Positions 1-64,000 of a stretch of 64,000 bases of DNA are shown here, one piece after another. Position 1 is the stretch's first letter, and each line of letters starts with the position of its first letter. A program made the position numbers and the translations under genes. Origin of the DNA: Syntrophales bacterium (GTDB taxonomy: Bacteria > Desulfobacterota > Syntrophia > Syntrophales > PHBD01). Where the stretch lies: the NCBI GenBank assembly GCA_963668175.1, contig OY764159.1, positions 1,856,001 through 1,920,000 on the forward strand, in the 5' to 3' direction. The notes under the pieces were generated by a model. The model had not been told where the DNA came from. It saw only the letters and a list, made by a program, of their open reading frames with translations, and ran no database searches.

Positions 1-546
1 GGAATCGACGTGGGCGACATCGCCGAGCAGGCCGAACTTCTGGGGCTCGGTCAATCGCTGAACTACTCCGTCGAAAAGACGGAACTGCCGATGATGCTCG
101 TCGTCCTGCGTAAGGGCACGGCGGCCGCGCACTATGTCATGGGCGGCCCGACGGCCAACAACAACAACGCCTTCACCCTCGGCACGGCGGCGACGGAAAT
201 CAACGTCATGCACGGAGAGACGGCGGCGGCGGCAAGCTACGCCCGCCGGCTCGTGAAGGAGAAGGACGCGGGCCGTTCGCTGAAGCCGGTCATCGACAAG
301 ATGAACGAGATGGTGAAGCATTATCAGGACACCTCAAGGCCGTTCTTCTGCGCGAAGAAAGGTCTTGTGGACGAAGTCGTGAAGCTCGATGCTCTCCGGA
401 ACTACTTCGTCGCGTTCGCGAACTGCGCCTGGCAGAACCCGAAGTCGTTCTGCCCGCAGCACCACATGATTCTTCCCAGAATGATCCGGTCCCAGATCGT
501 TACGGGTTTGGCCCGTCCGAAAAAGGCCGATCTGAAGGTTGCGTAA
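1..546 (+). CDS. gcdA: Glutaconyl-CoA decarboxylase alpha (carboxyltransferase) subunit, C-terminal part, truncated by the window edge
   Basis: Frame is open from position 1. Motifs GIDVGD.AE.AELLGLGQSL, LRKGTAAAHYVMGGP and EINVMHGETAA are typical of GcdA. Beta and biotin-carrier subunit genes follow. Confidence 0.85.
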   Translation, partial: GIDVGDIAEQAELLGLGQSLNYSVEKTELPMMLVVLRKGTAAAHYVMGGPTANNNNAFTLGTAATEINVMHGETAAAASYARRLVKEKDAGRSLKPVIDKMNEMVKHYQDTSRPFFCAKKGLVDEVVKLDALRNYFVAFANCAWQNPKSFCPQHHMILPRMIRSQIVTGLARPKKADLKVA

Positions 547-555
547 TATAAAAAA

Positions 556-577
556 GCCGGCGGCTGCGGCCGCCGGC
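556..577. terminator. Intra-operon GC-rich hairpin
   Basis: GCCGGCGGC-tgcg-GCCGCCGGC, a perfect 9-bp stem preceded by an A-run and followed by CATTTA. Confidence 0.55.
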
Positions 578-610
578 CATTTATAACCATAACAATTGAG
601 GAGGAGAGAA

Positions 611-796
611 ATGAACGTAGCATCGACCATGGGGCCCGTTCAGGTGGCGGCCCTGACGTATTTGATTTGCACGGTCATAGCGCTTGGCGTGGCGGGAGTC
701 ATCCAGGTGATGTTCAACATAATGCAGGCCAGGAAAAAGAGAGCGGCGCAAGCCACTGCGGCAATGGTGCAGGGCAATACCGCCGCAAAAGCGTGA
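611..796 (+). CDS. Small single-TM protein, probable delta (OadG/GcdD-like) anchor subunit
   Basis: GAGGAG RBS before ATG 611. One hydrophobic helix followed by a basic, Ala-rich tail. Lies between the alpha and beta subunit genes. Confidence 0.65.
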   Translation: MNVASTMGPVQVAALTYLICTVIALGVAGVIQVMFNIMQARKKRAAQATAAMVQGNTAAKA

Positions 797-828
797 CCGG
801 CCCGCCAGAGTCCAGAAAGGAAGAGTAA

Positions 829-2037
829 TTGAACATGCACGATATTTTAACCTTTTTCCAGGGTGTTGCGACAATGGTGGAAGGGGATCCGACGATTGCC
901 ATCGGCCGGATCGTCCTGATCGCCATCGGCATTGCCTTTGTGTTCCTGGGCGCCAAAGAGACCCTCGAACCCCTGATCATGATCCCCATGGGCGTGGGAA
1001 TGGCGGCCGTCAATGCGTCGGTGCTGTATATGTCCGCAACCACCATGGGCACGATCTTTATCGATCCCATGGCGAGCGATCCGGCGCAGTTGATGAACAT
1101 TCTCCAGATCGACTTTCTGCAGCCCATTTATACCTTTACCTTCAGCAACGGTCTGATCGCGTGCCTGGTGTTCATGGGCATCGGCGTCATCACCGACATC
1201 GGGTACATCCTGATGGCGCCCTTCAGCAGCATGATCATTGCGATCTTCGCCGAACTGGGCACCGTTGCAACGTTCCCCATCGCCGTCTGGATGGGGTTGA
1301 CCTACAAGGAAGCGGCTTCGATCGCCATCGTCGGCGGCGCGGACGGTCCCATGGTCCTCTTCACATCCCTCATGCTGGCGAAGGACCTGTTCGTACCTAT
1401 CACGATCGTCGCATACCTCTATCTGAGCCTGACGTACGGCGGGTATCCCTATCTCATCAAGCTGCTTGTTCCGGAACGTCTCCGGGGCATCAGGATGGAT
1501 CTGAAGAATCTGCCGACGAACATCACCCCGATGGAGAAGATAGGCTTTTCCATCATCACCTGCACCATTCTCTGCCTTCTGTTCCCGGTCGCAGGTCCGT
1601 TGTTCATGTCCTTCTTCGTCGGCGTGATCATCAAGGAATCGGGCGTCAAGCACTACATCGATCTTATCAGCGGACCGATCCTGTATTCGTCCACGTTCTT
1701 CCTGGGGCTTGTCCTCGGCGTCCTCTGCGAGGCCAATACGATCCTGAACCCCAAGGTCCTGATCCTGCTGGTGCTGGGAATCCTGGCCCTCTTGATCTCG
1801 GGCATCGGCGGCATCATCGGCGGCTATGTCATGTACTTCGTCACGAAGGGCAAATTCAACCCCGTGGTGGGCATCGCCGGCGTGTCCTGCGTTCCCACGA
1901 CCGCGAAGGTTGCACAGAAGGAAATTGCCAAGATCAACCGGTTCGCCATGGTCCTTCCCTATGCCATGGGCGCTAATATCTCGGGTGTCATTACCTCGGC
2001 GATCCTTGCCGGCATTTATGTGACGTTGCTGAAATGA
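829..2037 (+). CDS. gcdB: Na+-translocating decarboxylase beta subunit (OadB/GcdB family)
   Basis: Polytopic membrane protein with IAIVGGADGP, AYLYLSL, GVSCVPTTAK and AMGANISGVITSA. Start is TTG 829 or ATG 835. Confidence 0.92.
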   Translation: MNMHDILTFFQGVATMVEGDPTIAIGRIVLIAIGIAFVFLGAKETLEPLIMIPMGVGMAAVNASVLYMSATTMGTIFIDPMASDPAQLMNILQIDFLQPIYTFTFSNGLIACLVFMGIGVITDIGYILMAPFSSMIIAIFAELGTVATFPIAVWMGLTYKEAASIAIVGGADGPMVLFTSLMLAKDLFVPITIVAYLYLSLTYGGYPYLIKLLVPERLRGIRMDLKNLPTNITPMEKIGFSIITCTILCLLFPVAGPLFMSFFVGVIIKESGVKHYIDLISGPILYSSTFFLGLVLGVLCEANTILNPKVLILLVLGILALLISGIGGIIGGYVMYFVTKGKFNPVVGIAGVSCVPTTAKVAQKEIAKINRFAMVLPYAMGANISGVITSAILAGIYVTLLK

Positions 2038-2231
2038 ACGGAATAAAGAAAAACAAGTTGTACTGGGTTCTGGGAACGGCCGTCGCCCTCGTCGGGGTGG
2101 CCGCCGTTCGCCTCGTCGCACCGGAACTGAACGGAATGAATCAAAAAGTGCTCGTATGCCTGGGCTATTTCGTTTCGCTCTCAGGCATCGTCGTCGTCGC
2201 CTACGGTGCGAACGGCGGGAGAAAGAACTGA
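2034..2231 (+). CDS. 65-aa two-TM hypothetical protein
   Basis: ATGA overlap with the gcdB stop codon; two hydrophobic helices. Confidence 0.65.
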   Translation: MNGIKKNKLYWVLGTAVALVGVAAVRLVAPELNGMNQKVLVCLGYFVSLSGIVVVAYGANGGRKN

Positions 2232-2336
2232 AACGTCCGGAAATCGGTGCCTCCGGAAAGGCGCCGCCTACGGGGTTTCGATATGCGGAGCAAAAACCCA
2301 ACAGTCAATACAAAAGCAATATTTGGAGGTTAGAAC

Positions 2337-2552
2337 ATGGCTACAGAAGTATTTTCACCCATTGAAGGTAAAGTTTTGAAGATCACCGTGAAACCGGGAG
2401 ATCAGGTTCAGGTCGAAGATCAGCTGTTCATTCTCGAGGCCTTTAAGATGGAGAATCCCATCTGCGCCGAGCAGGCGGGAGTCGTCAAGGAGATCAAGGT
2501 CAAAGAGAACGATATGGTCAAGGCCGAACAAGTCGTTCTGGTTCTCGAATAA
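2337..2552 (+). CDS. gcdC: Biotin carboxyl carrier (gamma subunit), stand-alone biotinyl domain
   Basis: SPIEGKV...LEAFKMENPI...GVVKEI matches the biotinyl-domain pattern; GGAGG RBS. Confidence 0.85.
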   Translation: MATEVFSPIEGKVLKITVKPGDQVQVEDQLFILEAFKMENPICAEQAGVVKEIKVKENDMVKAEQVVLVLE

Positions 2553-2739
2553 CAGGCGGATAACAGATTCATTTTTTGTCGTTTCGAAGGGATGAATCGG
2601 CGGAATAAGGAGGGGGGCAATCCATGATGCCGAATCCGTGCGGACACGCGGGAGAGTCTGTGCCGAAAAAGGCGGGAATGCCCTGATAAAGTCAATGTAG
2701 ACAGTAACAGCAGCAGAGAAAGGAGAGGGGAGTGCGTCT

Positions 2740-4143
2740 ATGTCTCAACAATTAATCATCATTATACTCTATATCCTGGCGACAGTCGCAATCGGAGTCT
2801 GGTCGATGACGAGAACGAAGGGATCGGATTCCTTTCACGGCGCGGGGCTGGGAGTTCTGGCCACGGTCGCCGCGGGAACGGGCGAATGGCTGGGCGGCAC
2901 GTCCACGATCGGCGTGGCGCAGTATGGTTTCACGTCCGGCTTGTCAGGTTCGTGGTATACGATATCGAACGGTATCGGCATCATGTTCCTGGCCATGTTC
3001 TTCGCGAAAAAATACCGCAGCTTGGAACAGATCACGGTCCCGGGCCTGATTGAGCAGTTCATCGGCGGAAAATCGCCCCGGGTGGTCGCCGCCGTCATTC
3101 TGACCTTCGTCATGATCGTCGTCGGGGCGGCGCAGATCATCGCCGCCGGGTCGCTGGGCGTTACCGTTCTTGGTATTCCCTATGATATATCCTGTATCAT
3201 CCTGGGCATCGCCTTTATCGTCTATACGCTGGCCGGCGGCATGAACGCCGTGGCTTCCACCAATGTCCTGCACCTCATCGCCATGTACGGCGGTATCGTC
3301 GTTGCACTTATCATGCTGCGGTCGGACCTGGGCGGTTCTTTCGATCCGCTTTACACAGCCCTGCCGGCGTTCCCATACTGGAGCTGGTTCGGCATCGGCG
3401 TGCCCAAGGTCACGTCGTGGATCATCGCTTCGATCCTCGGCGCATGTACGGCCCAGGCGGGCATTCAGCCCATCCTGGCGGCCAAGGACGTGAATGTTGC
3501 GAAAACGGGCGCTATCCTGACGGCCTGTCTGGTTGCGCCTTTCGGCATCTTCACATGCATCCTGGGTATGGCGGCGAAGGTCAAGTATCCGGCCATCAAG
3601 GCCAGTCTGGCCATGCCGACCATGCTGATGAACATGGACCCCATCGCCGGCGGCATAGTGCTGGCTTCGATCCTGGCGGCCGTCCTCTCGACGATCTCCC
3701 CGATCATTCTGGCGGCCGGAACCATGGTCACCAAGGACATCTATCAGCGCGTCCTCAAACCGGATGCGACCGACAAGCAGATTATGTTCACCTCGCGCAC
3801 CCTGACGGCCATCGCCGGCGTGCTGACCATCGTCATCGCCATGATCCCCAACATTAAAATTCTCGACATGGTCTATTTCGCCTATACGATGCGCGGTTCC
3901 ATCTTCGTCATCATTCTCTTCGCCATCTACTGGAATAAAACGTCGCAGAAGGGTGCCGTCTGGGCCATGGTCGCCACGGCGATCGCGGGATTCGGATGGG
4001 TCGCCTACCGGGCGAAATTCGGGACGTTCCCGATCCATGAAGAATTCAACGAGACCTATATTTCGCTCATCGTGGCGACCGTCTTCACGCCTCTGTTGAG
4101 CATGGTATTCACCAAAAAGGCTACGGATGAGAAGCCGAGTTAG
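2740..4143 (+). CDS. Sodium:solute symporter (SSS) family transporter
   Basis: 467 aa, multi-TM; GEWLGGTSTIG, YTLAGGMNAVASTN, LAAVLST and KDIY are SSS motifs. Confidence 0.9.
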   Translation: MSQQLIIIILYILATVAIGVWSMTRTKGSDSFHGAGLGVLATVAAGTGEWLGGTSTIGVAQYGFTSGLSGSWYTISNGIGIMFLAMFFAKKYRSLEQITVPGLIEQFIGGKSPRVVAAVILTFVMIVVGAAQIIAAGSLGVTVLGIPYDISCIILGIAFIVYTLAGGMNAVASTNVLHLIAMYGGIVVALIMLRSDLGGSFDPLYTALPAFPYWSWFGIGVPKVTSWIIASILGACTAQAGIQPILAAKDVNVAKTGAILTACLVAPFGIFTCILGMAAKVKYPAIKASLAMPTMLMNMDPIAGGIVLASILAAVLSTISPIILAAGTMVTKDIYQRVLKPDATDKQIMFTSRTLTAIAGVLTIVIAMIPNIKILDMVYFAYTMRGSIFVIILFAIYWNKTSQKGAVWAMVATAIAGFGWVAYRAKFGTFPIHEEFNETYISLIVATVFTPLLSMVFTKKATDEKPS

Positions 4144-4157
4144 CTTTTAAACCATAC

Positions 4158-4236
4158 ATGAACCCCGGGGGATGGCAATGGCTTTCGGGGTTCATCAAGA
4201 GAGGCAGGGGCGAGGCGAAAACCCCGCCCCTGTCTC
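4158..4236 (+). terminator. Two tandem hairpins ending the gcd/SSS operon
   Basis: ATGAACCCCG/CGGGGTTCAT (4158-4195) and GAGGCAGGGGCG/CGCCCCTGTCTC (4201-4236). Confidence 0.55.
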
Positions 4237-4324
4237 CTCCTCATTGCTTCCCGGAAGGGAATTTAAAGAGAAATATGGTATAATAGATCGAACCGGGTCG
4301 TCGTCGGAGAAGGAGGACGCTTCC

Positions 4325-4870
4325 ATGATACGGTCAAGAATCATATGGGCGGTAATCGTCGTTGCGGCGGCGGTATTGCTCCAGGCATGCACGAAGATCG
4401 AAGACGACCGTCCCACGATGGAGCGCGTCAAGATGAGCACCGAGTACCTCGATGTGCTCGGCAAGTACAACTCCGTTGCCCGGGAGTTCAGCCGGGCCGT
4501 AAAGCCCATGCAGGAAACCGAGAAGCGCATGGACGCGGCGTTCGACCAGGAATACTGGAATAAGTACGACGGCCAGTGGAAGAAAACCGTGGAGGCGATG
4601 AACGATCTCAAGGCTTATTCGTACCGCTTCGAACCTTTCAAGGAGATGAAACCGGATTTCGAGAAGTTCTTCGCCAGGATAGGGCAATACAACGACATCG
4701 TGGAGAGGATGCGCAAAGACAACGCGCCGTGGACGCCGGAGAGGAAAACCCGGTTCTATGCTGCCCTGGACCCCGTCTATGCCGACATTTTTCAGCAGAG
4801 CAAAGACATTACGCAAAAAATTGACGAAATCTACAACCGGGTCTTCGTCGTCGGAGAAAAAAAGCAATGA
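4325..4870 (+). CDS. Hypothetical helical lipoprotein
   Basis: AGGAGG RBS, ATG 4325, signal peptide ending LLQAC (lipobox-like), then an amphipathic helical body. Confidence 0.7.
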   Translation: MIRSRIIWAVIVVAAAVLLQACTKIEDDRPTMERVKMSTEYLDVLGKYNSVAREFSRAVKPMQETEKRMDAAFDQEYWNKYDGQWKKTVEAMNDLKAYSYRFEPFKEMKPDFEKFFARIGQYNDIVERMRKDNAPWTPERKTRFYAALDPVYADIFQQSKDITQKIDEIYNRVFVVGEKKQ

Positions 4871-5381
4871 CGACGGGAAACCCGTTTATATAGGTGCCTG
4901 AGTAGTTCCACCACGACCTGCAGCCGCAGCTTCCCTTTCTGCGGCTGCAGGAAGGCATCGCCTGGGGGGGGGAGAATTATCGTCGATATCGACGTCTGTT
5001 TTTTAATCACCAAAACCCAGCCTCTTTCGACGAGGAATGCATTATTCCTTGTCCATCCCTTCATGTCGCCGGAAGGCCTTTCAACCGCCGGACAGCGGAG
5101 GAAAGGACCTTCCGGCCGACATGCCAGACCCCGGAGCCGATCCGGTACGGATTTCATAAGTACGCGCTCACCGTCAAGGCCGGTTCCCCGACAATAACGT
5201 CGCGGGAGAAGACAAAAACGTAACACCTGAAACACCCCGATTTTAGTCGAATATCGGGAACATTTCCCGGCAGGGATCGACATTTTTATCCCCTTCGGGT
5301 CATCCATCCCAACCGTTGCCGATTGTCCCAAACATCGATATATCGTAATCATTACAGTATGTTTATTATATTGTGAGCAAC

Positions 5382-5397
5382 TGGCACGCTATTTGAA
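5382..5397 (+). promoter_or_regulatory. sigma54 (-24/-12) promoter candidate
   Basis: TGGCACG-CTAT-TTGAA versus consensus TGGCACG-N4-TTGCW, with an AT-rich stretch upstream. Confidence 0.6.
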
Positions 5398-5407
5398 ATA
5401 TAGAAGA

Positions 5408-5542
5408 CAACTCCTTGATTAACCCACTGGGCGAGGTTAATGGATGTAGAACGAAGCCAATTTCAACCCTTAAACCCCTAACTTCTTCAGCACCGGGAGG
5501 CCCTAAAGGCCTCCCGGACCTCCTCCATCAAAAACCCTTTTT
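5408..5542 (+). ncRNA. Candidate sigma54-dependent small RNA
   Basis: Downstream of the sigma54 motif with no credible ORF. Contains a TTAACC/GGTTAA hairpin, a C/U-rich single-stranded part, a perfect 10-bp stem CCGGGAGGCC/GGCCTCCCGG (5493-5517) and then a U-run. Confidence 0.4.
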
Positions 5543-5981
5543 GCGCTGTGCCGGGTATTCTATGGAGGGCGGCGGCGACTCCGCAATATCCGCTTGACTC
5601 GCACATTCATGTATTGTACTCACATACCATTCATATTGCACTTCATGCTCGCGGGAGCCGCCGACTCTCCCCTTTCCGGCCGTCTGTACCGGCGACAATT
5701 TCTCGTTTTTTCTGTAAGGATTTCAAACCCTGTCTGCTCGTCTTCCTGAAGAGATATTCAAGAGGGATGGGATACGCGTATGGGGGAAGCGGAAGAAATG
5801 CGGGAACGGAGACGTCGTATAAGCCGGATGATGGTCTGTCCGGCTGCAAAGACGCCATAGGGGAGGGGCGAAGGCGCAGCCGCGACCGCGCCGTTCGCAG
5901 CAGGGCCGGGAAGGCGAATGGGCGGCGGGACCGGCGCCGGCATGCAAAACAGACGGTCTACTGACGAAAGGGGGATGCGTT

Positions 5982-6557
5982 ATGGTCACCGAATACGAGA
6001 TAGACGGCCTCAAACTGAAAACAGGCGATTTGATCTGCACTTCCGACGGCGGTGCCGGCAGCATCGACGGCCAGTTCTGGCGATTGGTCGGAAAACTGAT
6101 TCCCGGCGACGTCGACCACATCGTCGTTTACGTGGGGCCCGACGGGCGCTGCGTGGAGGCGGGCGCCAAGGGAAAAGTGGTCTTTTTCAATATCCGGAAT
6201 AATCGCTGGAATGCCATCTGCATGAGAGACGAAAGGGGACCGCTGATCGACAGGTTCTACGGCATCGCCTATCCTCTCGCGGAAAGGACATGGGCCGAGG
6301 GGGAAGAGGAGGCCGTCCGAAGCAAGGTGGCCGCCTATTGCATCGAACAGGCCGAACGGCAGAAACCGTATAATCTCAACTTTCTCGATTCCGCGACGGA
6401 CAGCGCCTTCTACTGTAGCCAGCTGGCCTATAAGGCGTATCTCGGCGTCGGCATCGACCTCAATACCAACAAGAGCATCCCCCATATTCCGGGGACCGAA
6501 TCCATCGTTTTTCCGCAGGAGATTTGGGAAGGGTGCAGCCACTTGAGTGTTGCCTGA
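5982..6557 (+). CDS. YiiX/YebB-like permuted papain-like (NlpC/P60) cysteine hydrolase
   Basis: LKTGDLI, H in DVDHIVVY, VEA, PY and FYCSQL, with His preceding Cys as in the permuted order. Confidence 0.85.
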   Translation: MVTEYEIDGLKLKTGDLICTSDGGAGSIDGQFWRLVGKLIPGDVDHIVVYVGPDGRCVEAGAKGKVVFFNIRNNRWNAICMRDERGPLIDRFYGIAYPLAERTWAEGEEEAVRSKVAAYCIEQAERQKPYNLNFLDSATDSAFYCSQLAYKAYLGVGIDLNTNKSIPHIPGTESIVFPQEIWEGCSHLSVA

Positions 6558-6623
6558 GCCTCGTGGCAGGCGGAGCGCATCCGGCGGGTATGCCGGACGG
6601 AAGGCTTGCGGACGGCGTGCCGT

Positions 6624-7769
6624 TCACTGCTTGAGGAGACGCTGGAAATTGACGTCGGCGCCCAACACCCCGATCGTTCTTCCCTGGGAATCGCGCAGGG
6701 CCGCGGCCACGGTGAAGCAGAAGTCCCCCGTGGCGGCCGACCGGTAGATGTCCGTGGAACAAACGCCTTCTTTACGGACGGCTTCGAGATACCAGGGGCG
6801 CCGGGACCAATCGCGCCCGTAACCCGCCGGATCGTGAATGATCCGGCCGTCGCCGCGGCAGATGTTGTCCACAAGCTGGCGGCCCTTACCGTCCGTCAAA
6901 TAAACGAGTTCGAACGACGGATGCTGGTTCAGCCACCGCTCCAGAACCGCTTCGCAGCGCTCCCGGCTGCCCGCGGAATCCCTGAGACCGTCGAGCGCCG
7001 AGGCGACTTCCCGTTCGGCCTGCGTGTGGGCCAGGAAGCGGAACGTTCCCAGGGAGAGCAGCAGATCCTCCGTAAGCTTGATCATTTGGCCGCTCATCTC
7101 GCACATGGACCCGGCCCCTTTCCTCTGCGTTTCGGCGGACTCCGCCATGCCGTGCGCTTCCCTGTTGACATGCTCGACGATACCGGTTTTTTCCTTATCG
7201 GCCGATCCCTCGCGGCCCGACATCCCGGAGACCTTCGCGATGCCGGCCCGCATGTCGCAGATGCTGGTTTCGATCCGCTGCGTCGTGCCGCCGGTGCGGT
7301 CGGCCAGGCGCTGCACCTCCTCCACGACGACGTTGAAAGCCCTGCCCTGTTCGCCGGCGCGCGCCGCCTCGATACTGGCGTTGATCGAGATGATGCGGGT
7401 ATGTTCCGCAATCTGGGATACGGTCGCCAGGGCGTCCTCCACTTTCCCGGAAGAGGAGCGCAGCTCCGCCACGGACACTTCGAGAGCGTCGGCCAGAGAC
7501 GCCATCATGGCGGCGATTTGACCGGCCCTCCGGGCCTGGACCGTAGCCCGCTCCTCGATTTCCGCCGCCATTTGAGAGAGCTGCGGTCCCAGGGCCGCCA
7601 GGCGGACGGACAGGACGGCGATGCGGTCGAGCCGTTTCGATGTTTCGCGTTCCGGGCGGGAAGCCGCGCCGGCCGCGGGTGCGGATGCGGCCGGTTTCGG
7701 TGGACCCTGTTCTTCCAGCATGCTGCCGCTGAAGAGCCTTTTTCGGTATCTCCTGATGAGTGCATTCAT
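6624..7769 (-). CDS. Soluble methyl-accepting chemotaxis-like protein with a C-terminal Cache/PDC-like sensor domain
   Basis: Signalling hairpin ISINASIEAARAGEQGRAFNVVVEEVQRLA; C-terminal ELVYLTD..G, DWSRRPWY, STDIYRS, CFTVA and GVLGADV; no TM segment. Confidence 0.8.
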   Translation of the reverse strand: MNALIRRYRKRLFSGSMLEEQGPPKPAASAPAAGAASRPERETSKRLDRIAVLSVRLAALGPQLSQMAAEIEERATVQARRAGQIAAMMASLADALEVSVAELRSSSGKVEDALATVSQIAEHTRIISINASIEAARAGEQGRAFNVVVEEVQRLADRTGGTTQRIETSICDMRAGIAKVSGMSGREGSADKEKTGIVEHVNREAHGMAESAETQRKGAGSMCEMSGQMIKLTEDLLLSLGTFRFLAHTQAEREVASALDGLRDSAGSRERCEAVLERWLNQHPSFELVYLTDGKGRQLVDNICRGDGRIIHDPAGYGRDWSRRPWYLEAVRKEGVCSTDIYRSAATGDFCFTVAAALRDSQGRTIGVLGADVNFQRLLKQ

Positions 7770-8070
7770 GAACGCCGATGTCCTGGAGAGGTGATTGCCC
7801 GTGCATAGAACAAGAATCGTGCCAAAGATGAGGGGAAAGAATTACGATAAAGCGATGCAATTACAGATAGATATGGGACGCGTATCTCCCGGCGGAATCG
7901 CAGGAAGTGACATTATCGTTCCATCGGGCGGAAAACGGTTCAAAATAGGGAAATCCCGGAGGCGCCTCCGTGAAGCCTTTCCGGGTTCTCCGCCGAAGCA
8001 GGACCGCCGGCCCGCGCCGCTTGTCGAAAAACGCGATTTTCAGCACCCCGATGCGGGGGGGCACGGCCTG

Positions 8071-8982
8071 CTAGAACTCGGCTCCTCGGGAGAGGGTCCT
8101 GCGGGCTTCGTGGCTGATGGCGGCGGCCGCCGGGTGCACCAGCTTCCTTTCCACGGTGACCGCGTAGAAGCGCTGGCGCACGTCCTTGATCCTGCCTACG
8201 GTTTCCACCCGGTATTGGCGCTTCACGTCATCGATGATGGGGGAAGGGGTCGGAAAAAGGCCCATGCCCCGCTGCCCGAAGACGTTGAGGAGCGCCGTGT
8301 CGTCGAACTCTCCCGCAATCTGGGGCCGGATGTCGTTTTCCCTGAACCAGTGGTCGAGGGCGCGCCGGAGGGCCGTGGTCTCGCCCGGGAGGATCGTCGG
8401 GGCGCCGTCGAGGGAGGCGGGGAAGTTCTTCCGGAAACGGGCCGCCAGGTCTTTCCTCGCCATGAAGACGATGTCGCATTCGCCCAGGAGATGGTTGAAG
8501 GCCTTCACCTTGATGTGGGAACTGGCCGGGGCGTCCATGATGATTACGTCGAGCTCGTGCAGGGCCAGTTCGGCCAGCAGGCGTTCGGGCTTGTCCTCCC
8601 GGCAGACCAGGCGGATGGGGAAGGGGAGGCGGAAGGCCGGTTCGATCAGGTCGCAGGCGATCTGCTTGGGGACGACGTCGGCGACCCCGACGGTTACGCG
8701 CAGGGGCATCCCCCGGGGGCGGTCGTTCAGCGTGTCCTGCAATTCCCTCCCCAGTTTGAAGATTTCGTCGGCGTAGCGGTAGACCATGCGTCCCGTATCC
8801 GAGAGCATGAGCCGCCGGCCGCTCTTCACGAAGAGCTTCTGGTCGAGGGTATTCTCCAGGGCCCTGATCTGGCCGCTGATGGCGGATTGCGACAGATTCA
8901 GAGCGGCGCTGGCCCGCGCCAGGCTCCCTTCGCGCGCCACGGTCCAGAAATAGAGGAGGTGGTGGTAGTTCAGCCATTCCAT
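8071..8982 (-). CDS. nhaR: LysR-family transcriptional activator NhaR
   Basis: N-terminus MEWLNYHHLLYFWTVAREGS, plus VGVADVVPK, GEFDDTALL and ERKLVHPA. Confidence 0.88.
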   Translation of the reverse strand: MEWLNYHHLLYFWTVAREGSLARASAALNLSQSAISGQIRALENTLDQKLFVKSGRRLMLSDTGRMVYRYADEIFKLGRELQDTLNDRPRGMPLRVTVGVADVVPKQIACDLIEPAFRLPFPIRLVCREDKPERLLAELALHELDVIIMDAPASSHIKVKAFNHLLGECDIVFMARKDLAARFRKNFPASLDGAPTILPGETTALRRALDHWFRENDIRPQIAGEFDDTALLNVFGQRGMGLFPTPSPIIDDVKRQYRVETVGRIKDVRQRFYAVTVERKLVHPAAAAISHEARRTLSRGAEF

Positions 8983-8988
8983 GGATGG

Positions 8989-9017
8989 ACTATACTTCCA
9001 GTAAATGGAAGTGTCAA
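8989..9017 (-). promoter_or_regulatory. sigma70 promoter of nhaR with an LTTR operator in its spacer
   Basis: Minus strand reads TTGACA-N17-TATAGT. The spacer carries the inverted repeat ACTTCCA-gtaaa-TGGAAGT (T-N11-A core). The -10 element ends 6 nt before the ATG. Confidence 0.75.
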
Positions 9018-9059
9018 TACCAAATTACGTTATTGTGGAAATATGTGAAATCCGCTACC

Positions 9060-9176
9060 GTGCATGTCACGGGAAGAAGCCATTCAGACTCCCTTTCTCA
9101 CTTCCCGTCTCCGGACGTCGCTGCCGGCGTCCGGAGTCTCCCGAAACAACGACATGTGCCGTCCGGCAGCGGACGG
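9060..9176 (+). promoter_or_regulatory. Structured 5' leader of htpX-terC
   Basis: P1 CATGTC/GACATG (9063-9068 with 9151-9156) encloses ACGGGAAG/CTTCCCGT and CTCCGGACG/CGTCCGGAG. A further hairpin CCGTCCG/CGGACGG lies just before the RBS. Confidence 0.4.
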
Positions 9177-9197
9177 ACAACATGGAGGATATAAGGA

Positions 9198-10079
9198 ATG
9201 AATTGGATAAAGCGCATCTCTCTTTTTCTCTTCACGAATATCTTGATCATGGTCACGATTACCGTGATCCTGAACGTTCTGGGCGTCAAGCCCTACATCA
9301 ACGCCTACGGGCTCAACCTGGAGGCGCTCCTCGTCTTCTGCCTCGTCTGGGGCATGGCGGGGGCGTTCATCTCGCTCGTTCTGTCCCGGAAGATGGCGAA
9401 GTGGCTCATGGGCGTTCAGGTCATCGACGAGCGTGCCGCCGGGCCTTATGGCGATCTGCTGGAAACGGTGCGGGGCTTGAGCCGCGCGGCGGGCATTCCC
9501 ATGCCGGAAGTAGGCATCTATGAATCCCCGGAAGTGAACGCCTTCGCCACGGGCCCCACGAAGAGCCGATCCCTGGTCGCCGTCTCCACGGGACTGCTCC
9601 AGCGGATGACGCGGAACGAAATGGACGGCGTCCTGGCCCACGAAATATCCCATATCGCGAACGGCGACATGGTGACCATGACCCTGATTCAGGGCGTCGT
9701 CAACGCCTTCGCCATGTTTCTTTCCCGGATCGTCAGCTTCTTCATCGGCAGAATGGTGGACGAGAAGATGGAGGCGGTGGTCCGGTTCGTTTCCGTTATC
9801 GCCTTCGACATCCTGTTTTCGATACTGGGTTCGATCCTGGTCGCCTGGTTCTCGCGGCGGCGCGAATTCAGGGCCGATGCAGGCGGGGCTCGTTATGCCG
9901 GACGCGACAACATGATTGCGGCGCTTTCAAAACTGAAGGCGGCCTCCGTCATCGGCATCGACGACTCCGCCCCGGCCTTCGCCTCCCTCAAGATATCCGG
10001 GTCCCCGAAGTGGCTTTCCCTTTTTGCCACGCACCCGCCCCTGGACGACCGCATCGAGGCCCTCAGAAGGCCGGCGTAA
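9198..10079 (+). CDS. htpX: Membrane zinc protease HtpX (M48)
   Basis: NAFATG, VLAHEISH, NGDMVT, SRRREFRAD and FATHPPL. Confidence 0.95.
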   Translation: MNWIKRISLFLFTNILIMVTITVILNVLGVKPYINAYGLNLEALLVFCLVWGMAGAFISLVLSRKMAKWLMGVQVIDERAAGPYGDLLETVRGLSRAAGIPMPEVGIYESPEVNAFATGPTKSRSLVAVSTGLLQRMTRNEMDGVLAHEISHIANGDMVTMTLIQGVVNAFAMFLSRIVSFFIGRMVDEKMEAVVRFVSVIAFDILFSILGSILVAWFSRRREFRADAGGARYAGRDNMIAALSKLKAASVIGIDDSAPAFASLKISGSPKWLSLFATHPPLDDRIEALRRPA

Positions 10080-10088
10080 GGGATACCG

Positions 10089-11018
10089 ATGGAAATCGGC
10101 GTGTATGCGTGGGGCGGCTTCGTCCTCTTCGTCCTGGTCATGCTGGCGCTCGACCTCGGTGTCTTCAACCGCAAGGAGCACGAAGTGACGGTCAGGGAGG
10201 CCCTCCTCTGGACGGCCTTCTGGGTGTCCCTGGCCGCGGCCTTCTGCGGAGGCGTCTGGTATTTCCTCGGGCAGGAGAAGGCCCTGGAGTTCATGGCGGG
10301 CTACCTCATCGAGGAGTCCCTGAGCATGGACAACCTCTTCGTCTTTCTTCTCGTCTTCCGCTACTTCCGCGTTCCCCCGAAGTACGAGCACAAGGCCCTC
10401 TTCTGGGGGGTCCTGGGGGCGCTGGCGATGCGGGCGGTCTTCATCGTCCTCGGCGTGGCCCTCATCAACCGCTTCCACTGGATCGTCTATGGCTTCGGCG
10501 CCTTCCTCGTCGTCAGCGCCGTCAAGATGGCCCTGGAGAAGGATCGGGAAATCCACCCGGATAAGAACCCGCTTTTTATCCTTCTCCGGAAATTCCTGCC
10601 CGTTTCTCCCGGCTTCGAAGGCGGCAGGTTCTTCGTCCGCAGGGACGGCATGCTGACCGCGACGCCGCTTTTGGCAGTCGTTTTGGTCCTGGAGACGACG
10701 GACGTGATCTTCGCCGTCGATTCCATTCCGGCCGTGCTGGCCGTGACGCGCGATCCCTTTATCGTCTATACGTCCAACGCCTTCGCCATCCTGGGGCTCC
10801 GCTCCCTTTTCTTCGCCCTGGCCGGCATGATGCGCCTCTTCCACTACCTCCACTACGGCCTGGTCGCCGTTCTCCTGTTCGTCGGGGCCAAGATGCTGAT
10901 GTCCGGCTTTGTCCACATCCCGATCGCCGTCTCTCTCGCGGCGATTGCGGCCATCCTCGCCATTTCGGTGTGCGCCTCCCTGGTCTGGCCGCAGAATGGG
11001 AGCCGTGAGTCTGCGTAA
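10089..11018 (+). CDS. TerC/Alx family membrane protein
   Basis: LALDLG, GYLIEESLSMDNLFVF, DVIFAVDSIPA and YTSNAFAILGLRSL. Confidence 0.93.
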   Translation: MEIGVYAWGGFVLFVLVMLALDLGVFNRKEHEVTVREALLWTAFWVSLAAAFCGGVWYFLGQEKALEFMAGYLIEESLSMDNLFVFLLVFRYFRVPPKYEHKALFWGVLGALAMRAVFIVLGVALINRFHWIVYGFGAFLVVSAVKMALEKDREIHPDKNPLFILLRKFLPVSPGFEGGRFFVRRDGMLTATPLLAVVLVLETTDVIFAVDSIPAVLAVTRDPFIVYTSNAFAILGLRSLFFALAGMMRLFHYLHYGLVAVLLFVGAKMLMSGFVHIPIAVSLAAIAAILAISVCASLVWPQNGSRESA

Positions 11019-11197
11019 TGAACGGATAATAAAACATATATCCGTTATGGCGAACTGCCTGCCTTGCATACGAGGCGGACGGCGACTCCGCGCATCGCAT
11101 GTTAAACTATGCAATAAAATAATATAAATAACATGTTATGCTGATATTCGTCCGGCTTTTCCGAAAAGTAATCCCCACAGAATGTTCCTGACGCAAA

Positions 11198-11213
11198 TGG
11201 CATGAATCTGGCT
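11198..11213 (+). promoter_or_regulatory. sigma54 promoter candidate upstream of the hybrid kinase
   Basis: TGGCATG-AATC-TGGCT with GG and GC at the correct spacing; AT-rich ATAACATGTTAT palindrome upstream. Confidence 0.45.
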
Positions 11214-11277
11214 TTTCCATGATCATGGCCGACCGTTGCACGACCGGCCGCGAATCCATAAAGTTTACCGGAGAGGC

Positions 11278-14200
11278 ATGAAACCGAGAACAGGCGGATC
11301 ACAGAGGAAATCCACGGCACGAAAAAACGGCGGGGCAAAGGTCCGGATGGACAAGAACGGCAAACCGGATTGTCCGCCCGGACCGGAGACAGGATCGTGG
11401 AGCCGCGAAGACCGTTTTCTGGCCCTCATCCAGAACCTGACGGACATGATCATGGTCCTGGACGAGAAGGGTATCGTCACCTACGAATCCCCTTCCTGGG
11501 CGAAGACGATGGGATACGAAGAAGGGTATCTGGTCGGCAAATCGCCTTTTCCATTTATTCATCCTGAAGATATGGATCGGGCCCTGCAGGATTTGAACAG
11601 GGCGATGGAAGGCGAGATCGACGGCGTGCCCACGCTTGTCCGCTTTCGCAGGAAGGACGGCACCTGGGCTCTGCTCGAAGTCCTGGGCGACAATCTGTAC
11701 AAGCACCCCGCCGTTCGCGGCCTCGTCGTTACGGCCCGGGAGGTCAGCGAACGCTTAAAGACCCAGGAAGCACTCCTCGAAATGGAGGAACGGTACCGGC
11801 TCCTGATGAACGCGACACGGGACATCATCTATACGGTATCGCCCGGATTGGAGGTCGTATCCGTTTCTCCCAGCATTGAAGCCGCTCTCGGGTACAAATC
11901 GGAAGAGGTCGTCGGCAGGCGAATTCTGGAACTGCCGATCCTTCATGTCGACGACCGGGACCTTGCCGCGGCCGAACTGAAGAAGGCCTTCGCCGGCCAG
12001 AGCGTCGGTCCCACGGAATTCCGGATGGTGGCCAAAGACGGCACCGTCAGATATGCGGAAATCGTCGGTACGCCGCTCATTCGCGGCGGGGAAGTCATCG
12101 GCTGCACAAGTATCGCCCGGAACATCACGGGAAAGAAGAATGCGGAAGAAGCCCTCCGCAAGAGCGAGGAAAAGTACCGGAGCATGATCGACAACATGGA
12201 CACCGGCTACTTCGAAGTCGACATGAGGGGGGACGTTAAATTCATGAACCGCGCTCTTAAGGGCTATCTCGGCTACGAGGAAAAAGACGTTGTCGATCTC
12301 AACTACAAGGATTTCATAGAGGAGGAAGAGGCCAGAAGGATCAGGGAGGTCTTCGGCGAGTGCTACCGGACCGGACGGCCCCGGGCCAATTTTCTCTGGA
12401 ATTATTTCATGAAGGACGGATCGAAGGCCTCGGCCGTTTCCTCCGTCTTTCCCATCCGTGACGACCAGGGCAAGATTGTCGGGTTTCGCGGCACCGTGAG
12501 GGACATTACCGAATTAAGGCAGATGCAGACGGCCCTTCAGGAGCGCGAGGAGACCTTCCGCGCCCTGACGGAGAACTCCCTCGACACCATCATGAGGTTC
12601 AACGGCGAATGCCGGCACCTCTATGTCAATCCCGCGACTGAAAAACTGACCGGTTTACCTCCGGAGCGCTTCATCGGCTGGACGCACAAGGAACTGGGAT
12701 TTCCACCCGATTTGTGCGTCGTATGGGAGGATGCCATCAAAAAAGTGTTCGCTTCCGGAAAATCCCACCGCATCGAGTTCATGCTGCCGGACGAGATCTG
12801 GATCGACTGGCTTCTCGTTCCCGAATTCACCGTCGAGGGAAAGGTCAAGGCGGTGATTGCTTCCGCCCGAGACATCACGGCCCATAAAGAGATCGAGCAT
12901 ACCTTGAAGGAGTCGGAGAAACGCCTCGCCAATATCATCGACTTTCTCCCCGATGCGACCATGGTCGTCGATCGGAGCAAGAAAGTCATTGCCTGGAACC
13001 GGGCCATGGAGAAGATGACCGGCGTACGTCACGAGGATATGATCGGCAAGGGCGATTACGAGTATGCCTATCCCTTTTACGGCGTCAGGAAGCCCATCCT
13101 CGTGGATCTGGCCCTGGCTCCGGACGGCGCGGCGGAGAGGGAGTATGCGGGCGTCTATCGAGAAGACGAACACGTCTTCGGGGAAACCCATATCCTGAAC
13201 ATGCAGAACCGGGAGGTCTATCTGTGGGGCGTGGCTTCGCCCCTCCGCAATTCCCGCGGGGAGATCGTCGGCGCCATCGAATCGATCCGCGACATCACGG
13301 ACCGCAAGCGCGTGGAAAAGGAACTCCAGACCGCCAAGGAGATTGCCGACAGCGCCAGCCATGCCAAGGGGGAATTCCTGGCGAATATGAGCCATGAGAT
13401 CAGGACCCCCCTGAACGCCATCATCGGCTTGAGCGAACTGGCCATGGAGATGGATCTGGACGAAGAAAAAATCGGGGTTTTCCTGGTTATCAACAACGAG
13501 GCGGAACATCTCCTGAGTCTGGTCAACGACGTCCTCGATTTTTCGAAAATAGAGGCGGGACGGATGGAGCTGGAAGACATTCCCTTCGATCTCGCCTACC
13601 TGGTGGACAACCTGGCCGAGACTTTCGCCTATCAGGCGGTGCAGAAGGGACTCGAATTCCTCTCTTACATCGATCCGGAGACGCCCCTGAATCTCGTCGG
13701 CGATCCGGGACGCCTGCGCCAGGTCCTGACGAACCTGGTCGGCAACGCCCTCAAGTTCACGCAGGAGGGAAGGGTTTATCTCCAGGTACGGACGCAGGAC
13801 CGTGACGAATGGCAGACCACGATCCGCTTCGCAATCGAAGATACGGGCATCGGCATCCCGCCGGAAATGCAGGAGGCCGTCTTTCAAAGCTTCACCCAGG
13901 CGGACGGATCGACGACGCGCAAATATGGAGGCACCGGGCTGGGGACGTCGATCTCCAAGAACCTGGTCGAGATGATGGGCGGAAAGATCGGCGTAAAGAG
14001 CGAGCTGGGTCGGGGCAGTACCTTCTGGTTCGAAATTCCATTCGCCGTCCAGTCCGATGCGAAAGAGAGCCGCGCGAAAGAATTGCCCGATTTCAATGGG
14101 CTTAGGGTCATGATCGTGGACAATAAACCGATCAACCGTTTCATTCTCCGGGAATACCTCCGTTCGTGGGGATGCCTGACAACCGAAGCCGGCGACGGCG

Positions 14201-15351
14201 GGGAAGCTCTGGCTAAGATGAAGGATGCCGCCCGCACGGGAGAGCGGCCGCAACTGGCCGTCGTCGATTTTCAGATGCCCGGCATGGACGGCTTCGATTT
14301 CGCCCGGACCGCCAAGAGCGACCCCGACATTGCCGATACGCATATCATCCTGATTACGTCCGCCGTGAGACGGGGAGACGGAATGAACTGCCGCGATCTC
14401 GGGATTTCCGGCTACCTGGCGAAGCCGGTCAAAAGGTCGGACCTTTATCGCGTCGTCCGCTCCGTCCTTGCCCTGCCCGCGGGCGGTATTGCCCCGGAAG
14501 AGGCGATCCCGGTCACCCGGCACAGTGCCGCCGAGGCGGCCGGGAAAAAGCTGCGTGTCCTGGTCGCTGAGGATTACCCCGCGAACAGGCGGATTGCCGT
14601 CAGGCACCTTGAAGGTGCCGGCTATGCGGTAGATGCCGTGGAGAACGGCCTTTTGGCCGTCGAGGCCTGGATGGCAAACGATTACGACCTGATCCTGATG
14701 GATGTGCAGATGCCCGTCATGGACGGCTATGACGCGGTGCGGAAAATCAGGGCCCTGGAAGCCGGAACGAGCGGGAAGAGTACGTCAACGACCGCCGAGA
14801 GCCGGAAGCGGACGCCCATCATCGCCATGACCGCCCATGCCCTGAAGGACTACCTCGACCGCTGCCTGGAAGTCGGGATGGACGATTATCTGACCAAGCC
14901 CGTCAAGGGGAGCAAGCTGATCGAGGCCGTCGAAAAATGGGCGCGGTCGGATCTTCCCGCGGGGGCAGGCTGTACGGGCGAGACGGCTGAAGAGCGAAAG
15001 GATGCTTCCAAGGCCGTTTTCGACTATGTGCAGGCCGTCAGGGAGTTTTACGGAGACAAGGCGTTTCTCGCCGACGTCGCCCGGGAGTTTCTGGGGAAGG
15101 TGGACTCCCAGATCTCCCTGCTTCGCGAATACGCGGGCACCGGCGAAAGCGAGCAACTTGGGCGCGAGGCGCATGCCATGAAAGGCGGAGCGGCCAACCT
15201 GACGGCCATGGCGCTGGCCGAGGCCGCCCGCCGTCTGGAACAGATCGGCAAGTCGGGCAGGCTTTCGGAGGCGCCGCCGGCCCTGGACGACCTGGAAAAG
15301 GCCTTTGCCGACCTGAAAACGGAACTGGCCCATTGGGACATCGTCGCTTGA
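11278..15351 (+). CDS. Cytoplasmic hybrid histidine kinase: 5 PAS, HisKA, HATPase, 2 REC, HPt
   Basis: Five PAS repeats ending in RDIT-like motifs; [53 protein letters not shown]. Start is ATG 11278 or 11347. Confidence 0.93.
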
Positions 15352-15401
15352 CGGTTTACGGCTGCTGACGGCGTTCGGGATTTCCCGAGAGGTGACGGGA
15401 T

Positions 15402-15797
15402 ATGAGAATACTGGTTGTGGACGACGAATCCGTGAGCCGGCGGAAACTCCAGTTCATTATGAAGAATTTCGGGCGATGCGACCAGGTGGAAAACGGCCGC
15501 CAGGCCGTCGAGGCCTTTGTCAAGGCGTGGGAGGAATGGGCCCCTTACGACCTGATCGCTCTCGATCTGGTCATGCCCGAGATGAACGGCGATGATGCGC
15601 TCCTTGAAATCAGGGCCCTGGAGAACAGGAAGAACGTGCCCGAGGACAGGCGGGTCAAAGTCATTATGATCACGGCGCAATCCAACAAGGATACGATCGT
15701 CACCTGCGTCCAGCTTGGATGCAACGACTTCATTTCCAAACCGTTCGATCCGCAGATCGTCGAGGAGAAGCTGCGCAAATACTTCCCCCAGCTGTGA
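15402..15797 (+). CDS. Single-domain response regulator (CheY-like)
   Basis: ILVVDD, LDLVMPEMNG, MITA and ISKPF. Confidence 0.92.
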   Translation: MRILVVDDESVSRRKLQFIMKNFGRCDQVENGRQAVEAFVKAWEEWAPYDLIALDLVMPEMNGDDALLEIRALENRKNVPEDRRVKVIMITAQSNKDTIVTCVQLGCNDFISKPFDPQIVEEKLRKYFPQL

Positions 15798-15827
15798 TCC
15801 CGAAGTGCAGCGTTCGCCCGCGCCCCT

Positions 15828-16460
15828 CTATTGCTTAACGGAGAAGTACTTCAGGATGATCTGCAGGATGGAAGGGAAGTCGGTCACGCTGGAATCGGCG
15901 CACAGGTGGAAATTCTCCGCGTCCCGCCAGTGTACGCCGATGATGTCCCTGACGAACTTCGCCCGCCTCTGGTCCGATTCCGTTATCATGGCCCGGACTT
16001 CCTTGTAGTCGGCATTTCCCCGGACTTTCATCATGCGCCTGATCCGGAATTCCAGCGGGGCGTGGATAAAGACGCGCAGGACCTCCGGCCGGTCTTTGAG
16101 GGCGAAAAACGCCCCCCGGCCGACGATCACGGCGCCGAACCGGTCCACGATGCCGTTCATGATCTTCGATTCCAGGAGGAACAGGTCTCTGTCGTAGACG
16201 GGTTTTACCGCGGGAGGGGCGAATGTCGTCTCGGGGGAGCCGAAGGAAAACATCTTCATGATATTCTCCACGATGCCCGACGATTTTTCCTCCTGGTGCG
16301 CCAGGACCGCCGAATCCACGCCCAGGCGGAGCGACGCCTCGCGGAGGATTTCGCGGTCCAGGTACCGGAAGCCGAGTTCCTTGGCGGCGAGGTAGCCGAT
16401 GTAGGTGCCGCCGCTGCCCATCTGCCTGGAGATCACGAGGGATTTGAATGGTTCCGCCAT
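15828..16460 (-). CDS. Cytidylate kinase-like family protein
   Basis: ISRQMGSGG, YLDREI, VIVGRG, FIHAPLEFRI and DQRRAKF. Confidence 0.85.
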   Translation of the reverse strand: MAEPFKSLVISRQMGSGGTYIGYLAAKELGFRYLDREILREASLRLGVDSAVLAHQEEKSSGIVENIMKMFSFGSPETTFAPPAVKPVYDRDLFLLESKIMNGIVDRFGAVIVGRGAFFALKDRPEVLRVFIHAPLEFRIRRMMKVRGNADYKEVRAMITESDQRRAKFVRDIIGVHWRDAENFHLCADSSVTDFPSILQIILKYFSVKQ

Positions 16461-16832
16461 ACGCCGTCCCTGTCATGTATGCTGAAATTTGCGCCGTTGA
16501 TCGATTCTTAACAGAAAGATCGTGAAAAGGGAAACCCAAAAAGCGCTCGTGTTTGAATCAGCCGTAACCGTTTGAAAAGAGGGTCCTCGCCTCCCGATTC
16601 AAGCCTTTCATCTACTGTGAGATGCGGATTCGCGTGAGATGCGCAGGACCGGAGGGCCTGATGCCGTCGGGCATTCCTGTTTTTGTCGGGATTGTTTCCG
16701 GGGCAGGCAAGCGGGATCGGGCCGCAGGGCAGGAGGTAGGGGGAGAAGCTCGGGGAAGCTCAAACCCTTTTCAACCAAGGAGGTCGCCCCGCGGCCCGGT
16801 CGCCGTCGTTCATTCGGTATCCTTTTGTATGT

Positions 16833-18579
16833 CTATTGCGGCTTGGGCGTCTGCGCCGGCTGGGGGGCGGACATCTTGTAGGCCACGAAGACGCTCTTCT
16901 CCCCGAAAGCCCGGCCCGTCGAGAGAACGAGCGCCATCACGATCTCCTTCTCCCCGTCGTTGTCCACGTCCTTGAACTGGTAGTCCGCCACGTAGCCGTT
17001 GATCTTCCGCGTCCGCCAGTTCTCCACCAGGCCCAGACCGTCCCATTCCATGTTGTAGATCTCGCTGGACGTGTAGATCCGGACCTTCTTCAGGAAGTTG
17101 CCGCCCGGGGAGATGTTCTTCACGATGATGATCTCCTTCTTCCCGTCCCCGTTCGTGTCGTATGTCAGAATCCGGGCGTTCATGAAGGCCCGCTGGTCCT
17201 CCGTCGCCCCCCCCCGTCGTCTCCTGGCCGACGTAATCGACGTAGAGGTTGCTCCCGCCGAAGATCTCGTCGCTCTTGTAGAGCAGCTCCTTCGGTCCGC
17301 CGAAGACCCGCAGCTTGTCGATCACCATGTCCGTCGGCGTATAGATGCACAGATAGTCGTAGTCGTCGAGAGCGATGATCCTCTCCGGACCCCCCGCCTC
17401 GATCGCGTCGATCGTGAAGTTATACACCGAAAGCCCCAGCGGAACGGTCATCTTCTTCCCTTCCTTCAGCTTGCCCCCCTCCCAGACCATCTCGTAGATG
17501 GGCGTGCTGAAGGGACGGTCCACGCCGAACCGCTGCCCCATCAGCTTGACGCCGCCGGGGGTCTCGATCGCCCGGAAAAACCAGGGCAGGCGCGTCGCCA
17601 GTTCCACGAATTTCCCGTTCTTCCATTCCAGGACAAAGGATTCCAGGGCGTTGTTCTTGAGGAGATTGGTCACGACGATCTCCTGGCGCTTGTCCTGGAA
17701 AAGATCGACGACATCGACGGCAATGTAGTTGTCGCTCATCTTCCCCTGGATCTTCTGGATCATCCTGAAATCCGAGCCCTTCTTCTGGAATATCCGGATC
17801 GAGTTGCGGTCGATGGCGACGATCTCGTTCAGGCCGTCGCCGTTCACGTCGCCGACGGCCATCCCTCTGAATTCGGTGGGATAACCCTCGCTCATCCAGA
17901 ATCCCTTCCGGTCCACGGGCTGGAAGGCGTTGATGAAATCGGGATTGATGGCCGCGGTCATGGTCCCCTTGGACGATTTTCTGATCCCCGCGATGACCTC
18001 CGATTCCCGGGCCGCAGGCGTAACAGCCGGGGCCGCAGCCGCCGGTGCCGCCGCTGCCGCAGCAGGGGCCGGTGCCGCGGGGGCCGGGGCCGCCGCAACA
18101 GCGCCGCCCATGATCCTATCAACCACTTTCTGGGAAAAATCGTTGATCTTGGGAATCACTTCGTCCATGCCGTGGCACAGGGCCGACGCCCCGAATGCCG
18201 ATTGATATTTCCCCACGTCCATCAGCTTCCCGTCGATGCTCAGGTTGTTGCCGATCTTCGAGATGCTCCCCCAGACGACGTAATCCGCCTTCATCTGCTT
18301 ACCCAGGGCATAGACATCGGCTTCCGAAAGCTGCTTGACCCCTTTGGGCTTCAGGGCGTCCGAAACCTTGTCCTTGGCCAGGACCGTGATGTTGCCGCCG
18401 GCCGAGACGCGGATGGAAATCATGTCCCAGACGGACTGCTGAATCCAGTCGATGTTCTCGCTGCTGTGCGTGGCGAAAGGCAGCACCATCACGCTCCTGG
18501 TGTCTACCGCCCACACCTTTCCGAATGCCAATACCAATACAAGCATCAATGTGCCGATGATCCATCTGCCGGTCTTCAT
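16833..18579 (-). pseudogene. Secreted FG-GAP/VCBS beta-propeller protein with an N-terminal TolB-N/CsgG-like domain; frameshifted at a G9 run
   Basis: Signal peptide, VMVLPF...ADYVVWGSI domain, Ala/Pro linker, and GDVNGDGLNEIV, DTNGDGKKEII and DVDNDGEKEIV repeats split over two frames. Removing one C from C9 at 17207-17215 fuses them. Confidence 0.75.
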
Positions 18580-18904
18580 GGTAAGCCGTCTCCTTTGTTT
18601 CGCGATGAGACCGGGTATCGACTTCCTCTCCCGATCAGGCGTAACGATATTGTAATGTATTCTGAAACGTAAAATGCTGTCCCCGAGGGAATTGCAAGAA
18701 GCGAACCAGTCGGGACGTGTTTTGCAACCCGTTCAATATATGGGCGAAATCTGACGCGGCCGGCCGGTGCGGCCGTTTTCAGGGCATTCGAACGGGTAGA
18801 ATGTATCCACTTCGGGGTATCCAGTTGTATATTAAGTATCCAGGCGAAGGGGGGACTTTCGACGGGTGGAGCGACCGTGCCGGGGGTGCGGGAGGGGTGG
18901 CGCT

Positions 18905-19665
18905 TCAGGAAAAAAGGACGTCCACGACGTCGCGGATATACTGCTCGTCGGTGATGCCGTAGGTTGTCTCTTCCGGGAAGGCGGCGAGGCCGCGGAAGTG
19001 GCCGGCGACGGCGGCATAGAGTTCCAGGCGCGCCTCCGGGAGCAACTGGTCCCCGCCGCAGCAGGGCGCGGACGGCGATGGAGGCCTCCTGCGGGGATGC
19101 AAGCTGCCGCAGGCGGGCGCAGAGATGGGGATGGGCCCGGAGGGAATTGAATTTCCCCGCCGTAAGCTGGCTCAAGTCGGGGTCGGCGAATTCGGGAATC
19201 CTGACGACGATGGTGTTTGCAACCACGTCGCCCAGCCGCTGGGCGCGTCTGCTTGAGAAGCAGACCGTGCCGCCGACGGCGTAGAGGACGGGCAGGCTGT
19301 CCACGAGACGCATCAGGTTGCGGATGACGACCTGGCTGAACCTGAGGCGGAGCCCCTGGACGTCCATGACCCGGAGCCGGCAGAGCTTCTTGCCCAGCGT
19401 CTGCCCGTGCCAGAGCCATTCCAGGGCCATGGCGTAGCCCACGGAAATGGCGAAACCGGCGAGGACCGTGGCGGCGCCGGCGAAATCGACGCTGATGAGC
19501 TTCACGGCGTTGAGGAGGATTCCCGCCGCCAGGGTGGCGGCGCCGATGCAGCCGATGTTCCACCGCCCAGGCCAGGAGCCGTGACACCGGTCCGGCGAGG
19601 ACGAGCGAAAAGACGATGCCTTCCGGCGTCCTGATGACGAGTCTGTGGTTCTTATCGGTCGTCAT
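18905..19665 (-). pseudogene. RDD family membrane protein with two +1 frameshifts
   Basis: IRTPEG..F.L.LAG..SRLLAWAV, then GQTLGKK..RLRV...RNLMR.VD...QRLGD, then a C-terminal segment, spread over three frames. The extra bases are at about 19559 and 19051. Confidence 0.8.
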
Positions 19666-20659
19666 GCTTCTTCCTCTTCATGCCCGCGAGTCCCAGGAAA
19701 AGGACCAATGTGACGAACTCCGCGACGGCGAAACCCGTCTTGACGGCGTAAGGTATGACCGGCTCGTGATACTGGGAGAGGAAGGCCTCGATGAACCCCG
19801 CCCAGCAGAGAAGCAGCGCGATGCCGAAGACCATGGTGACGACGTCGGCGGAGACCCTCCGCAGACGCGTCATGAGCGGGACGCGCCTTCCCCAGCCGAT
19901 GAGCGCGGAGGCCAGGACGAGCCCCGTCTGGCCCGCCAGCAGGAACGCCGGAATCTCGAAGGCGCCGTGCGGCGAAAGCCACGCCAGAAGAAACGTCGCC
20001 TTGCCCGCCAGGATATAGTCAAGGGCCACCGCCCCGAGGATGACGCCGTTGTAGAAAAGGAGGATCACGGTGCCGATGCCGTAGGTGGCGCCCAGGCCGA
20101 TCATGAAGATGCTCACCTGCGTGTTGTGCGTGATGTAGAAGGCCGTGCCGCGCATCTTCTTGCCCGCCAGGCGGTCCTCCCCGCTCGACTCCTCCCGGGC
20201 CACGCGCTCTGCCGGCGAATCCTGCAGATGGGAGAAGGAGACGAGGACTTCCTTGGAGCCGGGATCGAAGACGATGGCGGCGCCGCCGAAAATGCAGCCC
20301 GCGAGGATGATCGCCGCCGCAAGGAGAAGTGCGACGTAGTGGCGGCGGACGGTCCGCGGGAAGCGGACAAAGAACCAGGCGAAAGGCGAAAAGCGGTGGG
20401 GCGTCGCCCGCGATTCCTGCACCTCCCCGTAGGCGCGGGCCACCAGGGATTCGAGATAGCGCCGGATCTCCGGTTCCGCCGCGAACGTCGTGATCCTGGC
20501 AAGGCCGGCGGAGGCGCGCTGGTAGAGATAGTGGAAGCGCTTGACCTCGTCGAGGGTCATCGCAAGCCCCGGTTCCTTCTCCAGGCGGTCGAGCGTCGCT
20601 TCCAGTTCCTTCCAGTAGACGCCTTCCTCTTTCAGAAACTTCTTGAGATCGACGATCAT
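19652..20659 (-). CDS. Stage II sporulation protein M (SpoIIM/DUF95) family membrane protein
   Basis: YLESLVARAY, YITHNTQVS, FYNGVILG, PHGAFEIPA and AGFIEAFLS. Confidence 0.88.
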   Translation of the reverse strand: MIVDLKKFLKEEGVYWKELEATLDRLEKEPGLAMTLDEVKRFHYLYQRASAGLARITTFAAEPEIRRYLESLVARAYGEVQESRATPHRFSPFAWFFVRFPRTVRRHYVALLLAAAIILAGCIFGGAAIVFDPGSKEVLVSFSHLQDSPAERVAREESSGEDRLAGKKMRGTAFYITHNTQVSIFMIGLGATYGIGTVILLFYNGVILGAVALDYILAGKATFLLAWLSPHGAFEIPAFLLAGQTGLVLASALIGWGRRVPLMTRLRRVSADVVTMVFGIALLLCWAGFIEAFLSQYHEPVIPYAVKTGFAVAEFVTLVLFLGLAGMKRKKHDDR

Positions 20660-22014
20660 AGGAGCTGCCTCTGTTTCACCGTCATGTACTGCGCGACCAC
20701 GTCCGTGCAGAACTTGTCGTGCTCGGGCAGGGAGAAATAGACACCCCGCAGGCGAAGCCTCTTCCGGATTTCCAGGAGGTCGTTCAGGGCGATGTGCCCG
20801 GCGAGGTCCCGGTAGATGTCGTCCAGGGAGCGCGCGGGTGGGCCGGAGAAGAGGCCCTGCATGCCGTCGGGCTTCATCATGTTGACGAGGACGACGTGCT
20901 TGCGATCGACAACCGCCACGTTCTTCAGGAAGCCCTCTGCAAGGACCGGGTCGTCGAGGCCCGTCAGGAAGATGACGAGCGCGCGCCGCCGGAGCCTCTC
21001 GCCGATGAAGGCGAAGAGGTCGTCGAAATCGGGATTGACCGTCCGGGGCTGCAGGGTATAGAGCGCGTCCCGGCAGGCGTTGAAATGGGCCTTGCCGCTT
21101 TTGGCCTTGACGAAGTGCCGTACCCGGCTGTCGAAGGCGACAAGTCCGAAGGCGTCGCCCTGGCGCTCGGCGATGAGGCCGACGATGAGGGCCGTATTGA
21201 TGTACCGTTCCAGGACGGTCTCGCCGCCCGCTTCAGGCTTCCGCCCGTCTTCCGGCGCGCGGCGGGAGGGGCGGGCGCTCAAGCGCGAGGCGTCGACGAC
21301 GACGTAAACCTCCTGCGTCCTTTCGATCTGGAAGACCTTGGTAATCGGGCGGCTTCTCCTCGCGGTCGCCTTCCAGTGGACGTGGTCGTAGCTGTCGCCG
21401 GGGACGTATTCCCGCAGCTTTTCGAATTCGCGCCCCTGGCCGATTTGCCGCTGGGCGTGGATGCCGGCCATTCCCCGGTTCAGGAAGTAGGCGGCAAGCG
21501 TTTTTCGCTCCGCGGCCAGGTTCGGGTAGACGCGGACTTCCATCGCTATCGCCTGCGATGCGCGGGCTGACCAGAAGCCTAAAGGCGAGGCCGTTTCGAA
21601 GTAGCAGCGGTCGAAGCGGTAATGGCCGCGGGCGCGGCCCGTCCACGGCCAGGAGAATGTGTGCGTAGCGCCGCCGCCGGGAACCTCCGCGTCGAACTCT
21701 TCCCTCCCGGGGACGACGGCGTCCGGGAAGGCGAAGCCGATGCGGACGGCCGCATGCTTCTTTCCGGCATTTTCCAGGGAGAACTCGACGGTCCCCTCCT
21801 TGTCCCGGGAGAGGCGCACCAAGGCCGGGAATGACGCCCTGATGCCCCGGCAGCGCTGCACGGCGAGCGCGCCGTCCGTCAATGCGATCAGGACGAAGAG
21901 GACGACGGCCCCCGCCGGGAGATTCGCCCCGGCGGCAAAGAAAGTACCGGCGAAAGCGAGGGGCGGAACGATCAGGGCGAACCAGTAAAGCAGTCTGTTC
22001 TGCGGATGGATCAT
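20656..22014 (-). CDS. DUF58 (VWA-like) protein
   Basis: RARG.Y, SPLG, VRVYP, GREFEKLREYVPGD, WKATAR, VVVDASR and GD.FGL; adjacent to MoxR. Confidence 0.9.
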   Translation of the reverse strand: MIHPQNRLLYWFALIVPPLAFAGTFFAAGANLPAGAVVLFVLIALTDGALAVQRCRGIRASFPALVRLSRDKEGTVEFSLENAGKKHAAVRIGFAFPDAVVPGREEFDAEVPGGGATHTFSWPWTGRARGHYRFDRCYFETASPLGFWSARASQAIAMEVRVYPNLAAERKTLAAYFLNRGMAGIHAQRQIGQGREFEKLREYVPGDSYDHVHWKATARRSRPITKVFQIERTQEVYVVVDASRLSARPSRRAPEDGRKPEAGGETVLERYINTALIVGLIAERQGDAFGLVAFDSRVRHFVKAKSGKAHFNACRDALYTLQPRTVNPDFDDLFAFIGERLRRRALVIFLTGLDDPVLAEGFLKNVAVVDRKHVVLVNMMKPDGMQGLFSGPPARSLDDIYRDLAGHIALNDLLEIRKRLRLRGVYFSLPEHDKFCTDVVAQYMTVKQRQLL

Positions 22015-22967
22015 CGGGGGACGCCTATCTTGTTAAGGATGTTACGGACGACCTCTTTTACGGTCATGCCTTCGATTTCGTATTCGGGCCGCAGGATCAG
22101 CCGGTGCTCCATGACGAAGACGGCGAGGTGCTTGACGTCGTCGGGGGTGACGAAGTCGCGCCCGTCGGAGGCCGCGTAGGCGCGGCTCGCCAGGAGGAGC
22201 GACTGGGTGGCCCGCGGCCCCGCGCCGACGAGGACGCTTTCGTGGGTGCGGGTCGCCCTGACGATGTCCACCATGTAGTCGATCAGTTCCGGGCGGATGA
22301 CGACGGCCTCAAGGTCGGTGCGCAGGGCGGGCAGGTCTTCCACGTCGACGACCTTCGCGACCCTGCCCGCGGCGAGGATGTCCTCGGGGGAGTCCTTGCC
22401 GGTCATGCGCTCCGCAAGCAGCCGTTCCTCGCTCTTGGCCGGGTAATCCATGACGGTCTTGAGCATGAAGCGGTCCTTCTGGGCCTCCGGCAGGGGGTAG
22501 GTGCCCTCGTACTCGATGGGGTTCTGCGTGGCGAAGACGGTGAAGTAGGGCGACAGCGGATAGGTCTCGCGGTCGATCGTCACCGCGCGCTCCTGCATGG
22601 CCTGGAGGAGCGCCGACTGCGTCTTGGCCGGGGCGCGGTTGATCTCGTCGGCGAGGAGGAAGGTCGTGAAGACCGGGCCCCTGGCGAGGAGAAATTCGTT
22701 CCGCTGCATGTTGAAGACGTTTGTGCCGGTAATGTCCGCCGGCATCAGGTCGGGCGTGAACTGGATGCGGTTGAACTCGCAGCCGAACACGCGCGCGAGC
22801 GTCCTCACGAGGAGGGTCTTGGCGACGCCCGGCACGCCTTCGATGAGGACGTGCTGGCCGGTGACGACGGCGATGAGGAGCTGGTTCACGGCCTCGTCCT
22901 GTCCGATGATGACCTTGGCCGCCTCCTGTTTGGCCGCCGCCAGGACGTTTTGAATGCGATCAATCAT
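22011..22967 (-). CDS. MoxR family AAA+ ATPase
   Basis: GVPGVAKT, RIQFTPDLMPADITG, DEINRAPAKTQSALL and ATQNPIEYEGTYPLPEAQKDRF. Confidence 0.96.
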   Translation of the reverse strand: MIDRIQNVLAAAKQEAAKVIIGQDEAVNQLLIAVVTGQHVLIEGVPGVAKTLLVRTLARVFGCEFNRIQFTPDLMPADITGTNVFNMQRNEFLLARGPVFTTFLLADEINRAPAKTQSALLQAMQERAVTIDRETYPLSPYFTVFATQNPIEYEGTYPLPEAQKDRFMLKTVMDYPAKSEERLLAERMTGKDSPEDILAAGRVAKVVDVEDLPALRTDLEAVVIRPELIDYMVDIVRATRTHESVLVGAGPRATQSLLLASRAYAASDGRDFVTPDDVKHLAVFVMEHRLILRPEYEIEGMTVKEVVRNILNKIGVPR

Positions 22968-24255
22968 GGGTCTTCCTTTCTGCCAGTATTTTGGCCGCCG
23001 CCCGGTAGATGGCGACGATCTTGTCTTCCCCGGTCCTTTGGCCCTGCTGCGCCCGGATCAGCTTGCCGATCCGCTCCTTCTTTTCTCCCGCGCGCAGACG
23101 CCCTGTCCCGGCCGTCCGCTCCCATTCCGCGAGGCAGACCGTCAGGAGAGCCGAGGGTGAGACGGTCCGCCGGAGGATGCCCGCGAATCCGGAGATGTAG
23201 TCCCGGCCCGCGGCCGTCTCGCCTTCCTCCCCGTTTTCGCGGCCGGAAGCCGTGGGGACGAGGCTGAAGGCGTTTTTCCAGATGAAGAGCAGGCCCAGGA
23301 CCAGCACGGCGGCGCCGAGGCCTTCGAGCCGGTATTCGCGGAAGAGGGAAACGACGCCCTTGTTTTCGCGGATGCCCAGGTGCGTTTCGTCGAAGACGAT
23401 TTTCTTGTTGGCGCCCGCGAGCCAGGCGAGCAGCTCCGGGTGCCTCTCGCCCGCCATCGCCTCGTTGCTGGCGAAGAAGGAGTCGGTGGCGATGACGATG
23501 CTCCCGCGGCCGAACTTCCTTTCGGCCATGACGGTGCGGCCGTCCCTGATGCAGACGGGCGTCCAGACGCCGCCCTCTCCGGAGAGGTGGCTGTCTGCGT
23601 GCCATGTGAGACCCGACGGCAGAACGGCGGCGAAGCCCGCGGCGGGCAGGGCCTGCGGCGGCGGCGATCCGGAGGCCGCGTGAGCCAGATCGAACTTCCA
23701 GCGCTTCCGAAGATCGACGGGGCGGAGTGCTTTTTTGTCTTTCTTTATTTCCGGTTTCTCGGATTTTGCCTGGTTGGCGGATTCTTCCGGACTGGCAGGT
23801 TCTTCCCGTTTGGCGGCCTCTTCCTTCCCGGCGGGCTTTTCTGTGTCTTCCATGTCGTCGTCGTTGTTGTCGTTGTCCCGTTCCACCGGCGGGCCTGCGT
23901 CGGGAAGGAGACAGAAGACGAGGCGGCCGCCGCCTGCGGCGATCCGCTCCAGGGCTCTTACATCCCTCTCCTGCATGGCGCTCAGCATATGCGCGCTCAG
24001 GCCGAAATAGAAAAACGTGGCCCGTTCGGCGCCGGCAATGCGGTCTTCGTCGCCATAGTTGCGTTCCATGTCGATCCCCGGCAGGCCGCCCAGGCTTTCG
24101 TACAGGACCTTGGTTCCCAGGGGGTCGGACCGGAGCGACGAATAGGGCGGGTAGACGTCTCCGGCGGAGAAGCGCAGGGCAAAGAGCCGGGCGATGCCGG
24201 CGGCAAAGGCCAGCAGGACGATGAGAAGGAGGATGGTCTTATAGTTGGTTCGCAA
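22960..24255 (-). CDS. DUF4350-like membrane-anchored protein
   Basis: N-terminal TM, YSSLRSDPLGTK, GGRLV, GRGSIV, F..NE, FDETHLG and a second TM; charged low-complexity insert; TTG start. Confidence 0.75.
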   Translation of the reverse strand: MRTNYKTILLLIVLLAFAAGIARLFALRFSAGDVYPPYSSLRSDPLGTKVLYESLGGLPGIDMERNYGDEDRIAGAERATFFYFGLSAHMLSAMQERDVRALERIAAGGGRLVFCLLPDAGPPVERDNDNNDDDMEDTEKPAGKEEAAKREEPASPEESANQAKSEKPEIKKDKKALRPVDLRKRWKFDLAHAASGSPPPQALPAAGFAAVLPSGLTWHADSHLSGEGGVWTPVCIRDGRTVMAERKFGRGSIVIATDSFFASNEAMAGERHPELLAWLAGANKKIVFDETHLGIRENKGVVSLFREYRLEGLGAAVLVLGLLFIWKNAFSLVPTASGRENGEEGETAAGRDYISGFAGILRRTVSPSALLTVCLAEWERTAGTGRLRAGEKKERIGKLIRAQQGQRTGEDKIVAIYRAAAKILAERKTHD

Positions 24256-25933
24256 CGGCCGTTATCCTCGACTGGTTTTCCTTGAAGGTCCGGACCGTAT
24301 CGGCGGTCGCCTCGTGCGCGCCGTACCAGATGCCTTCAAAGAGGTGCATGTTGCCGGAAAAGGCGGCCAGGAGCTCGGGGGCGTGATGCGCCTTGCGGTA
24401 AAGCTCCCGTTCGTATTCCCGGTTGGACTTGAAACGGGCGATGACGATGGCGTTCCTTCGGGCGAGGAGCGCCAGGATCGCCAGGAAGTAAGCACGGAGA
24501 GCCGACCGCATGTCGCCTTTGGACGCGAAGTCGTCTCCCATCCTCATCCAGCCGTCGGCCGGCAGCTCGTCCGCCTGGGTCTCCTCCTTCGTGATGTCCG
24601 GTGCGGATGCGGCCAGGGGCAGGGCCGCTGCGGGCTTTTCGGTCCGCCTGCTCCTGTAGACGCGCCAGAGGACAAACAGCAGGAACGCCGCGGCTGCGGC
24701 GATCAGGGCCAGAAGGGCGATGCGGAGCGGCTCGATCCAGCCGCCCTCCGCTTTCTTTTCCGCATGCGACGGCATGAGCCAGCCGAGGATTCTCTCGGCG
24801 AGCCAGTTGAGGGCCTTGTTGATCCATTTGCCCGCGGGCCGCAGCCAGTCCTTGAGCGTGTCCTTCACGGCCGCAAGGAACCGGCCGACGATTCCCTGCT
24901 CTTCTTCGGGGACGATCTTCTCCTTGGGCATCCGCCAGCTGTACTCCCTCTTGGCGATGACCTCCCGGATGGAACGGTCCAAGTCAGACGCGGCGACGGC
25001 GGACGGGGCGATGGCGGACGAGGCCGTCTGCACGGCCGCCGCAGCGACGGCACGCTCCCCGGCGGCGGCATCGACCGTCCCGCCGAAGGCGAGGGCCCCA
25101 AAAAGAAGGATAACCGCGGCGGCCTTCGCCGCCTCCCTGATCTTTGCCAGTTCGACCGTGAGGTCGGCCCCGGTTTTGAGGGATTCGCCGTAGAAGGAAC
25201 GCAGGACAAAGACGGCCCTGGCCAGGGGATTTGTCAGCAGGTACGTGACGGCGGCGGCCGTCATGAGCAGGGTCGTGTTGAGCATGCCCCAGGATGCCCG
25301 CGAGAAGTCGGTCTCGATGCCCAGAAACGTGCTGAGCATGGCGGGCGCAAGATAGATGATCGTTCCGCAGTTGAGAAAAACGACGATGCCCAGAAGGGAA
25401 TAGATCATGACGAAGATATGGGCCTGCGCGGGAAACAGCCCGGCTTCCCGCCACGCCTGCCGGGAGACGTCGCGGATATCCGCAGCCGCTCCTTCCGCCG
25501 CGGATGCGTGATGGAAGTATGCATAGACCCGGACGAAGGGCAGCATCAGGGCGGACGCGACGGGCAGGGCGACGAAGGCGAAGGGTTGAATGGCCGTCTG
25601 TACGGCGATCAGGCGCAGGATGCGCCTTGCCGTCCAGGCCGGCGGGGTCTGGCCCAGGAGATCGGCCTTGAGGCGGATGCAGAAGGCGGCCTGCCAGCAT
25701 TTCATCCAGATATAGAGGACGGTCAGGGAGAAGGCGGCCTTGGCGGCGTATTGGTGGGCGAAGGCGCCGCGGCTCATGTCCGCCCAGAAATAAAGAAAGG
25801 CGAGGACAAAGGGGAGGCTTCCCGCGTAGTAGAGGCCCAGCGTCCCGGCCGGAAGCAGGCGCAGCATCCGGGTCGCTTCCTCGATGATGTCGATGGCCCC
25901 TTTCTCGTCGGCCCGGTCTTTCCTTGTCTTCAT
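24239..25933 (-). CDS. Multi-TM protein with a C-terminal DUF4129-like domain
   Basis: About 6 TM, then a periplasmic segment and a TM, then ALRAYFLA.L..L, KSNREY and FEGIWYG. Confidence 0.78.
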   Translation of the reverse strand: MKTRKDRADEKGAIDIIEEATRMLRLLPAGTLGLYYAGSLPFVLAFLYFWADMSRGAFAHQYAAKAAFSLTVLYIWMKCWQAAFCIRLKADLLGQTPPAWTARRILRLIAVQTAIQPFAFVALPVASALMLPFVRVYAYFHHASAAEGAAADIRDVSRQAWREAGLFPAQAHIFVMIYSLLGIVVFLNCGTIIYLAPAMLSTFLGIETDFSRASWGMLNTTLLMTAAAVTYLLTNPLARAVFVLRSFYGESLKTGADLTVELAKIREAAKAAAVILLFGALAFGGTVDAAAGERAVAAAAVQTASSAIAPSAVAASDLDRSIREVIAKREYSWRMPKEKIVPEEEQGIVGRFLAAVKDTLKDWLRPAGKWINKALNWLAERILGWLMPSHAEKKAEGGWIEPLRIALLALIAAAAAFLLFVLWRVYRSRRTEKPAAALPLAASAPDITKEETQADELPADGWMRMGDDFASKGDMRSALRAYFLAILALLARRNAIVIARFKSNREYERELYRKAHHAPELLAAFSGNMHLFEGIWYGAHEATADTVRTFKENQSRITAVANQL

Positions 25934-26256
25934 CGTCCGCTCGGCTTCGTGGTGTTCCAGATCGTCCCTTCATGGAAGGGCACCGGGATGGAAAGCAGGG
26001 CCTCGCCCAGGTAGTAGAAGAAGAGCCATGCCGTTACAAAACCCGCGAGGCACCGGCCGATGATCTTGACGTGGCGCAGGTGCAGCCGCCGGCTGCGGGG
26101 CTTCGCCAGGAGTTTTTCCAGGCACTGGGCGCAGAGCATGCGGCCGTCGTGCTCCGTCACGCATTCGCGGCAGTAATGCTTCCGGCACTCGGGGCATACG
26201 GCCGCCGCCTCCCGCTCGGGATGATGGAAGCAGCGGCTGGATGTTATGCTATTCAT
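25930..26256 (-). CDS. B-box-like Zn-finger protein with a C-terminal TM
   Basis: CFHHPEREAAAVCPECRKHYCREC...LCAQC; start ATG 26256 overlaps the upstream stop codon. Confidence 0.75.
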   Translation of the reverse strand: MNSITSSRCFHHPEREAAAVCPECRKHYCRECVTEHDGRMLCAQCLEKLLAKPRSRRLHLRHVKIIGRCLAGFVTAWLFFYYLGEALLSIPVPFHEGTIWNTTKPSGR

Positions 26257-26776
26257 GGACGATCTCCGCTGTGGGCGGGCCGGCGGTCGGGCTTTCGGCC
26301 GCGGATGGGGACGATTCCTGGCTTGCCTCGATGAGGGGCGCGATGATGGCGATGGCCTTCCGGGCCGTGCGGACGCGCCTCCACGAATAGATCTCTTCCG
26401 CGCTGACCTCCGTGTGGAGCCGGCAGATGCACGTCGGCCCCAGGGCAACATGGATCACGAAGAAGAGGAAAAAGGCGGCGGCGGCGATCCAGTAGGCGTA
26501 TTGGAAGGGTCCGTCGTCGTACCCCGAGTTGGCGCAGATGAACGCGAGAAGCGGCAGGATCAGACTCCAGATGAGGAACCGCTTCGTCTTGCGGATCGTG
26601 ACGGCCTGGATGTCCCGGTAATAGAACCTCTTGTAGTCCTCCGTGTAGCCCGTCGAAAGCTGGAAGAGCAGGTGGTCCCCGCCCATCCAGACCCGCGCCC
26701 GGGCCCGGACGACGTCGAGAAAGGCCCGGCGCTTCATCCCTCTTCCCGGCAATTTTTTATACTCTTTTTCCGCCAT
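26249..26776 (-). CDS. Hypothetical two-TM protein
   Basis: AAAGG RBS, ATG 26776 (MAEKEYKKLPG), YTEDYKRFYYRDIQA, 2 TM, GPTC; lies within the operon. Confidence 0.7.
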   Translation of the reverse strand: MAEKEYKKLPGRGMKRRAFLDVVRARARVWMGGDHLLFQLSTGYTEDYKRFYYRDIQAVTIRKTKRFLIWSLILPLLAFICANSGYDDGPFQYAYWIAAAAFFLFFVIHVALGPTCICRLHTEVSAEEIYSWRRVRTARKAIAIIAPLIEASQESSPSAAESPTAGPPTAEIVHE

Positions 26777-26796
26777 GATCCGATGCCCGCCTTTCT

Positions 26797-27372
26797 TCAA
26801 AAACCGGTCCAGAGGCCGGTGATGATAAAGACCCATCCGGCGATCTGCAGGCCGGAGAGAATCATGGCCGCAACGAGGCGGCCCTTCGTCCGGGGGATGA
26901 TGCTGGTCGGCTTGTTCCAGTATTTGATGGACATATAGAAAGCGATGGGCGCCGTGACGATCGTAAAGATATAGATGAGGAGCGGCAGGACGGCGACGGC
27001 CAGGGCGATGTTGTCGTAGAGGACGCGGTGCGTTTCCAGATTCCTGATCTTCTTTTTGCTTTTCCCGGCTTCCAGGCAGGAGGCGCACATATGGCCGCCG
27101 TTGAAGTCGATATCGCAGAGTTTGCACAGGTAACGGCCGCAGGAATCGCACGCCACGACGGCCTTCTTGCCGGGATGGAAGAAGCAGCCGGCCTCGTCGG
27201 CCAGGCCGATGTCCTCCGCGGCCTGGGGGTCCTGCTTCCTGTCCCAGGCGGGAAAGGTCCGGACCTGTGTCGGTGCCCCGCAGGACGGGCAGTCGGCGAA
27301 ATCGGGCCGGTTGAACAGCTCCGGCGGCAGCGGTGCTTCACACTTGGAGCAGGGGAGGGGATGGTCGTTCAT
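26797..27372 (-). CDS. Zn-ribbon plus B-box-like Zn-finger membrane protein
   Basis: CSKC..CPSC; CFFHP..KAVVACDSC..LCKLC...MCASC; two C-terminal TM regions. Confidence 0.78.
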   Translation of the reverse strand: MNDHPLPCSKCEAPLPPELFNRPDFADCPSCGAPTQVRTFPAWDRKQDPQAAEDIGLADEAGCFFHPGKKAVVACDSCGRYLCKLCDIDFNGGHMCASCLEAGKSKKKIRNLETHRVLYDNIALAVAVLPLLIYIFTIVTAPIAFYMSIKYWNKPTSIIPRTKGRLVAAMILSGLQIAGWVFIITGLWTGF

Positions 27373-27373
27373 C

Positions 27374-27958
27374 TTATGCTTTCCTGTTCAGAATGACGCG
27401 TGTATTGCATACGCGGTCGTGAAGGGCCCGCTTTTCGTCGTCGAAGCCGACCATGAGATAGCCGATGCAGAGGATCACGCCGCTCAGGAATTTCCCGAAG
27501 ACGCGGCCCAGGGCCTTCATGTAGGAAACCCTGCTCCCGTCGGGGCTGACCACCTTGATCCGGCAGGCCATCTTGCCCGGCGTGGCGCCGAATTTCCCGA
27601 CGAAAACGGTCTCGTAACCGATGGCGATGGCGTATTGCAGAAGCACCAGAAGCCAGTAGAGACCGAGGGCGTTCGGCTCCGGAGGACCGAAGAACGGCAT
27701 TCCGAAAGCAAGGAAAATCGCTATATTAACGATATAGAGAATGATGTAATCGACGATCTGCGCCCCGAAGCGTATCCAGAAGCCGGCATAGGCGAATCCG
27801 ACGGGGAGGGCGGCGCCCTCCTTCAGCTTCTGGAAGAAGGCCTGTTTGCACGACGCGCAGATTTTCGCATCGCCGTACGTGATCAGTTCGCTCTCGGGAT
27901 AGGGCATTCCGCAATCGGAACATCGTGACGGTTCGGTGCCGGGGGAAATGGGGTCCAT
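27374..27958 (-). CDS. RDD family protein with an N-terminal Zn-ribbon (copy 1)
   Basis: CSDC..CASCK, YAGFWIRFGAQIVD, GATPGKM, GR and KRALHDR. Confidence 0.88.
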   Translation of the reverse strand: MDPISPGTEPSRCSDCGMPYPESELITYGDAKICASCKQAFFQKLKEGAALPVGFAYAGFWIRFGAQIVDYIILYIVNIAIFLAFGMPFFGPPEPNALGLYWLLVLLQYAIAIGYETVFVGKFGATPGKMACRIKVVSPDGSRVSYMKALGRVFGKFLSGVILCIGYLMVGFDDEKRALHDRVCNTRVILNRKA

Positions 27959-28222
27959 GATTCCTCCTCTCTTCGTCGTTGGGTTTCCGCTGTTCAGACG
28001 CGTAAAGAAATAAGAGAATAAAGACCGTATGTCAAGCTGATAGTAAGTTTTCCGTGACCGATGTCACGGGGAATATGGAAATCCCGTCGCCGCCATGCGG
28101 GATCGGTCCGGCGTCGCATCGGCGGACCCGGGGCGGGCCATCGGCAGGGCCGGACCGGTTGCGTTGCTCCGGCTTCTGCGATGCCTCGAAATGGCGGCAG
28201 GGCACCGGGGCTGCAATCCATC

Positions 28223-28795
28223 TTATGTTTTACTTGTCCGTATCACGCGCGTCTTGCACATGCGATCGTGAAGGGCCCGCTTTTCGACGTCGAAGCCGGC
28301 CATGATGTAGCCGATGTTCAGGGTCAGGCTGCTCAGGAATTTCCCGAAGAAGCGGCCCAGGGCTTTCAAGTATGACACCCTGCTCCCGTCGGGATTGACC
28401 ACCTTGAGCCGGCAGACCATTTTCCCCGGCGTGGCGCCGAACTTCCCTGTAAAAAAAATCTCGTAGAAAGGCCAGAATGCGCTTAGAAGTAAAATCCAAA
28501 CCCAGTAAATACCGGAGAATTCCGGCGGACCTTGTGATTCGAAAAATACATCGTCGATGGCCCTGAAGGTCGCGAAAATGGTGAAATCGATGGTCTGCGC
28601 AACAGCGCGTATCCAGAAGCCTGCATAGTCAAGGCTACCGGGGAGGACCGCGCCCTCCTTCAGTCTCTGGAAGAAGGCCTGTTTGCACGACGCGCAGATT
28701 CGGTCGTCGCCGTACGGGATCAACTCGCTTTCGGGATAGGGCATCCCGCAATCGGAACATTTTGACAGCTCGGCGGCCGGGGATACGGTGTCCAT
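28223..28795 (-). CDS. RDD family protein with an N-terminal Zn-ribbon (copy 2, paralog)
   Basis: Same motifs as copy 1; GAGGAG RBS before ATG 28795. Confidence 0.88.
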   Translation of the reverse strand: MDTVSPAAELSKCSDCGMPYPESELIPYGDDRICASCKQAFFQRLKEGAVLPGSLDYAGFWIRAVAQTIDFTIFATFRAIDDVFFESQGPPEFSGIYWVWILLLSAFWPFYEIFFTGKFGATPGKMVCRLKVVNPDGSRVSYLKALGRFFGKFLSSLTLNIGYIMAGFDVEKRALHDRMCKTRVIRTSKT

Positions 28796-29146
28796 GGCTC
28801 CTCCTCTCTTTTCATCCGTAAGATGTGATAAAATTTGTAAAGAGATAAGAGAATAATGATAATATGTCAATTGAATATTAGCATACCAAGATTAATTAAG
28901 CGGAGATTACGGAAAGACACCGGGTGTCGCCGGGGGGGCGGGGAGTGCACGGGAGGTTTCGGACGGAGACCGGAAACGGGGTGCTGCAACGACGTCGCCG
29001 CCGGGGACGTATTGCCGCCTTGTCGCCCCTTTGCTTTGGCGCGAATGCGGGCGGATTTCCCGGGACATCATCCTGCGCGCATTTGCGGATGCGATCGGAT
29101 GTTCCGGGCCGGCGGCGGTTCTCCCCCGGCCCTTTCAAGACACGCC

Positions 29147-29914
29147 TTACCTGGCCGGCTTCTGGTAGGAGAACTTCTCCTGCTTGACGGATGCGGGGGC
29201 CACGCTCAGGGCGCCGACCTCCGTAAGCGCCGCGTCCATCATGGGCGGGGGGCCGCAGAGATAGAAGGCGGCACCGGGACCGGCCCCGTGCCTCTTCAGG
29301 ATATCGGCGCTCAGGCGGCCCTTTTCGTAGAGGATGCGGGGAAAACGGGGCTGAAAGTGGTCCTGAACGTCGTCTTCGCGGCTCAGGCAATGGACGATAG
29401 TGAGGTTCAACTCCTGCGTCATCGCGCCGATTTCTTCCGCCGCGAAGGTTTCGGCCAGCGTCTTGTTCACCCAGAAGAGCGTCGTTTCGTTGGCGGCCTT
29501 GATATGACGGAAGTGCCGGAGCACGCTTAAAAACGGCGTCACGCCCACGCCGCCGGCCATCATGACGATCCCGGCGTCGCCGTCGATGCCCTTGCAGAAG
29601 ACGCCCAGGGGGCCCGTGCACCTGACTTCCGTTCCGGGTTTGAGATTGGGGATATCGGACGTGAACGCCCCCTCCTTCTTGATGGTGAAGCTGAGGAGCT
29701 TATCCTCGGGCGCAGCGGAGATGGTGAACGGGTGCGCCTCGCTCCATCCTTCGGGCCTCCTGATCGTGATCGAGGCAAACTGGCCCGCGGCCCTTTTAGA
29801 AAACTTTTCGTCGGACCCTTCGAGATAGACCGAGTTGATGTCGCCGTTTTCGGGGACGACCTTGACCACCTTCCAGATATTGTGCTCCGCTTGATCGGCC
29901 TTCAGTTCCGCCAT
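29147..29914 (-). CDS. FAD/NAD(P)-binding ferredoxin reductase-like oxidoreductase
   Basis: AGQF, HPFTIS, GPLG.F, AGGVGVTPF and YLCGPPPM; GGAGG RBS before ATG 29914. Confidence 0.88.
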   Translation of the reverse strand: MAELKADQAEHNIWKVVKVVPENGDINSVYLEGSDEKFSKRAAGQFASITIRRPEGWSEAHPFTISAAPEDKLLSFTIKKEGAFTSDIPNLKPGTEVRCTGPLGVFCKGIDGDAGIVMMAGGVGVTPFLSVLRHFRHIKAANETTLFWVNKTLAETFAAEEIGAMTQELNLTIVHCLSREDDVQDHFQPRFPRILYEKGRLSADILKRHGAGPGAAFYLCGPPPMMDAALTEVGALSVAPASVKQEKFSYQKPAR

Positions 29915-30069
29915 TCCTTTCACCTCCTTGTATATACGTGCAGTATACGACGTGCCGCAGGCCGTGTCAATGGAGGTTATGGGAAGACGGTTGGGCTGCC
30001 GCCTTGCGAAGAGGAAGCGGTCATGCCCGTCACCGCGTTGCGGGGCGGTCCCGAAGGAAGGAGCCGTAT

Positions 30070-31233
30070 TCAGGCCGTGCTCCCTCCGAAGAGGCTGGCC
30101 GTCTCCTTGAGCCAGTCGGCAATCGGGATGCCCTGCGGGCACGCCTCCTCGCACTGGCCGCATTCGACGCAGTTGGAGGCGTTGTGATCGGCGCCGATAT
30201 GGACGTCGTAGAAGATGCGGTTGGTGGCGACATCGTCCAGCATGTGGGCGTTGTTGAAGAGCGTGAAGCAGCCCGGGATGTTGACCCCGGAAGGGCAGGG
30301 CATGCAATAGCCGCACTGGGTGCAGCCGATCTTCATCCTTTTGCGGTAGACGGCCTTGACTTCGCCGATCAGGGCCTTCTCCTCCGCCGTCAGGGTGCCG
30401 GGGCCGACGAGGCCCGCAATGCGGACATTCTCCTCGACCTGTTCCATCTCGTTCATGCCGCTGAGGACGACGCTCACGGCCGGATGGTTGAAGAGGAAGC
30501 GGAAGGCCCACTCGGCGGGACTCCTTTTCTCCTTCGCGCCGTCCCATATCTTCCGCACGTCGGCGGGAATGTTTTTCGCCAGCCGTCCGCCCCGCAGGGG
30601 CTCCATGACGACCACGCCGAGTCCCTTGCCCGCCGCGTATTCGAGGCCTTCCGTGCCGGCCTGGTAGTGCTCGTCCATGTAATTGTACTGGATCTGGCAA
30701 AAAGACCATGGGTAGCTGTCCACAACCTCCTTGAACAGGTCGAGTTCGTCGTGATAGGAGAAGCCTGCGTGGCGTATCCGGCCCGAGGCGATGGCCGAGT
30801 CGAGGAAATCCCTGACGCCGTGCCTGAGCAGGTTCGGCCAGAACAGCTTGTTGACGGCGTGGACGAGGTAGAAGTCGATGTACGGCAGTTGGAGCCGCTC
30901 CAACTGCTCGTCGAGATAGCGGTCCATGTCCTTCCTGCTTTCGATGAGCCAGCTCGGGAGCTTCGTAGCCACGAAGACCTTCTCGCGCCAGCCGCCCCGA
31001 AGCGCCCGGCCGAGGAACCGCTCGCTGTTTCCCTGGTGGTAGGGGTAGGCCGTATCGACGTAGTTCACGCCGCGGTCGATGGCCCAGTGCAGAAGCCGCA
31101 CGGCTTTCGCCTCGTCGATCTCGCCGTCGTCGACGTGGAAGACGGCGTCGGGATTGGCCATAGGGAGCCGCATGCAGCCGAAGCCCAGGGCCGAAACGGA
31201 AACGCCGGTGCGTCCTAATGTACGATACAACAT
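30070..31233 (-). CDS. Aldo/keto reductase with a C-terminal 4Fe-4S dicluster domain
   Basis: LGFGCMRLP, NYVDTAYPYH, ATKLP, QIQYNY, MEPLRGG, CTQCGYCMPCP and CVECGQCEEACPQ; GGAGG RBS before ATG 31233. Confidence 0.92.
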   Translation of the reverse strand: MLYRTLGRTGVSVSALGFGCMRLPMANPDAVFHVDDGEIDEAKAVRLLHWAIDRGVNYVDTAYPYHQGNSERFLGRALRGGWREKVFVATKLPSWLIESRKDMDRYLDEQLERLQLPYIDFYLVHAVNKLFWPNLLRHGVRDFLDSAIASGRIRHAGFSYHDELDLFKEVVDSYPWSFCQIQYNYMDEHYQAGTEGLEYAAGKGLGVVVMEPLRGGRLAKNIPADVRKIWDGAKEKRSPAEWAFRFLFNHPAVSVVLSGMNEMEQVEENVRIAGLVGPGTLTAEEKALIGEVKAVYRKRMKIGCTQCGYCMPCPSGVNIPGCFTLFNNAHMLDDVATNRIFYDVHIGADHNASNCVECGQCEEACPQGIPIADWLKETASLFGGSTA

Positions 31234-31326
31234 ATGCTGCCTCCTTGCAGGATGCGCCCGAGGCGATGCCTGCACATGCGTTGGATTCGCTTTCCGCCGG
31301 TTTTTCGCTCCGGAACGATCCGGGCG

Positions 31327-31410
31327 TTGACAACCGGTTTCGAAACTGATAGTTTCGTTTCTATATGAATTCCGATTCGCCGTCAAGCAATATCGAAAAT
31401 ATTATTTTCG
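31327..31410. promoter_or_regulatory. Divergent promoter region with two TetR-type operators
   Basis: CGAAACT-gat-AGTTTCG (31341-31357) and CGAAAAT-att-ATTTTCG (31394-31410). TTGACA-N17-TAGTTT overlaps the first operator. Confidence 0.65.
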
Positions 31411-31429
31411 TAATAGGAGGGACACCATC

Positions 31430-32062
31430 ATGCTCCGTAGTGTAAACGACAGGAAGCCGCCGCCGGGCCGCGCCCCCGGCCGCCCCCGCAGCGAAAAGGC
31501 GCGGCGGGCGGTTATCGAGGCGGCTTACGGCCTCCTCGTGGAGAGGCCCCTGGAGGCCATCTCGACACTGGAGATCGCCTGCCGGGCCGGCGTCAGCACG
31601 GCCACGCTCTACCGGTGGTGGGAGAGCAAGGAGACGGTCCTTCTCGACGCCTTCTACGAAACGACGGGCCGGCATCTTCCTTTCCGGACGGACATTGTGA
31701 GTCCCCTGGAACGCCTGAAAGCCCATGCCCGCCAGGGGGCTCGCTATCTCCTGAGCGGCGACGGCCGCATCATGGCCAAACTGATCATGGCCGTCCAGGA
31801 CAACGAAGCGCTCCGCAGCCGGTTCCTGGAAAGGTTTTACGAACCGCGCCGGAAGGCCGCGCGGCAGGTTATCCTGGAGGCTGTGGCCGCCGGCGAGCTT
31901 CCGCCGGAGACGGACCCGGAGGTGCTGATCGACGCCATTTACGGCCCGCTTTACTTCCGTCTCTTTTTCGGCCACAGAAAACTCAACGCCTCCTTCGCCG
32001 AGCGGATCTTCGACCTGGCCGTGGCGGGGGCGAAGAATCACAAGAAAGGAAAGAAAAAATGA
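31430..32062 (+). CDS. TetR/AcrR family regulator
   Basis: GRPRSE, IACRAGVSTATLYRWWESK and GPLYFR. Confidence 0.92.
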   Translation: MLRSVNDRKPPPGRAPGRPRSEKARRAVIEAAYGLLVERPLEAISTLEIACRAGVSTATLYRWWESKETVLLDAFYETTGRHLPFRTDIVSPLERLKAHARQGARYLLSGDGRIMAKLIMAVQDNEALRSRFLERFYEPRRKAARQVILEAVAAGELPPETDPEVLIDAIYGPLYFRLFFGHRKLNASFAERIFDLAVAGAKNHKKGKKK

Positions 32063-32547
32063 ATCATCCCCTTCTGGGCAAGGTCGTGCAACTCGGATTC
32101 GTCGTCCGCGACGCGGACGCCGCCGCCGCCCGCTACGAGACAACCGTTTCCCTCGGGCCCTGGACCGTTTACGTCCTTAAGCCGACGCTCCTCCGCGACC
32201 GGCGCTACCTCGGGCAACCCGGCGAATACGCGATGAAGATCGCCCTGGCTTCCGACGCTTCCGGCCTCACGTACGAGCTGATCGAACCTTTGGCCGGTCC
32301 CAGCGTCTACCACGACTTTCTCTCCGAACGCGGCGAGGGCCTTCATCATATCGGCTGCGAACGCACCCGGGGCCTCGAAGATACGATCGCGGCCTTCCGG
32401 AGGGCCGGCGTCGATGTCTGCATGAGCGGCCGCTGGGGGGAGATCAACTTCGCCTACCTCGCGGCGGAAGAGAAGCTCGGCGTCTGCGTCGAGGTCTGGG
32501 ACGCGCCTGCGGGCTACAGGCTGCCCGAGGAGGCCCGTATCAGGTAA
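32059..32547 (+). CDS. VOC/glyoxalase family protein (methylmalonyl-CoA epimerase-like)
   Basis: QLGFVVRD, GPW, YELIEP and GEGLHHIG; ATGA-type overlap with the tetR stop region. Confidence 0.85.
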   Translation: MNHPLLGKVVQLGFVVRDADAAAARYETTVSLGPWTVYVLKPTLLRDRRYLGQPGEYAMKIALASDASGLTYELIEPLAGPSVYHDFLSERGEGLHHIGCERTRGLEDTIAAFRRAGVDVCMSGRWGEINFAYLAAEEKLGVCVEVWDAPAGYRLPEEARIR

Positions 32548-32591
32548 TTCCGGCTCTCACGCGTAAGCGTCTTCCTCCGTAATCGAAAAGA

Positions 32592-33620
32592 TCAGGATTT
32601 CTCAGGATGCGGCGGGGAGGTTTCACGTCCGGTCTTGAGTGCTGTTTTTTCCGCAAGGATGCGCTGCGACAGGGGTTTGAGCAGATACGGCGCCAGGTAG
32701 ATCGGGAACTGGGACAGGGCGAAGTAGAGCCACGTGAGGCCGGGCAGCGCCCCGCCGGTCGCCGCGAGCATCAGTCCCATGTTGCGCTGCGAGACCATGA
32801 AGCCGATGGCCAGCGCGCGCTTGCGGCCTGCAAATCCGAAAACGACAACCGAAAGAAAGAGAACGGCGAAGAAGACAAGGAAGGCCAGCGCTGTAAGGCC
32901 AAGAACCAGCATCGGCGCGGCCAGGAAGCGGGCGAAGACGTCCTCCATCATGGCCGCCACGAAAACGAAGAGGACGATGATGTTGAAGCCGTCTATTTTT
33001 TCTTTGTGCCGTTCTATGGCCGCCAGTCCGAATTTCCGGCGCAGGGCGAGGCCCGCAACGGCGGAGCCGGCGAGGATTGCGAAGAGCTTGGCGCCGAGCG
33101 CCGGGGGGGAGAGCGTCAGCGCCGGACCGACAAAGACATACACAAAAAACGGCGCGGTGACGGGAATCAGAGCCGTGCCCGCGATCATGGTGACGAGGAC
33201 GAGCGTCGCGTCCAGCCCCATCAGGGCCGCCAGGGCCGGCGAAGCCATCATCGGCGAGGCGATGCCCTGGAGCATCAGCGCGAGATAGAGATCGGGGACG
33301 GTGCGGTCGATACCGAAGGCATGGCAGCAGGGGACGAAAAGAAGGGGGACGGCAATGGACGTCCAGAGCGTTCCCGCGGCGACGATGGCGGGACGGCCCA
33401 TGTAGGCCTTGAACGCCGCCGTGTCGATGCGCAGGAAGGCGGTGCACAGGAGGACGAAGACCGCCTCCGTGACGTAGGGCTTCAATGCGGCGCCCACCGG
33501 CGGCAAGGCGATGCCGAAAACGACGATGGCGGCGACGGCGCGCGTCCCCTGCCTGCCGAGCCACGACAGCGCGGCCGCAGGCAGTCCGAGAAGAAGTCCT
33601 GCCGGGGAGTTCGTCGCCAT
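32592..33620 (-). CDS. Bile acid:Na+ symporter-like (SBF/Acr3 superfamily) membrane protein
   Basis: About 9-10 TM; ASPMMASPALA.LMGLD, QRNMGL and QFPIY. Confidence 0.75.
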   Translation of the reverse strand: MATNSPAGLLLGLPAAALSWLGRQGTRAVAAIVVFGIALPPVGAALKPYVTEAVFVLLCTAFLRIDTAAFKAYMGRPAIVAAGTLWTSIAVPLLFVPCCHAFGIDRTVPDLYLALMLQGIASPMMASPALAALMGLDATLVLVTMIAGTALIPVTAPFFVYVFVGPALTLSPPALGAKLFAILAGSAVAGLALRRKFGLAAIERHKEKIDGFNIIVLFVFVAAMMEDVFARFLAAPMLVLGLTALAFLVFFAVLFLSVVVFGFAGRKRALAIGFMVSQRNMGLMLAATGGALPGLTWLYFALSQFPIYLAPYLLKPLSQRILAEKTALKTGRETSPPHPEKS

Positions 33621-34015
33621 CTCACCTGCCGTTCGGAAAAGACGTCAAGATATCCATGCGCTTTCCTAGTCTTTTCCGGGAATTATGTCAATCGAATATC
33701 TCGGAAGACCGTTCCGGCGATCCCGTTGCGCTTTTTTGAGCCCGGGGCCGTCCGGCTTTCCGGAGGCCCCATTCCGGACGGACCGGACGAATTCACCGGA
33801 AAATCAGATGGCGGACGTGACGCCGGCCTCCGTCGCATGTATAATCGTTATTATTGTCAATGACTTGTTCGCATTGCCTATAGGGTCGTTTCCAATCCCG
33901 GCGATTCTGCCCGTAATTTCTGGCAAAATAATTGCTTCTCCATATTCTGCCGGCCGTTCTGCCGGATAAGCCTATTTTCAGGGCCGGCGACCGGCGACTG
34001 CGGAAAGACGAGACC

Positions 34016-36460
34016 ATGGCCAAGCGGATCGTGAAATACAACCCGGCGTTCCTCTCCGACGAGGAGCTTCGGGAGGGGTTTGTCGTGCGCCACGATGACC
34101 TCCGAAAGATCGCGGGGATGATAGGCGGCGAGGTTCCGGGAACCCGCCGTCATATCCTGGTGATCGGTCCGCGGGGGAGCGGCAAGACGACCCTTGTCCG
34201 CCGGGTCGCCCTCGAAATCGAAGGCGACGAGACGCTCTCGGGCCGCTGGTATCCTCTGATCCTTTCGGAGGCGTGCAGCGGGATCGCCAGCGTCGGCGAG
34301 TTCTGGCTGGAAATCCTGCTCCGCCTGGCCAGACGGACAGGCGACGACCGGCGGCGTTTCAGATACGAGAGCCTGAAAGACGAGGACGACGGGCGGCTGG
34401 CGGCGCGGGCGCTCACGGAGCTCTGCCATGTCGCCGACGCCATGGGCAAAAGGATCCTGCTGATTCTGGACGACATCAGCGCGATATTCGGCGAAGAGAT
34501 GGAGGCGGATGCGGTCCGTAAGGTGCTGCAAACCCTGGCGGACGAACCGCGGCTGACGCTCCTCGCCACGACTCCCGGTCTGTTCGCGGCATTCTCCGGG
34601 GGGTCTTCGGTCCTGCTGGGGATGTTTTCCATCCATAATCTCCTGCCCCTCGACGACGAAGCGTGCCGCGCCGTCTGGGAATCCGTTTCAGGCAGGAGGC
34701 CGCCGGGCGACGAGATCCTCCCTGTCCGGATTCTCACGGGCGGCAACATCCGCCTGGTCGTTGCCGGCGCCCGTATCGGCGCGGGACGGCCGTTCGGCGA
34801 TCTCCTCGACAGCCTCGTGGGACTGATCGACGACCACGCGGAATACTTCAGAGGCCGGTTGGATCGTCTGCTGCCGATCGAACGGAGGGTCTTCCTGGCC
34901 CTGGCCGAATTGTGGGACTCCGCCGAGGCGTATGAAATTGCCAGGATGGCCCGGCTCGACGTCGACAGGACAGGCACGCTCTTGAACAGGCTGGTCGGCC
35001 GGGGGGCGGTACTCGTGGAGATACAGAAGAATAAGACAAAGCGATATAGGGCTGCGGAACGCCTGTTCGGCATCTACAGCATGCTGCGGCGGAGAGGCGG
35101 ACCCACGGAACGCCTCAGGGCGTTTGTGACGTTCATGGTAGCCATGTACGGTGCGGGGCCGTCCGCCGAAGAGGCGGGCCAATCTTTGTCCGAGCCTTGC
35201 AACGATTACGGTCTGGCCTGTGCGGAGGTTATGGGGGCCATGGCGGACTGCCGGCTCCCGGAGGTCGTCGCGCCTTTCGCAGCAAGGCTTTCCGCGGAGG
35301 CTGCCTGCATCGGGGAATCGCCGGAAGACACCGGACCGCAAAGCGAGGAAAAGCCCCCGCCGGAGGTGCTCAGCGAAAAGGATAAAGCCGAGCGGGAGGC
35401 GGCGCTCGCCGCGTCGGGTCAGTGTGTGGGGCTCTTGCTGGACGGAAGATATGCCGAGGCCGGGGAACAGTGCAGCGAGCTTATGAATCGGCTGGCGTCC
35501 TCCTCGGGCGTGGGGGCGGTCAAGCTTGCGGCCCTCGCCATGCTCGGCGAGGGGATCGCCCTGAAGGGGATGAACCGCGCGAATGACGCGATACGGGTGT
35601 TCGATCAGATCATGGCCCTGTACGGGGATTATCCCGAACCGGAGATCGCCGCCCTGGTGGCGCGGGCCATGATCGACAAGGGCCGGACCTTCGCCGAGTC
35701 GGGCCGTCCGGGAGAGGCGATGGCGGTCTACGACCAGGTCATCGCGGAGTACCGGGACCGCCCCGAACCGTCGCTGGCCGCGCAGACGGCGAGGGCCATG
35801 GTCTGCGAAGGCAGGACCTTCGGTTGTCTGGAACGAGACGCCGACGCGGAAATGGCATTCCGCCAGGCCATTGAGCTGTATCCGGCCGGAGTGGACGGCG
35901 GCATCCTGCTGATCCGGTTGCTCCTGGAAAACGCCGGGCGCGTCGACGAGGTCCGCGGCATCGCGGAGACGATGGCCGGCCGGTATCCCGATCATTCCCG
36001 CCTCCTGGACGCCCTGGCGGTGGCCTTTTACGAAAGCGGAGAATCGTCCCTGCTGCCTCGTGGGGAAGACTGGGCGCGCCGCGCCGTTGCCCTGGACCCC
36101 GGCGACCGGGGCAAACAAATCACGCTGGCATGTGTTTTAGCTGCCCTCGGAAAGGGCGACGAGGCGCTGGCGCTCGCCGGGGCCTATCTTGAAGACGAGG
36201 CATTCGTAGCAGTGACGATCGGCCGTGCCGTTGAACTTTTCGTGGAACTGGCCGCCGCGGGGTATGCGAGGGAGGGCTCAGACCTCTTGAAGGATGCGGC
36301 GGCGGCGCGGCACCTGGAGCCCCTCGTCGCCGGGCTTCGGATGTTTGCGGGCGAAGACGTGAAGACGGCCGTGGAGATCGGGGAGGTGGCGGCGGACGTC
36401 GTCAAGCGGATCGAGGCGCGGCGGTCGATACGCAACATTACGCCCCATTCCGTCCCGTAG
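34016..36460 (+). CDS. STAND-like P-loop ATPase with winged-helix and TPR-like repeats
   Basis: Walker A GPRGSGKT, Walker B LLILDD, LTGGNIR (GxP-like position), a wHTH (IARMARL...LNRLVGRG) and about 43-aa helical repeats; start ATG 34016. Confidence 0.78.
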   Translation: MAKRIVKYNPAFLSDEELREGFVVRHDDLRKIAGMIGGEVPGTRRHILVIGPRGSGKTTLVRRVALEIEGDETLSGRWYPLILSEACSGIASVGEFWLEILLRLARRTGDDRRRFRYESLKDEDDGRLAARALTELCHVADAMGKRILLILDDISAIFGEEMEADAVRKVLQTLADEPRLTLLATTPGLFAAFSGGSSVLLGMFSIHNLLPLDDEACRAVWESVSGRRPPGDEILPVRILTGGNIRLVVAGARIGAGRPFGDLLDSLVGLIDDHAEYFRGRLDRLLPIERRVFLALAELWDSAEAYEIARMARLDVDRTGTLLNRLVGRGAVLVEIQKNKTKRYRAAERLFGIYSMLRRRGGPTERLRAFVTFMVAMYGAGPSAEEAGQSLSEPCNDYGLACAEVMGAMADCRLPEVVAPFAARLSAEAACIGESPEDTGPQSEEKPPPEVLSEKDKAEREAALAASGQCVGLLLDGRYAEAGEQCSELMNRLASSSGVGAVKLAALAMLGEGIALKGMNRANDAIRVFDQIMALYGDYPEPEIAALVARAMIDKGRTFAESGRPGEAMAVYDQVIAEYRDRPEPSLAAQTARAMVCEGRTFGCLERDADAEMAFRQAIELYPAGVDGGILLIRLLLENAGRVDEVRGIAETMAGRYPDHSRLLDALAVAFYESGESSLLPRGEDWARRAVALDPGDRGKQITLACVLAALGKGDEALALAGAYLEDEAFVAVTIGRAVELFVELAAAGYAREGSDLLKDAAAARHLEPLVAGLRMFAGEDVKTAVEIGEVAADVVKRIEARRSIRNITPHSVP

Positions 36461-36532
36461 ATGCCCCCGGAAGGTGATATCGCATTCTCGTCCTGCGATC
36501 TCCGTTCTTACGGAGCGGCGGTTATTCGCGCT

Positions 36533-37536
<1,004 letters not shown>

Positions 37537-37537
<1 letters not shown>

Positions 37538-37869
37538 CACATCTCCTTCTGTTTGACGATTTTTCTCATTTGCGTCGCGTGGGCCAGCGTGACCCCGGCC
37601 GCCATGGCGGCGCCCACGTGGACGGCCTCCATCATCTCGTCGTTGTCGATGCCGAGGGAGAGGCATTTGTTCGTATAGGCGTCGATGCAATAGGGGCATT
37701 TCTGCGTGGCGGCGACGGCGAGGGCGATCAGCGTCTTCTCTCTTTCCGTCAGTTTGCCCGCGCCGGTCGCGGAGGCGTAGTAATCGAAGAACTTCGTTCC
37801 CTGTTCCCCGGCCCATTCGGTGATATTCGGAAAGTCTTCAAGGTCCTTCGTGTCGTAGTAGTCGCTCAT
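37537..37869 (-). CDS. AhpD/CMD-like peroxidase-related protein associated with ArsS
   Basis: KFFDYY, LTEREKTLIALAVA, CPYCIDAY and MMEAVHV. Confidence 0.85.
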
Positions 37870-38106
37870 ATCCTTAATCCTCCTTCATCGGCGGTTCTTT
37901 TTGATTGTATTCCACGGGAAGGCGTTTTTCAATGCCCGGACGCATTCTTTCTTCAATTCCTGCGCGGCATGACTTTTATAACCTTTTTGCATGGGAAAAT
38001 CGATAAGAAATGATAGACCGCCCGAAGCGCGCATACGGGCCGGTCTTCCCCGCCCGCCCTGCATCGCTGTTTGAAGGGCTTTTAAAATTGCCGCTTCCGG
38101 TTCGGG

Positions 38107-38148
38107 AAAAAGAAAAGGGCAGCGTCCTTGCCGGAGCTGCCCTTTATT
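38107..38148 (-). terminator. Rho-independent terminator after the flavoprotein gene
   Basis: AAAGGGCAGC/GCTGCCCTTT stem with an A-run on the + strand (U-tract on the - strand). Confidence 0.65.
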
Positions 38149-38220
38149 TGTCTGAACGCGCCTGATGGCACTGTGTGTGCATGAGCGCTATTGGTTCAAG
38201 TCCGTCGGAGACCTCCGCCT

Positions 38221-39726
38221 TTATGCCTTTTCCCTGGCGGCGTTGATGCCGGCGATGCGGCCGAAAATCACCGCCTTGCCGAAGGCCGATCCCGTCATGT
38301 AGGCCGCCCCGTGCATGCCGCCGGTGATCTCGCCCGCGGCGAAAAGGCCGGGGACGTTATCGCCGTAAATGTCGAGCACGCGGGCTTTGCCGTCGATGCG
38401 GATGCCGCCGTATGTGCCGAGGATGACGCCCGTCGACAAAAAGGCGGAATAGGGCGGGTTCTCGATCTTCGTCGGTTTGCCGAAGCCCGAGGTCAGTGTC
38501 TTCCGGCCGAAGGCGTCGGAGCCCCGGTCGATCCCGCTATTGTAGTCCTTGACCGTCTCTTCCAGGGCCTTGGGCGGAACGCCGATCTTGGCGGCCAGCT
38601 CGGCTAAGGTGGGGGCCTGGAAGACGAGGCCCTGCTTCTCCAGTTCCTCGACGGGGGAAAGGGCATCGCCCCTGGAGGCCTCACGGACCTTGGCATCCCA
38701 CAGGGAGTAGGCGACGGCGCCCGTCTGGACCAGCGCCGCGTCGCCCAGGAGCTTGTAGGAAATCGATTCGTTGACGAACCTCTTTCCCTCTTTGTTGACG
38801 ATGATCGCCCCCTTGTAATAGATGTGCGCCCGCTGCTTCGTGCTCGTGCACTCGGGGTGGTAGCCGAACGTGGACTTGATGTAGGGCATGTCGACGAGGT
38901 CCGCGCCGCATCCCCAGGCCATCTTCAGGCCGTCGCCGTGGCTGCCGAGGCCGACCATGGCCCGCGCTTTGGACATGGGGGGTACGAAGCGGGCGAGGAG
39001 CTCCCTGTTGAAGGAGAAGCCGCCGCTCGCCAGCACGACCGCTCGTTTCGCGCCCAGGTTGATCTTCTTGCCACGCTGTACTGCCTGGATGCCGCGGATG
39101 CGGCCCGTTTTCTCGTCCCGGATCAGCCGGGAAGCGGCGGTCTGCATGAGCAATACCGCGCCCTCGGCCTTGGCGGTATCGCCCAGGATTTTGATCACAT
39201 CGGGCGGAACGACCTGGTGGGCCCTGGGGGCGCTCATGCCGCTCGCAATGGTCAACTGGACGAATTTCACGCCGAGCTTTTTCAGCCATTCGTAAGTCGC
39301 AAGCTGGTTTTCCAGGTAGGCCTGAACCTGGACGGGATCGTTCATGTTTTCTCCCACGGTCAGCAGGTCCTTCTTGAGGAGATCGCTTGAGTCCTTGACA
39401 TTTTTCGAGGCCTGAAGGTCGGTTCCTGCGAAAGCGAGGGCGCCGCCGCAAAGGGTCGTACTGCCGCCCACGGTCACCGTCTTTTCCAGGATGATGACCT
39501 TGGCGCCTGCCCGCGCGGCCTCGATGGCCGCCGCAAAGCCGGCCCCGCCGGCCCCGACGATGACGATGTCCGCTTCCTGATCCCATTTCCTGGGTACCTT
39601 GGCGAAGGCATCACGGGCGCCCAGTCCCGCAATGGCGGCAAGTCCCAGTGCCGATACCTTGACGAAATTCCTCCTGCTCAGCCCTTTTTTCCGATCCTTT
39701 TCTTTCTCTTCCATGATGTTCTCCAT
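38221..39726 (-). CDS. Tat-exported flavocytochrome c-type flavoprotein (FAD_binding_2, fumarate reductase/SDH superfamily)
   Basis: SRRNFVK Tat motif; IVGAGGAG, LEK..GGST, LASGGF, GDG, VNKEGKRFVNE, TYGG and GLFAAGE. Confidence 0.9.
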   Translation of the reverse strand: MENIMEEKEKDRKKGLSRRNFVKVSALGLAAIAGLGARDAFAKVPRKWDQEADIVIVGAGGAGFAAAIEAARAGAKVIILEKTVTVGGSTTLCGGALAFAGTDLQASKNVKDSSDLLKKDLLTVGENMNDPVQVQAYLENQLATYEWLKKLGVKFVQLTIASGMSAPRAHQVVPPDVIKILGDTAKAEGAVLLMQTAASRLIRDEKTGRIRGIQAVQRGKKINLGAKRAVVLASGGFSFNRELLARFVPPMSKARAMVGLGSHGDGLKMAWGCGADLVDMPYIKSTFGYHPECTSTKQRAHIYYKGAIIVNKEGKRFVNESISYKLLGDAALVQTGAVAYSLWDAKVREASRGDALSPVEELEKQGLVFQAPTLAELAAKIGVPPKALEETVKDYNSGIDRGSDAFGRKTLTSGFGKPTKIENPPYSAFLSTGVILGTYGGIRIDGKARVLDIYGDNVPGLFAAGEITGGMHGAAYMTGSAFGKAVIFGRIAGINAAREKA

Positions 39727-39816
39727 ATCCTTTTATACTTTGATGCGCCGGCGGCCACCCCGGCTTTCCTCTCGCGGCCGTGCGGATAACTCCTGATGTC
39801 GAATATCTGCCGCCCG

Positions 39817-39844
39817 AGTATAAAGCAAGGGCTTGTGATGTCAA
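39817..39844 (-). promoter_or_regulatory. sigma70 promoter of the flavoprotein gene
   Basis: Minus strand reads TTGACA-N16-TATACT. Confidence 0.55.
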
Positions 39845-40061
39845 GGGATTTCGGTTGGGAACAGGTCCGTGGGTCGGCAAACGAGCGGGGATGGCGGGCA
39901 TAGAGGGCGTTCCGCGCGGATTCGGGGCGGCTATCCGGAAACGGGCCGGCCGAACCCGTCGCAGGGGTAATTGCGCAGCATCGCCAATGTATTACCGATG
40001 CTTCCGGTTGCGGGTCCGATAAAAAGCATTGACAAGCGCCGGGCGATGGATTTAGATGGAG

Positions 40062-40190
40062 TCGAAAAAAGCCGAATCCTTTTTCCAGGGAGCGGAGGAA
40101 CCAATTATTTGGGGCGAATCGCCGTTTGGCGTAGGGTAACCTCTTCGGCCCGATCCCTTCAGCTAACTTCGCAGGCTGCGATGAGGAGAA
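40062..40190 (+). ncRNA. c-di-AMP riboswitch (ydaO/yuaA class)
   Basis: GCCGAATCC...GGAGGAACC...TTTGGGGCGAATC...AGGG...CCCGA.CCC.TCAGCTAACTTCGCAGGC matches the ydaO consensus. It precedes a K+ transporter gene and follows TTGACA at 40029. Confidence 0.88.
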
Positions 40191-40199
40191 CCGACCGGG

Positions 40200-42176
40200 A
40201 TGTTCCGGGTGGATCGTTCTCCCCGTGATATATTTCGGAGGTTTTTCGTGTCGCCCCTATCTCGTGGTTTGCGCGGCAGCGCCGCCGTATCGCAAGCGGC
40301 ATCAGCCGGCTCCGGTAAAAAGCTTTTCCTGCTCGCCTTCGGGTCTCTCGGCGTCGTCTACGGCGACATCGGCACCAGTCCCCTGTATACCATCAGGGAA
40401 TGTTTTCACGGGCAGCATGCTATCCCGCCGACCGAGGCCAATGTCCTGGGCGTGCTGTCCCTTGTCTTCTGGTCGATGCTCTTCGTCGTCAGCATCAAGT
40501 ATGTCCTCTTCATCCTGCGGGCCGACAACCGGGGCGAAGGCGGCATCTTTGCGCTCCTCGGCCTCCTCGCCCCCGCCGACCGCAGCATCCCGCGGGGCCT
40601 GCAGGCCGCGCTTCTCTTTGCGGGCATCCTCGGGGCAGGCCTTCTTTACGGCGACGGCGTCATTACGCCGGCCATATCCGTCCTTTCCGCCATTGAAGGC
40701 CTGGAAGTCGCCACGACGGCGGCCAAACCCTTCGTTCTGCCCCTGACGTGCGCGGTGCTCGTCACCCTTTTCGTCATCCAGCGCCGGGGCACCGAGCACA
40801 TCGGCAGGCTGTTCGGCCCGATCATGACGATCTGGTTCCTGGCCATCGCCGCCTTCGGCATCGTTCAGATCGTGAAAGAGCCGGAAATCCTCCTCGCGAT
40901 CAATCCCGTTTACGCCTTCCGTTTCTTTGCTCACAACGGTGTCCACAGCGCCGTCGTCCTCGGATCGGTCGTGCTCTGCATCACGGGTTGCGAGGCCCTC
41001 TATGCCGATCTCGGCCATTTCGGAAGGAGCGCCATCCGCATCTCCTGGCTCGGGTTCGCCATGCCCACGCTGCTGTGCAACTATTTCGGCCAGGGGGCGC
41101 TGCTGCTCGCCCACCCGGAAACGGCGGTTAACCCTTTCTACGGAATCGTACCCGTCTTCCTGCTCTATCCCATGGTCATACTGGCCACAACCGCCACGGT
41201 GATCGCCTCGCAGGCGCTGATCTCCGGGGCGTTTTCCCTGACGCAGCAGGCCGTGCAACTAGGGCTTTGCCCGCGCATCCGGATCGTCCACACGTCGCGC
41301 GACGTTCAGGGGCAGATCTACATACCGTTCGTGAACTATACCCTGATGGTCGCCTGCATCGGCATCGTCATCGGCTTCAAGGAATCGAGCGGACTGGCCG
41401 GGGCGTACGGCATCGCCGTGACGGGAACGATGGCCATCACGTCTTTCCTCTATTTCCTGGTCCTGACCCGCGACTGGAAATGGCCGCTATGGAGGGCCCT
41501 GCCGCTTACGGTTTTATTCCTTGCGGTCGATCTCGCCTTCCTCGGCGGCAACCTCTTCAAGATCGCCGACGGCGGCTGGTTTCCCCTGTTCGTGGCCGCT
41601 TTGGTCGCCGTCGCCATGACCACCTGGCGGAGAGGACGGGCGGAGCTCGCCCGCCAGCTCCTGGCGGCGAGATTCCCTCTGGATATGTTCCTCGCGGAAG
41701 TGGCGAAAAACACCCTGCCCAGGGTGCCGGGAACGGCCGTCTTCATGACGCTGTCCCCCGTCGGGACGCCGCCCACGCTGCTGCACCACGTGAAGCACAA
41801 CCATGTCCTGCATAACCAGGTCGTGCTGCTCTCCGTGAGCTTCACCGACGCCCCCCTCATTCCCGAGGTGGAAAGGCTCAAGGTGGAGGCCCTGGGCCAT
41901 GGGTTTTTCCGTCTCGTCGCCTATTACGGGTTTATGCAGACGCCCGACGTGCCGCAGCTCCTGAAATCGGCGTCGCGACACGGCCTCGTCACGGAGCCCA
42001 TGACGACGACCTATTACATGGGCCGGGAAACGCTCCTTACGGGCGGCAGGGCGAAAATGATGAGATGGCGGAAGTCGCTCTTCGCCTTCATGTCCCGAAA
42101 CGCCGGGAACCCCACGCTCTATTTCGGTATCCCCGCCAACCGCGTCGTCGAGCTGGGGACCCAGATCGAGCTTTGA
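40200..42176 (+). CDS. kup: KUP/HAK/KT potassium uptake permease
   Basis: GVVYGDIGTSPLY, ADNRGEGG, GDGVITPAISVLSA, EALYADLGHF, IASQALISG and VVELG; start position uncertain. Confidence 0.96.
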   Translation: MFRVDRSPRDIFRRFFVSPLSRGLRGSAAVSQAASAGSGKKLFLLAFGSLGVVYGDIGTSPLYTIRECFHGQHAIPPTEANVLGVLSLVFWSMLFVVSIKYVLFILRADNRGEGGIFALLGLLAPADRSIPRGLQAALLFAGILGAGLLYGDGVITPAISVLSAIEGLEVATTAAKPFVLPLTCAVLVTLFVIQRRGTEHIGRLFGPIMTIWFLAIAAFGIVQIVKEPEILLAINPVYAFRFFAHNGVHSAVVLGSVVLCITGCEALYADLGHFGRSAIRISWLGFAMPTLLCNYFGQGALLLAHPETAVNPFYGIVPVFLLYPMVILATTATVIASQALISGAFSLTQQAVQLGLCPRIRIVHTSRDVQGQIYIPFVNYTLMVACIGIVIGFKESSGLAGAYGIAVTGTMAITSFLYFLVLTRDWKWPLWRALPLTVLFLAVDLAFLGGNLFKIADGGWFPLFVAALVAVAMTTWRRGRAELARQLLAARFPLDMFLAEVAKNTLPRVPGTAVFMTLSPVGTPPTLLHHVKHNHVLHNQVVLLSVSFTDAPLIPEVERLKVEALGHGFFRLVAYYGFMQTPDVPQLLKSASRHGLVTEPMTTTYYMGRETLLTGGRAKMMRWRKSLFAFMSRNAGNPTLYFGIPANRVVELGTQIEL

Positions 42177-42318
42177 GCCATCGCGACGTCCGCGCGGCGC
42201 CAAAGGGGGCCATTCGCCATCCCTGCCCGCGCCCTGCCCGAGATTTGTCCTGCCATTCGACTCTCAAAATTATATCATATTAATTTCAGATACTTGAATG
42301 GGGCCTAGTGCCGAAGTC

Positions 42319-42529
42319 TGTAAAATTTCTTGCCATTTGACGGAATCGTTGACATCCCTCTATGCTATCCCATAATCGTCAATAATAAAAACATGTTGCA
42401 TATAATTAGGCTGTGTCCGCATCGCCGCCGCTGTTGAACTTCTTTACAAATCGGGAAGGGACGACAGGGGCCGTATACGTCACAACGGTCGTCTATTCAG
42501 ATAGTTATCGGATTGGCACGATTGGTGCT
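42319..42529 (+). promoter_or_regulatory. sigma54 promoter with enhancer (PEP-CTERM box-like) and IHF-like sites
   Basis: TGGCACG-ATTG-GTGCT (42514-42529); TGTTGAACTTCTTTACA (42432-42448); related 17-mers at 42319 and 42338; ATTCAGATAGTTA between enhancer and promoter. Confidence 0.7.
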
Positions 42530-42648
42530 GATTTCAATGATCGTCTTTTATCGTCCGCCGGGAAGCGGCGACGATTGTTTCAGGAGTCGGTCTTTAAGTG
42601 AAAAGGCCCGTTAATAATGGAGAAAATGACACCATAAGGAGAAAGACG

Positions 42649-43338
42649 ATGAAAAGAATGTTTATGGTCTGCCTGTTTGCCTTGATGGCCGTATTCGCGG
42701 CAGCACCCGTCTCGGCGGTCACCGTCGTCGATACGTTCACCGGTCATATCGTTGCTATGGATAGTTACGGCGGTTTGACGACAAACGACTTCAACGGCAA
42801 CTTCGGCGGCGGCAATCTCATCGGCCAGGCGTTCACCCTCGTGATGACGACGACCGTCGATCCCGGAACGACGTACGCCACCGGCAGCGTCTCTTACGGC
42901 TCCTACTATTATCCCCCCAATCCGATTACGGCGGCGCTGACGATCAACGGTTACACCTTCACCATCAACGAGTCCAGCGACGGCTTCACGTCCGATCTGG
43001 GCAGCGGGACCATTGACAAATATCTCCAGGCGTTCGTCTGGAACTCGGGGTTCCAGCTTCAGATGTACGGCATCGTCGTCGATCTCAGCACCCTCGTCGC
43101 CGCCACCAATTCCCTCGATACGGCGCTGCCGTCCATGCTTTTGAGCAACGGCGATTTCATCACCAACTATGCCGCCTTTTACGACCAGTCCATGTTACGC
43201 TATACCGGACAGGTCGAGACGCTCAACCTGGGCATCGAAGAGGTGAATGTCGCGGCTCAGGTGCCCGAACCGGCGACACTCTTCCTTCTGGGGGTCGGCC
43301 TTGTCGGTGCAGGCTTCATCCGACGCCGGAAGGGCTGA
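42649..43338 (+). CDS. PEP-CTERM sorting-domain protein
   Basis: Signal peptide, a T/G/S/N-rich body, and C-terminal VPEPATLFLLGVGLVGAGFIRRRKG; AGGAG RBS before ATG 42649. Confidence 0.93.
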   Translation: MKRMFMVCLFALMAVFAAAPVSAVTVVDTFTGHIVAMDSYGGLTTNDFNGNFGGGNLIGQAFTLVMTTTVDPGTTYATGSVSYGSYYYPPNPITAALTINGYTFTINESSDGFTSDLGSGTIDKYLQAFVWNSGFQLQMYGIVVDLSTLVAATNSLDTALPSMLLSNGDFITNYAAFYDQSMLRYTGQVETLNLGIEEVNVAAQVPEPATLFLLGVGLVGAGFIRRRKG

Positions 43339-43728
43339 CGCCTCCGACGGCGATGGGCGGCGGGACATGCTCCCCGGGCTCGCCCGCCGGGGCATCGACG
43401 TGAATTCGTCGGCCCCGGTTTTCTAACCGCTTCGGTCATCAGAAGGAGATCTGCCCGACGCAACGCCTACGGCAGCGCATGCCATTGGCAAGGACGTCGC
43501 GGATCTCCTTTTGCTCGTTTATCGGGCGCCGTACTTATGGGAAATGTACGGGTTGAATAAATCCGAAAAATATGCCACGCTCGATTTCCGCTCTGCGTCC
43601 GAAGGACGAGGAGGCGGCAAGGGCGTGAGAGAAGAGCGCCCCCAAGAACCGGAACGGACCGGACACCGCCGTATCTTTCCCGGAGGGCATGCGCCGGGCC
43701 GTTTCACAGGAACCTATTCCCGTAGCCT

Positions 43729-44370
43729 ATGCCGACGAGCGTCTATTGCTGCATCGAAAGGATGATCTACTATCTGCGGTATCTGAAGCCGTCGTCCGTC
43801 CTCGACGTCGGCGTCGGCAACGGTAAGATGGGCTTTCTCGTGCGGGATTATCTCGAGATCATGACCGGCCAGACCTACCGGCGGGAAGCGTGGCGCGTCA
43901 GGCTGGACGGCATCGAGGCCTTTGAAAATTACATTCAGGACCATCAAAAGGCGCTGTACGACAGGATCGTCATCGGCGACGCCTTCGAACTGATCGACAC
44001 CCTGGAGGCTTACGACCTCGTCATCCTGGGCGATGTCCTCGAACACTTCGAAAAAGAGAAAGCCTGGACATTCCTGGACAAGTGCGCAGCCCGCGCGAAG
44101 CACATCGTTCTCAACATCCCCCTGGGCGAGGGATGGTCCCAGGACGACGCCTACGGCAACGTCTTCGAGACGCACCGGTCGTTATGGAGAAGCGAGGAAA
44201 TCGAACCTTTCGCCTGCGCCAGGGAGTCCTACGCCCTCGCCCCCGGCGAGTACGGCAGTTACCTTATCGATGCGAAAGACTACGCGGCCTACCGCCGCAC
44301 CGGCGAAACCGTGAAGATGCAGCTCGTCTTCGAAACGACGTCCTCCGTCAGGAGGGTCGTGCGTTCCTGA
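43729..44370 (+). CDS. Class I SAM-dependent methyltransferase
   Basis: SVLDVGVGNGKMG, LDGIEAF and YDLVILGDVLEHF. Confidence 0.85.
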   Translation: MPTSVYCCIERMIYYLRYLKPSSVLDVGVGNGKMGFLVRDYLEIMTGQTYRREAWRVRLDGIEAFENYIQDHQKALYDRIVIGDAFELIDTLEAYDLVILGDVLEHFEKEKAWTFLDKCAARAKHIVLNIPLGEGWSQDDAYGNVFETHRSLWRSEEIEPFACARESYALAPGEYGSYLIDAKDYAAYRRTGETVKMQLVFETTSSVRRVVRS

Positions 44371-44484
44371 CCGTCCCGGCTTAAGCGTTACGCTCCGGGG
44401 CGTCTGCGGACCGACGGTCCTTTCTTTCTGCTGAAAGCGTATGTGTGACTCTTCGCAGCCCCGATAGCGGCGCAAATCGCCGGC

Positions 44485-45276
44485 TCAGGAATGCCGGTCC
44501 GGCGGTATGTCCTGGTCGGCATGCAACTGATCCCGGATCTCCTTGAAAGCCTCTGCTATAAGAGAGGCGTTCTGCTGCCTTCTCGAAAAAAGGTTGACGA
44601 TCTTGATGGCGTAACAGTACGCAACGAGGATGCACCCGAAGAACAGGGAGAACATCAGAAGGAATAGATCGTAGCGGATACCGGCCGATATCCTTTCGAG
44701 ATTGTGCAGGGCGATCAGCGGGAAGTCGTAGGCGGCGTGCAGGGCGACCGGCAGGAGCAGGGCCGTCCAGAGAAATCCGGATTTTCGGGCCTCTTTCCAT
44801 TTTACCAGATAATAGCCCATGATGATTCCCAGCGACGCATGGACCGGAACGGCCGTGATGGCCCGGACGACGGCGGTGCCGAAGCCCGAGTGCGAGACGT
44901 AAAGGACATTCTCGATGGTCGCAAACCCGAGGGAAGCAACCGCCCCGTAGACGAGGCCGTCCATCTCCTCGTCGAACGCCGACCGGCGCATACAGAAGAA
45001 AACGAGCAGGAGGAGCTTGAAGAATTCCTCCGGTACCGCCGCCATAAACAATGCCGTGACAAAACCGTTCAGGTAGGGGCCTTGAACGGCGTGAACGGCG
45101 TCCCGCAGCTGATAGCCGTAGATCGACACGGGAACGGTCAGGAGCACGCCGAGGACGAATGTCCAGATGACCACGCCGATGGGCTCCCGATGCAGGTCCT
45201 TGCGGTAGATGTATACGAGCAGGATCGCCGACGGAATCAGCGCGGCGGGAATGGTGATATAAAGGGAATGTATCAT
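44485..45276 (-). CDS. prsW: PrsW family intramembrane glutamic/metalloprotease
   Basis: D..REP, AAVPEEFFK, FDEEMDGLVYG, LGFATIEN, AVPVHA and LHAAYD; start is 45276 or 45330. Confidence 0.88.
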   Translation of the reverse strand: MIHSLYITIPAALIPSAILLVYIYRKDLHREPIGVVIWTFVLGVLLTVPVSIYGYQLRDAVHAVQGPYLNGFVTALFMAAVPEEFFKLLLLVFFCMRRSAFDEEMDGLVYGAVASLGFATIENVLYVSHSGFGTAVVRAITAVPVHASLGIIMGYYLVKWKEARKSGFLWTALLLPVALHAAYDFPLIALHNLERISAGIRYDLFLLMFSLFFGCILVAYCYAIKIVNLFSRRQQNASLIAEAFKEIRDQLHADQDIPPDRHS

Positions 45277-45424
45277 CGGCAAGGCGCTCCGTTCTCTCCC
45301 CCATGTATCCTCATAGCCGACCTCCGGCATCCGGCACGGCCGGTCCGGGCTCCAGAGTATGTTCGCGGGAAAACGCCCGGCCGCCCCGACTGCGGCTTAT
45401 GCCCGTTTTTCCCGCCCGCCGCTT

Positions 45425-48400
45425 CTACTTCTTATGGACGACGAATTTGGCCGGCGCCGACCAGCCCTGGATCGTCGGCTCGTACATGCATTCCATCCTC
45501 GCCGGTTTCGCGAGGAACTGGCCGGGCAGTTCGGCGCGCATCGTGTAGCCGATTTCGTATACGTCGCCCTTCCGGATCTTGGTCAGGAAGAAGACCATCC
45601 GGTTGTCCCATCTTTCACTGTGGGCATACGGCTGATAGTCGTCGTAGACGTTTTTCTTCACGACCTCGAAACCGGCGGGCAGGTAATCTTCCAGCACCAG
45701 GTATTCCAGATCGTCCTGGGCCCGGAATTTGATCTTGACGAGGATTTCGTCGCCGATCGCAAGCCCCAGTTTGTCGTCGATGAACTGCGGCACCAGGTAT
45801 TCGTGGTTGTTGACGTCCCTGACCCGCGTCGCGTGGTAGTAGCTCCGGACGAGGGTCAGGCCGTTGTCGAGGGCTCGGAGGCTCTTGTGTTCCGATGAAA
45901 AGACGGACAGCACCGATTCCGCCATCTTGCCGATGGCCTTTCCGGCTCTGTCGAACATCGAGCCTTCTTCTCCCGATTTCAGGAACGACAGGAACCGGTT
46001 TTCCCTGTAATAGAGGTTGCCGTTGACGGTCAGGTTGAAGCTGACATCCGCGCCGGCCGTGCCCGAGGCTTCGATCCGGAAGTTCTTTTCAGGTGCGGCT
46101 TGGGCGAGCCTGATCTTTTTCGTCAGTCTGTCGGGATGGCCCAGGGACGCCTCGTCGTAATCGATGGCGGCGATTTTGATGCCGTCCATGGTAAAGACGG
46201 CCGTTCCTTTTTCCGCCGCCGTTTTACTCAGGCCGCGGTAATACCGGCATACGGAGAAAATGACCGCCGCCGTTTCCTTCGTCGATTTCCATGCCCCGCT
46301 CTTGCCCCGTTTCATGAGAGAAATGACGGCCTGTGAGGGCAGGGTCGTGTTGTCTCGCGCGGCGGCGAGGGCCGAGAGGACATGGGCGGTGATCTCCGTA
46401 TCGCCGCCCGGCCATCGCCACGGATGGTTGTCCGCCTGGGTCCAGTAAACCCCGAAGCGGTCCCTCTTTTGCATGGCTTTGAGGGCGGCCAGTTGGGGCT
46501 GCATCTGCGCCGCGACGGCGGCTTTCCTGTCTTTGCCCATTTCGATCTTTTCGGCGTTGGCCATCGCCATGATGAGATAGGCGCGGCAGTATGGGTTGAG
46601 ATTGGTTTTCCGGATGAATTCGTTGAAGGCCCCGTCGTTCCATCTTCCCCACAGGGTTTGTGCGTAAAAGAGAAACACCCTGCCGTCGTCGCCGCCGACG
46701 ACATGTCCCTGGAGCATGCGGTCGACGGCCGCAAGCGCCTTTTCGACACGCGCTTCGTCCACCGCGTATTTGAAGTCTTTTGCCATGCTCAGGGCGAAGA
46801 GGACGTAACCGGTGACGAATTCGCTGCCTTCGTCGCCGCTCCACCAGCCCCAGGAACCGTCTTCGTTCTGGAAATTCTGAATCCGCCGCACGCCGTCCTT
46901 GATCTTGGCGTCGAGCTTGGCATCCTGGGTCACCGCGAGGCCGCGCTGCCGGAGCAGGTCTTTGAGGGCCAGGGCGGGCAGGAAGCCGTTTAAGGTCTGC
47001 TCGATGCACCCGTAGGGGAAGTTGGCGAGGTATTCCGAGCCGCGGAGAAGCTGGGAGATGGGGCTCGGGTTCAGGGCGATGACCAGTTCGGAAGGCCGGT
47101 AGACGAAATCGTCCGTGTCTTTGAGCGGCGCCATCTCGACGACTTTGTTGGCGCCCATATCGCCTACGCCGTAGAGCTTGTACTCGACGCCGCGGCTGTA
47201 AACGGGCACGGCGATCCTGAGGGCGTCCTTGGCCTGTTTGTCGGCCACGGCCTGGAAGAAGAGGGCCATGTCCGCCTTGCCCTCGGGGACTTTGACGTTG
47301 TAGTAATTGCTGGCGACGCCGAAGGCGGGCAGGCTCATTTTCACGTTTTGTTCCGGCGCGACGAGCAGATTGTCCACCTTGAATTCCGTGGTCACGGAGG
47401 GCAGGCCCCGCCTGGTATTGCTGTTGACGATCCCGATGAGGCCGAGGGTGTCGCCCTCGATGAAAAAGCGAGGTTTGCCGATCCGGGCAATGAGATCCTG
47501 GGTCACGAGGATTTCGCTCTTCTTCTCGCCGACCTTGCCGCCGAGATCGTGCCCGCGGGCCGTCAGCCGCCAGGTCGTCAGGTTGTCGGGCAGGGTGAAT
47601 TCCACCGTTGCCGAACCGTTTGCGTCGGTCCTGATGCCGCCGTTCCAGTAGGCCGTATCGGCGAATTTTTCCCGGATCTTGACTTTCCCTTCCTTCCCGG
47701 CCCCGGCGAGGACGGTGAAGGGATAGGAGTAGCTCGTCAGCACCCAGTTCGAGTTCTTGGCGTAGAAGTAGTCTCTCATCCTGGGCGTATGGTCGCGGCG
47801 GATCAGGTAGATCGCCTCGTCGACGGCGCCGAGGGAGATGTCGGCCCTCACCGGCTTGCCCGCCTCGTCGGTCGCCTTGATCCTGATCTTTGCCTTGTCG
47901 CCGGGCAGGTATTTCTCCCTGTCGGCCTTGAGATCGATGTTCAGGTTGATCCCCGCGTTCGGCAGGGTCACTTCCGTACTGCTCGTGAACAGGGCGCGGC
48001 CCCTCTGCATCGTGGCCGTAATGAAGACGTTGGGGGCGTACTCCTTTTTGATATCGAGTTTTACCGCCGCCACGTGGCCCTTCAGTCTGACGAGCCGCTG
48101 CTCGTGGATGTCCTTGCCTTCGACGGTCAATAGAAGCGTCGAATCGGCGTATCGGCTTTTGACGAGGCAGGTGATCTCGCCCGGCTTCTCCAGGTCCGCT
48201 TCGCTCACCGAAAGTTCCAGGTTCTTGAGCCGCGACTCCACGCTTGCCGCGCCCAGGCCGTATATCCAGACGACCCGGGACGCCGCGATCAGGTTGTCCC
48301 TTTTGTCCCGGCCCTGGGCGACGATGTCGTATTCGCCGTAGTCAGCGAAGCGGTCGGGCAGTTCGACCTTCGCCAGGCCCGCCGCGTCGGTCTCGACCTT

Positions 48401-51094
48401 GACGGCGAAGACGGGCTTCTGGTCGTGGACGTAGACCCGCTGCCAGGGCCGCCAGAGGTAGCGGTAGACCATGATATCAACCGTCGCCCTGCGGGGTTTT
48501 CCATTGTGGGAGATGGTCCGGATCTCGACGGCCTTCTTGTCGTCGGCGGCAAAAAATCGCTGACTGGGCCGGATTTTGATGTAGTAGTCTCCCCGGCCTA
48601 TCTTGACCGTGGAGCTCTCGGATACGCTCACGTTCGAGTTGTCGACGATGGTGATCTCCAGCGTAAGCTCGCGGTCGTAGGGGAGGTCGCCGCAGGCTAT
48701 CTTCAGCTTGGCGATACCGTCGTTATCCAGGTACTTCTCGCCCTCCAGCTTGATCTTGTTGTAGGCGCGCGGCGCCTCCTTGTCTTCCTCCCACCAGTAC
48801 GTCGTCTCTTCGTCCTGGAGTTTGCGTTCGTAGAAACGATACCTGGCGAGGGCGCCTTTCAGGGGGGAACCGAAGAAGTACTTCGCCTCTACCTTAAATT
48901 CCACCGTTTCCCGATTGACGTAGAATTCCTTGGCGGCCGAAACGTCCACCTTGAATTCCGGCTTCCGGTACTGGTCCACGTAGAATTTTCCTTTGCTGTA
49001 CAACTGCGATTCTTTCCAGCCCGCCCTTATCTCGTAGGTGCCCAGGCGGGTGTCGGCGGCCAGTTGCAGGTTCTTCTTGAACGTGCCCCACCGGTCGAAC
49101 GAGAAGGTGCCGTGGTCGACCACGGCGTTGACGTCCGTGTTGACGATCTGGTAGAGGAGCTTCCTGCCCTTGAGGGGGGACGGGGCCTTCTCCATCGATT
49201 TGCCGACGAATTTATAGTGGACCTTGTCGCCGGCGCGATAGACGGGGCGGTCGGTGTAGATGAATATTTTATCCTTCTCCTGCTGAAATTCCTCCTGCGA
49301 TCCGGTCCTGCTGAAGGCGTAACTGCCGTCCGCGGCGACGGCCATGACGGCCAGCATCTTGCCCGGCGGCACCGGGAAGCGGATCGTCCCGTCGTCGCCC
49401 GTCTTCCCCTGGGCCAGAATGTCGACCGGCAGTTCCTCCAGCCGGGAAGGCGGAGAATACATGGCCTTTCTCTTGTCGCTCCGGGCGGAACGGGCCGGCC
49501 GCTCTTCGTCGCCCTGGTCGTCGTCGTCCGCCCGGGCCGGGGCGATTTCTTCGTCGCGGCTTTCCCCCTCCCGATCGTTCGCCTGTTCGTCTTCGTCCGG
49601 CTGTGCGGGAGCGACGCTCTCGTCCCTCGCCGGTGCTTTCTCGGCCTTCGTTTTCTCCTTGACCGTCACGTCGTAGAGGACGACCGGGGCCCCGGAGACC
49701 GGCCTGTTGCCGGCCAGGTCCGTGGCATAAACAAGGACGGAACTCAGCGAGCGCTTGACGACGATGCCGAGGGACGTGACGCTGAAAATCTTCCTGCTGA
49801 TCGTCCTGTCTTCCCCGCTCGCTTCGATGCAGTAGCTGCCTGTCGGCAGACTCTGGGCGATATCGATATGCTGTTCGCGCCAGTCGTACGGCGCAAAATC
49901 CCTGACCCCTTCCTCCCATTCCCGGACGAGTTGCAGGCCGTCCCTTGCGGGCTGCAGGTTCGCCGCGTCGATTCTGCCCTTGAGGACGATATCGATGGGC
50001 ATCCGGAAGATGCGGACCTTGAATTTCTCCAGCCGGAGCGTCCTCAGGTTAAAGGATATCTGCTGGCCGATGACGAAGGTGTAGCGGTCCGTATAGACCT
50101 CGACCTCCGGATTCCTGGCGGTCAGCGAATAATCGGCATTCTTCCGGACCTGCCCCTCCCTGATAGCGATCGGTTTGGTCTCGAAGCCCTCGAAGCCCCT
50201 GTGAAGGAAGGAGAGCTTGTAATTGCCCGGCTTGATGTCGTCGATTCTGTACGTGCCGTCCTGGTAGGAGGCGGTGGCCTGGGTTGAAGATCCTTCGAGG
50301 CGGACGTCGATATTCGCCGCCGGCGCATCGAGATCGCGGATCGTGAGCTTCCCCGAAACGGATGCGGGCCGGTACATCAGCATCGGCAGCGCCAGAGATT
50401 CCCCGGGTTTGATCTGGCGTATCTGGGCGGTTTCGGCGATGTAGCCCTGTTTTGTAAAGGTCGCGAGATAGCGTCCCCCCGCGGCGATTTTATTGAATCG
50501 GTAGCCGCCGTCTTTGCCGGTCGTGACGAACCGGGGCCTTTCCCCCGAGTAGCCGCCGTCGTCGTCGCTGCTTCCTTCGTCATCGTCGTTGCTCTGCCTT
50601 GCGGAGACGTCGGCGCTGTTCAGTTTCACTTCGACGCCCGGAAGGGGTTTGTGGGCGGAATCGGTGACCACGCCGGATAAGATGCCCTCGCGATCCAGGG
50701 CGAAGGTGTATTCGCCGGGCTGGATGTTTTCGGTCTGCAGGCGGGTGATGTAGCCGTCGGCGGAAACTTCGATCTTGTATGTGATGTGCCTGATGAAGTC
50801 GGCGATGCGGAAGCGGCCGGCCTTGTCGGTCTTCACGCGGTAGTAGCCGAGACCGAAACGGGCGTTCTTCATCTCGACCGTGGCGTTCGTCAGGGGTTCC
50901 TTCGTAGCGGCGTCGACAACGCGGCCGTAAATGACGTCATGACGGGAGAGGTCGCCGGCCTCGTCTTTCTGATAGACCTTTTCGTTTTTGGTCTGCTTCT
51001 TGTCCGCCGCGCTGCCGTGAGTCAAGAAGAAGCCGCACGACACCGCCGCAAGCATTGCGACGAGAACGATCCTGCCCCAAGCCCTTTTTTTCAT
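45425..51094 (-). CDS. Bacterial alpha-2-macroglobulin with N-terminal carboxypeptidase-regulatory-like (beta-sandwich) repeats
   Basis: YTDRPVYRAGD, YRKPEF, YFFGSP, FADTAYW, LPDNLTTWR, thioester PYGCIEQ, QNEDGSWGWW, EDYLPAGFE and MYEP; 1889 aa with an export signal. Confidence 0.93.
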   Translation of the reverse strand: MKKRAWGRIVLVAMLAAVSCGFFLTHGSAADKKQTKNEKVYQKDEAGDLSRHDVIYGRVVDAATKEPLTNATVEMKNARFGLGYYRVKTDKAGRFRIADFIRHITYKIEVSADGYITRLQTENIQPGEYTFALDREGILSGVVTDSAHKPLPGVEVKLNSADVSARQSNDDDEGSSDDDGGYSGERPRFVTTGKDGGYRFNKIAAGGRYLATFTKQGYIAETAQIRQIKPGESLALPMLMYRPASVSGKLTIRDLDAPAANIDVRLEGSSTQATASYQDGTYRIDDIKPGNYKLSFLHRGFEGFETKPIAIREGQVRKNADYSLTARNPEVEVYTDRYTFVIGQQISFNLRTLRLEKFKVRIFRMPIDIVLKGRIDAANLQPARDGLQLVREWEEGVRDFAPYDWREQHIDIAQSLPTGSYCIEASGEDRTISRKIFSVTSLGIVVKRSLSSVLVYATDLAGNRPVSGAPVVLYDVTVKEKTKAEKAPARDESVAPAQPDEDEQANDREGESRDEEIAPARADDDDQGDEERPARSARSDKRKAMYSPPSRLEELPVDILAQGKTGDDGTIRFPVPPGKMLAVMAVAADGSYAFSRTGSQEEFQQEKDKIFIYTDRPVYRAGDKVHYKFVGKSMEKAPSPLKGRKLLYQIVNTDVNAVVDHGTFSFDRWGTFKKNLQLAADTRLGTYEIRAGWKESQLYSKGKFYVDQYRKPEFKVDVSAAKEFYVNRETVEFKVEAKYFFGSPLKGALARYRFYERKLQDEETTYWWEEDKEAPRAYNKIKLEGEKYLDNDGIAKLKIACGDLPYDRELTLEITIVDNSNVSVSESSTVKIGRGDYYIKIRPSQRFFAADDKKAVEIRTISHNGKPRRATVDIMVYRYLWRPWQRVYVHDQKPVFAVKVETDAAGLAKVELPDRFADYGEYDIVAQGRDKRDNLIAASRVVWIYGLGAASVESRLKNLELSVSEADLEKPGEITCLVKSRYADSTLLLTVEGKDIHEQRLVRLKGHVAAVKLDIKKEYAPNVFITATMQRGRALFTSSTEVTLPNAGINLNIDLKADREKYLPGDKAKIRIKATDEAGKPVRADISLGAVDEAIYLIRRDHTPRMRDYFYAKNSNWVLTSYSYPFTVLAGAGKEGKVKIREKFADTAYWNGGIRTDANGSATVEFTLPDNLTTWRLTARGHDLGGKVGEKKSEILVTQDLIARIGKPRFFIEGDTLGLIGIVNSNTRRGLPSVTTEFKVDNLLVAPEQNVKMSLPAFGVASNYYNVKVPEGKADMALFFQAVADKQAKDALRIAVPVYSRGVEYKLYGVGDMGANKVVEMAPLKDTDDFVYRPSELVIALNPSPISQLLRGSEYLANFPYGCIEQTLNGFLPALALKDLLRQRGLAVTQDAKLDAKIKDGVRRIQNFQNEDGSWGWWSGDEGSEFVTGYVLFALSMAKDFKYAVDEARVEKALAAVDRMLQGHVVGGDDGRVFLFYAQTLWGRWNDGAFNEFIRKTNLNPYCRAYLIMAMANAEKIEMGKDRKAAVAAQMQPQLAALKAMQKRDRFGVYWTQADNHPWRWPGGDTEITAHVLSALAAARDNTTLPSQAVISLMKRGKSGAWKSTKETAAVIFSVCRYYRGLSKTAAEKGTAVFTMDGIKIAAIDYDEASLGHPDRLTKKIRLAQAAPEKNFRIEASGTAGADVSFNLTVNGNLYYRENRFLSFLKSGEEGSMFDRAGKAIGKMAESVLSVFSSEHKSLRALDNGLTLVRSYYHATRVRDVNNHEYLVPQFIDDKLGLAIGDEILVKIKFRAQDDLEYLVLEDYLPAGFEVVKKNVYDDYQPYAHSERWDNRMVFFLTKIRKGDVYEIGYTMRAELPGQFLAKPARMECMYEPTIQGWSAPAKFVVHKK

Positions 51095-51726
51095 TTCCCC
51101 ACCTTTCCTGGCTGCGATTTGATGGTTACGGCCTTAAACACGTTCAACTGCAAAATTTCCCTGCCTGAGAGCCTCCGCTTCAAATGCTCCACGCTCCCTA
51201 TCTCCGCCGGGACAAAGACCCATTTCTCGCCCGATTCGAAGGTGACCGCGACGCCGTCGTTCGCGGGGTCGATCCGGTCGATGTCGTCTACAGGGACCTG
51301 CCTGCCGGCGACGGTTACGACGATGCCCGCATCGGCCGCCTCGAAGGCTTCCAGCGGCCGGTAGCGCCTGTCCCGCTTCAGGGCGCCGCGCAGGTAGTCC
51401 CGGAGAAGCTCTTCGATCCTGTCGGTGCGGTGATCGAAAGCGCCGTAGCACCCCCGTACCCGGCCGTTCTTCATGACGGTGACGAAGATGCCGAATTGAC
51501 CGTAAAAAGGCGGCGCCGCGAAACCGGGAGGCCTGGTGCAGCGCGTTCCTGCGAGGATTGCCCCGAGGGAACAGCGCATCCAGGCGATCATATTTTCCGC
51601 CCCTTGCTCCCGGGCAAAAAGCCCCCACCGGGCAAACGGCTCCGAGTCTTCGCCGGCCCGCGATGGTAACGCGAGCGCAAGCAGAAGAAGACAACCCAGA
51701 AAAACGACGGCCGCCGTGTGCTTCAT
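51091..51726 (-). CDS. AMMECR1-domain protein with a signal peptide
   Basis: GIFVTV..NGRVRGCYG, D.RY.PL and GVAV...VFVP; hydrophobic N-terminus ending LPSRA. Confidence 0.75.
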   Translation of the reverse strand: MKHTAAVVFLGCLLLLALALPSRAGEDSEPFARWGLFAREQGAENMIAWMRCSLGAILAGTRCTRPPGFAAPPFYGQFGIFVTVMKNGRVRGCYGAFDHRTDRIEELLRDYLRGALKRDRRYRPLEAFEAADAGIVVTVAGRQVPVDDIDRIDPANDGVAVTFESGEKWVFVPAEIGSVEHLKRRLSGREILQLNVFKAVTIKSQPGKVGK

Positions 51727-52586
51727 TTGATGTACACCGGCGGGAAGAAGTCCCTGTACAGCAACGCCGAATCGACCAGCTTTTCCCCCGAGTACCGCTT
51801 GCGGTTCACGTAGACGGAGATGCCTTGCCTTACGGGGCGCGATCTATCGAGAATGGGAACGTCGACATCCTCCTCTTCCGTTACGATTTCGTATCGGTAG
51901 GGCAGGGGAGGGTCGGATCTTAACGCGACGGTGAGCGTCTTGTCCGTCAGGGTCGCTTCCATATAAAACGTCCGGTCGAAGGGGTTCTTCATCCGGAGGT
52001 CTTTCTTCCCATACATGATCGTGGCATCCAGGCCCAGCGGCGCGTAGGTAATCGGCTGGGAGTGCCGGTGGCGCTCGACGATCTGAAATCCCGCCAATAG
52101 CAGAGCATTGTAAGCCGTCGTGGAAGCCTGGCAGAGGCCGCCGCCGGGCTCCAACCGGGTTTCCTCCCGGTAGAGGACGCGCCCGTAGACGAAGCCGTTG
52201 CGGGCCGAGCCTTCGCCGACTGCGGCATTGAAAGAAAAGACCGACTTGGGCGGGATGACGTGGCCGTTAAGACGCCGGCAGGCGAGCTGAAGGTTGGTCT
52301 TGACCCCCTGGTCCTGGTCTTCTACGGACGTGACGTAGGAGGCCACGGCCGCGATATCCCTGTCTCCGGCCGCGACGCCCCGGGGAAACAAGGCGGCCAG
52401 GACAAGCAGGCCGAGGATGATTGCGCTCAAGCTGCGCTTCCGGTTGCCGCCGGGAATGAGGGGATGACCGTCCGGACACGGTGGGAAAGTGGACTTACGC
52501 GCGGTTTGTCCTGTAGAGAAAGTACGACAGGTCGGCCTTACGCCTCCGGTTTGAAATGCCGTATCGGTTTGGACGGCTCCATGCAT
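51723..52586 (-). CDS. VanW family protein
   Basis: NLQLAC..LNG.VI.P..VFSFN..VG, GGGLCQASTT.YNA, ERHRHS, YAPLGLDAT and DLRMKN. The true start is probably downstream of 52586, near the TM segment. Confidence 0.88.
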   Translation of the reverse strand: MHGAVQTDTAFQTGGVRPTCRTFSTGQTARKSTFPPCPDGHPLIPGGNRKRSLSAIILGLLVLAALFPRGVAAGDRDIAAVASYVTSVEDQDQGVKTNLQLACRRLNGHVIPPKSVFSFNAAVGEGSARNGFVYGRVLYREETRLEPGGGLCQASTTAYNALLLAGFQIVERHRHSQPITYAPLGLDATIMYGKKDLRMKNPFDRTFYMEATLTDKTLTVALRSDPPLPYRYEIVTEEEDVDVPILDRSRPVRQGISVYVNRKRYSGEKLVDSALLYRDFFPPVYIK

Positions 52587-52617
52587 AAATTCAGCAAAGC
52601 CCGACGGGAATGGATTC

Positions 52618-52718
52618 TTGTATATCTGAACTTGTAATACATATGACGTAAAAAGTCAATATTAAATTTATTTTGAACTTATATTAAACATATATTAAAT
52701 ATATTTATATAGATGTTT
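52618..52718. promoter_or_regulatory. AT-rich element with short direct repeats and a palindrome
   Basis: ATATTAAA at 52659, 52681 and 52692; TAAATATATTTA palindrome inside an AAACAT...ATGTTT inverted repeat. Confidence 0.55.
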
Positions 52719-53257
52719 CGAGGCATTGCCGGGAGGATGGGGGCGACTTCCGTTTGGCGGGTATTCATTCTCCCGGGCGATTCAAAATTGGGACAGCCAT
52801 AATTCTGCCGCGTCCGTGCCGGCGGCGGACGACGGGAAAGGGGTCATGGCTGCTTCGCTCCGTCCGAAAGAAACGCGAAAGGCCGCGCAGCGGGCGCCGC
52901 AACTCCTGCGCGGGTTGCGTGCAATCGCCTTGCCTTCTGTCCGGCGAGGCCCTCCATAGCATGTTTCCATGCTTATCGGCGCGTCTGCAAACGGCGAATG
53001 GAGGTTACGAGAGAAGCCCGTCGCGATTTACCGATGAAAGCCGCTACCACAGAAGGATCGGACGGAAAATCCATTCTACGAAGACGATACCGGTTGACTT
53101 GCGGCGGAACATCCTTTACATTTTTGACATCCCGTTCCCATTATTCCTGCGCTTGTTCCATCGGTCCTCAATCCCAAGGGGGCGCACCCCCGTTACGGAG
53201 GCGTACGGTGCCCCGTTATGAACGACGGGGCCGTATTCGGCAACGGACTGTATCGTC

Positions 53258-54556
53258 ATGGAAAAGCTGGACATCGACATCGCGAGGATCGCCCTGCCGG
53301 TCAGCCCGGTCATCCAGGCGGCCCTGCGCGCCATCTATGCCGGCGGCGGCAAGGGCGGCTGGTCGTCGGATATGTACGGCCGGCCCTTCTACCGGTACCG
53401 GACGCGCCTCGGGCACATCACTTTCTTCTGCTCGCCGCCTCCCGATTTCGAAAGGCGCTTCCATCCCTCCATCGCCATGTACTACGCGCCGCGCCTCGGG
53501 TTTGTCTATTCGGGCGGCCTGAGGGAGGCCGTCCATAACCTGTCCGTCGAAACGGCCGATATCTTCCTGATCCTGATGGCAAAGATCGCCCAGCTGAAGG
53601 ACCCGGGCAAGGATATCGCCTGGGTCAGCCTGGACGAAATATCCAGGATGCGGGGCGTCCGCGTCCGGCGCGGCAGCAGCCGGACTCTGCACGATGCGTT
53701 CAAGCAGGAGGTGCTGCGGCTGGCCGATCTTCGCCTTTCGATGCTCTGGAAGGACTACAGGGGCGGCGGCGAAATCGCCGTCGGCCGGGACCGCCCGGAC
53801 AGGCTGCTCGACATCCTCGACATCGAGTACCGGCGGGGCGGCGAGAAGTGGTCGTCTTTCCGGTTCCGCTGCGGGCAGGCCCTGGCCCACTTCCTCGATC
53901 CGGAGGGGCTGTACTGGCTGGGCTATTACAGCCGGTCGCTCCTCAGGCTCAGCCCCTACCACGAGGCCTTCACGAAGAAACTGGGGACCTACTGGATTCT
54001 CGTGGGGACGATCGCCGAAAAAAAGGGATCGCTGCCCCGGGCCACGCCCCGGACGATCCTCGATTTCTGCGGGGAAGCGGTGAACCGGAAACATCCCGGC
54101 CATACGGTCGACGCCTTCATCGAATCCCATCAGCGGCTCCTGGACCTGGGCGTCATCGAAGACATGCCCGTCCTCGAACCCCTGGCGCGCTACCGGGGCT
54201 ATTTCCGGGACTGGCTCGATGCGACGCTGACGGTGAAGCTCTCGGAAAAACTCTGGCGGATGTCGGAGGGGAGAAGGAAAACGCCTCCCGCCCTGCCTCA
54301 ACGGGCCGTTCTTTCCGGAAAGAGGCGCCGCCGCAAGGCGTCCGATTTTCCCGCGCCGAAGACGGGCCGTGAGCTGATGGCCGATCAGTCCGCCATCAGG
54401 CGCTTTCGCGCCGAATACTACTTCCGCCAGGACGAACTGGCCCGCGCCGTCGGCGTGACGAGACAGACCCTCTCCAAGTATGAAAGGGGATTAAGTCCCC
54501 TGCCGGAAAATGCGGCCGACAAGATCGCCGCCCTCTGGCGGAAAAAGGCCGGCTGA
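53258..54556 (+). CDS. Hypothetical DNA-binding protein: putative tandem winged-helix (Rep-like) N-terminus plus C-terminal XRE HTH
   Basis: C-terminal IRRFRAEYYFRQDELARAVGVTRQTLSKYERG is a clear XRE HTH. ADIFLILMAK..VSLDEISRMRG and TILDFCG..HQRLLDLGVI resemble wHTH modules (inference). Confidence 0.7.
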   Translation: MEKLDIDIARIALPVSPVIQAALRAIYAGGGKGGWSSDMYGRPFYRYRTRLGHITFFCSPPPDFERRFHPSIAMYYAPRLGFVYSGGLREAVHNLSVETADIFLILMAKIAQLKDPGKDIAWVSLDEISRMRGVRVRRGSSRTLHDAFKQEVLRLADLRLSMLWKDYRGGGEIAVGRDRPDRLLDILDIEYRRGGEKWSSFRFRCGQALAHFLDPEGLYWLGYYSRSLLRLSPYHEAFTKKLGTYWILVGTIAEKKGSLPRATPRTILDFCGEAVNRKHPGHTVDAFIESHQRLLDLGVIEDMPVLEPLARYRGYFRDWLDATLTVKLSEKLWRMSEGRRKTPPALPQRAVLSGKRRRRKASDFPAPKTGRELMADQSAIRRFRAEYYFRQDELARAVGVTRQTLSKYERGLSPLPENAADKIAALWRKKAG

Positions 54557-54880
54557 CGGTCCGTCTCCGGGCGCCGGCGGCTTCGTTTCGCGGAACCGGC
54601 GGCCCTCCCCGGGAGCCTTCGACATACCCATCGTGTCGTCAGAGTTCACCCATCGCGGCAGTTTGTTAACGGCCTTCCCCCGGCAAACCGGGACTGCGCC
54701 GCACGCCGGCCGGGAGCTTAACATGATTTATAAAACCGCCCTTTTCGTCCGCCGCGTCCCTGCTATCGTATGCCATCGTTACCCTCTTTCGTTTTGTGAA
54801 AACGGTATTCGTGTTTTCACGGCCCGGATGCCGCCGATAAACAACCGTGACGTTATCCGCGATGAAAAGGAGGTGGCGGC

Positions 54881-56056
54881 ATGGATCACGAAGCCCGCAT
54901 CCGCATTTTGCAGAACGCCCTCAGAAGCAGGCAGCTGGACGGGGCGCTCCTTCTTTATTCCCGCAATGTCCTCTACTACACGGGAACGGCCCAGCCGTCC
55001 TATCTGGCCGTCCTTCCCGACGATTACGCCCTCTTCGTGAGGAGCGGCATCGAATTCGCCCGCCGGGAAGCGGCGCTCGATCCCGGCAGGGTCAAGGAGG
55101 AGCGCAAACCGGCGAACGTCTTCCGGGAGATGTTTGCCGGGAAAAAAGAAGGCGGAATGAAGATCGCGACGGAGCTCGACATCGTTACGGCCGAACAGTT
55201 TGCCGACATGAAAAAGGACTTCGCCGGCGTCGGGTTCGCGAATGTCGCTCCCCTGACGCAGGAACAGCGGAAGGCCAAGGATGCCTCCGAAATCGAAAAG
55301 ACGCGAAAGGCCTGCGACGCGATCCACCGGGGGCACGAGGCCGTCCTCGCAACGCTCCGGGAAGGCGTGACGGAATTGGAACTGGCGGCCGCCGTGGAAA
55401 ACGCCCACCGCCTTGCGGGGCACGAAGGCATCTTTTTCATTCGTCTGCCCGATTTCTTCATGAGCCGCGGACCCATCTCGTCGGGGGAAAACCTCTTCAG
55501 GATCAGCGGCGTGGTTTATACAATCACGGGTGTGGGTCTGAGTCCCGCCGTCCCCGCCGGCCCTTCCCGGAAGAAGATCGCCCCGGGCGAGCCGGTGATC
55601 GTCGACATCCCGACCCTCGTCGACGGCTATCATGCCGACCAGACGAGGACGTACTGCCTGGGTAAGGCCCCGGCCGCCGTCCGCGCCCTCTACGGCGATC
55701 TCAGGGCCATAGCCGATTACCTGATCGACCGCATGAAGCCCGGCGTAAAGTGCAGCGAGCTTTACCGGATGGCCGTCGAAAAGGCGGAAAAGCTCGGCCG
55801 GGCCGGCCATTTTTTGAATTTCGGCGGGGGGAAGAGGTCGCGCCTCCTCGGCCACGGCATCGGCCTGGAGCTGAACGAACCGCCCGTTGTGGCCGAGTAC
55901 GAAGAGAGCGAACTGGGCGAAGGTTATGTAGTCGCCCTGGACATGCACATGATGGACGAGAGGGAAGGGGTTGTCAAACTTGAGGATATGATCCTGGTCA
56001 GGAACGGAGGCAACGAAATCCTGACGAAGAGTCCGAGGGAATTGATCGAAGTATGA
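54881..56056 (+). CDS. Xaa-Pro aminopeptidase family (M24B) protein
   Basis: NVLYYTG, RKAKD..EI, VIVD, GYHADQTRT, GHGIGLELNEPP and KLEDMI; AGGAGG RBS. Confidence 0.92.
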   Translation: MDHEARIRILQNALRSRQLDGALLLYSRNVLYYTGTAQPSYLAVLPDDYALFVRSGIEFARREAALDPGRVKEERKPANVFREMFAGKKEGGMKIATELDIVTAEQFADMKKDFAGVGFANVAPLTQEQRKAKDASEIEKTRKACDAIHRGHEAVLATLREGVTELELAAAVENAHRLAGHEGIFFIRLPDFFMSRGPISSGENLFRISGVVYTITGVGLSPAVPAGPSRKKIAPGEPVIVDIPTLVDGYHADQTRTYCLGKAPAAVRALYGDLRAIADYLIDRMKPGVKCSELYRMAVEKAEKLGRAGHFLNFGGGKRSRLLGHGIGLELNEPPVVAEYEESELGEGYVVALDMHMMDEREGVVKLEDMILVRNGGNEILTKSPRELIEV

Positions 56057-56081
56057 ACCTTAGCCGGTGTTAAGAAACCTG

Positions 56082-56123
56082 CGGGCAGGGGATGGGAGCC
56101 CGATGCCCCATCCCCCTGCCGCG
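56082..56123. terminator. Hairpin between convergent genes
   Basis: GGCAGGGGATGGG ... CCCATCCCCCTGCC. Confidence 0.55.
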
Positions 56124-56125
56124 GA

Positions 56126-56635
56126 TCATTTTTTGCATTCCCCGACGGACCCTTCCTTGCAGACGGTCCCGTCGGTCCAGATCGCATCGTCCAGGCGGGC
56201 CCCCTGGAACCTCGCGCCGCCGATGCTTGCCCCTTTCAGGTTGCACCGCATCAGGTTGGAATTGGTGAAGTTCGCGCCGGTCAGGACCGCGTCGTTCAGC
56301 CAGGCGTCGATCAGCCTTGCGCCGGTGAAATCGGTGTTGACCAGGTTGGCCTCCCGCAGGCTGGCCCTCATAAGATTGGCGCCCTCGAAATTCGCCCCGT
56401 ACAGGTTGGCCCCCTGGAAAGACCCGTTGGTGAGGGTGGCCCGGCTGAAATTGGCTGTGGCGAGATCGGCGCCGGATGCCGACACATTGGGCATGGTGGC
56501 TCCGGAGAGATCGCAGCGGGCGCAATTCTTTATCTGTTTGACCTGTTGGACATGGGCGCTGTTGAAGGCAAACAAAGGCGATACAGAAAGAGTAAAACAA
56601 ACGCATAGTATCCAAACGGCTCTTTTGACGACCAT
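56126..56635 (-). CDS. Secreted pentapeptide-repeat protein
   Basis: Signal peptide, C..CDLS, A(D/N)L/F.. repeats and a WTDG..C......C end. Confidence 0.9.
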   Translation of the reverse strand: MVVKRAVWILCVCFTLSVSPLFAFNSAHVQQVKQIKNCARCDLSGATMPNVSASGADLATANFSRATLTNGSFQGANLYGANFEGANLMRASLREANLVNTDFTGARLIDAWLNDAVLTGANFTNSNLMRCNLKGASIGGARFQGARLDDAIWTDGTVCKEGSVGECKK

Positions 56636-56837
56636 ACTTAAACCCTCCCTCTCTCAGGCGAATTTTCGATCAAAGGATTATCCGCTTTTGCTCCATGTGC
56701 GTTGCGCAAGGAGACATGGAAGGAACAAAGCGGATTACGACTGGATGCGGATCATATAACAAAGGCCGCTCTCAGGCAACCCAAAACGAAAGGGCGCTGA
56801 GAAATGGCGAGCGGTCTTCGGTTCGGCCGGTTCCCGG

Positions 56838-57443
56838 TCAGCAGGGCGCGGAAAATACTTGTTTCAGTTCGATAATCTCCCCTCGATGCGACGACGCATG
56901 GGCGATCAGTGCCTCCGTCTCCCGGCGTTCCCGCTCCGACATCGCGCCGCCGCCCAGCTTCTTTCCGTAATAGCCGTTGGCGACGACGGTTTCGGCCGTT
57001 TTCGTCATCTCCAGGAACTTTTCCGCCGTTCCGGCCTGGAGATAGAGGGTGAGGTCGTTGATGAAGAGGATGTCCCTGCCGGATGCGGAGAAGGCCGCAA
57101 AGAGGGCCTCGATCTTTCCTCTGTTCTCCCCGGCCTTGGCGACGGCCTCCTCTTCGCTTTTCGAACTCAACCGGGGCGGCGGGAGAATCGTTCCCAGGTA
57201 AGTCACGCCCCGGACGGGCGGAATCAGGTGGCCGCCCGCGCCCCGCAGCGCCTTTTTCAGGGCGAGGCCGGCGGGGATTTCCGGCGCCAGGTCGACGACG
57301 GCGATCCTCGGCGCCAGCCCCCCCGCGCACATGGCGGCGAGGAACCGGGCCGTGAGGGTCGTCTTGCCCGTGTTCACGTCGCCCACGATGAGCGTCCACT
57401 TCCCGAGGCATTCCTCCCAGTCGATGCGGTGATACGGCGTCAT
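56838..57443 (-). CDS. Small P-loop NTPase of unknown function
   Basis: TLIVGDVNTGKT, VVDLAP, LFINDLTLYLQAG and VVANGYYG; ATGA overlap with the MFS stop codon. Confidence 0.72.
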   Translation of the reverse strand: MTPYHRIDWEECLGKWTLIVGDVNTGKTTLTARFLAAMCAGGLAPRIAVVDLAPEIPAGLALKKALRGAGGHLIPPVRGVTYLGTILPPPRLSSKSEEEAVAKAGENRGKIEALFAAFSASGRDILFINDLTLYLQAGTAEKFLEMTKTAETVVANGYYGKKLGGGAMSERERRETEALIAHASSHRGEIIELKQVFSAPC

Positions 57444-58678
57444 GACTTTTCCGCCTTCAGCGTTTCCGGCATAAAGAGGAGCAGGACGGCGCCGAGGATG
57501 TAGACGACGCAGGTCACGGCCAGGCCGATCTGGAGCCCGTAGACTTTGCCCAGGTAGCCGATGGTGTACGGTGCGGCCACCGCGCCCAGCCGGCCCATGT
57601 TCCAGCAGAACCCCCCGGCGTAGGCCCGAAGCTCTTCCGGGAAAAGCTCCGCGAAATAGGCCCCGAGGACGCCGCCGACGCCGCAGAGTCCGAAACCGAC
57701 GACGATGCCCCACCAGAAGAGAAAGACGGGATTGCGGACGACGATGTAAAGGGCGACCGCCGCGGCCACGCCGATGAAGGCGGCGATCATGGAGCGCCTC
57801 CGGCCCGCCCGGTCGGCAACCGCCCCGAAGAACTGGAACCCCAGGAACATGCCGATGTACATGACAAGGGAAAAATTGGCCATTGTCGTGAGATCGAGTC
57901 CCCGCTCCCGCGTCAGGAAGGTCGGTATCCAGTAGGCCGCGCCCCAGTATCCCGCGAGATTGACGATGCTGACAAGAGACGCCAGGAGCGTTGTTCCGGC
58001 AAGGCCGTCCTTGAAAATAGCGCCAATGCCGATTCTCCTTCTGTCTCCTGCCTGTTCCGATGCATTGCTCTCTTTCGCCGCGGCGGTTTTTCGGGATTTG
58101 TCCGGGGGTATCAACCGGGCAACGGGGAAGGTGAAAACGATGGCGACAGCCCCCACCAGGAAGATGACCCGCCAGTCCATGTGGAGAACGAGCCTGCCGA
58201 CGAAGGCTGCGAGTACCGCGCCTACGGCGAAGCTGCTCAGCATGAAGGATGCCGCCCGTCCCCGGTAGCGGGGCGCCCAATGCTCCGCGATCAGGGCCGC
58301 GCAGGGGCCCCAGATGCCGCCGAGGGCGAGGCCGGTTACAAACCGGAGGACCATCCATTCGCCCCATGTGGAGACGACATAGACAAGGGCCATGCCGATG
58401 CTGATCCAGACGACGGCCACCAGCAGGGCGAGACGCCGCCCGTAATTTTCGGCGAGCAGTCCGAAGGCGATGCTGCCGAGTAACGCGCCGAACATCGTGG
58501 CGGAGCCCAGAAGCCCCCCTTCCGGCAGCGAGATGTTCAGGACCTTGAGCAATACCGGCATGGCGATCGCCAGGACGATGAGATCGTAGCTGTCGATCAT
58601 GTAGGTGATGAAAGTCGCCCAAAGGACCTTCCATCGGTGTGCGCTTCCTCCGGCCGCTTGTGTTCCCTGGTTGTTCAT
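57440..58678 (-). CDS. MFS transporter (aromatic acid/sialate:H+ symporter-like)
   Basis: DSYD, GLLAENYGRR, GLALGG.W, ADRAGRR, ELFP..LR and MPET; start ATG 58678. Confidence 0.9.
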   Translation of the reverse strand: MNNQGTQAAGGSAHRWKVLWATFITYMIDSYDLIVLAIAMPVLLKVLNISLPEGGLLGSATMFGALLGSIAFGLLAENYGRRLALLVAVVWISIGMALVYVVSTWGEWMVLRFVTGLALGGIWGPCAALIAEHWAPRYRGRAASFMLSSFAVGAVLAAFVGRLVLHMDWRVIFLVGAVAIVFTFPVARLIPPDKSRKTAAAKESNASEQAGDRRRIGIGAIFKDGLAGTTLLASLVSIVNLAGYWGAAYWIPTFLTRERGLDLTTMANFSLVMYIGMFLGFQFFGAVADRAGRRRSMIAAFIGVAAAVALYIVVRNPVFLFWWGIVVGFGLCGVGGVLGAYFAELFPEELRAYAGGFCWNMGRLGAVAAPYTIGYLGKVYGLQIGLAVTCVVYILGAVLLLFMPETLKAEKS

Positions 58679-58790
58679 TATTGAGTCCCTTTCATGCTGT
58701 CGTATCATTCCGTCCGCAGGCCCCTTGCGGGGGGCTGCAGCCTTCTCCACTAAATCCAGCACGGATTCGGCCGTCTTGTCAAGGCGAACG

Positions 58791-60044
58791 TTACCGGGGG
58801 AACGGGTCGATCCCCCGAAGGCCGCGGCCGACGCAACCCGCCAGACCCGCGAGGGTGCAGGCGGCCGAAACAAGCCACATGGCGCTGAAGTCCCAGTATT
58901 GGCAGATCAGTCCCAACAGAATGGAACCGACGGTGACTCCGGCGTCGAACCCCGTGAAGTATGTGCTCGTGGCGATGCCGCGCCGCTCCGGCCGCACCCG
59001 GTCGATGAGGAGCGCCATGGACGCCGGTTGCGCCGCGCCGAATCCGATGCCGAAGAGAAAGGCGGAAACGACGAAGAGCGGGACATCGTGCGCCCAGGGC
59101 AGAACGGCCAGGGCCGCGGCCATGACGGCGATGCCGGGAACGATGGCGACGCCTCGGCCGTACCGGTCCGCCAGTCGGCCGGTGAAGGCCCTGGAAACGA
59201 GCAACGCCCCGGCCTGAATCATGAAGAAGAATCCCGGGTTGGCGATGCCCTGTCCCTGGGCGAAGATGGAGATAAAGGCGTTTACCGTGCCGAAGCCGGT
59301 GCCCATGCAGAGGGCCATCCAGGCCGCGGGCAGGGCGTCGACGGCCACGATACCCGTCCGGAATGTCCAGGCGCGGCGTTCCGTCCCGCCCGGCCGCTGC
59401 TTCTCCCTGGCCGGAATGGAGACGGCGAAGGCGGCGAAGGCGAGCGCGGCCGAGAAATAGAACAGGTGTGCGAATCCGGTTTTGGCGATGAGAACGAAGC
59501 CGATGACGGGCCCGACGATGAGGCCGAGGGCCTGGGCGGCGGAGAAGATGCCCACGGCCTCGGCGCGGCGCTTGACCGGCGCGATGTCCGCCACGTAGGC
59601 GTTGGCTGCCGTCGTGTAGCAGCATAGGCCGAAGCCGTTCACGATGCGTCCCAAAAGCAGGACGGGGATGGAGGCGGCGAGCAGGTAGACGATAGCGGCG
59701 AACCCGTAGCAGGACGTACCGACGAGGACGAGGGGGCGGCGGCGCCAGGCGTCCGTAAGCCAGCCCACGAAGGGGCGGAAAAGGAGGGCGGTGAAGGCGA
59801 GGGCGCCGCTCACGAGGCCGGCCTCGATGCGGCTTCCCCCCATGGCGATGACGTACACGGGCAGTGTGGCCACCAGCATCTGCATGCCGAAGGCGTTGAA
59901 AAAATTGGCCGCCGTCGTACACGCGAAATCGGAGGTCAGGAGGCGTTCCTCCGTGCGAACCGCCGCTGTCTCTTTACAATCGTCCACCGGGACGGCCCTT
60001 TCGGCGCATCGCCCGAACGGCTCTGTCGAATCCTTGATCTCCAT
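58791..60044 (-). CDS. MFS transporter
   Basis: 12-TM pattern; LTDAWRRR, ADIAP..RRAE and GRLADRYGR. Confidence 0.88.
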   Translation of the reverse strand: MEIKDSTEPFGRCAERAVPVDDCKETAAVRTEERLLTSDFACTTAANFFNAFGMQMLVATLPVYVIAMGGSRIEAGLVSGALAFTALLFRPFVGWLTDAWRRRPLVLVGTSCYGFAAIVYLLAASIPVLLLGRIVNGFGLCCYTTAANAYVADIAPVKRRAEAVGIFSAAQALGLIVGPVIGFVLIAKTGFAHLFYFSAALAFAAFAVSIPAREKQRPGGTERRAWTFRTGIVAVDALPAAWMALCMGTGFGTVNAFISIFAQGQGIANPGFFFMIQAGALLVSRAFTGRLADRYGRGVAIVPGIAVMAAALAVLPWAHDVPLFVVSAFLFGIGFGAAQPASMALLIDRVRPERRGIATSTYFTGFDAGVTVGSILLGLICQYWDFSAMWLVSAACTLAGLAGCVGRGLRGIDPFPR

Positions 60045-60270
60045 GACATTCCGGGCCGCCGGGCGGAAATCCGCGAGGGGCCGGCTGAAAAACGTCGCTT
60101 GCGCGCGGGCCGATGTATGGCAGGTCGGACGACGCTTGTCAACGTCAAATCCCGCTACAGGGAGGATATGACGCCATTTCAGGGGATTGGGCCTTGCGGC
60201 GCGAATGGAGACGCGTCTGTCGGCAGATTGCAGATAGGGCGTTGCGCCCGGGAAGCGGCGTCATCCGGCC

Positions 60271-60849
60271 TTACAGGGGTTTCCGGTAGAATCGTCTGGC
60301 CCGTTCGGTGACGCCCCTGATGAAATCGCTTTTGGCCTGGGTGTAGGCGATGCGGTCGCCCTGATGGGCTTCCGAGAGCGCCGTTTTGAGTCGGCCGTAT
60401 TCCTGTGCGGCGTCCGGATGGTCGATGAGATAGTCCCGGAACAGGAGCCTGTCCCAGTGTTCGAAATGGGCCTCGACCATGTGGATGTGGTGTGTCCTGT
60501 GCCCGTTGCCGTCCCGCTTGATGAACCAGGCGTGGAAGGGCGGCGTGTCGTCGCCCCATGTAGGCCGCCAGAAGTAATCGTACCCCTGGGCTTCGAGGAC
60601 CGGGACGATCTTCTCCCTGGTCTCGTCGAGGCTCGCGACCTCGACCAGCATGTCGACGATCGGCTTGGCCGCCAGGCCCGGGACGGCCGTGCTGCCGAAA
60701 TGCTCTATCCTCCTGACGAGGCCGGCGGGCAGGCAGGACTGCAGATGGAGCCGCTCCCGCTCGAATATGTCCGGCCAGCGGGGATCGTAAGGCACGACGA
60801 CGACGTCTTCTTTCAGGACGCGGGCGATTTTCTCTTCGAGGGTTTCCAT
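60271..60849 (-). CDS. GrpB/UPF0157 nucleotidyltransferase-like protein
   Basis: PYDPRW, IEHFGSTAVPGLAAKPIVD, HHIH, LLFRDYL and YTQAKSDFI. Confidence 0.92.
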   Translation of the reverse strand: METLEEKIARVLKEDVVVVPYDPRWPDIFERERLHLQSCLPAGLVRRIEHFGSTAVPGLAAKPIVDMLVEVASLDETREKIVPVLEAQGYDYFWRPTWGDDTPPFHAWFIKRDGNGHRTHHIHMVEAHFEHWDRLLFRDYLIDHPDAAQEYGRLKTALSEAHQGDRIAYTQAKSDFIRGVTERARRFYRKPL

Positions 60850-60923
60850 ATCGGCCGTTTCTTCGGATATTGTCGGCATCCGCCGTGCACGCATTTACTG
60901 CGGCGGACGCGAAAAACTCAGGA

Positions 60924-62423
60924 CTACATCGCACCTCCGGAGAAGTAGACGTTCTTGAACGCTTCGAGTCCCTCGCGGGACCCCGGCTCGGATTGGCTTC
61001 CGAAAGCCGCCGTCAGCTCCGCTTTCAGGGCGGCAAGTCCGCCGTCGATGAAATGCTCCCTTGCGGACGGGTTGCCCGTAAGGCCCGGCGGCGCGCCGGC
61101 CAGGAGATAATCGACCGCCTTTCGCGGCCTGTCCAGGACGGCCGCCAGGGCGGCGAGCCAATAGAGATAGACATTCCGGACATTCTGCGGACGGTTCTTC
61201 GCATCGGCGATCATCCGGTCGTAGATCCTGTCGAGAGAAAGGAGAATATGACGGTAGTTGTGGTAGCGCTTGTAGGCGAACCCCAGAAACTCTCGCCAGT
61301 TCCGGAAGGCCTCCGCCAGGTCGCCGGCGTGGAATATCTCCGCGAAGGCCTCGATGAAGGCGTCGGACTGGAACTGGAGGAAGAAGGCCGTCGGGGCGAT
61401 CAGCGAAAACGGATAACCGCTGCTCCGGTTGGCGCGGGGAAGGACAGGCTCCCATTTTTGGAGGTGGGCGAGGAGGTCCGCCGTGTTCTTCCGGACGTCG
61501 AATCGCGCGGCGGCGCGGTCCATGCCGTTTTCCTGCAGGCGTTCGACGGTGTCCGGTTCGTCCGCCTTCCTTCTCACGAGGTCCCTGATGAGCTGCTTCA
61601 CGCCCTCCCGGTCGCCCGGGGCCATCACGAAGCCGGAAACGCCGTCCTCGACGGAATAGGGGAGGCCGCCGACGCGGGAGACGATCGGGATCGTCCCGAC
61701 GGACATGGCTTCGACGGGGGCCAGCCCGAACGTATCGGTTTCCGACATGTGGAGGAGCATGTCGCTTTCCGCAACCAGCGAGGGGATGCAGTGATGTTCC
61801 ACGACGCCGTGGTAGACGACGCGGTCGTCCCCGCTGCTTCCGTTTCTACCCGCCAGATGGACCTCGATGGGCAGGCCTTCCGCGATAAGCTCCGGGCCTA
61901 TCTCTTCCAGGTCCGGGTCCATCGTCTTGGCGGCGGCGGCGACCTGGATGATCCGGACCCTGTCTTTCGCAGGCCGCGGGAGCGGCCGGAAGGCCTCGAA
62001 ATCGATGCCGTTGGGAATCAGGATGTCGTGTTCGCGCGGCTGCATTTCCCGGTAGATGTATTCCGATACGGCGATTGTGATATCGACGGAAGGCGTGAGG
62101 CCCGCCGTGGCATTGAAATGGAGGATTTCGCAGACGAGGGCTTTTCGGGTGAACCGCGACGCCTCCAGGCTGAAGGGCATGAAGACGCCGTTGGAGATCA
62201 GGACCGCGTCGAACGTGTCCATCACGGCCGCCAGGTCCTTCAGCCTGAAGGAGCCCGTACGGACAAGTTTCCGGCCGGCTTCGTCGCGCGTCTCGCCCGC
62301 TGCGGCCTCGACCAGGATATAGGTGACATCCTGTCCGAGTTCCTCAAGGCACCGCGCCGTGCTCTGCACGGAAACCGACGTGCCGATGATGCCCAGCGTA
62401 TCAGGGACGATGCCGATCTTCAC
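60924..62423 (-). CDS. Glycosyltransferase family 4 with a helical C-terminal extension
   Basis: IAVSEY, IPNGID, DTFGLAPVEAM and SRVGG...V.DGVSGF; GTG start with AAGGAAGG upstream. Confidence 0.85.
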   Translation of the reverse strand: MKIGIVPDTLGIIGTSVSVQSTARCLEELGQDVTYILVEAAAGETRDEAGRKLVRTGSFRLKDLAAVMDTFDAVLISNGVFMPFSLEASRFTRKALVCEILHFNATAGLTPSVDITIAVSEYIYREMQPREHDILIPNGIDFEAFRPLPRPAKDRVRIIQVAAAAKTMDPDLEEIGPELIAEGLPIEVHLAGRNGSSGDDRVVYHGVVEHHCIPSLVAESDMLLHMSETDTFGLAPVEAMSVGTIPIVSRVGGLPYSVEDGVSGFVMAPGDREGVKQLIRDLVRRKADEPDTVERLQENGMDRAAARFDVRKNTADLLAHLQKWEPVLPRANRSSGYPFSLIAPTAFFLQFQSDAFIEAFAEIFHAGDLAEAFRNWREFLGFAYKRYHNYRHILLSLDRIYDRMIADAKNRPQNVRNVYLYWLAALAAVLDRPRKAVDYLLAGAPPGLTGNPSAREHFIDGGLAALKAELTAAFGSQSEPGSREGLEAFKNVYFSGGAM

Positions 62424-62468
62424 ATGGACCTTCCTTTTGACGAATCAAGTTCGATATCTTCTATTGTA

Positions 62469-63617
62469 TCATCGTCGGCGCGTATCGGAAACCGTCAATC
62501 TTTCCCGTCCGCCGGGTAGAAATCCGAGCCAGGCGAGGTAGCCGAGCGTCAACGCCAGGGCGCATCCGGCGAGCGTCGCCACCAGCCGGTCCATGACGAC
62601 TGCGACTGACAGCGCCTGCCCGTAATCGAGCAGCAGGATGACGAGGGGCGTCATCACGGCGGCGTAGACGGTGTAATTCGCTTCCCGGAGCAGGGGCCGG
62701 AGCGCCGCGAGGACGGCGATCGTCGCGATCAGTCCCCATGCGGAGGGTGCGGCGAACATGAGCGCCCCGCACAGGAGAACGCCGCCGACGGTGCCGCCGG
62801 CGCGCTCCAGGGCGCGGGGCAGGGCTGCCGAAAGGTTGCGGTGCACGACGATGGCGACGGTAATCGCGATCCAGTAGCCGTGGCCGTAGGGCCACACGAG
62901 GACCAATGCCTCCGCGGCGGCCAGGCACAGGACGATGCGCAGTGTGTACTGCCAGCCGGAAAATTGGGCAAAGGAGCGGCGCCACCGCGCTATGAGCTGC
63001 TTCATGGTGTATCGCGGGGGTGCTGCTGCTGCCGGCGGATTCGCCGGGGAAGGCATGAACGCCTGGAAGATCGGCCGGAGGGAGAGGGAGAGAAACGCCG
63101 TCCAGGCGGCCCCGGCGAGAAAGACAAATGTCTTTGCCGCGGGATGGATCTCACCTGCTCCGAGATGGGCGGCGATGACGGTAAAGAGGATGAATTGCAC
63201 GGCGGCCCGTGCCAGGGGGCGGCTCAATCCGCCGAGAAGCCCGGCGGCCCCGGCGATCACCGGTACGGCCAGGGCGGCCGCAGGGCCCCGGCCCGCGAGC
63301 ATCGAGCCCGTCAGCATGGCCGTACTCGTCGCCGCCAGCGCATAGGCCAGGCCGGGAAACTGCGCGCGGAAGGTATCGCCTTCGCCGTCGCCGCTCAGGG
63401 CCAAGGCTCCGAGGGATGCAAGCACCCCGATCTGCCCGTGGCCCGTCGCCGCGCCCGCGGCCACCGGGACGGCCATACCGAGCATGGCCGCCGCCGCGTG
63501 GGACATGCGGGAAGCCTTGATCCCCGTAAAACCCTTCATGGACGATGCCCCGCCGAACATCGGCGGTGCCGGGGACGCTGTTTCCCCCGCTTTTTCGGTT
63601 TGCATGTCAGGTCCCAT
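62469..63617 (-). CDS. FUSC-like family membrane protein
   Basis: Multi-TM; YTLR, HGYWIAITVAIV, ERAGGT and DRLVATLAG. Confidence 0.85.
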   Translation of the reverse strand: MGPDMQTEKAGETASPAPPMFGGASSMKGFTGIKASRMSHAAAAMLGMAVPVAAGAATGHGQIGVLASLGALALSGDGEGDTFRAQFPGLAYALAATSTAMLTGSMLAGRGPAAALAVPVIAGAAGLLGGLSRPLARAAVQFILFTVIAAHLGAGEIHPAAKTFVFLAGAAWTAFLSLSLRPIFQAFMPSPANPPAAAAPPRYTMKQLIARWRRSFAQFSGWQYTLRIVLCLAAAEALVLVWPYGHGYWIAITVAIVVHRNLSAALPRALERAGGTVGGVLLCGALMFAAPSAWGLIATIAVLAALRPLLREANYTVYAAVMTPLVILLLDYGQALSVAVVMDRLVATLAGCALALTLGYLAWLGFLPGGRERLTVSDTRRR

Positions 63618-63682
63618 GGCTTGTCTTCAGAATGCCCTCGTCTTCCGCGAACCCCCTGCCGGCATGTCGAAATGATATGCGA

Positions 63683-64000
63683 TCAATGGAAGCCGTTTTC
63701 AAAGGCGACGAATGCCCGCTCCAGGGCTGCTTCCTCGCGGAGCTTCTCCGACTTGTCCATCAGGGCTTTCGCTGCGCCGCCGGGCTGCCACCCGGCCTCC
63801 CGGATGCGTGCAAACTCCGGCCGCAACGCCGCGTAATCGCCGCCGATATAGAGGCTTTCGCCGGGCAGGAAGGCGTATTCGATGCTGTTGCGGGCGATGT
63901 CCTTAAGCTGCGGATAGGGGATGTGGAAGGTCCGTACAGCCTTCACGAACTCCATGGTCAGGTTGCTGCGGTTGACCCCCTCGTCGTCGGTGTTGAGGGT
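63683..64000 (-). CDS. Adenosine/AMP deaminase family protein, C-terminal part, truncated by the window edge
   Basis: TLNTDDEGV..SNLT.EF and LKDIARNSIEYAFLPG. Confidence 0.8.
   Translation of the reverse strand, partial: TLNTDDEGVNRSNLTMEFVKAVRTFHIPYPQLKDIARNSIEYAFLPGESLYIGGDYAALRPEFARIREAGWQPGGAAKALMDKSEKLREEAALERAFVAFENGFH

What the first reader, a model, noticed from the sequence alone, without database searches (positions are those of the whole stretch)
44485..52586. VanW / exported AMMECR1 / thioester alpha-2-macroglobulin / PrsW operon: candidate undescribed envelope-surveillance system
Seen: vanW, the AMMECR1 gene and the A2M gene are chained by ATGA stop/start overlaps (51723-51726 and 51091-51094), and prsW follows on the same strand after about 150 bp. 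All four products are exported or membrane-bound. Known: bacterial A2Ms usually pair with PBP1C (yfhM-pbpC) or with the yfa/mag genes, neither of which is here; VanW is a poorly understood cell-wall-associated family; PrsW cleaves anti-sigma factors. Inference: the operon encodes a module that traps incoming proteases (A2M), repairs or modifies the wall (VanW, in place of PBP1C) and signals the damage (PrsW).
Basis: partly seen in the sequence, partly recalled or inferred. Interest (0 to 1): 0.72.

Follow-up and report, generated by a model that had tools for sequence, protein, structure and literature searches.

The report
Macroglobulin–VanW–AMMECR1 operon; prsW a bystander
Three overlapping genes for a giant protease-trap protein, a likely cell-wall cross-linking enzyme and a predicted exported protein of the enigmatic AMMECR1 family recur together in several bacterial phyla as a likely envelope protect-and-repair unit, whereas the neighbouring membrane protease gene prsW does not travel with them.

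Summary
The four genes and both ATGA overlaps are real. vanW–AMMECR1–A2M is conserved: the trio is intact in 12 of 14 close-clade loci and 7 of 21 distant loci with enough flank, and A2M and VanW are fused in four loci. The thioester (CxEQ), the VanW Cys-His-Asp triad and the AMMECR1 RxCxG/DxR motifs are kept. VanW is a described L,D-transpeptidase family. prsW does not belong: it was found in 0 of 111 related loci, and its only in-order orthologue lies in a genome without this A2M. All five other carriers in the order have a SpoIID–PBP fusion gene where prsW sits here, so the window holds a shortened four-gene operon. That operon was probably acquired from Spirochaetota (AU p=0.012), and the genome also carries an ordinary A2M–PBP1C pair. 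Best reading: a thioester protease trap with VanW as wall-repair partner; the AMMECR1 role is unknown. New lead: 87 of 120 close A2Ms end in Lys (background 67 of 270), as Lpp does, so VanW might tether A2M to peptidoglycan. My literature searches found no paper on it, but this scan noted the trio before in at least 12 other genomes. Verdict: new variant of bacterial A2M operons.

The parts
51723..52430 (-). vanW: VanW-domain protein with an N-terminal signal/anchor, predicted L,D-transpeptidase; Cys100 (52133-52131), His123 (52064-52062), Asp135 (52028-52026). The longest ORF starts at 52586; TTG 52430 is the likelier start
   Evidence: PF04294; the only VanW in the genome; C/H/D invariant in 54 of 54 aligned homologues; positions; start
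51091..51726 (-). AMMECR1-family protein (211 aa) with predicted signal peptide, RGCYG (51456-51442) and DRRY motifs, and a Cys52/Cys63 pair (likely disulfide)
   Evidence: PF01871; AlphaFold pLDDT 92.9; the only 5 Foldseek hits under E 0.001 are archaeal AMMECR1 structures 1zq7, 1wsc, 1vaj; R91, C93, G95, D119, R121 invariant in 62 of 62; Cys pair in 32 of the 33 rows that have Cys52
45425..51094 (-). Thioester alpha-2-macroglobulin, 1889 aa: signal with Cys20 (possible lipoprotein), three CarboxypepD_reg repeats, MG domains, bait region, TED with CIEQ (47008-46997), MG10, C-terminus VVHKK
   Evidence: Pfam; C1363, E1365, Q1366 invariant in 58 of 58; closest solved structures by sequence are E. 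coli YfhM and Salmonella A2M; motif position
44485..45276 (-). prsW: PrsW-family intramembrane protease (EEFFK, FATIEN, HAAYD present). Same strand, but not a conserved part of the unit; it sits where relatives have a SpoIID-PBP fusion gene
   Evidence: PF13367, NF033739 below its cut-off, motifs; dissociation
52600..52730 (-). AT-rich (27% GC) stretch upstream of vanW with a TTGACT hexamer; candidate promoter region, untested
   Evidence: seen in the sequence, GC; the consensus scan did not list a promoter here

Best explanation
The three overlapping genes vanW, AMMECR1-like and A2M form a conserved unit that likely works in the periplasm as a protect-and-repair module: the macroglobulin would trap incoming proteases with its intact thioester, VanW is predicted to cross-link peptidoglycan as an L,D-transpeptidase in the role usually given to PBP1C, the AMMECR1 protein is a predicted exported cysteine enzyme of unknown substrate, and prsW is a neighbour that does not travel with the unit. 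Shown here: gene order, overlaps, synteny, A2M-VanW fusions, intact motifs, the AMMECR1 fold, the SpoIID-PBP fusion as usual fourth gene, and its absence from this genome. From established knowledge: bait cleavage exposes the CxEQ thioester, which traps the protease (type I A2M); VanW domains make 3-3 cross-links through a Cys thioacyl intermediate. Inferred: export, co-transcription, joint action at a wall breach, and any catalytic role of the AMMECR1 protein. The full unit (vanW-amm-a2m-spoIID::pbp) would cut glycan strands, make 4-3 and 3-3 cross-links and trap proteases. This genome probably received it, via an ancestor in its order, from Spirochaetota and lost the fourth gene; it keeps stand-alone SpoIID-like and PBP genes and an A2M-PBP1C pair elsewhere.
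For: Synteny from A2M-queried GTDB loci: close clade AMMECR1 directly upstream in 16 of 17, trio in 12 of 14; distant clade VanW adjacent or fused in 17 of 21, trio in 7 of 21. From AMMECR1-queried metagenome loci: VanW upstream in 25 of 29, A2M downstream in 27 of 30. A2M-VanW in one ORF in L059, L061, L078, L080. Where the operon is split, vanW-amm stay together elsewhere (L172, L173). Motifs: CxEQ in 78 of 79 ORFs covering the site; VanW triad 54 of 54; AMMECR1 RxCxG/DxR 62 of 62, the motifs predicted as the active site in PMC2034487. Hydrophobic N-terminus in 69 of 70 AMMECR1 and 56 of 56 VanW ORFs against 1 of 7 canonical RGCIG proteins. Fourth gene SpoIID/LytB plus PBP transpeptidase with SxxK, SxN and K(T/S) motifs follows A2M in 14 of 24 close loci and in 5 of 5 other carriers in the order. 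Transfer: 6 of 339 order genomes carry this A2M; their clade nests in Spirochaetota; AU test rejects Spirochaetota as one clade, p=0.0117.
Against: No activity, localisation or expression was measured. Only 3 of 7 foreign VanW proteins showed L,D-transpeptidase activity in PMC11348318, so an intact triad does not guarantee it. The genome has three YkuD-family genes and an A2M-PBP1C pair, so this unit is redundant by that logic. The trio is not obligatory: 14 of 21 distant loci lack one adjacent member, L044 has A2M with neither partner adjacent (L043 too, with short upstream flank), and 4 of 14 genomes searched gave no AMMECR1 hit. The trap-and-repair role of A2M-PBP1C is itself a hypothesis (PMC5764988). 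The trees use one gene, a quick search and have long branches.
Confidence: 0.6

Rival explanations
1. Tether model (compatible with the trap role): in the Spirochaetota/Syntrophales clade VanW attaches the macroglobulin covalently to peptidoglycan through its C-terminal lysine, as YkuD-type LDTs attach Lpp and OutB.
For: 87 of 120 top A2M homologues end in Lys and 64 of 120 in Lys-Lys, against 67 and 13 of 270 other complete ORFs of 250 aa or more in the same loci; partner proteins end in Lys less often (AMMECR1 12 of 53, VanW 18 of 48, SpoIID-PBP 5 of 20). The window A2M ends VVHKK; OutB ends VRTTKK, and a single terminal Lys is necessary and sufficient there (PMC12274547, passages). None of 14 rows of PBP1C-type A2M C-termini (about 11 distinct proteins) ends in Lys.
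Against: The homologues share ancestry, so this is one conserved site, not 87 events. Only 4 of 31 distant A2Ms end in Lys although VanW is usually adjacent, and fusions bury the A2M end. Five of 29 close loci with vanW present lack the terminal Lys, while L041, L044 and L129 without adjacent vanW have it. No VanW protein is reported to anchor proteins in the passages I read. My first count (82 of 95) used a filter that dropped 25 rows, 20 of which do not end in Lys; the unfiltered count is given.
Confidence: 0.2
2. Scaffold model: the macroglobulin mainly organises a wall-remodelling complex (VanW, SpoIID-PBP) and the AMMECR1 protein is a non-catalytic stabiliser or anchor, like MagB/MagA/MagF for P. 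aeruginosa MagD.
For: Type II A2M forms a complex with products of its operon (PMC5764988, PMC3735191, passages). The PBP-like part of the fourth gene matches E. coli YfaQ 55-130 (E 6e-6 in a search of four proteins). The A2M-VanW fusion implies physical closeness.
Against: The thioester is kept in 78 of 79 ORFs and the AMMECR1 Cys motif in 62 of 62 rows down to about 20% identity, which a pure scaffold would not need. YfaA, YfaT and YfaP show no match to the partners or to this genome.
Confidence: 0.15
3. One reading: a four-gene surveillance system in which PrsW signals the damage by cleaving an anti-sigma factor.
For: Same strand, 148-bp gap, no terminator-like site listed between A2M and prsW; PrsW motifs intact; read-through transcription is possible in this one genome.
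Against: A PrsW profile hit 0 of 111 related loci. 27 of 34 module-carrying genomes have a PrsW-family gene, none near the module A2M (nearest on the same contig about 220 kb). In the order, 1 of 338 other genomes has this prsW, and it is not among the 5 with this A2M; its neighbours are unrelated. None of the six sigma-70 region-2 hits lies in the window.
Confidence: 0.04

Closest known systems
Type I bacterial alpha-2-macroglobulin with PBP1C (E. coli yfhM/ECAM-pbpC; Salmonella Sa-A2M) (PMC5764988, passages)
   Same: Thioester CxEQ A2M with signal and possible lipobox Cys, coupled to a peptidoglycan cross-linking enzyme; closest solved structures by sequence.
   Different: Partner is a VanW-type enzyme plus an AMMECR1 protein (and usually SpoIID-PBP), not PBP1C; three N-terminal CarboxypepD_reg repeats; only about 25% identical to the PBP1C-linked A2M of the same genome.
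Type II A2M operon (P. aeruginosa magABCDEF; E. coli yfaA-yfaT-yfaS-yfaQ-yfaP) (PMC5764988, PMC3735191, passages)
   Same: Multi-gene operon of exported partners around an A2M; the usual fourth gene shares a PBP-like stretch with YfaQ.
   Different: Thioester present, whereas type II lacks it; no YfaA/T/P homologue in the loci or genome; VanW and AMMECR1 are not Mag proteins.
VanW-family L,D-transpeptidases (C. difficile Ldt4/Ldt5) (PMC11348318, passages and section 10)
   Same: PF04294 domain with Cys-His-Asp triad, exported.
   Different: Short protein without PG4/G5 hits in Pfam, in a diderm, coupled or fused to an A2M; activity untested.
AMMECR1 / AmmeMemoRadiSam protein A (PMC2034487, passages; TIGR04335)
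   Same: Fold and RGChG and DxRa motifs.
   Different: Signal peptide and Cys pair; no Memo or radical-SAM neighbours; scores 38.7 against a TIGR04335 cut-off of 99; RGCYG rather than RGCIG.

Membership tests
Bacterial alpha-2-macroglobulin (thioester protein) | MG, bait-region, TED and MG10 domains | tested here: met
Bacterial alpha-2-macroglobulin (thioester protein) | CxEQ thioester motif | tested here: met
   CIEQ at 1363; invariant in 58 of 58
Bacterial alpha-2-macroglobulin (thioester protein) | Bait cleavage and covalent protease trapping | not testable with these tools
   needs biochemistry
Type I A2M-PBP1C system | pbpC adjacent to the A2M gene | tested here: not met
   No pbpC at this locus; the genome's pbpC is beside the other A2M
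Type II A2M (mag/yfa) system | No thioester | tested here: not met
   CIEQ present
Type II A2M (mag/yfa) system | yfaA/T/Q/P-type partners in the operon | tested here: not met
   tblastn of four E. coli Yfa proteins: no hit in the genome or in 107 loci; only a partial profile match of the relatives' fourth gene to YfaQ
VanW-family L,D-transpeptidase | VanW domain with Cys-His-Asp triad | tested here: met
VanW-family L,D-transpeptidase | 3-3 cross-linking of tetrapeptide donors | not testable with these tools
   3 of 7 foreign VanW proteins were active in PMC11348318
AMMECR1 family | Double RAGNYA fold with RGChG and DxRa motifs | tested here: met
   (TM-scores 0.38-0.54, E down to 1e-11)
AmmeMemoRadiSam system | TIGR04335 above cut-off, with Memo and radical-SAM neighbours | tested here: not met
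   38.7 versus 99; such loci lie elsewhere in the genome
PrsW/anti-sigma/ECF-sigma signalling | PrsW catalytic motifs | tested here: met
   EEFFK, FATIEN, HAAYD; PF13367 over cut-off
PrsW/anti-sigma/ECF-sigma signalling | Linked sigma/anti-sigma pair or conserved link to the module | tested here: not met
Lpp-type peptidoglycan-tethered proteins | C-terminal Lys acceptor linked to the stem peptide by an LDT | tested here: inconclusive
   Terminal Lys in 87 of 120 close but 4 of 31 distant homologues; linkage itself not testable

The most novel reading that the evidence does not exclude
A third type of bacterial macroglobulin system built on three cysteine-acyl chemistries: VanW staples the thioester trap to peptidoglycan by its C-terminal lysine and cross-links the wall, while an exported AMMECR1 enzyme acts on the wall or on the trap, giving the first extracytoplasmic, assayable function for the AMMECR1 family and the first protein-anchoring role for VanW.
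Probability: 0.15. Interest if true: 0.82.

Novelty: new variant of a known kind. Interest (0 to 1): 0.54.

Why it matters
What bacterial macroglobulins do with their wall-enzyme neighbours is an open question, and AMMECR1 is a conserved family, including a human protein, whose reaction is uncharacterised in the paper I read. A small soluble AMMECR1 with an invariant cysteine, tied to peptidoglycan enzymes, narrows the substrate search to envelope molecules. The A2M-VanW fusion supports the trap-and-repair idea with a different enzyme, and the terminal-lysine lead is testable by muropeptide mass spectrometry. The prsW signalling arm that made the finding look like a surveillance circuit is not supported.

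Tried and rejected
Complex prediction of A2M 1302-1889 + VanW + AMMECR1 (partner scored: AMMECR1) gave 'no answer', score 0.00; not used as evidence either way. RNA runs: no RNA holder listed; contigs laid show only presence, and run X5 covers scattered short pieces. Single-protein locus scan with the AMMECR1 protein found nothing; alignments did. No close A2M orthologue in the first 60 relatives (best 22-35%) and no prsW in 40. No remnant of the SpoIID-PBP gene next to prsW (best E 0.23) and no full orthologue in the genome. The first IQ-TREE run did not finish; FastTree and a 24-row tree were used, with C-terminal parts only, the VanW part of fusions removed, and A2M ORFs under 1150 aa left out. 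A motif search for YkuD found none but the Pfam search found three; the latter is used. Atlas features for homologue P0009 returned only AMMECR1 clusters. The PrsW profile's positive control (20 hits) used its own seed loci and is not independent. Terminal-Lys versus vanW adjacency showed no correlation. Literature: macroglobulin+AMMECR1+bacterial 0 papers; macroglobulin+VanW 93, the 20 listed unrelated; five-term SpoIID search 0; AMMECR1/periplasm search, none of 20 listed mentions AMMECR1; 'VanW domain'+macroglobulin 0; macroglobulin+LD-transpeptidase+peptidoglycan 3, listing only. Budd et al. 2004 (recalled as the first survey of bacterial A2M neighbourhoods) was not held; it and its supplements could mention such loci.

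Full report
Observation. The minus strand carries vanW, an AMMECR1-family gene, a 1889-aa alpha-2-macroglobulin (A2M) and prsW. vanW/amm and amm/a2m overlap by ATGA; prsW starts 148 bp after the A2M stop if ATG 45276 is used. vanW probably starts at TTG 52430, giving 235 aa like four close homologues. GC3 of the four genes (0.76-0.82) resembles three neighbouring genes (0.78-0.82), so composition marks no island. One public contig spans 44292-54800 without a difference, possibly from the source sample.

Host. The genome is one 4.57-Mb contig. It has a second A2M beside pbpC (TIGR02073 over cut-off), two canonical AMMECR1 loci, three YkuD genes and this one vanW.

Conservation. Counting only loci with enough flank: in 26 close-clade loci AMMECR1 is directly upstream in 16 of 17 and the trio is whole in 12 of 14; in 38 distant loci AMMECR1 is upstream in 13 of 29 (14 if L057, whose ORF call overran, is corrected), VanW is adjacent or fused in 17 of 21, and the trio is whole in 7 of 21. 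AMMECR1-queried loci have VanW upstream in 25 of 29 and A2M downstream in 27 of 30. By record titles the trio occurs in Spirochaetota, Thermodesulfobacteriota, Eisenbacteria, Bacillota, Omnitrophota, Myxococcota and Armatimonadota. Order varies (vanW-amm-a2m or amm-a2m-vanW), and four loci encode A2M and VanW in one ORF (L059, L061, L078, L080); these four are one clade. Exceptions: two Cyanobacteriota loci and L044 have A2M without adjacent partners (L043 too, with short flank); in the genomes of L043/L044 vanW-amm lie together elsewhere; in two genomes vanW lies alone; 4 of 14 genomes searched gave no AMMECR1 hit. These loci are related and not independent.

The fourth gene. In 14 of 24 close loci the gene after A2M encodes a 640-710-aa protein with a SpoIID/LytB-like region (below the TIGR02669 cut-off) and a PBP transpeptidase region with SxxK, SxN and K(T/S) motifs. 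All five other carriers among 339 genomes of the order have it directly after A2M. This genome has neither an orthologue nor a remnant. Its PBP-like part matches E. coli YfaQ 55-130 (E 6e-6 among four proteins); YfaA, YfaT and YfaP match nothing.

prsW. A PrsW profile hit none of 111 loci besides the window; 64 of them have at least 1.2 kb after A2M. PF13367 is present in 27 of 34 carrier genomes but never near the module A2M. Only one of 338 other genomes of the order has this prsW (62% identity); it is a 99%-complete single contig that was not among the A2M carriers, and its neighbours are unrelated. No sigma-70 region-2 gene lies in the window. Read-through into prsW is possible, since no terminator-like site was listed in the gap, but it is not a conserved part.

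Catalytic parts. A2M: CIEQ at 1363, CxEQ in 78 of 79 ORFs covering the site. VanW: Cys, His and Asp invariant in 54 of 54. PMC11348318 (passages and section 10) shows VanW domains are L,D-transpeptidases with such a triad, active in 3 of 7 foreign proteins tested; PMC12729407 (passages) agrees. I identified the triad by motif and conservation, not by aligning to Ldt4/5. AMMECR1: confident model, only AMMECR1 structures under E 0.001, R-x-C-x-G and D-x-R invariant in 62 of 62, the motifs PMC2034487 (passages) predicts as the active site. A hydrophobic N-terminus is present in 69 of 70 module ORFs and 101 of 107 profile hits, against 1 of 7 canonical proteins; a Cys52/Cys63 pair fits an oxidising compartment.

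Origin. This A2M is in 6 of 339 order genomes. The Thermodesulfobacteriota sequences form one group inside Spirochaetota (FastTree 99; IQ-TREE SH-aLRT 96 within a 100 clade, rooted on five distant rows), and the AU test rejects a single Spirochaetota clade at p=0.0117. Transfer from Spirochaetota is likely but rests on one gene with long branches.

Mechanism. Best reading (0.6): a periplasmic trap-and-repair unit in which the thioester A2M captures proteases and VanW, with SpoIID-PBP where present, remodels the wall; the A2M-PBP1C version of this idea is itself a hypothesis (PMC5764988, passages). The AMMECR1 protein is probably a cysteine enzyme acting in the envelope; its substrate is unknown. 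Rival (0.2): VanW tethers A2M to peptidoglycan. 87 of 120 close homologues end in Lys and 64 in Lys-Lys against 67 and 13 of 270 background ORFs, as LDT-anchored Lpp and OutB do (PMC12274547, passages); but only 4 of 31 distant ones do and there is no link with vanW adjacency. Rival (0.15): a Mag-like scaffold complex (PMC5764988, PMC3735191, passages). The PrsW circuit gets 0.04.

Novelty. Each part belongs to a known family; the combination fails membership of both type I (no pbpC) and type II (thioester present, no Yfa partners) systems while working like type I. Six literature searches showed no paper on it; subscription papers and Budd et al. 2004 were not available. The scan's own notes report the same trio in at least 12 other genomes; these are unchecked and not counted as support. 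What this window adds: a shortened, probably transferred copy beside an ordinary A2M-PBP1C system, the exclusion of prsW, and the terminal-lysine lead. Verdict: new variant of a known kind, interest 0.54.

Noticed in passing
L026:6844-15015 (G000:C1 about 2378800-2387000): Second, canonical A2M (1981 aa, CLEQ) directly followed by pbpC in the same genome; about 25% identical to the window A2M.
   Followed up: yes
L164:6016-19998 (G215): A second A2M gene and a pbpC-like gene (by N-terminal likeness, not scanned) lie directly upstream of vanW on the same strand, so two A2M systems stand in tandem: a2m-pbpC-vanW-amm-a2m-spoIID::pbp.
   Followed up: partly
L155:6234-11488 (G000:C1 about 3121200-3126500): AmmeMemoRadiSam locus whose radical-SAM gene has a twin-arginine-like N-terminus (TRRTFL) and whose Memo-AMMECR1 fusion has a signal/lipoprotein-like N-terminus, followed by a spermidine-synthase-like membrane protein. 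Exported AMMECR1 may not be limited to the A2M unit.
   Followed up: partly
window A2M residues about 165-185 and 480-545: Two acidic low-complexity inserts that make the window protein about 100 aa longer than spirochaete homologues.
   Followed up: no
window 53258-54556 +: 432-aa protein with only a C-terminal XRE-type HTH, single copy in the genome, divergent from vanW; not found in the 107 related loci.
   Followed up: partly
L055:7591-9138, L085:7374-9080, L070:7456-9162: In Armatimonadota-type loci a 500-570-aa multi-pass membrane protein without Pfam or NCBIfam hit stands directly upstream of A2M in place of AMMECR1.
   Followed up: partly
window 43729-44370 + and 42598-43338 +: Methyltransferase-like gene with a 61% identical paralogue at G000:C1:3293057, and a PEP-CTERM protein; unrelated to the module.
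   Followed up: no
L059: Record titled Betaproteobacteria, but its A2M-VanW fusion and neighbours group with Bacillota loci; possible mislabel or misbin.
   Followed up: no
L055, L100, L105: A2M appears as two ORFs (break or assembly error).
   Followed up: no
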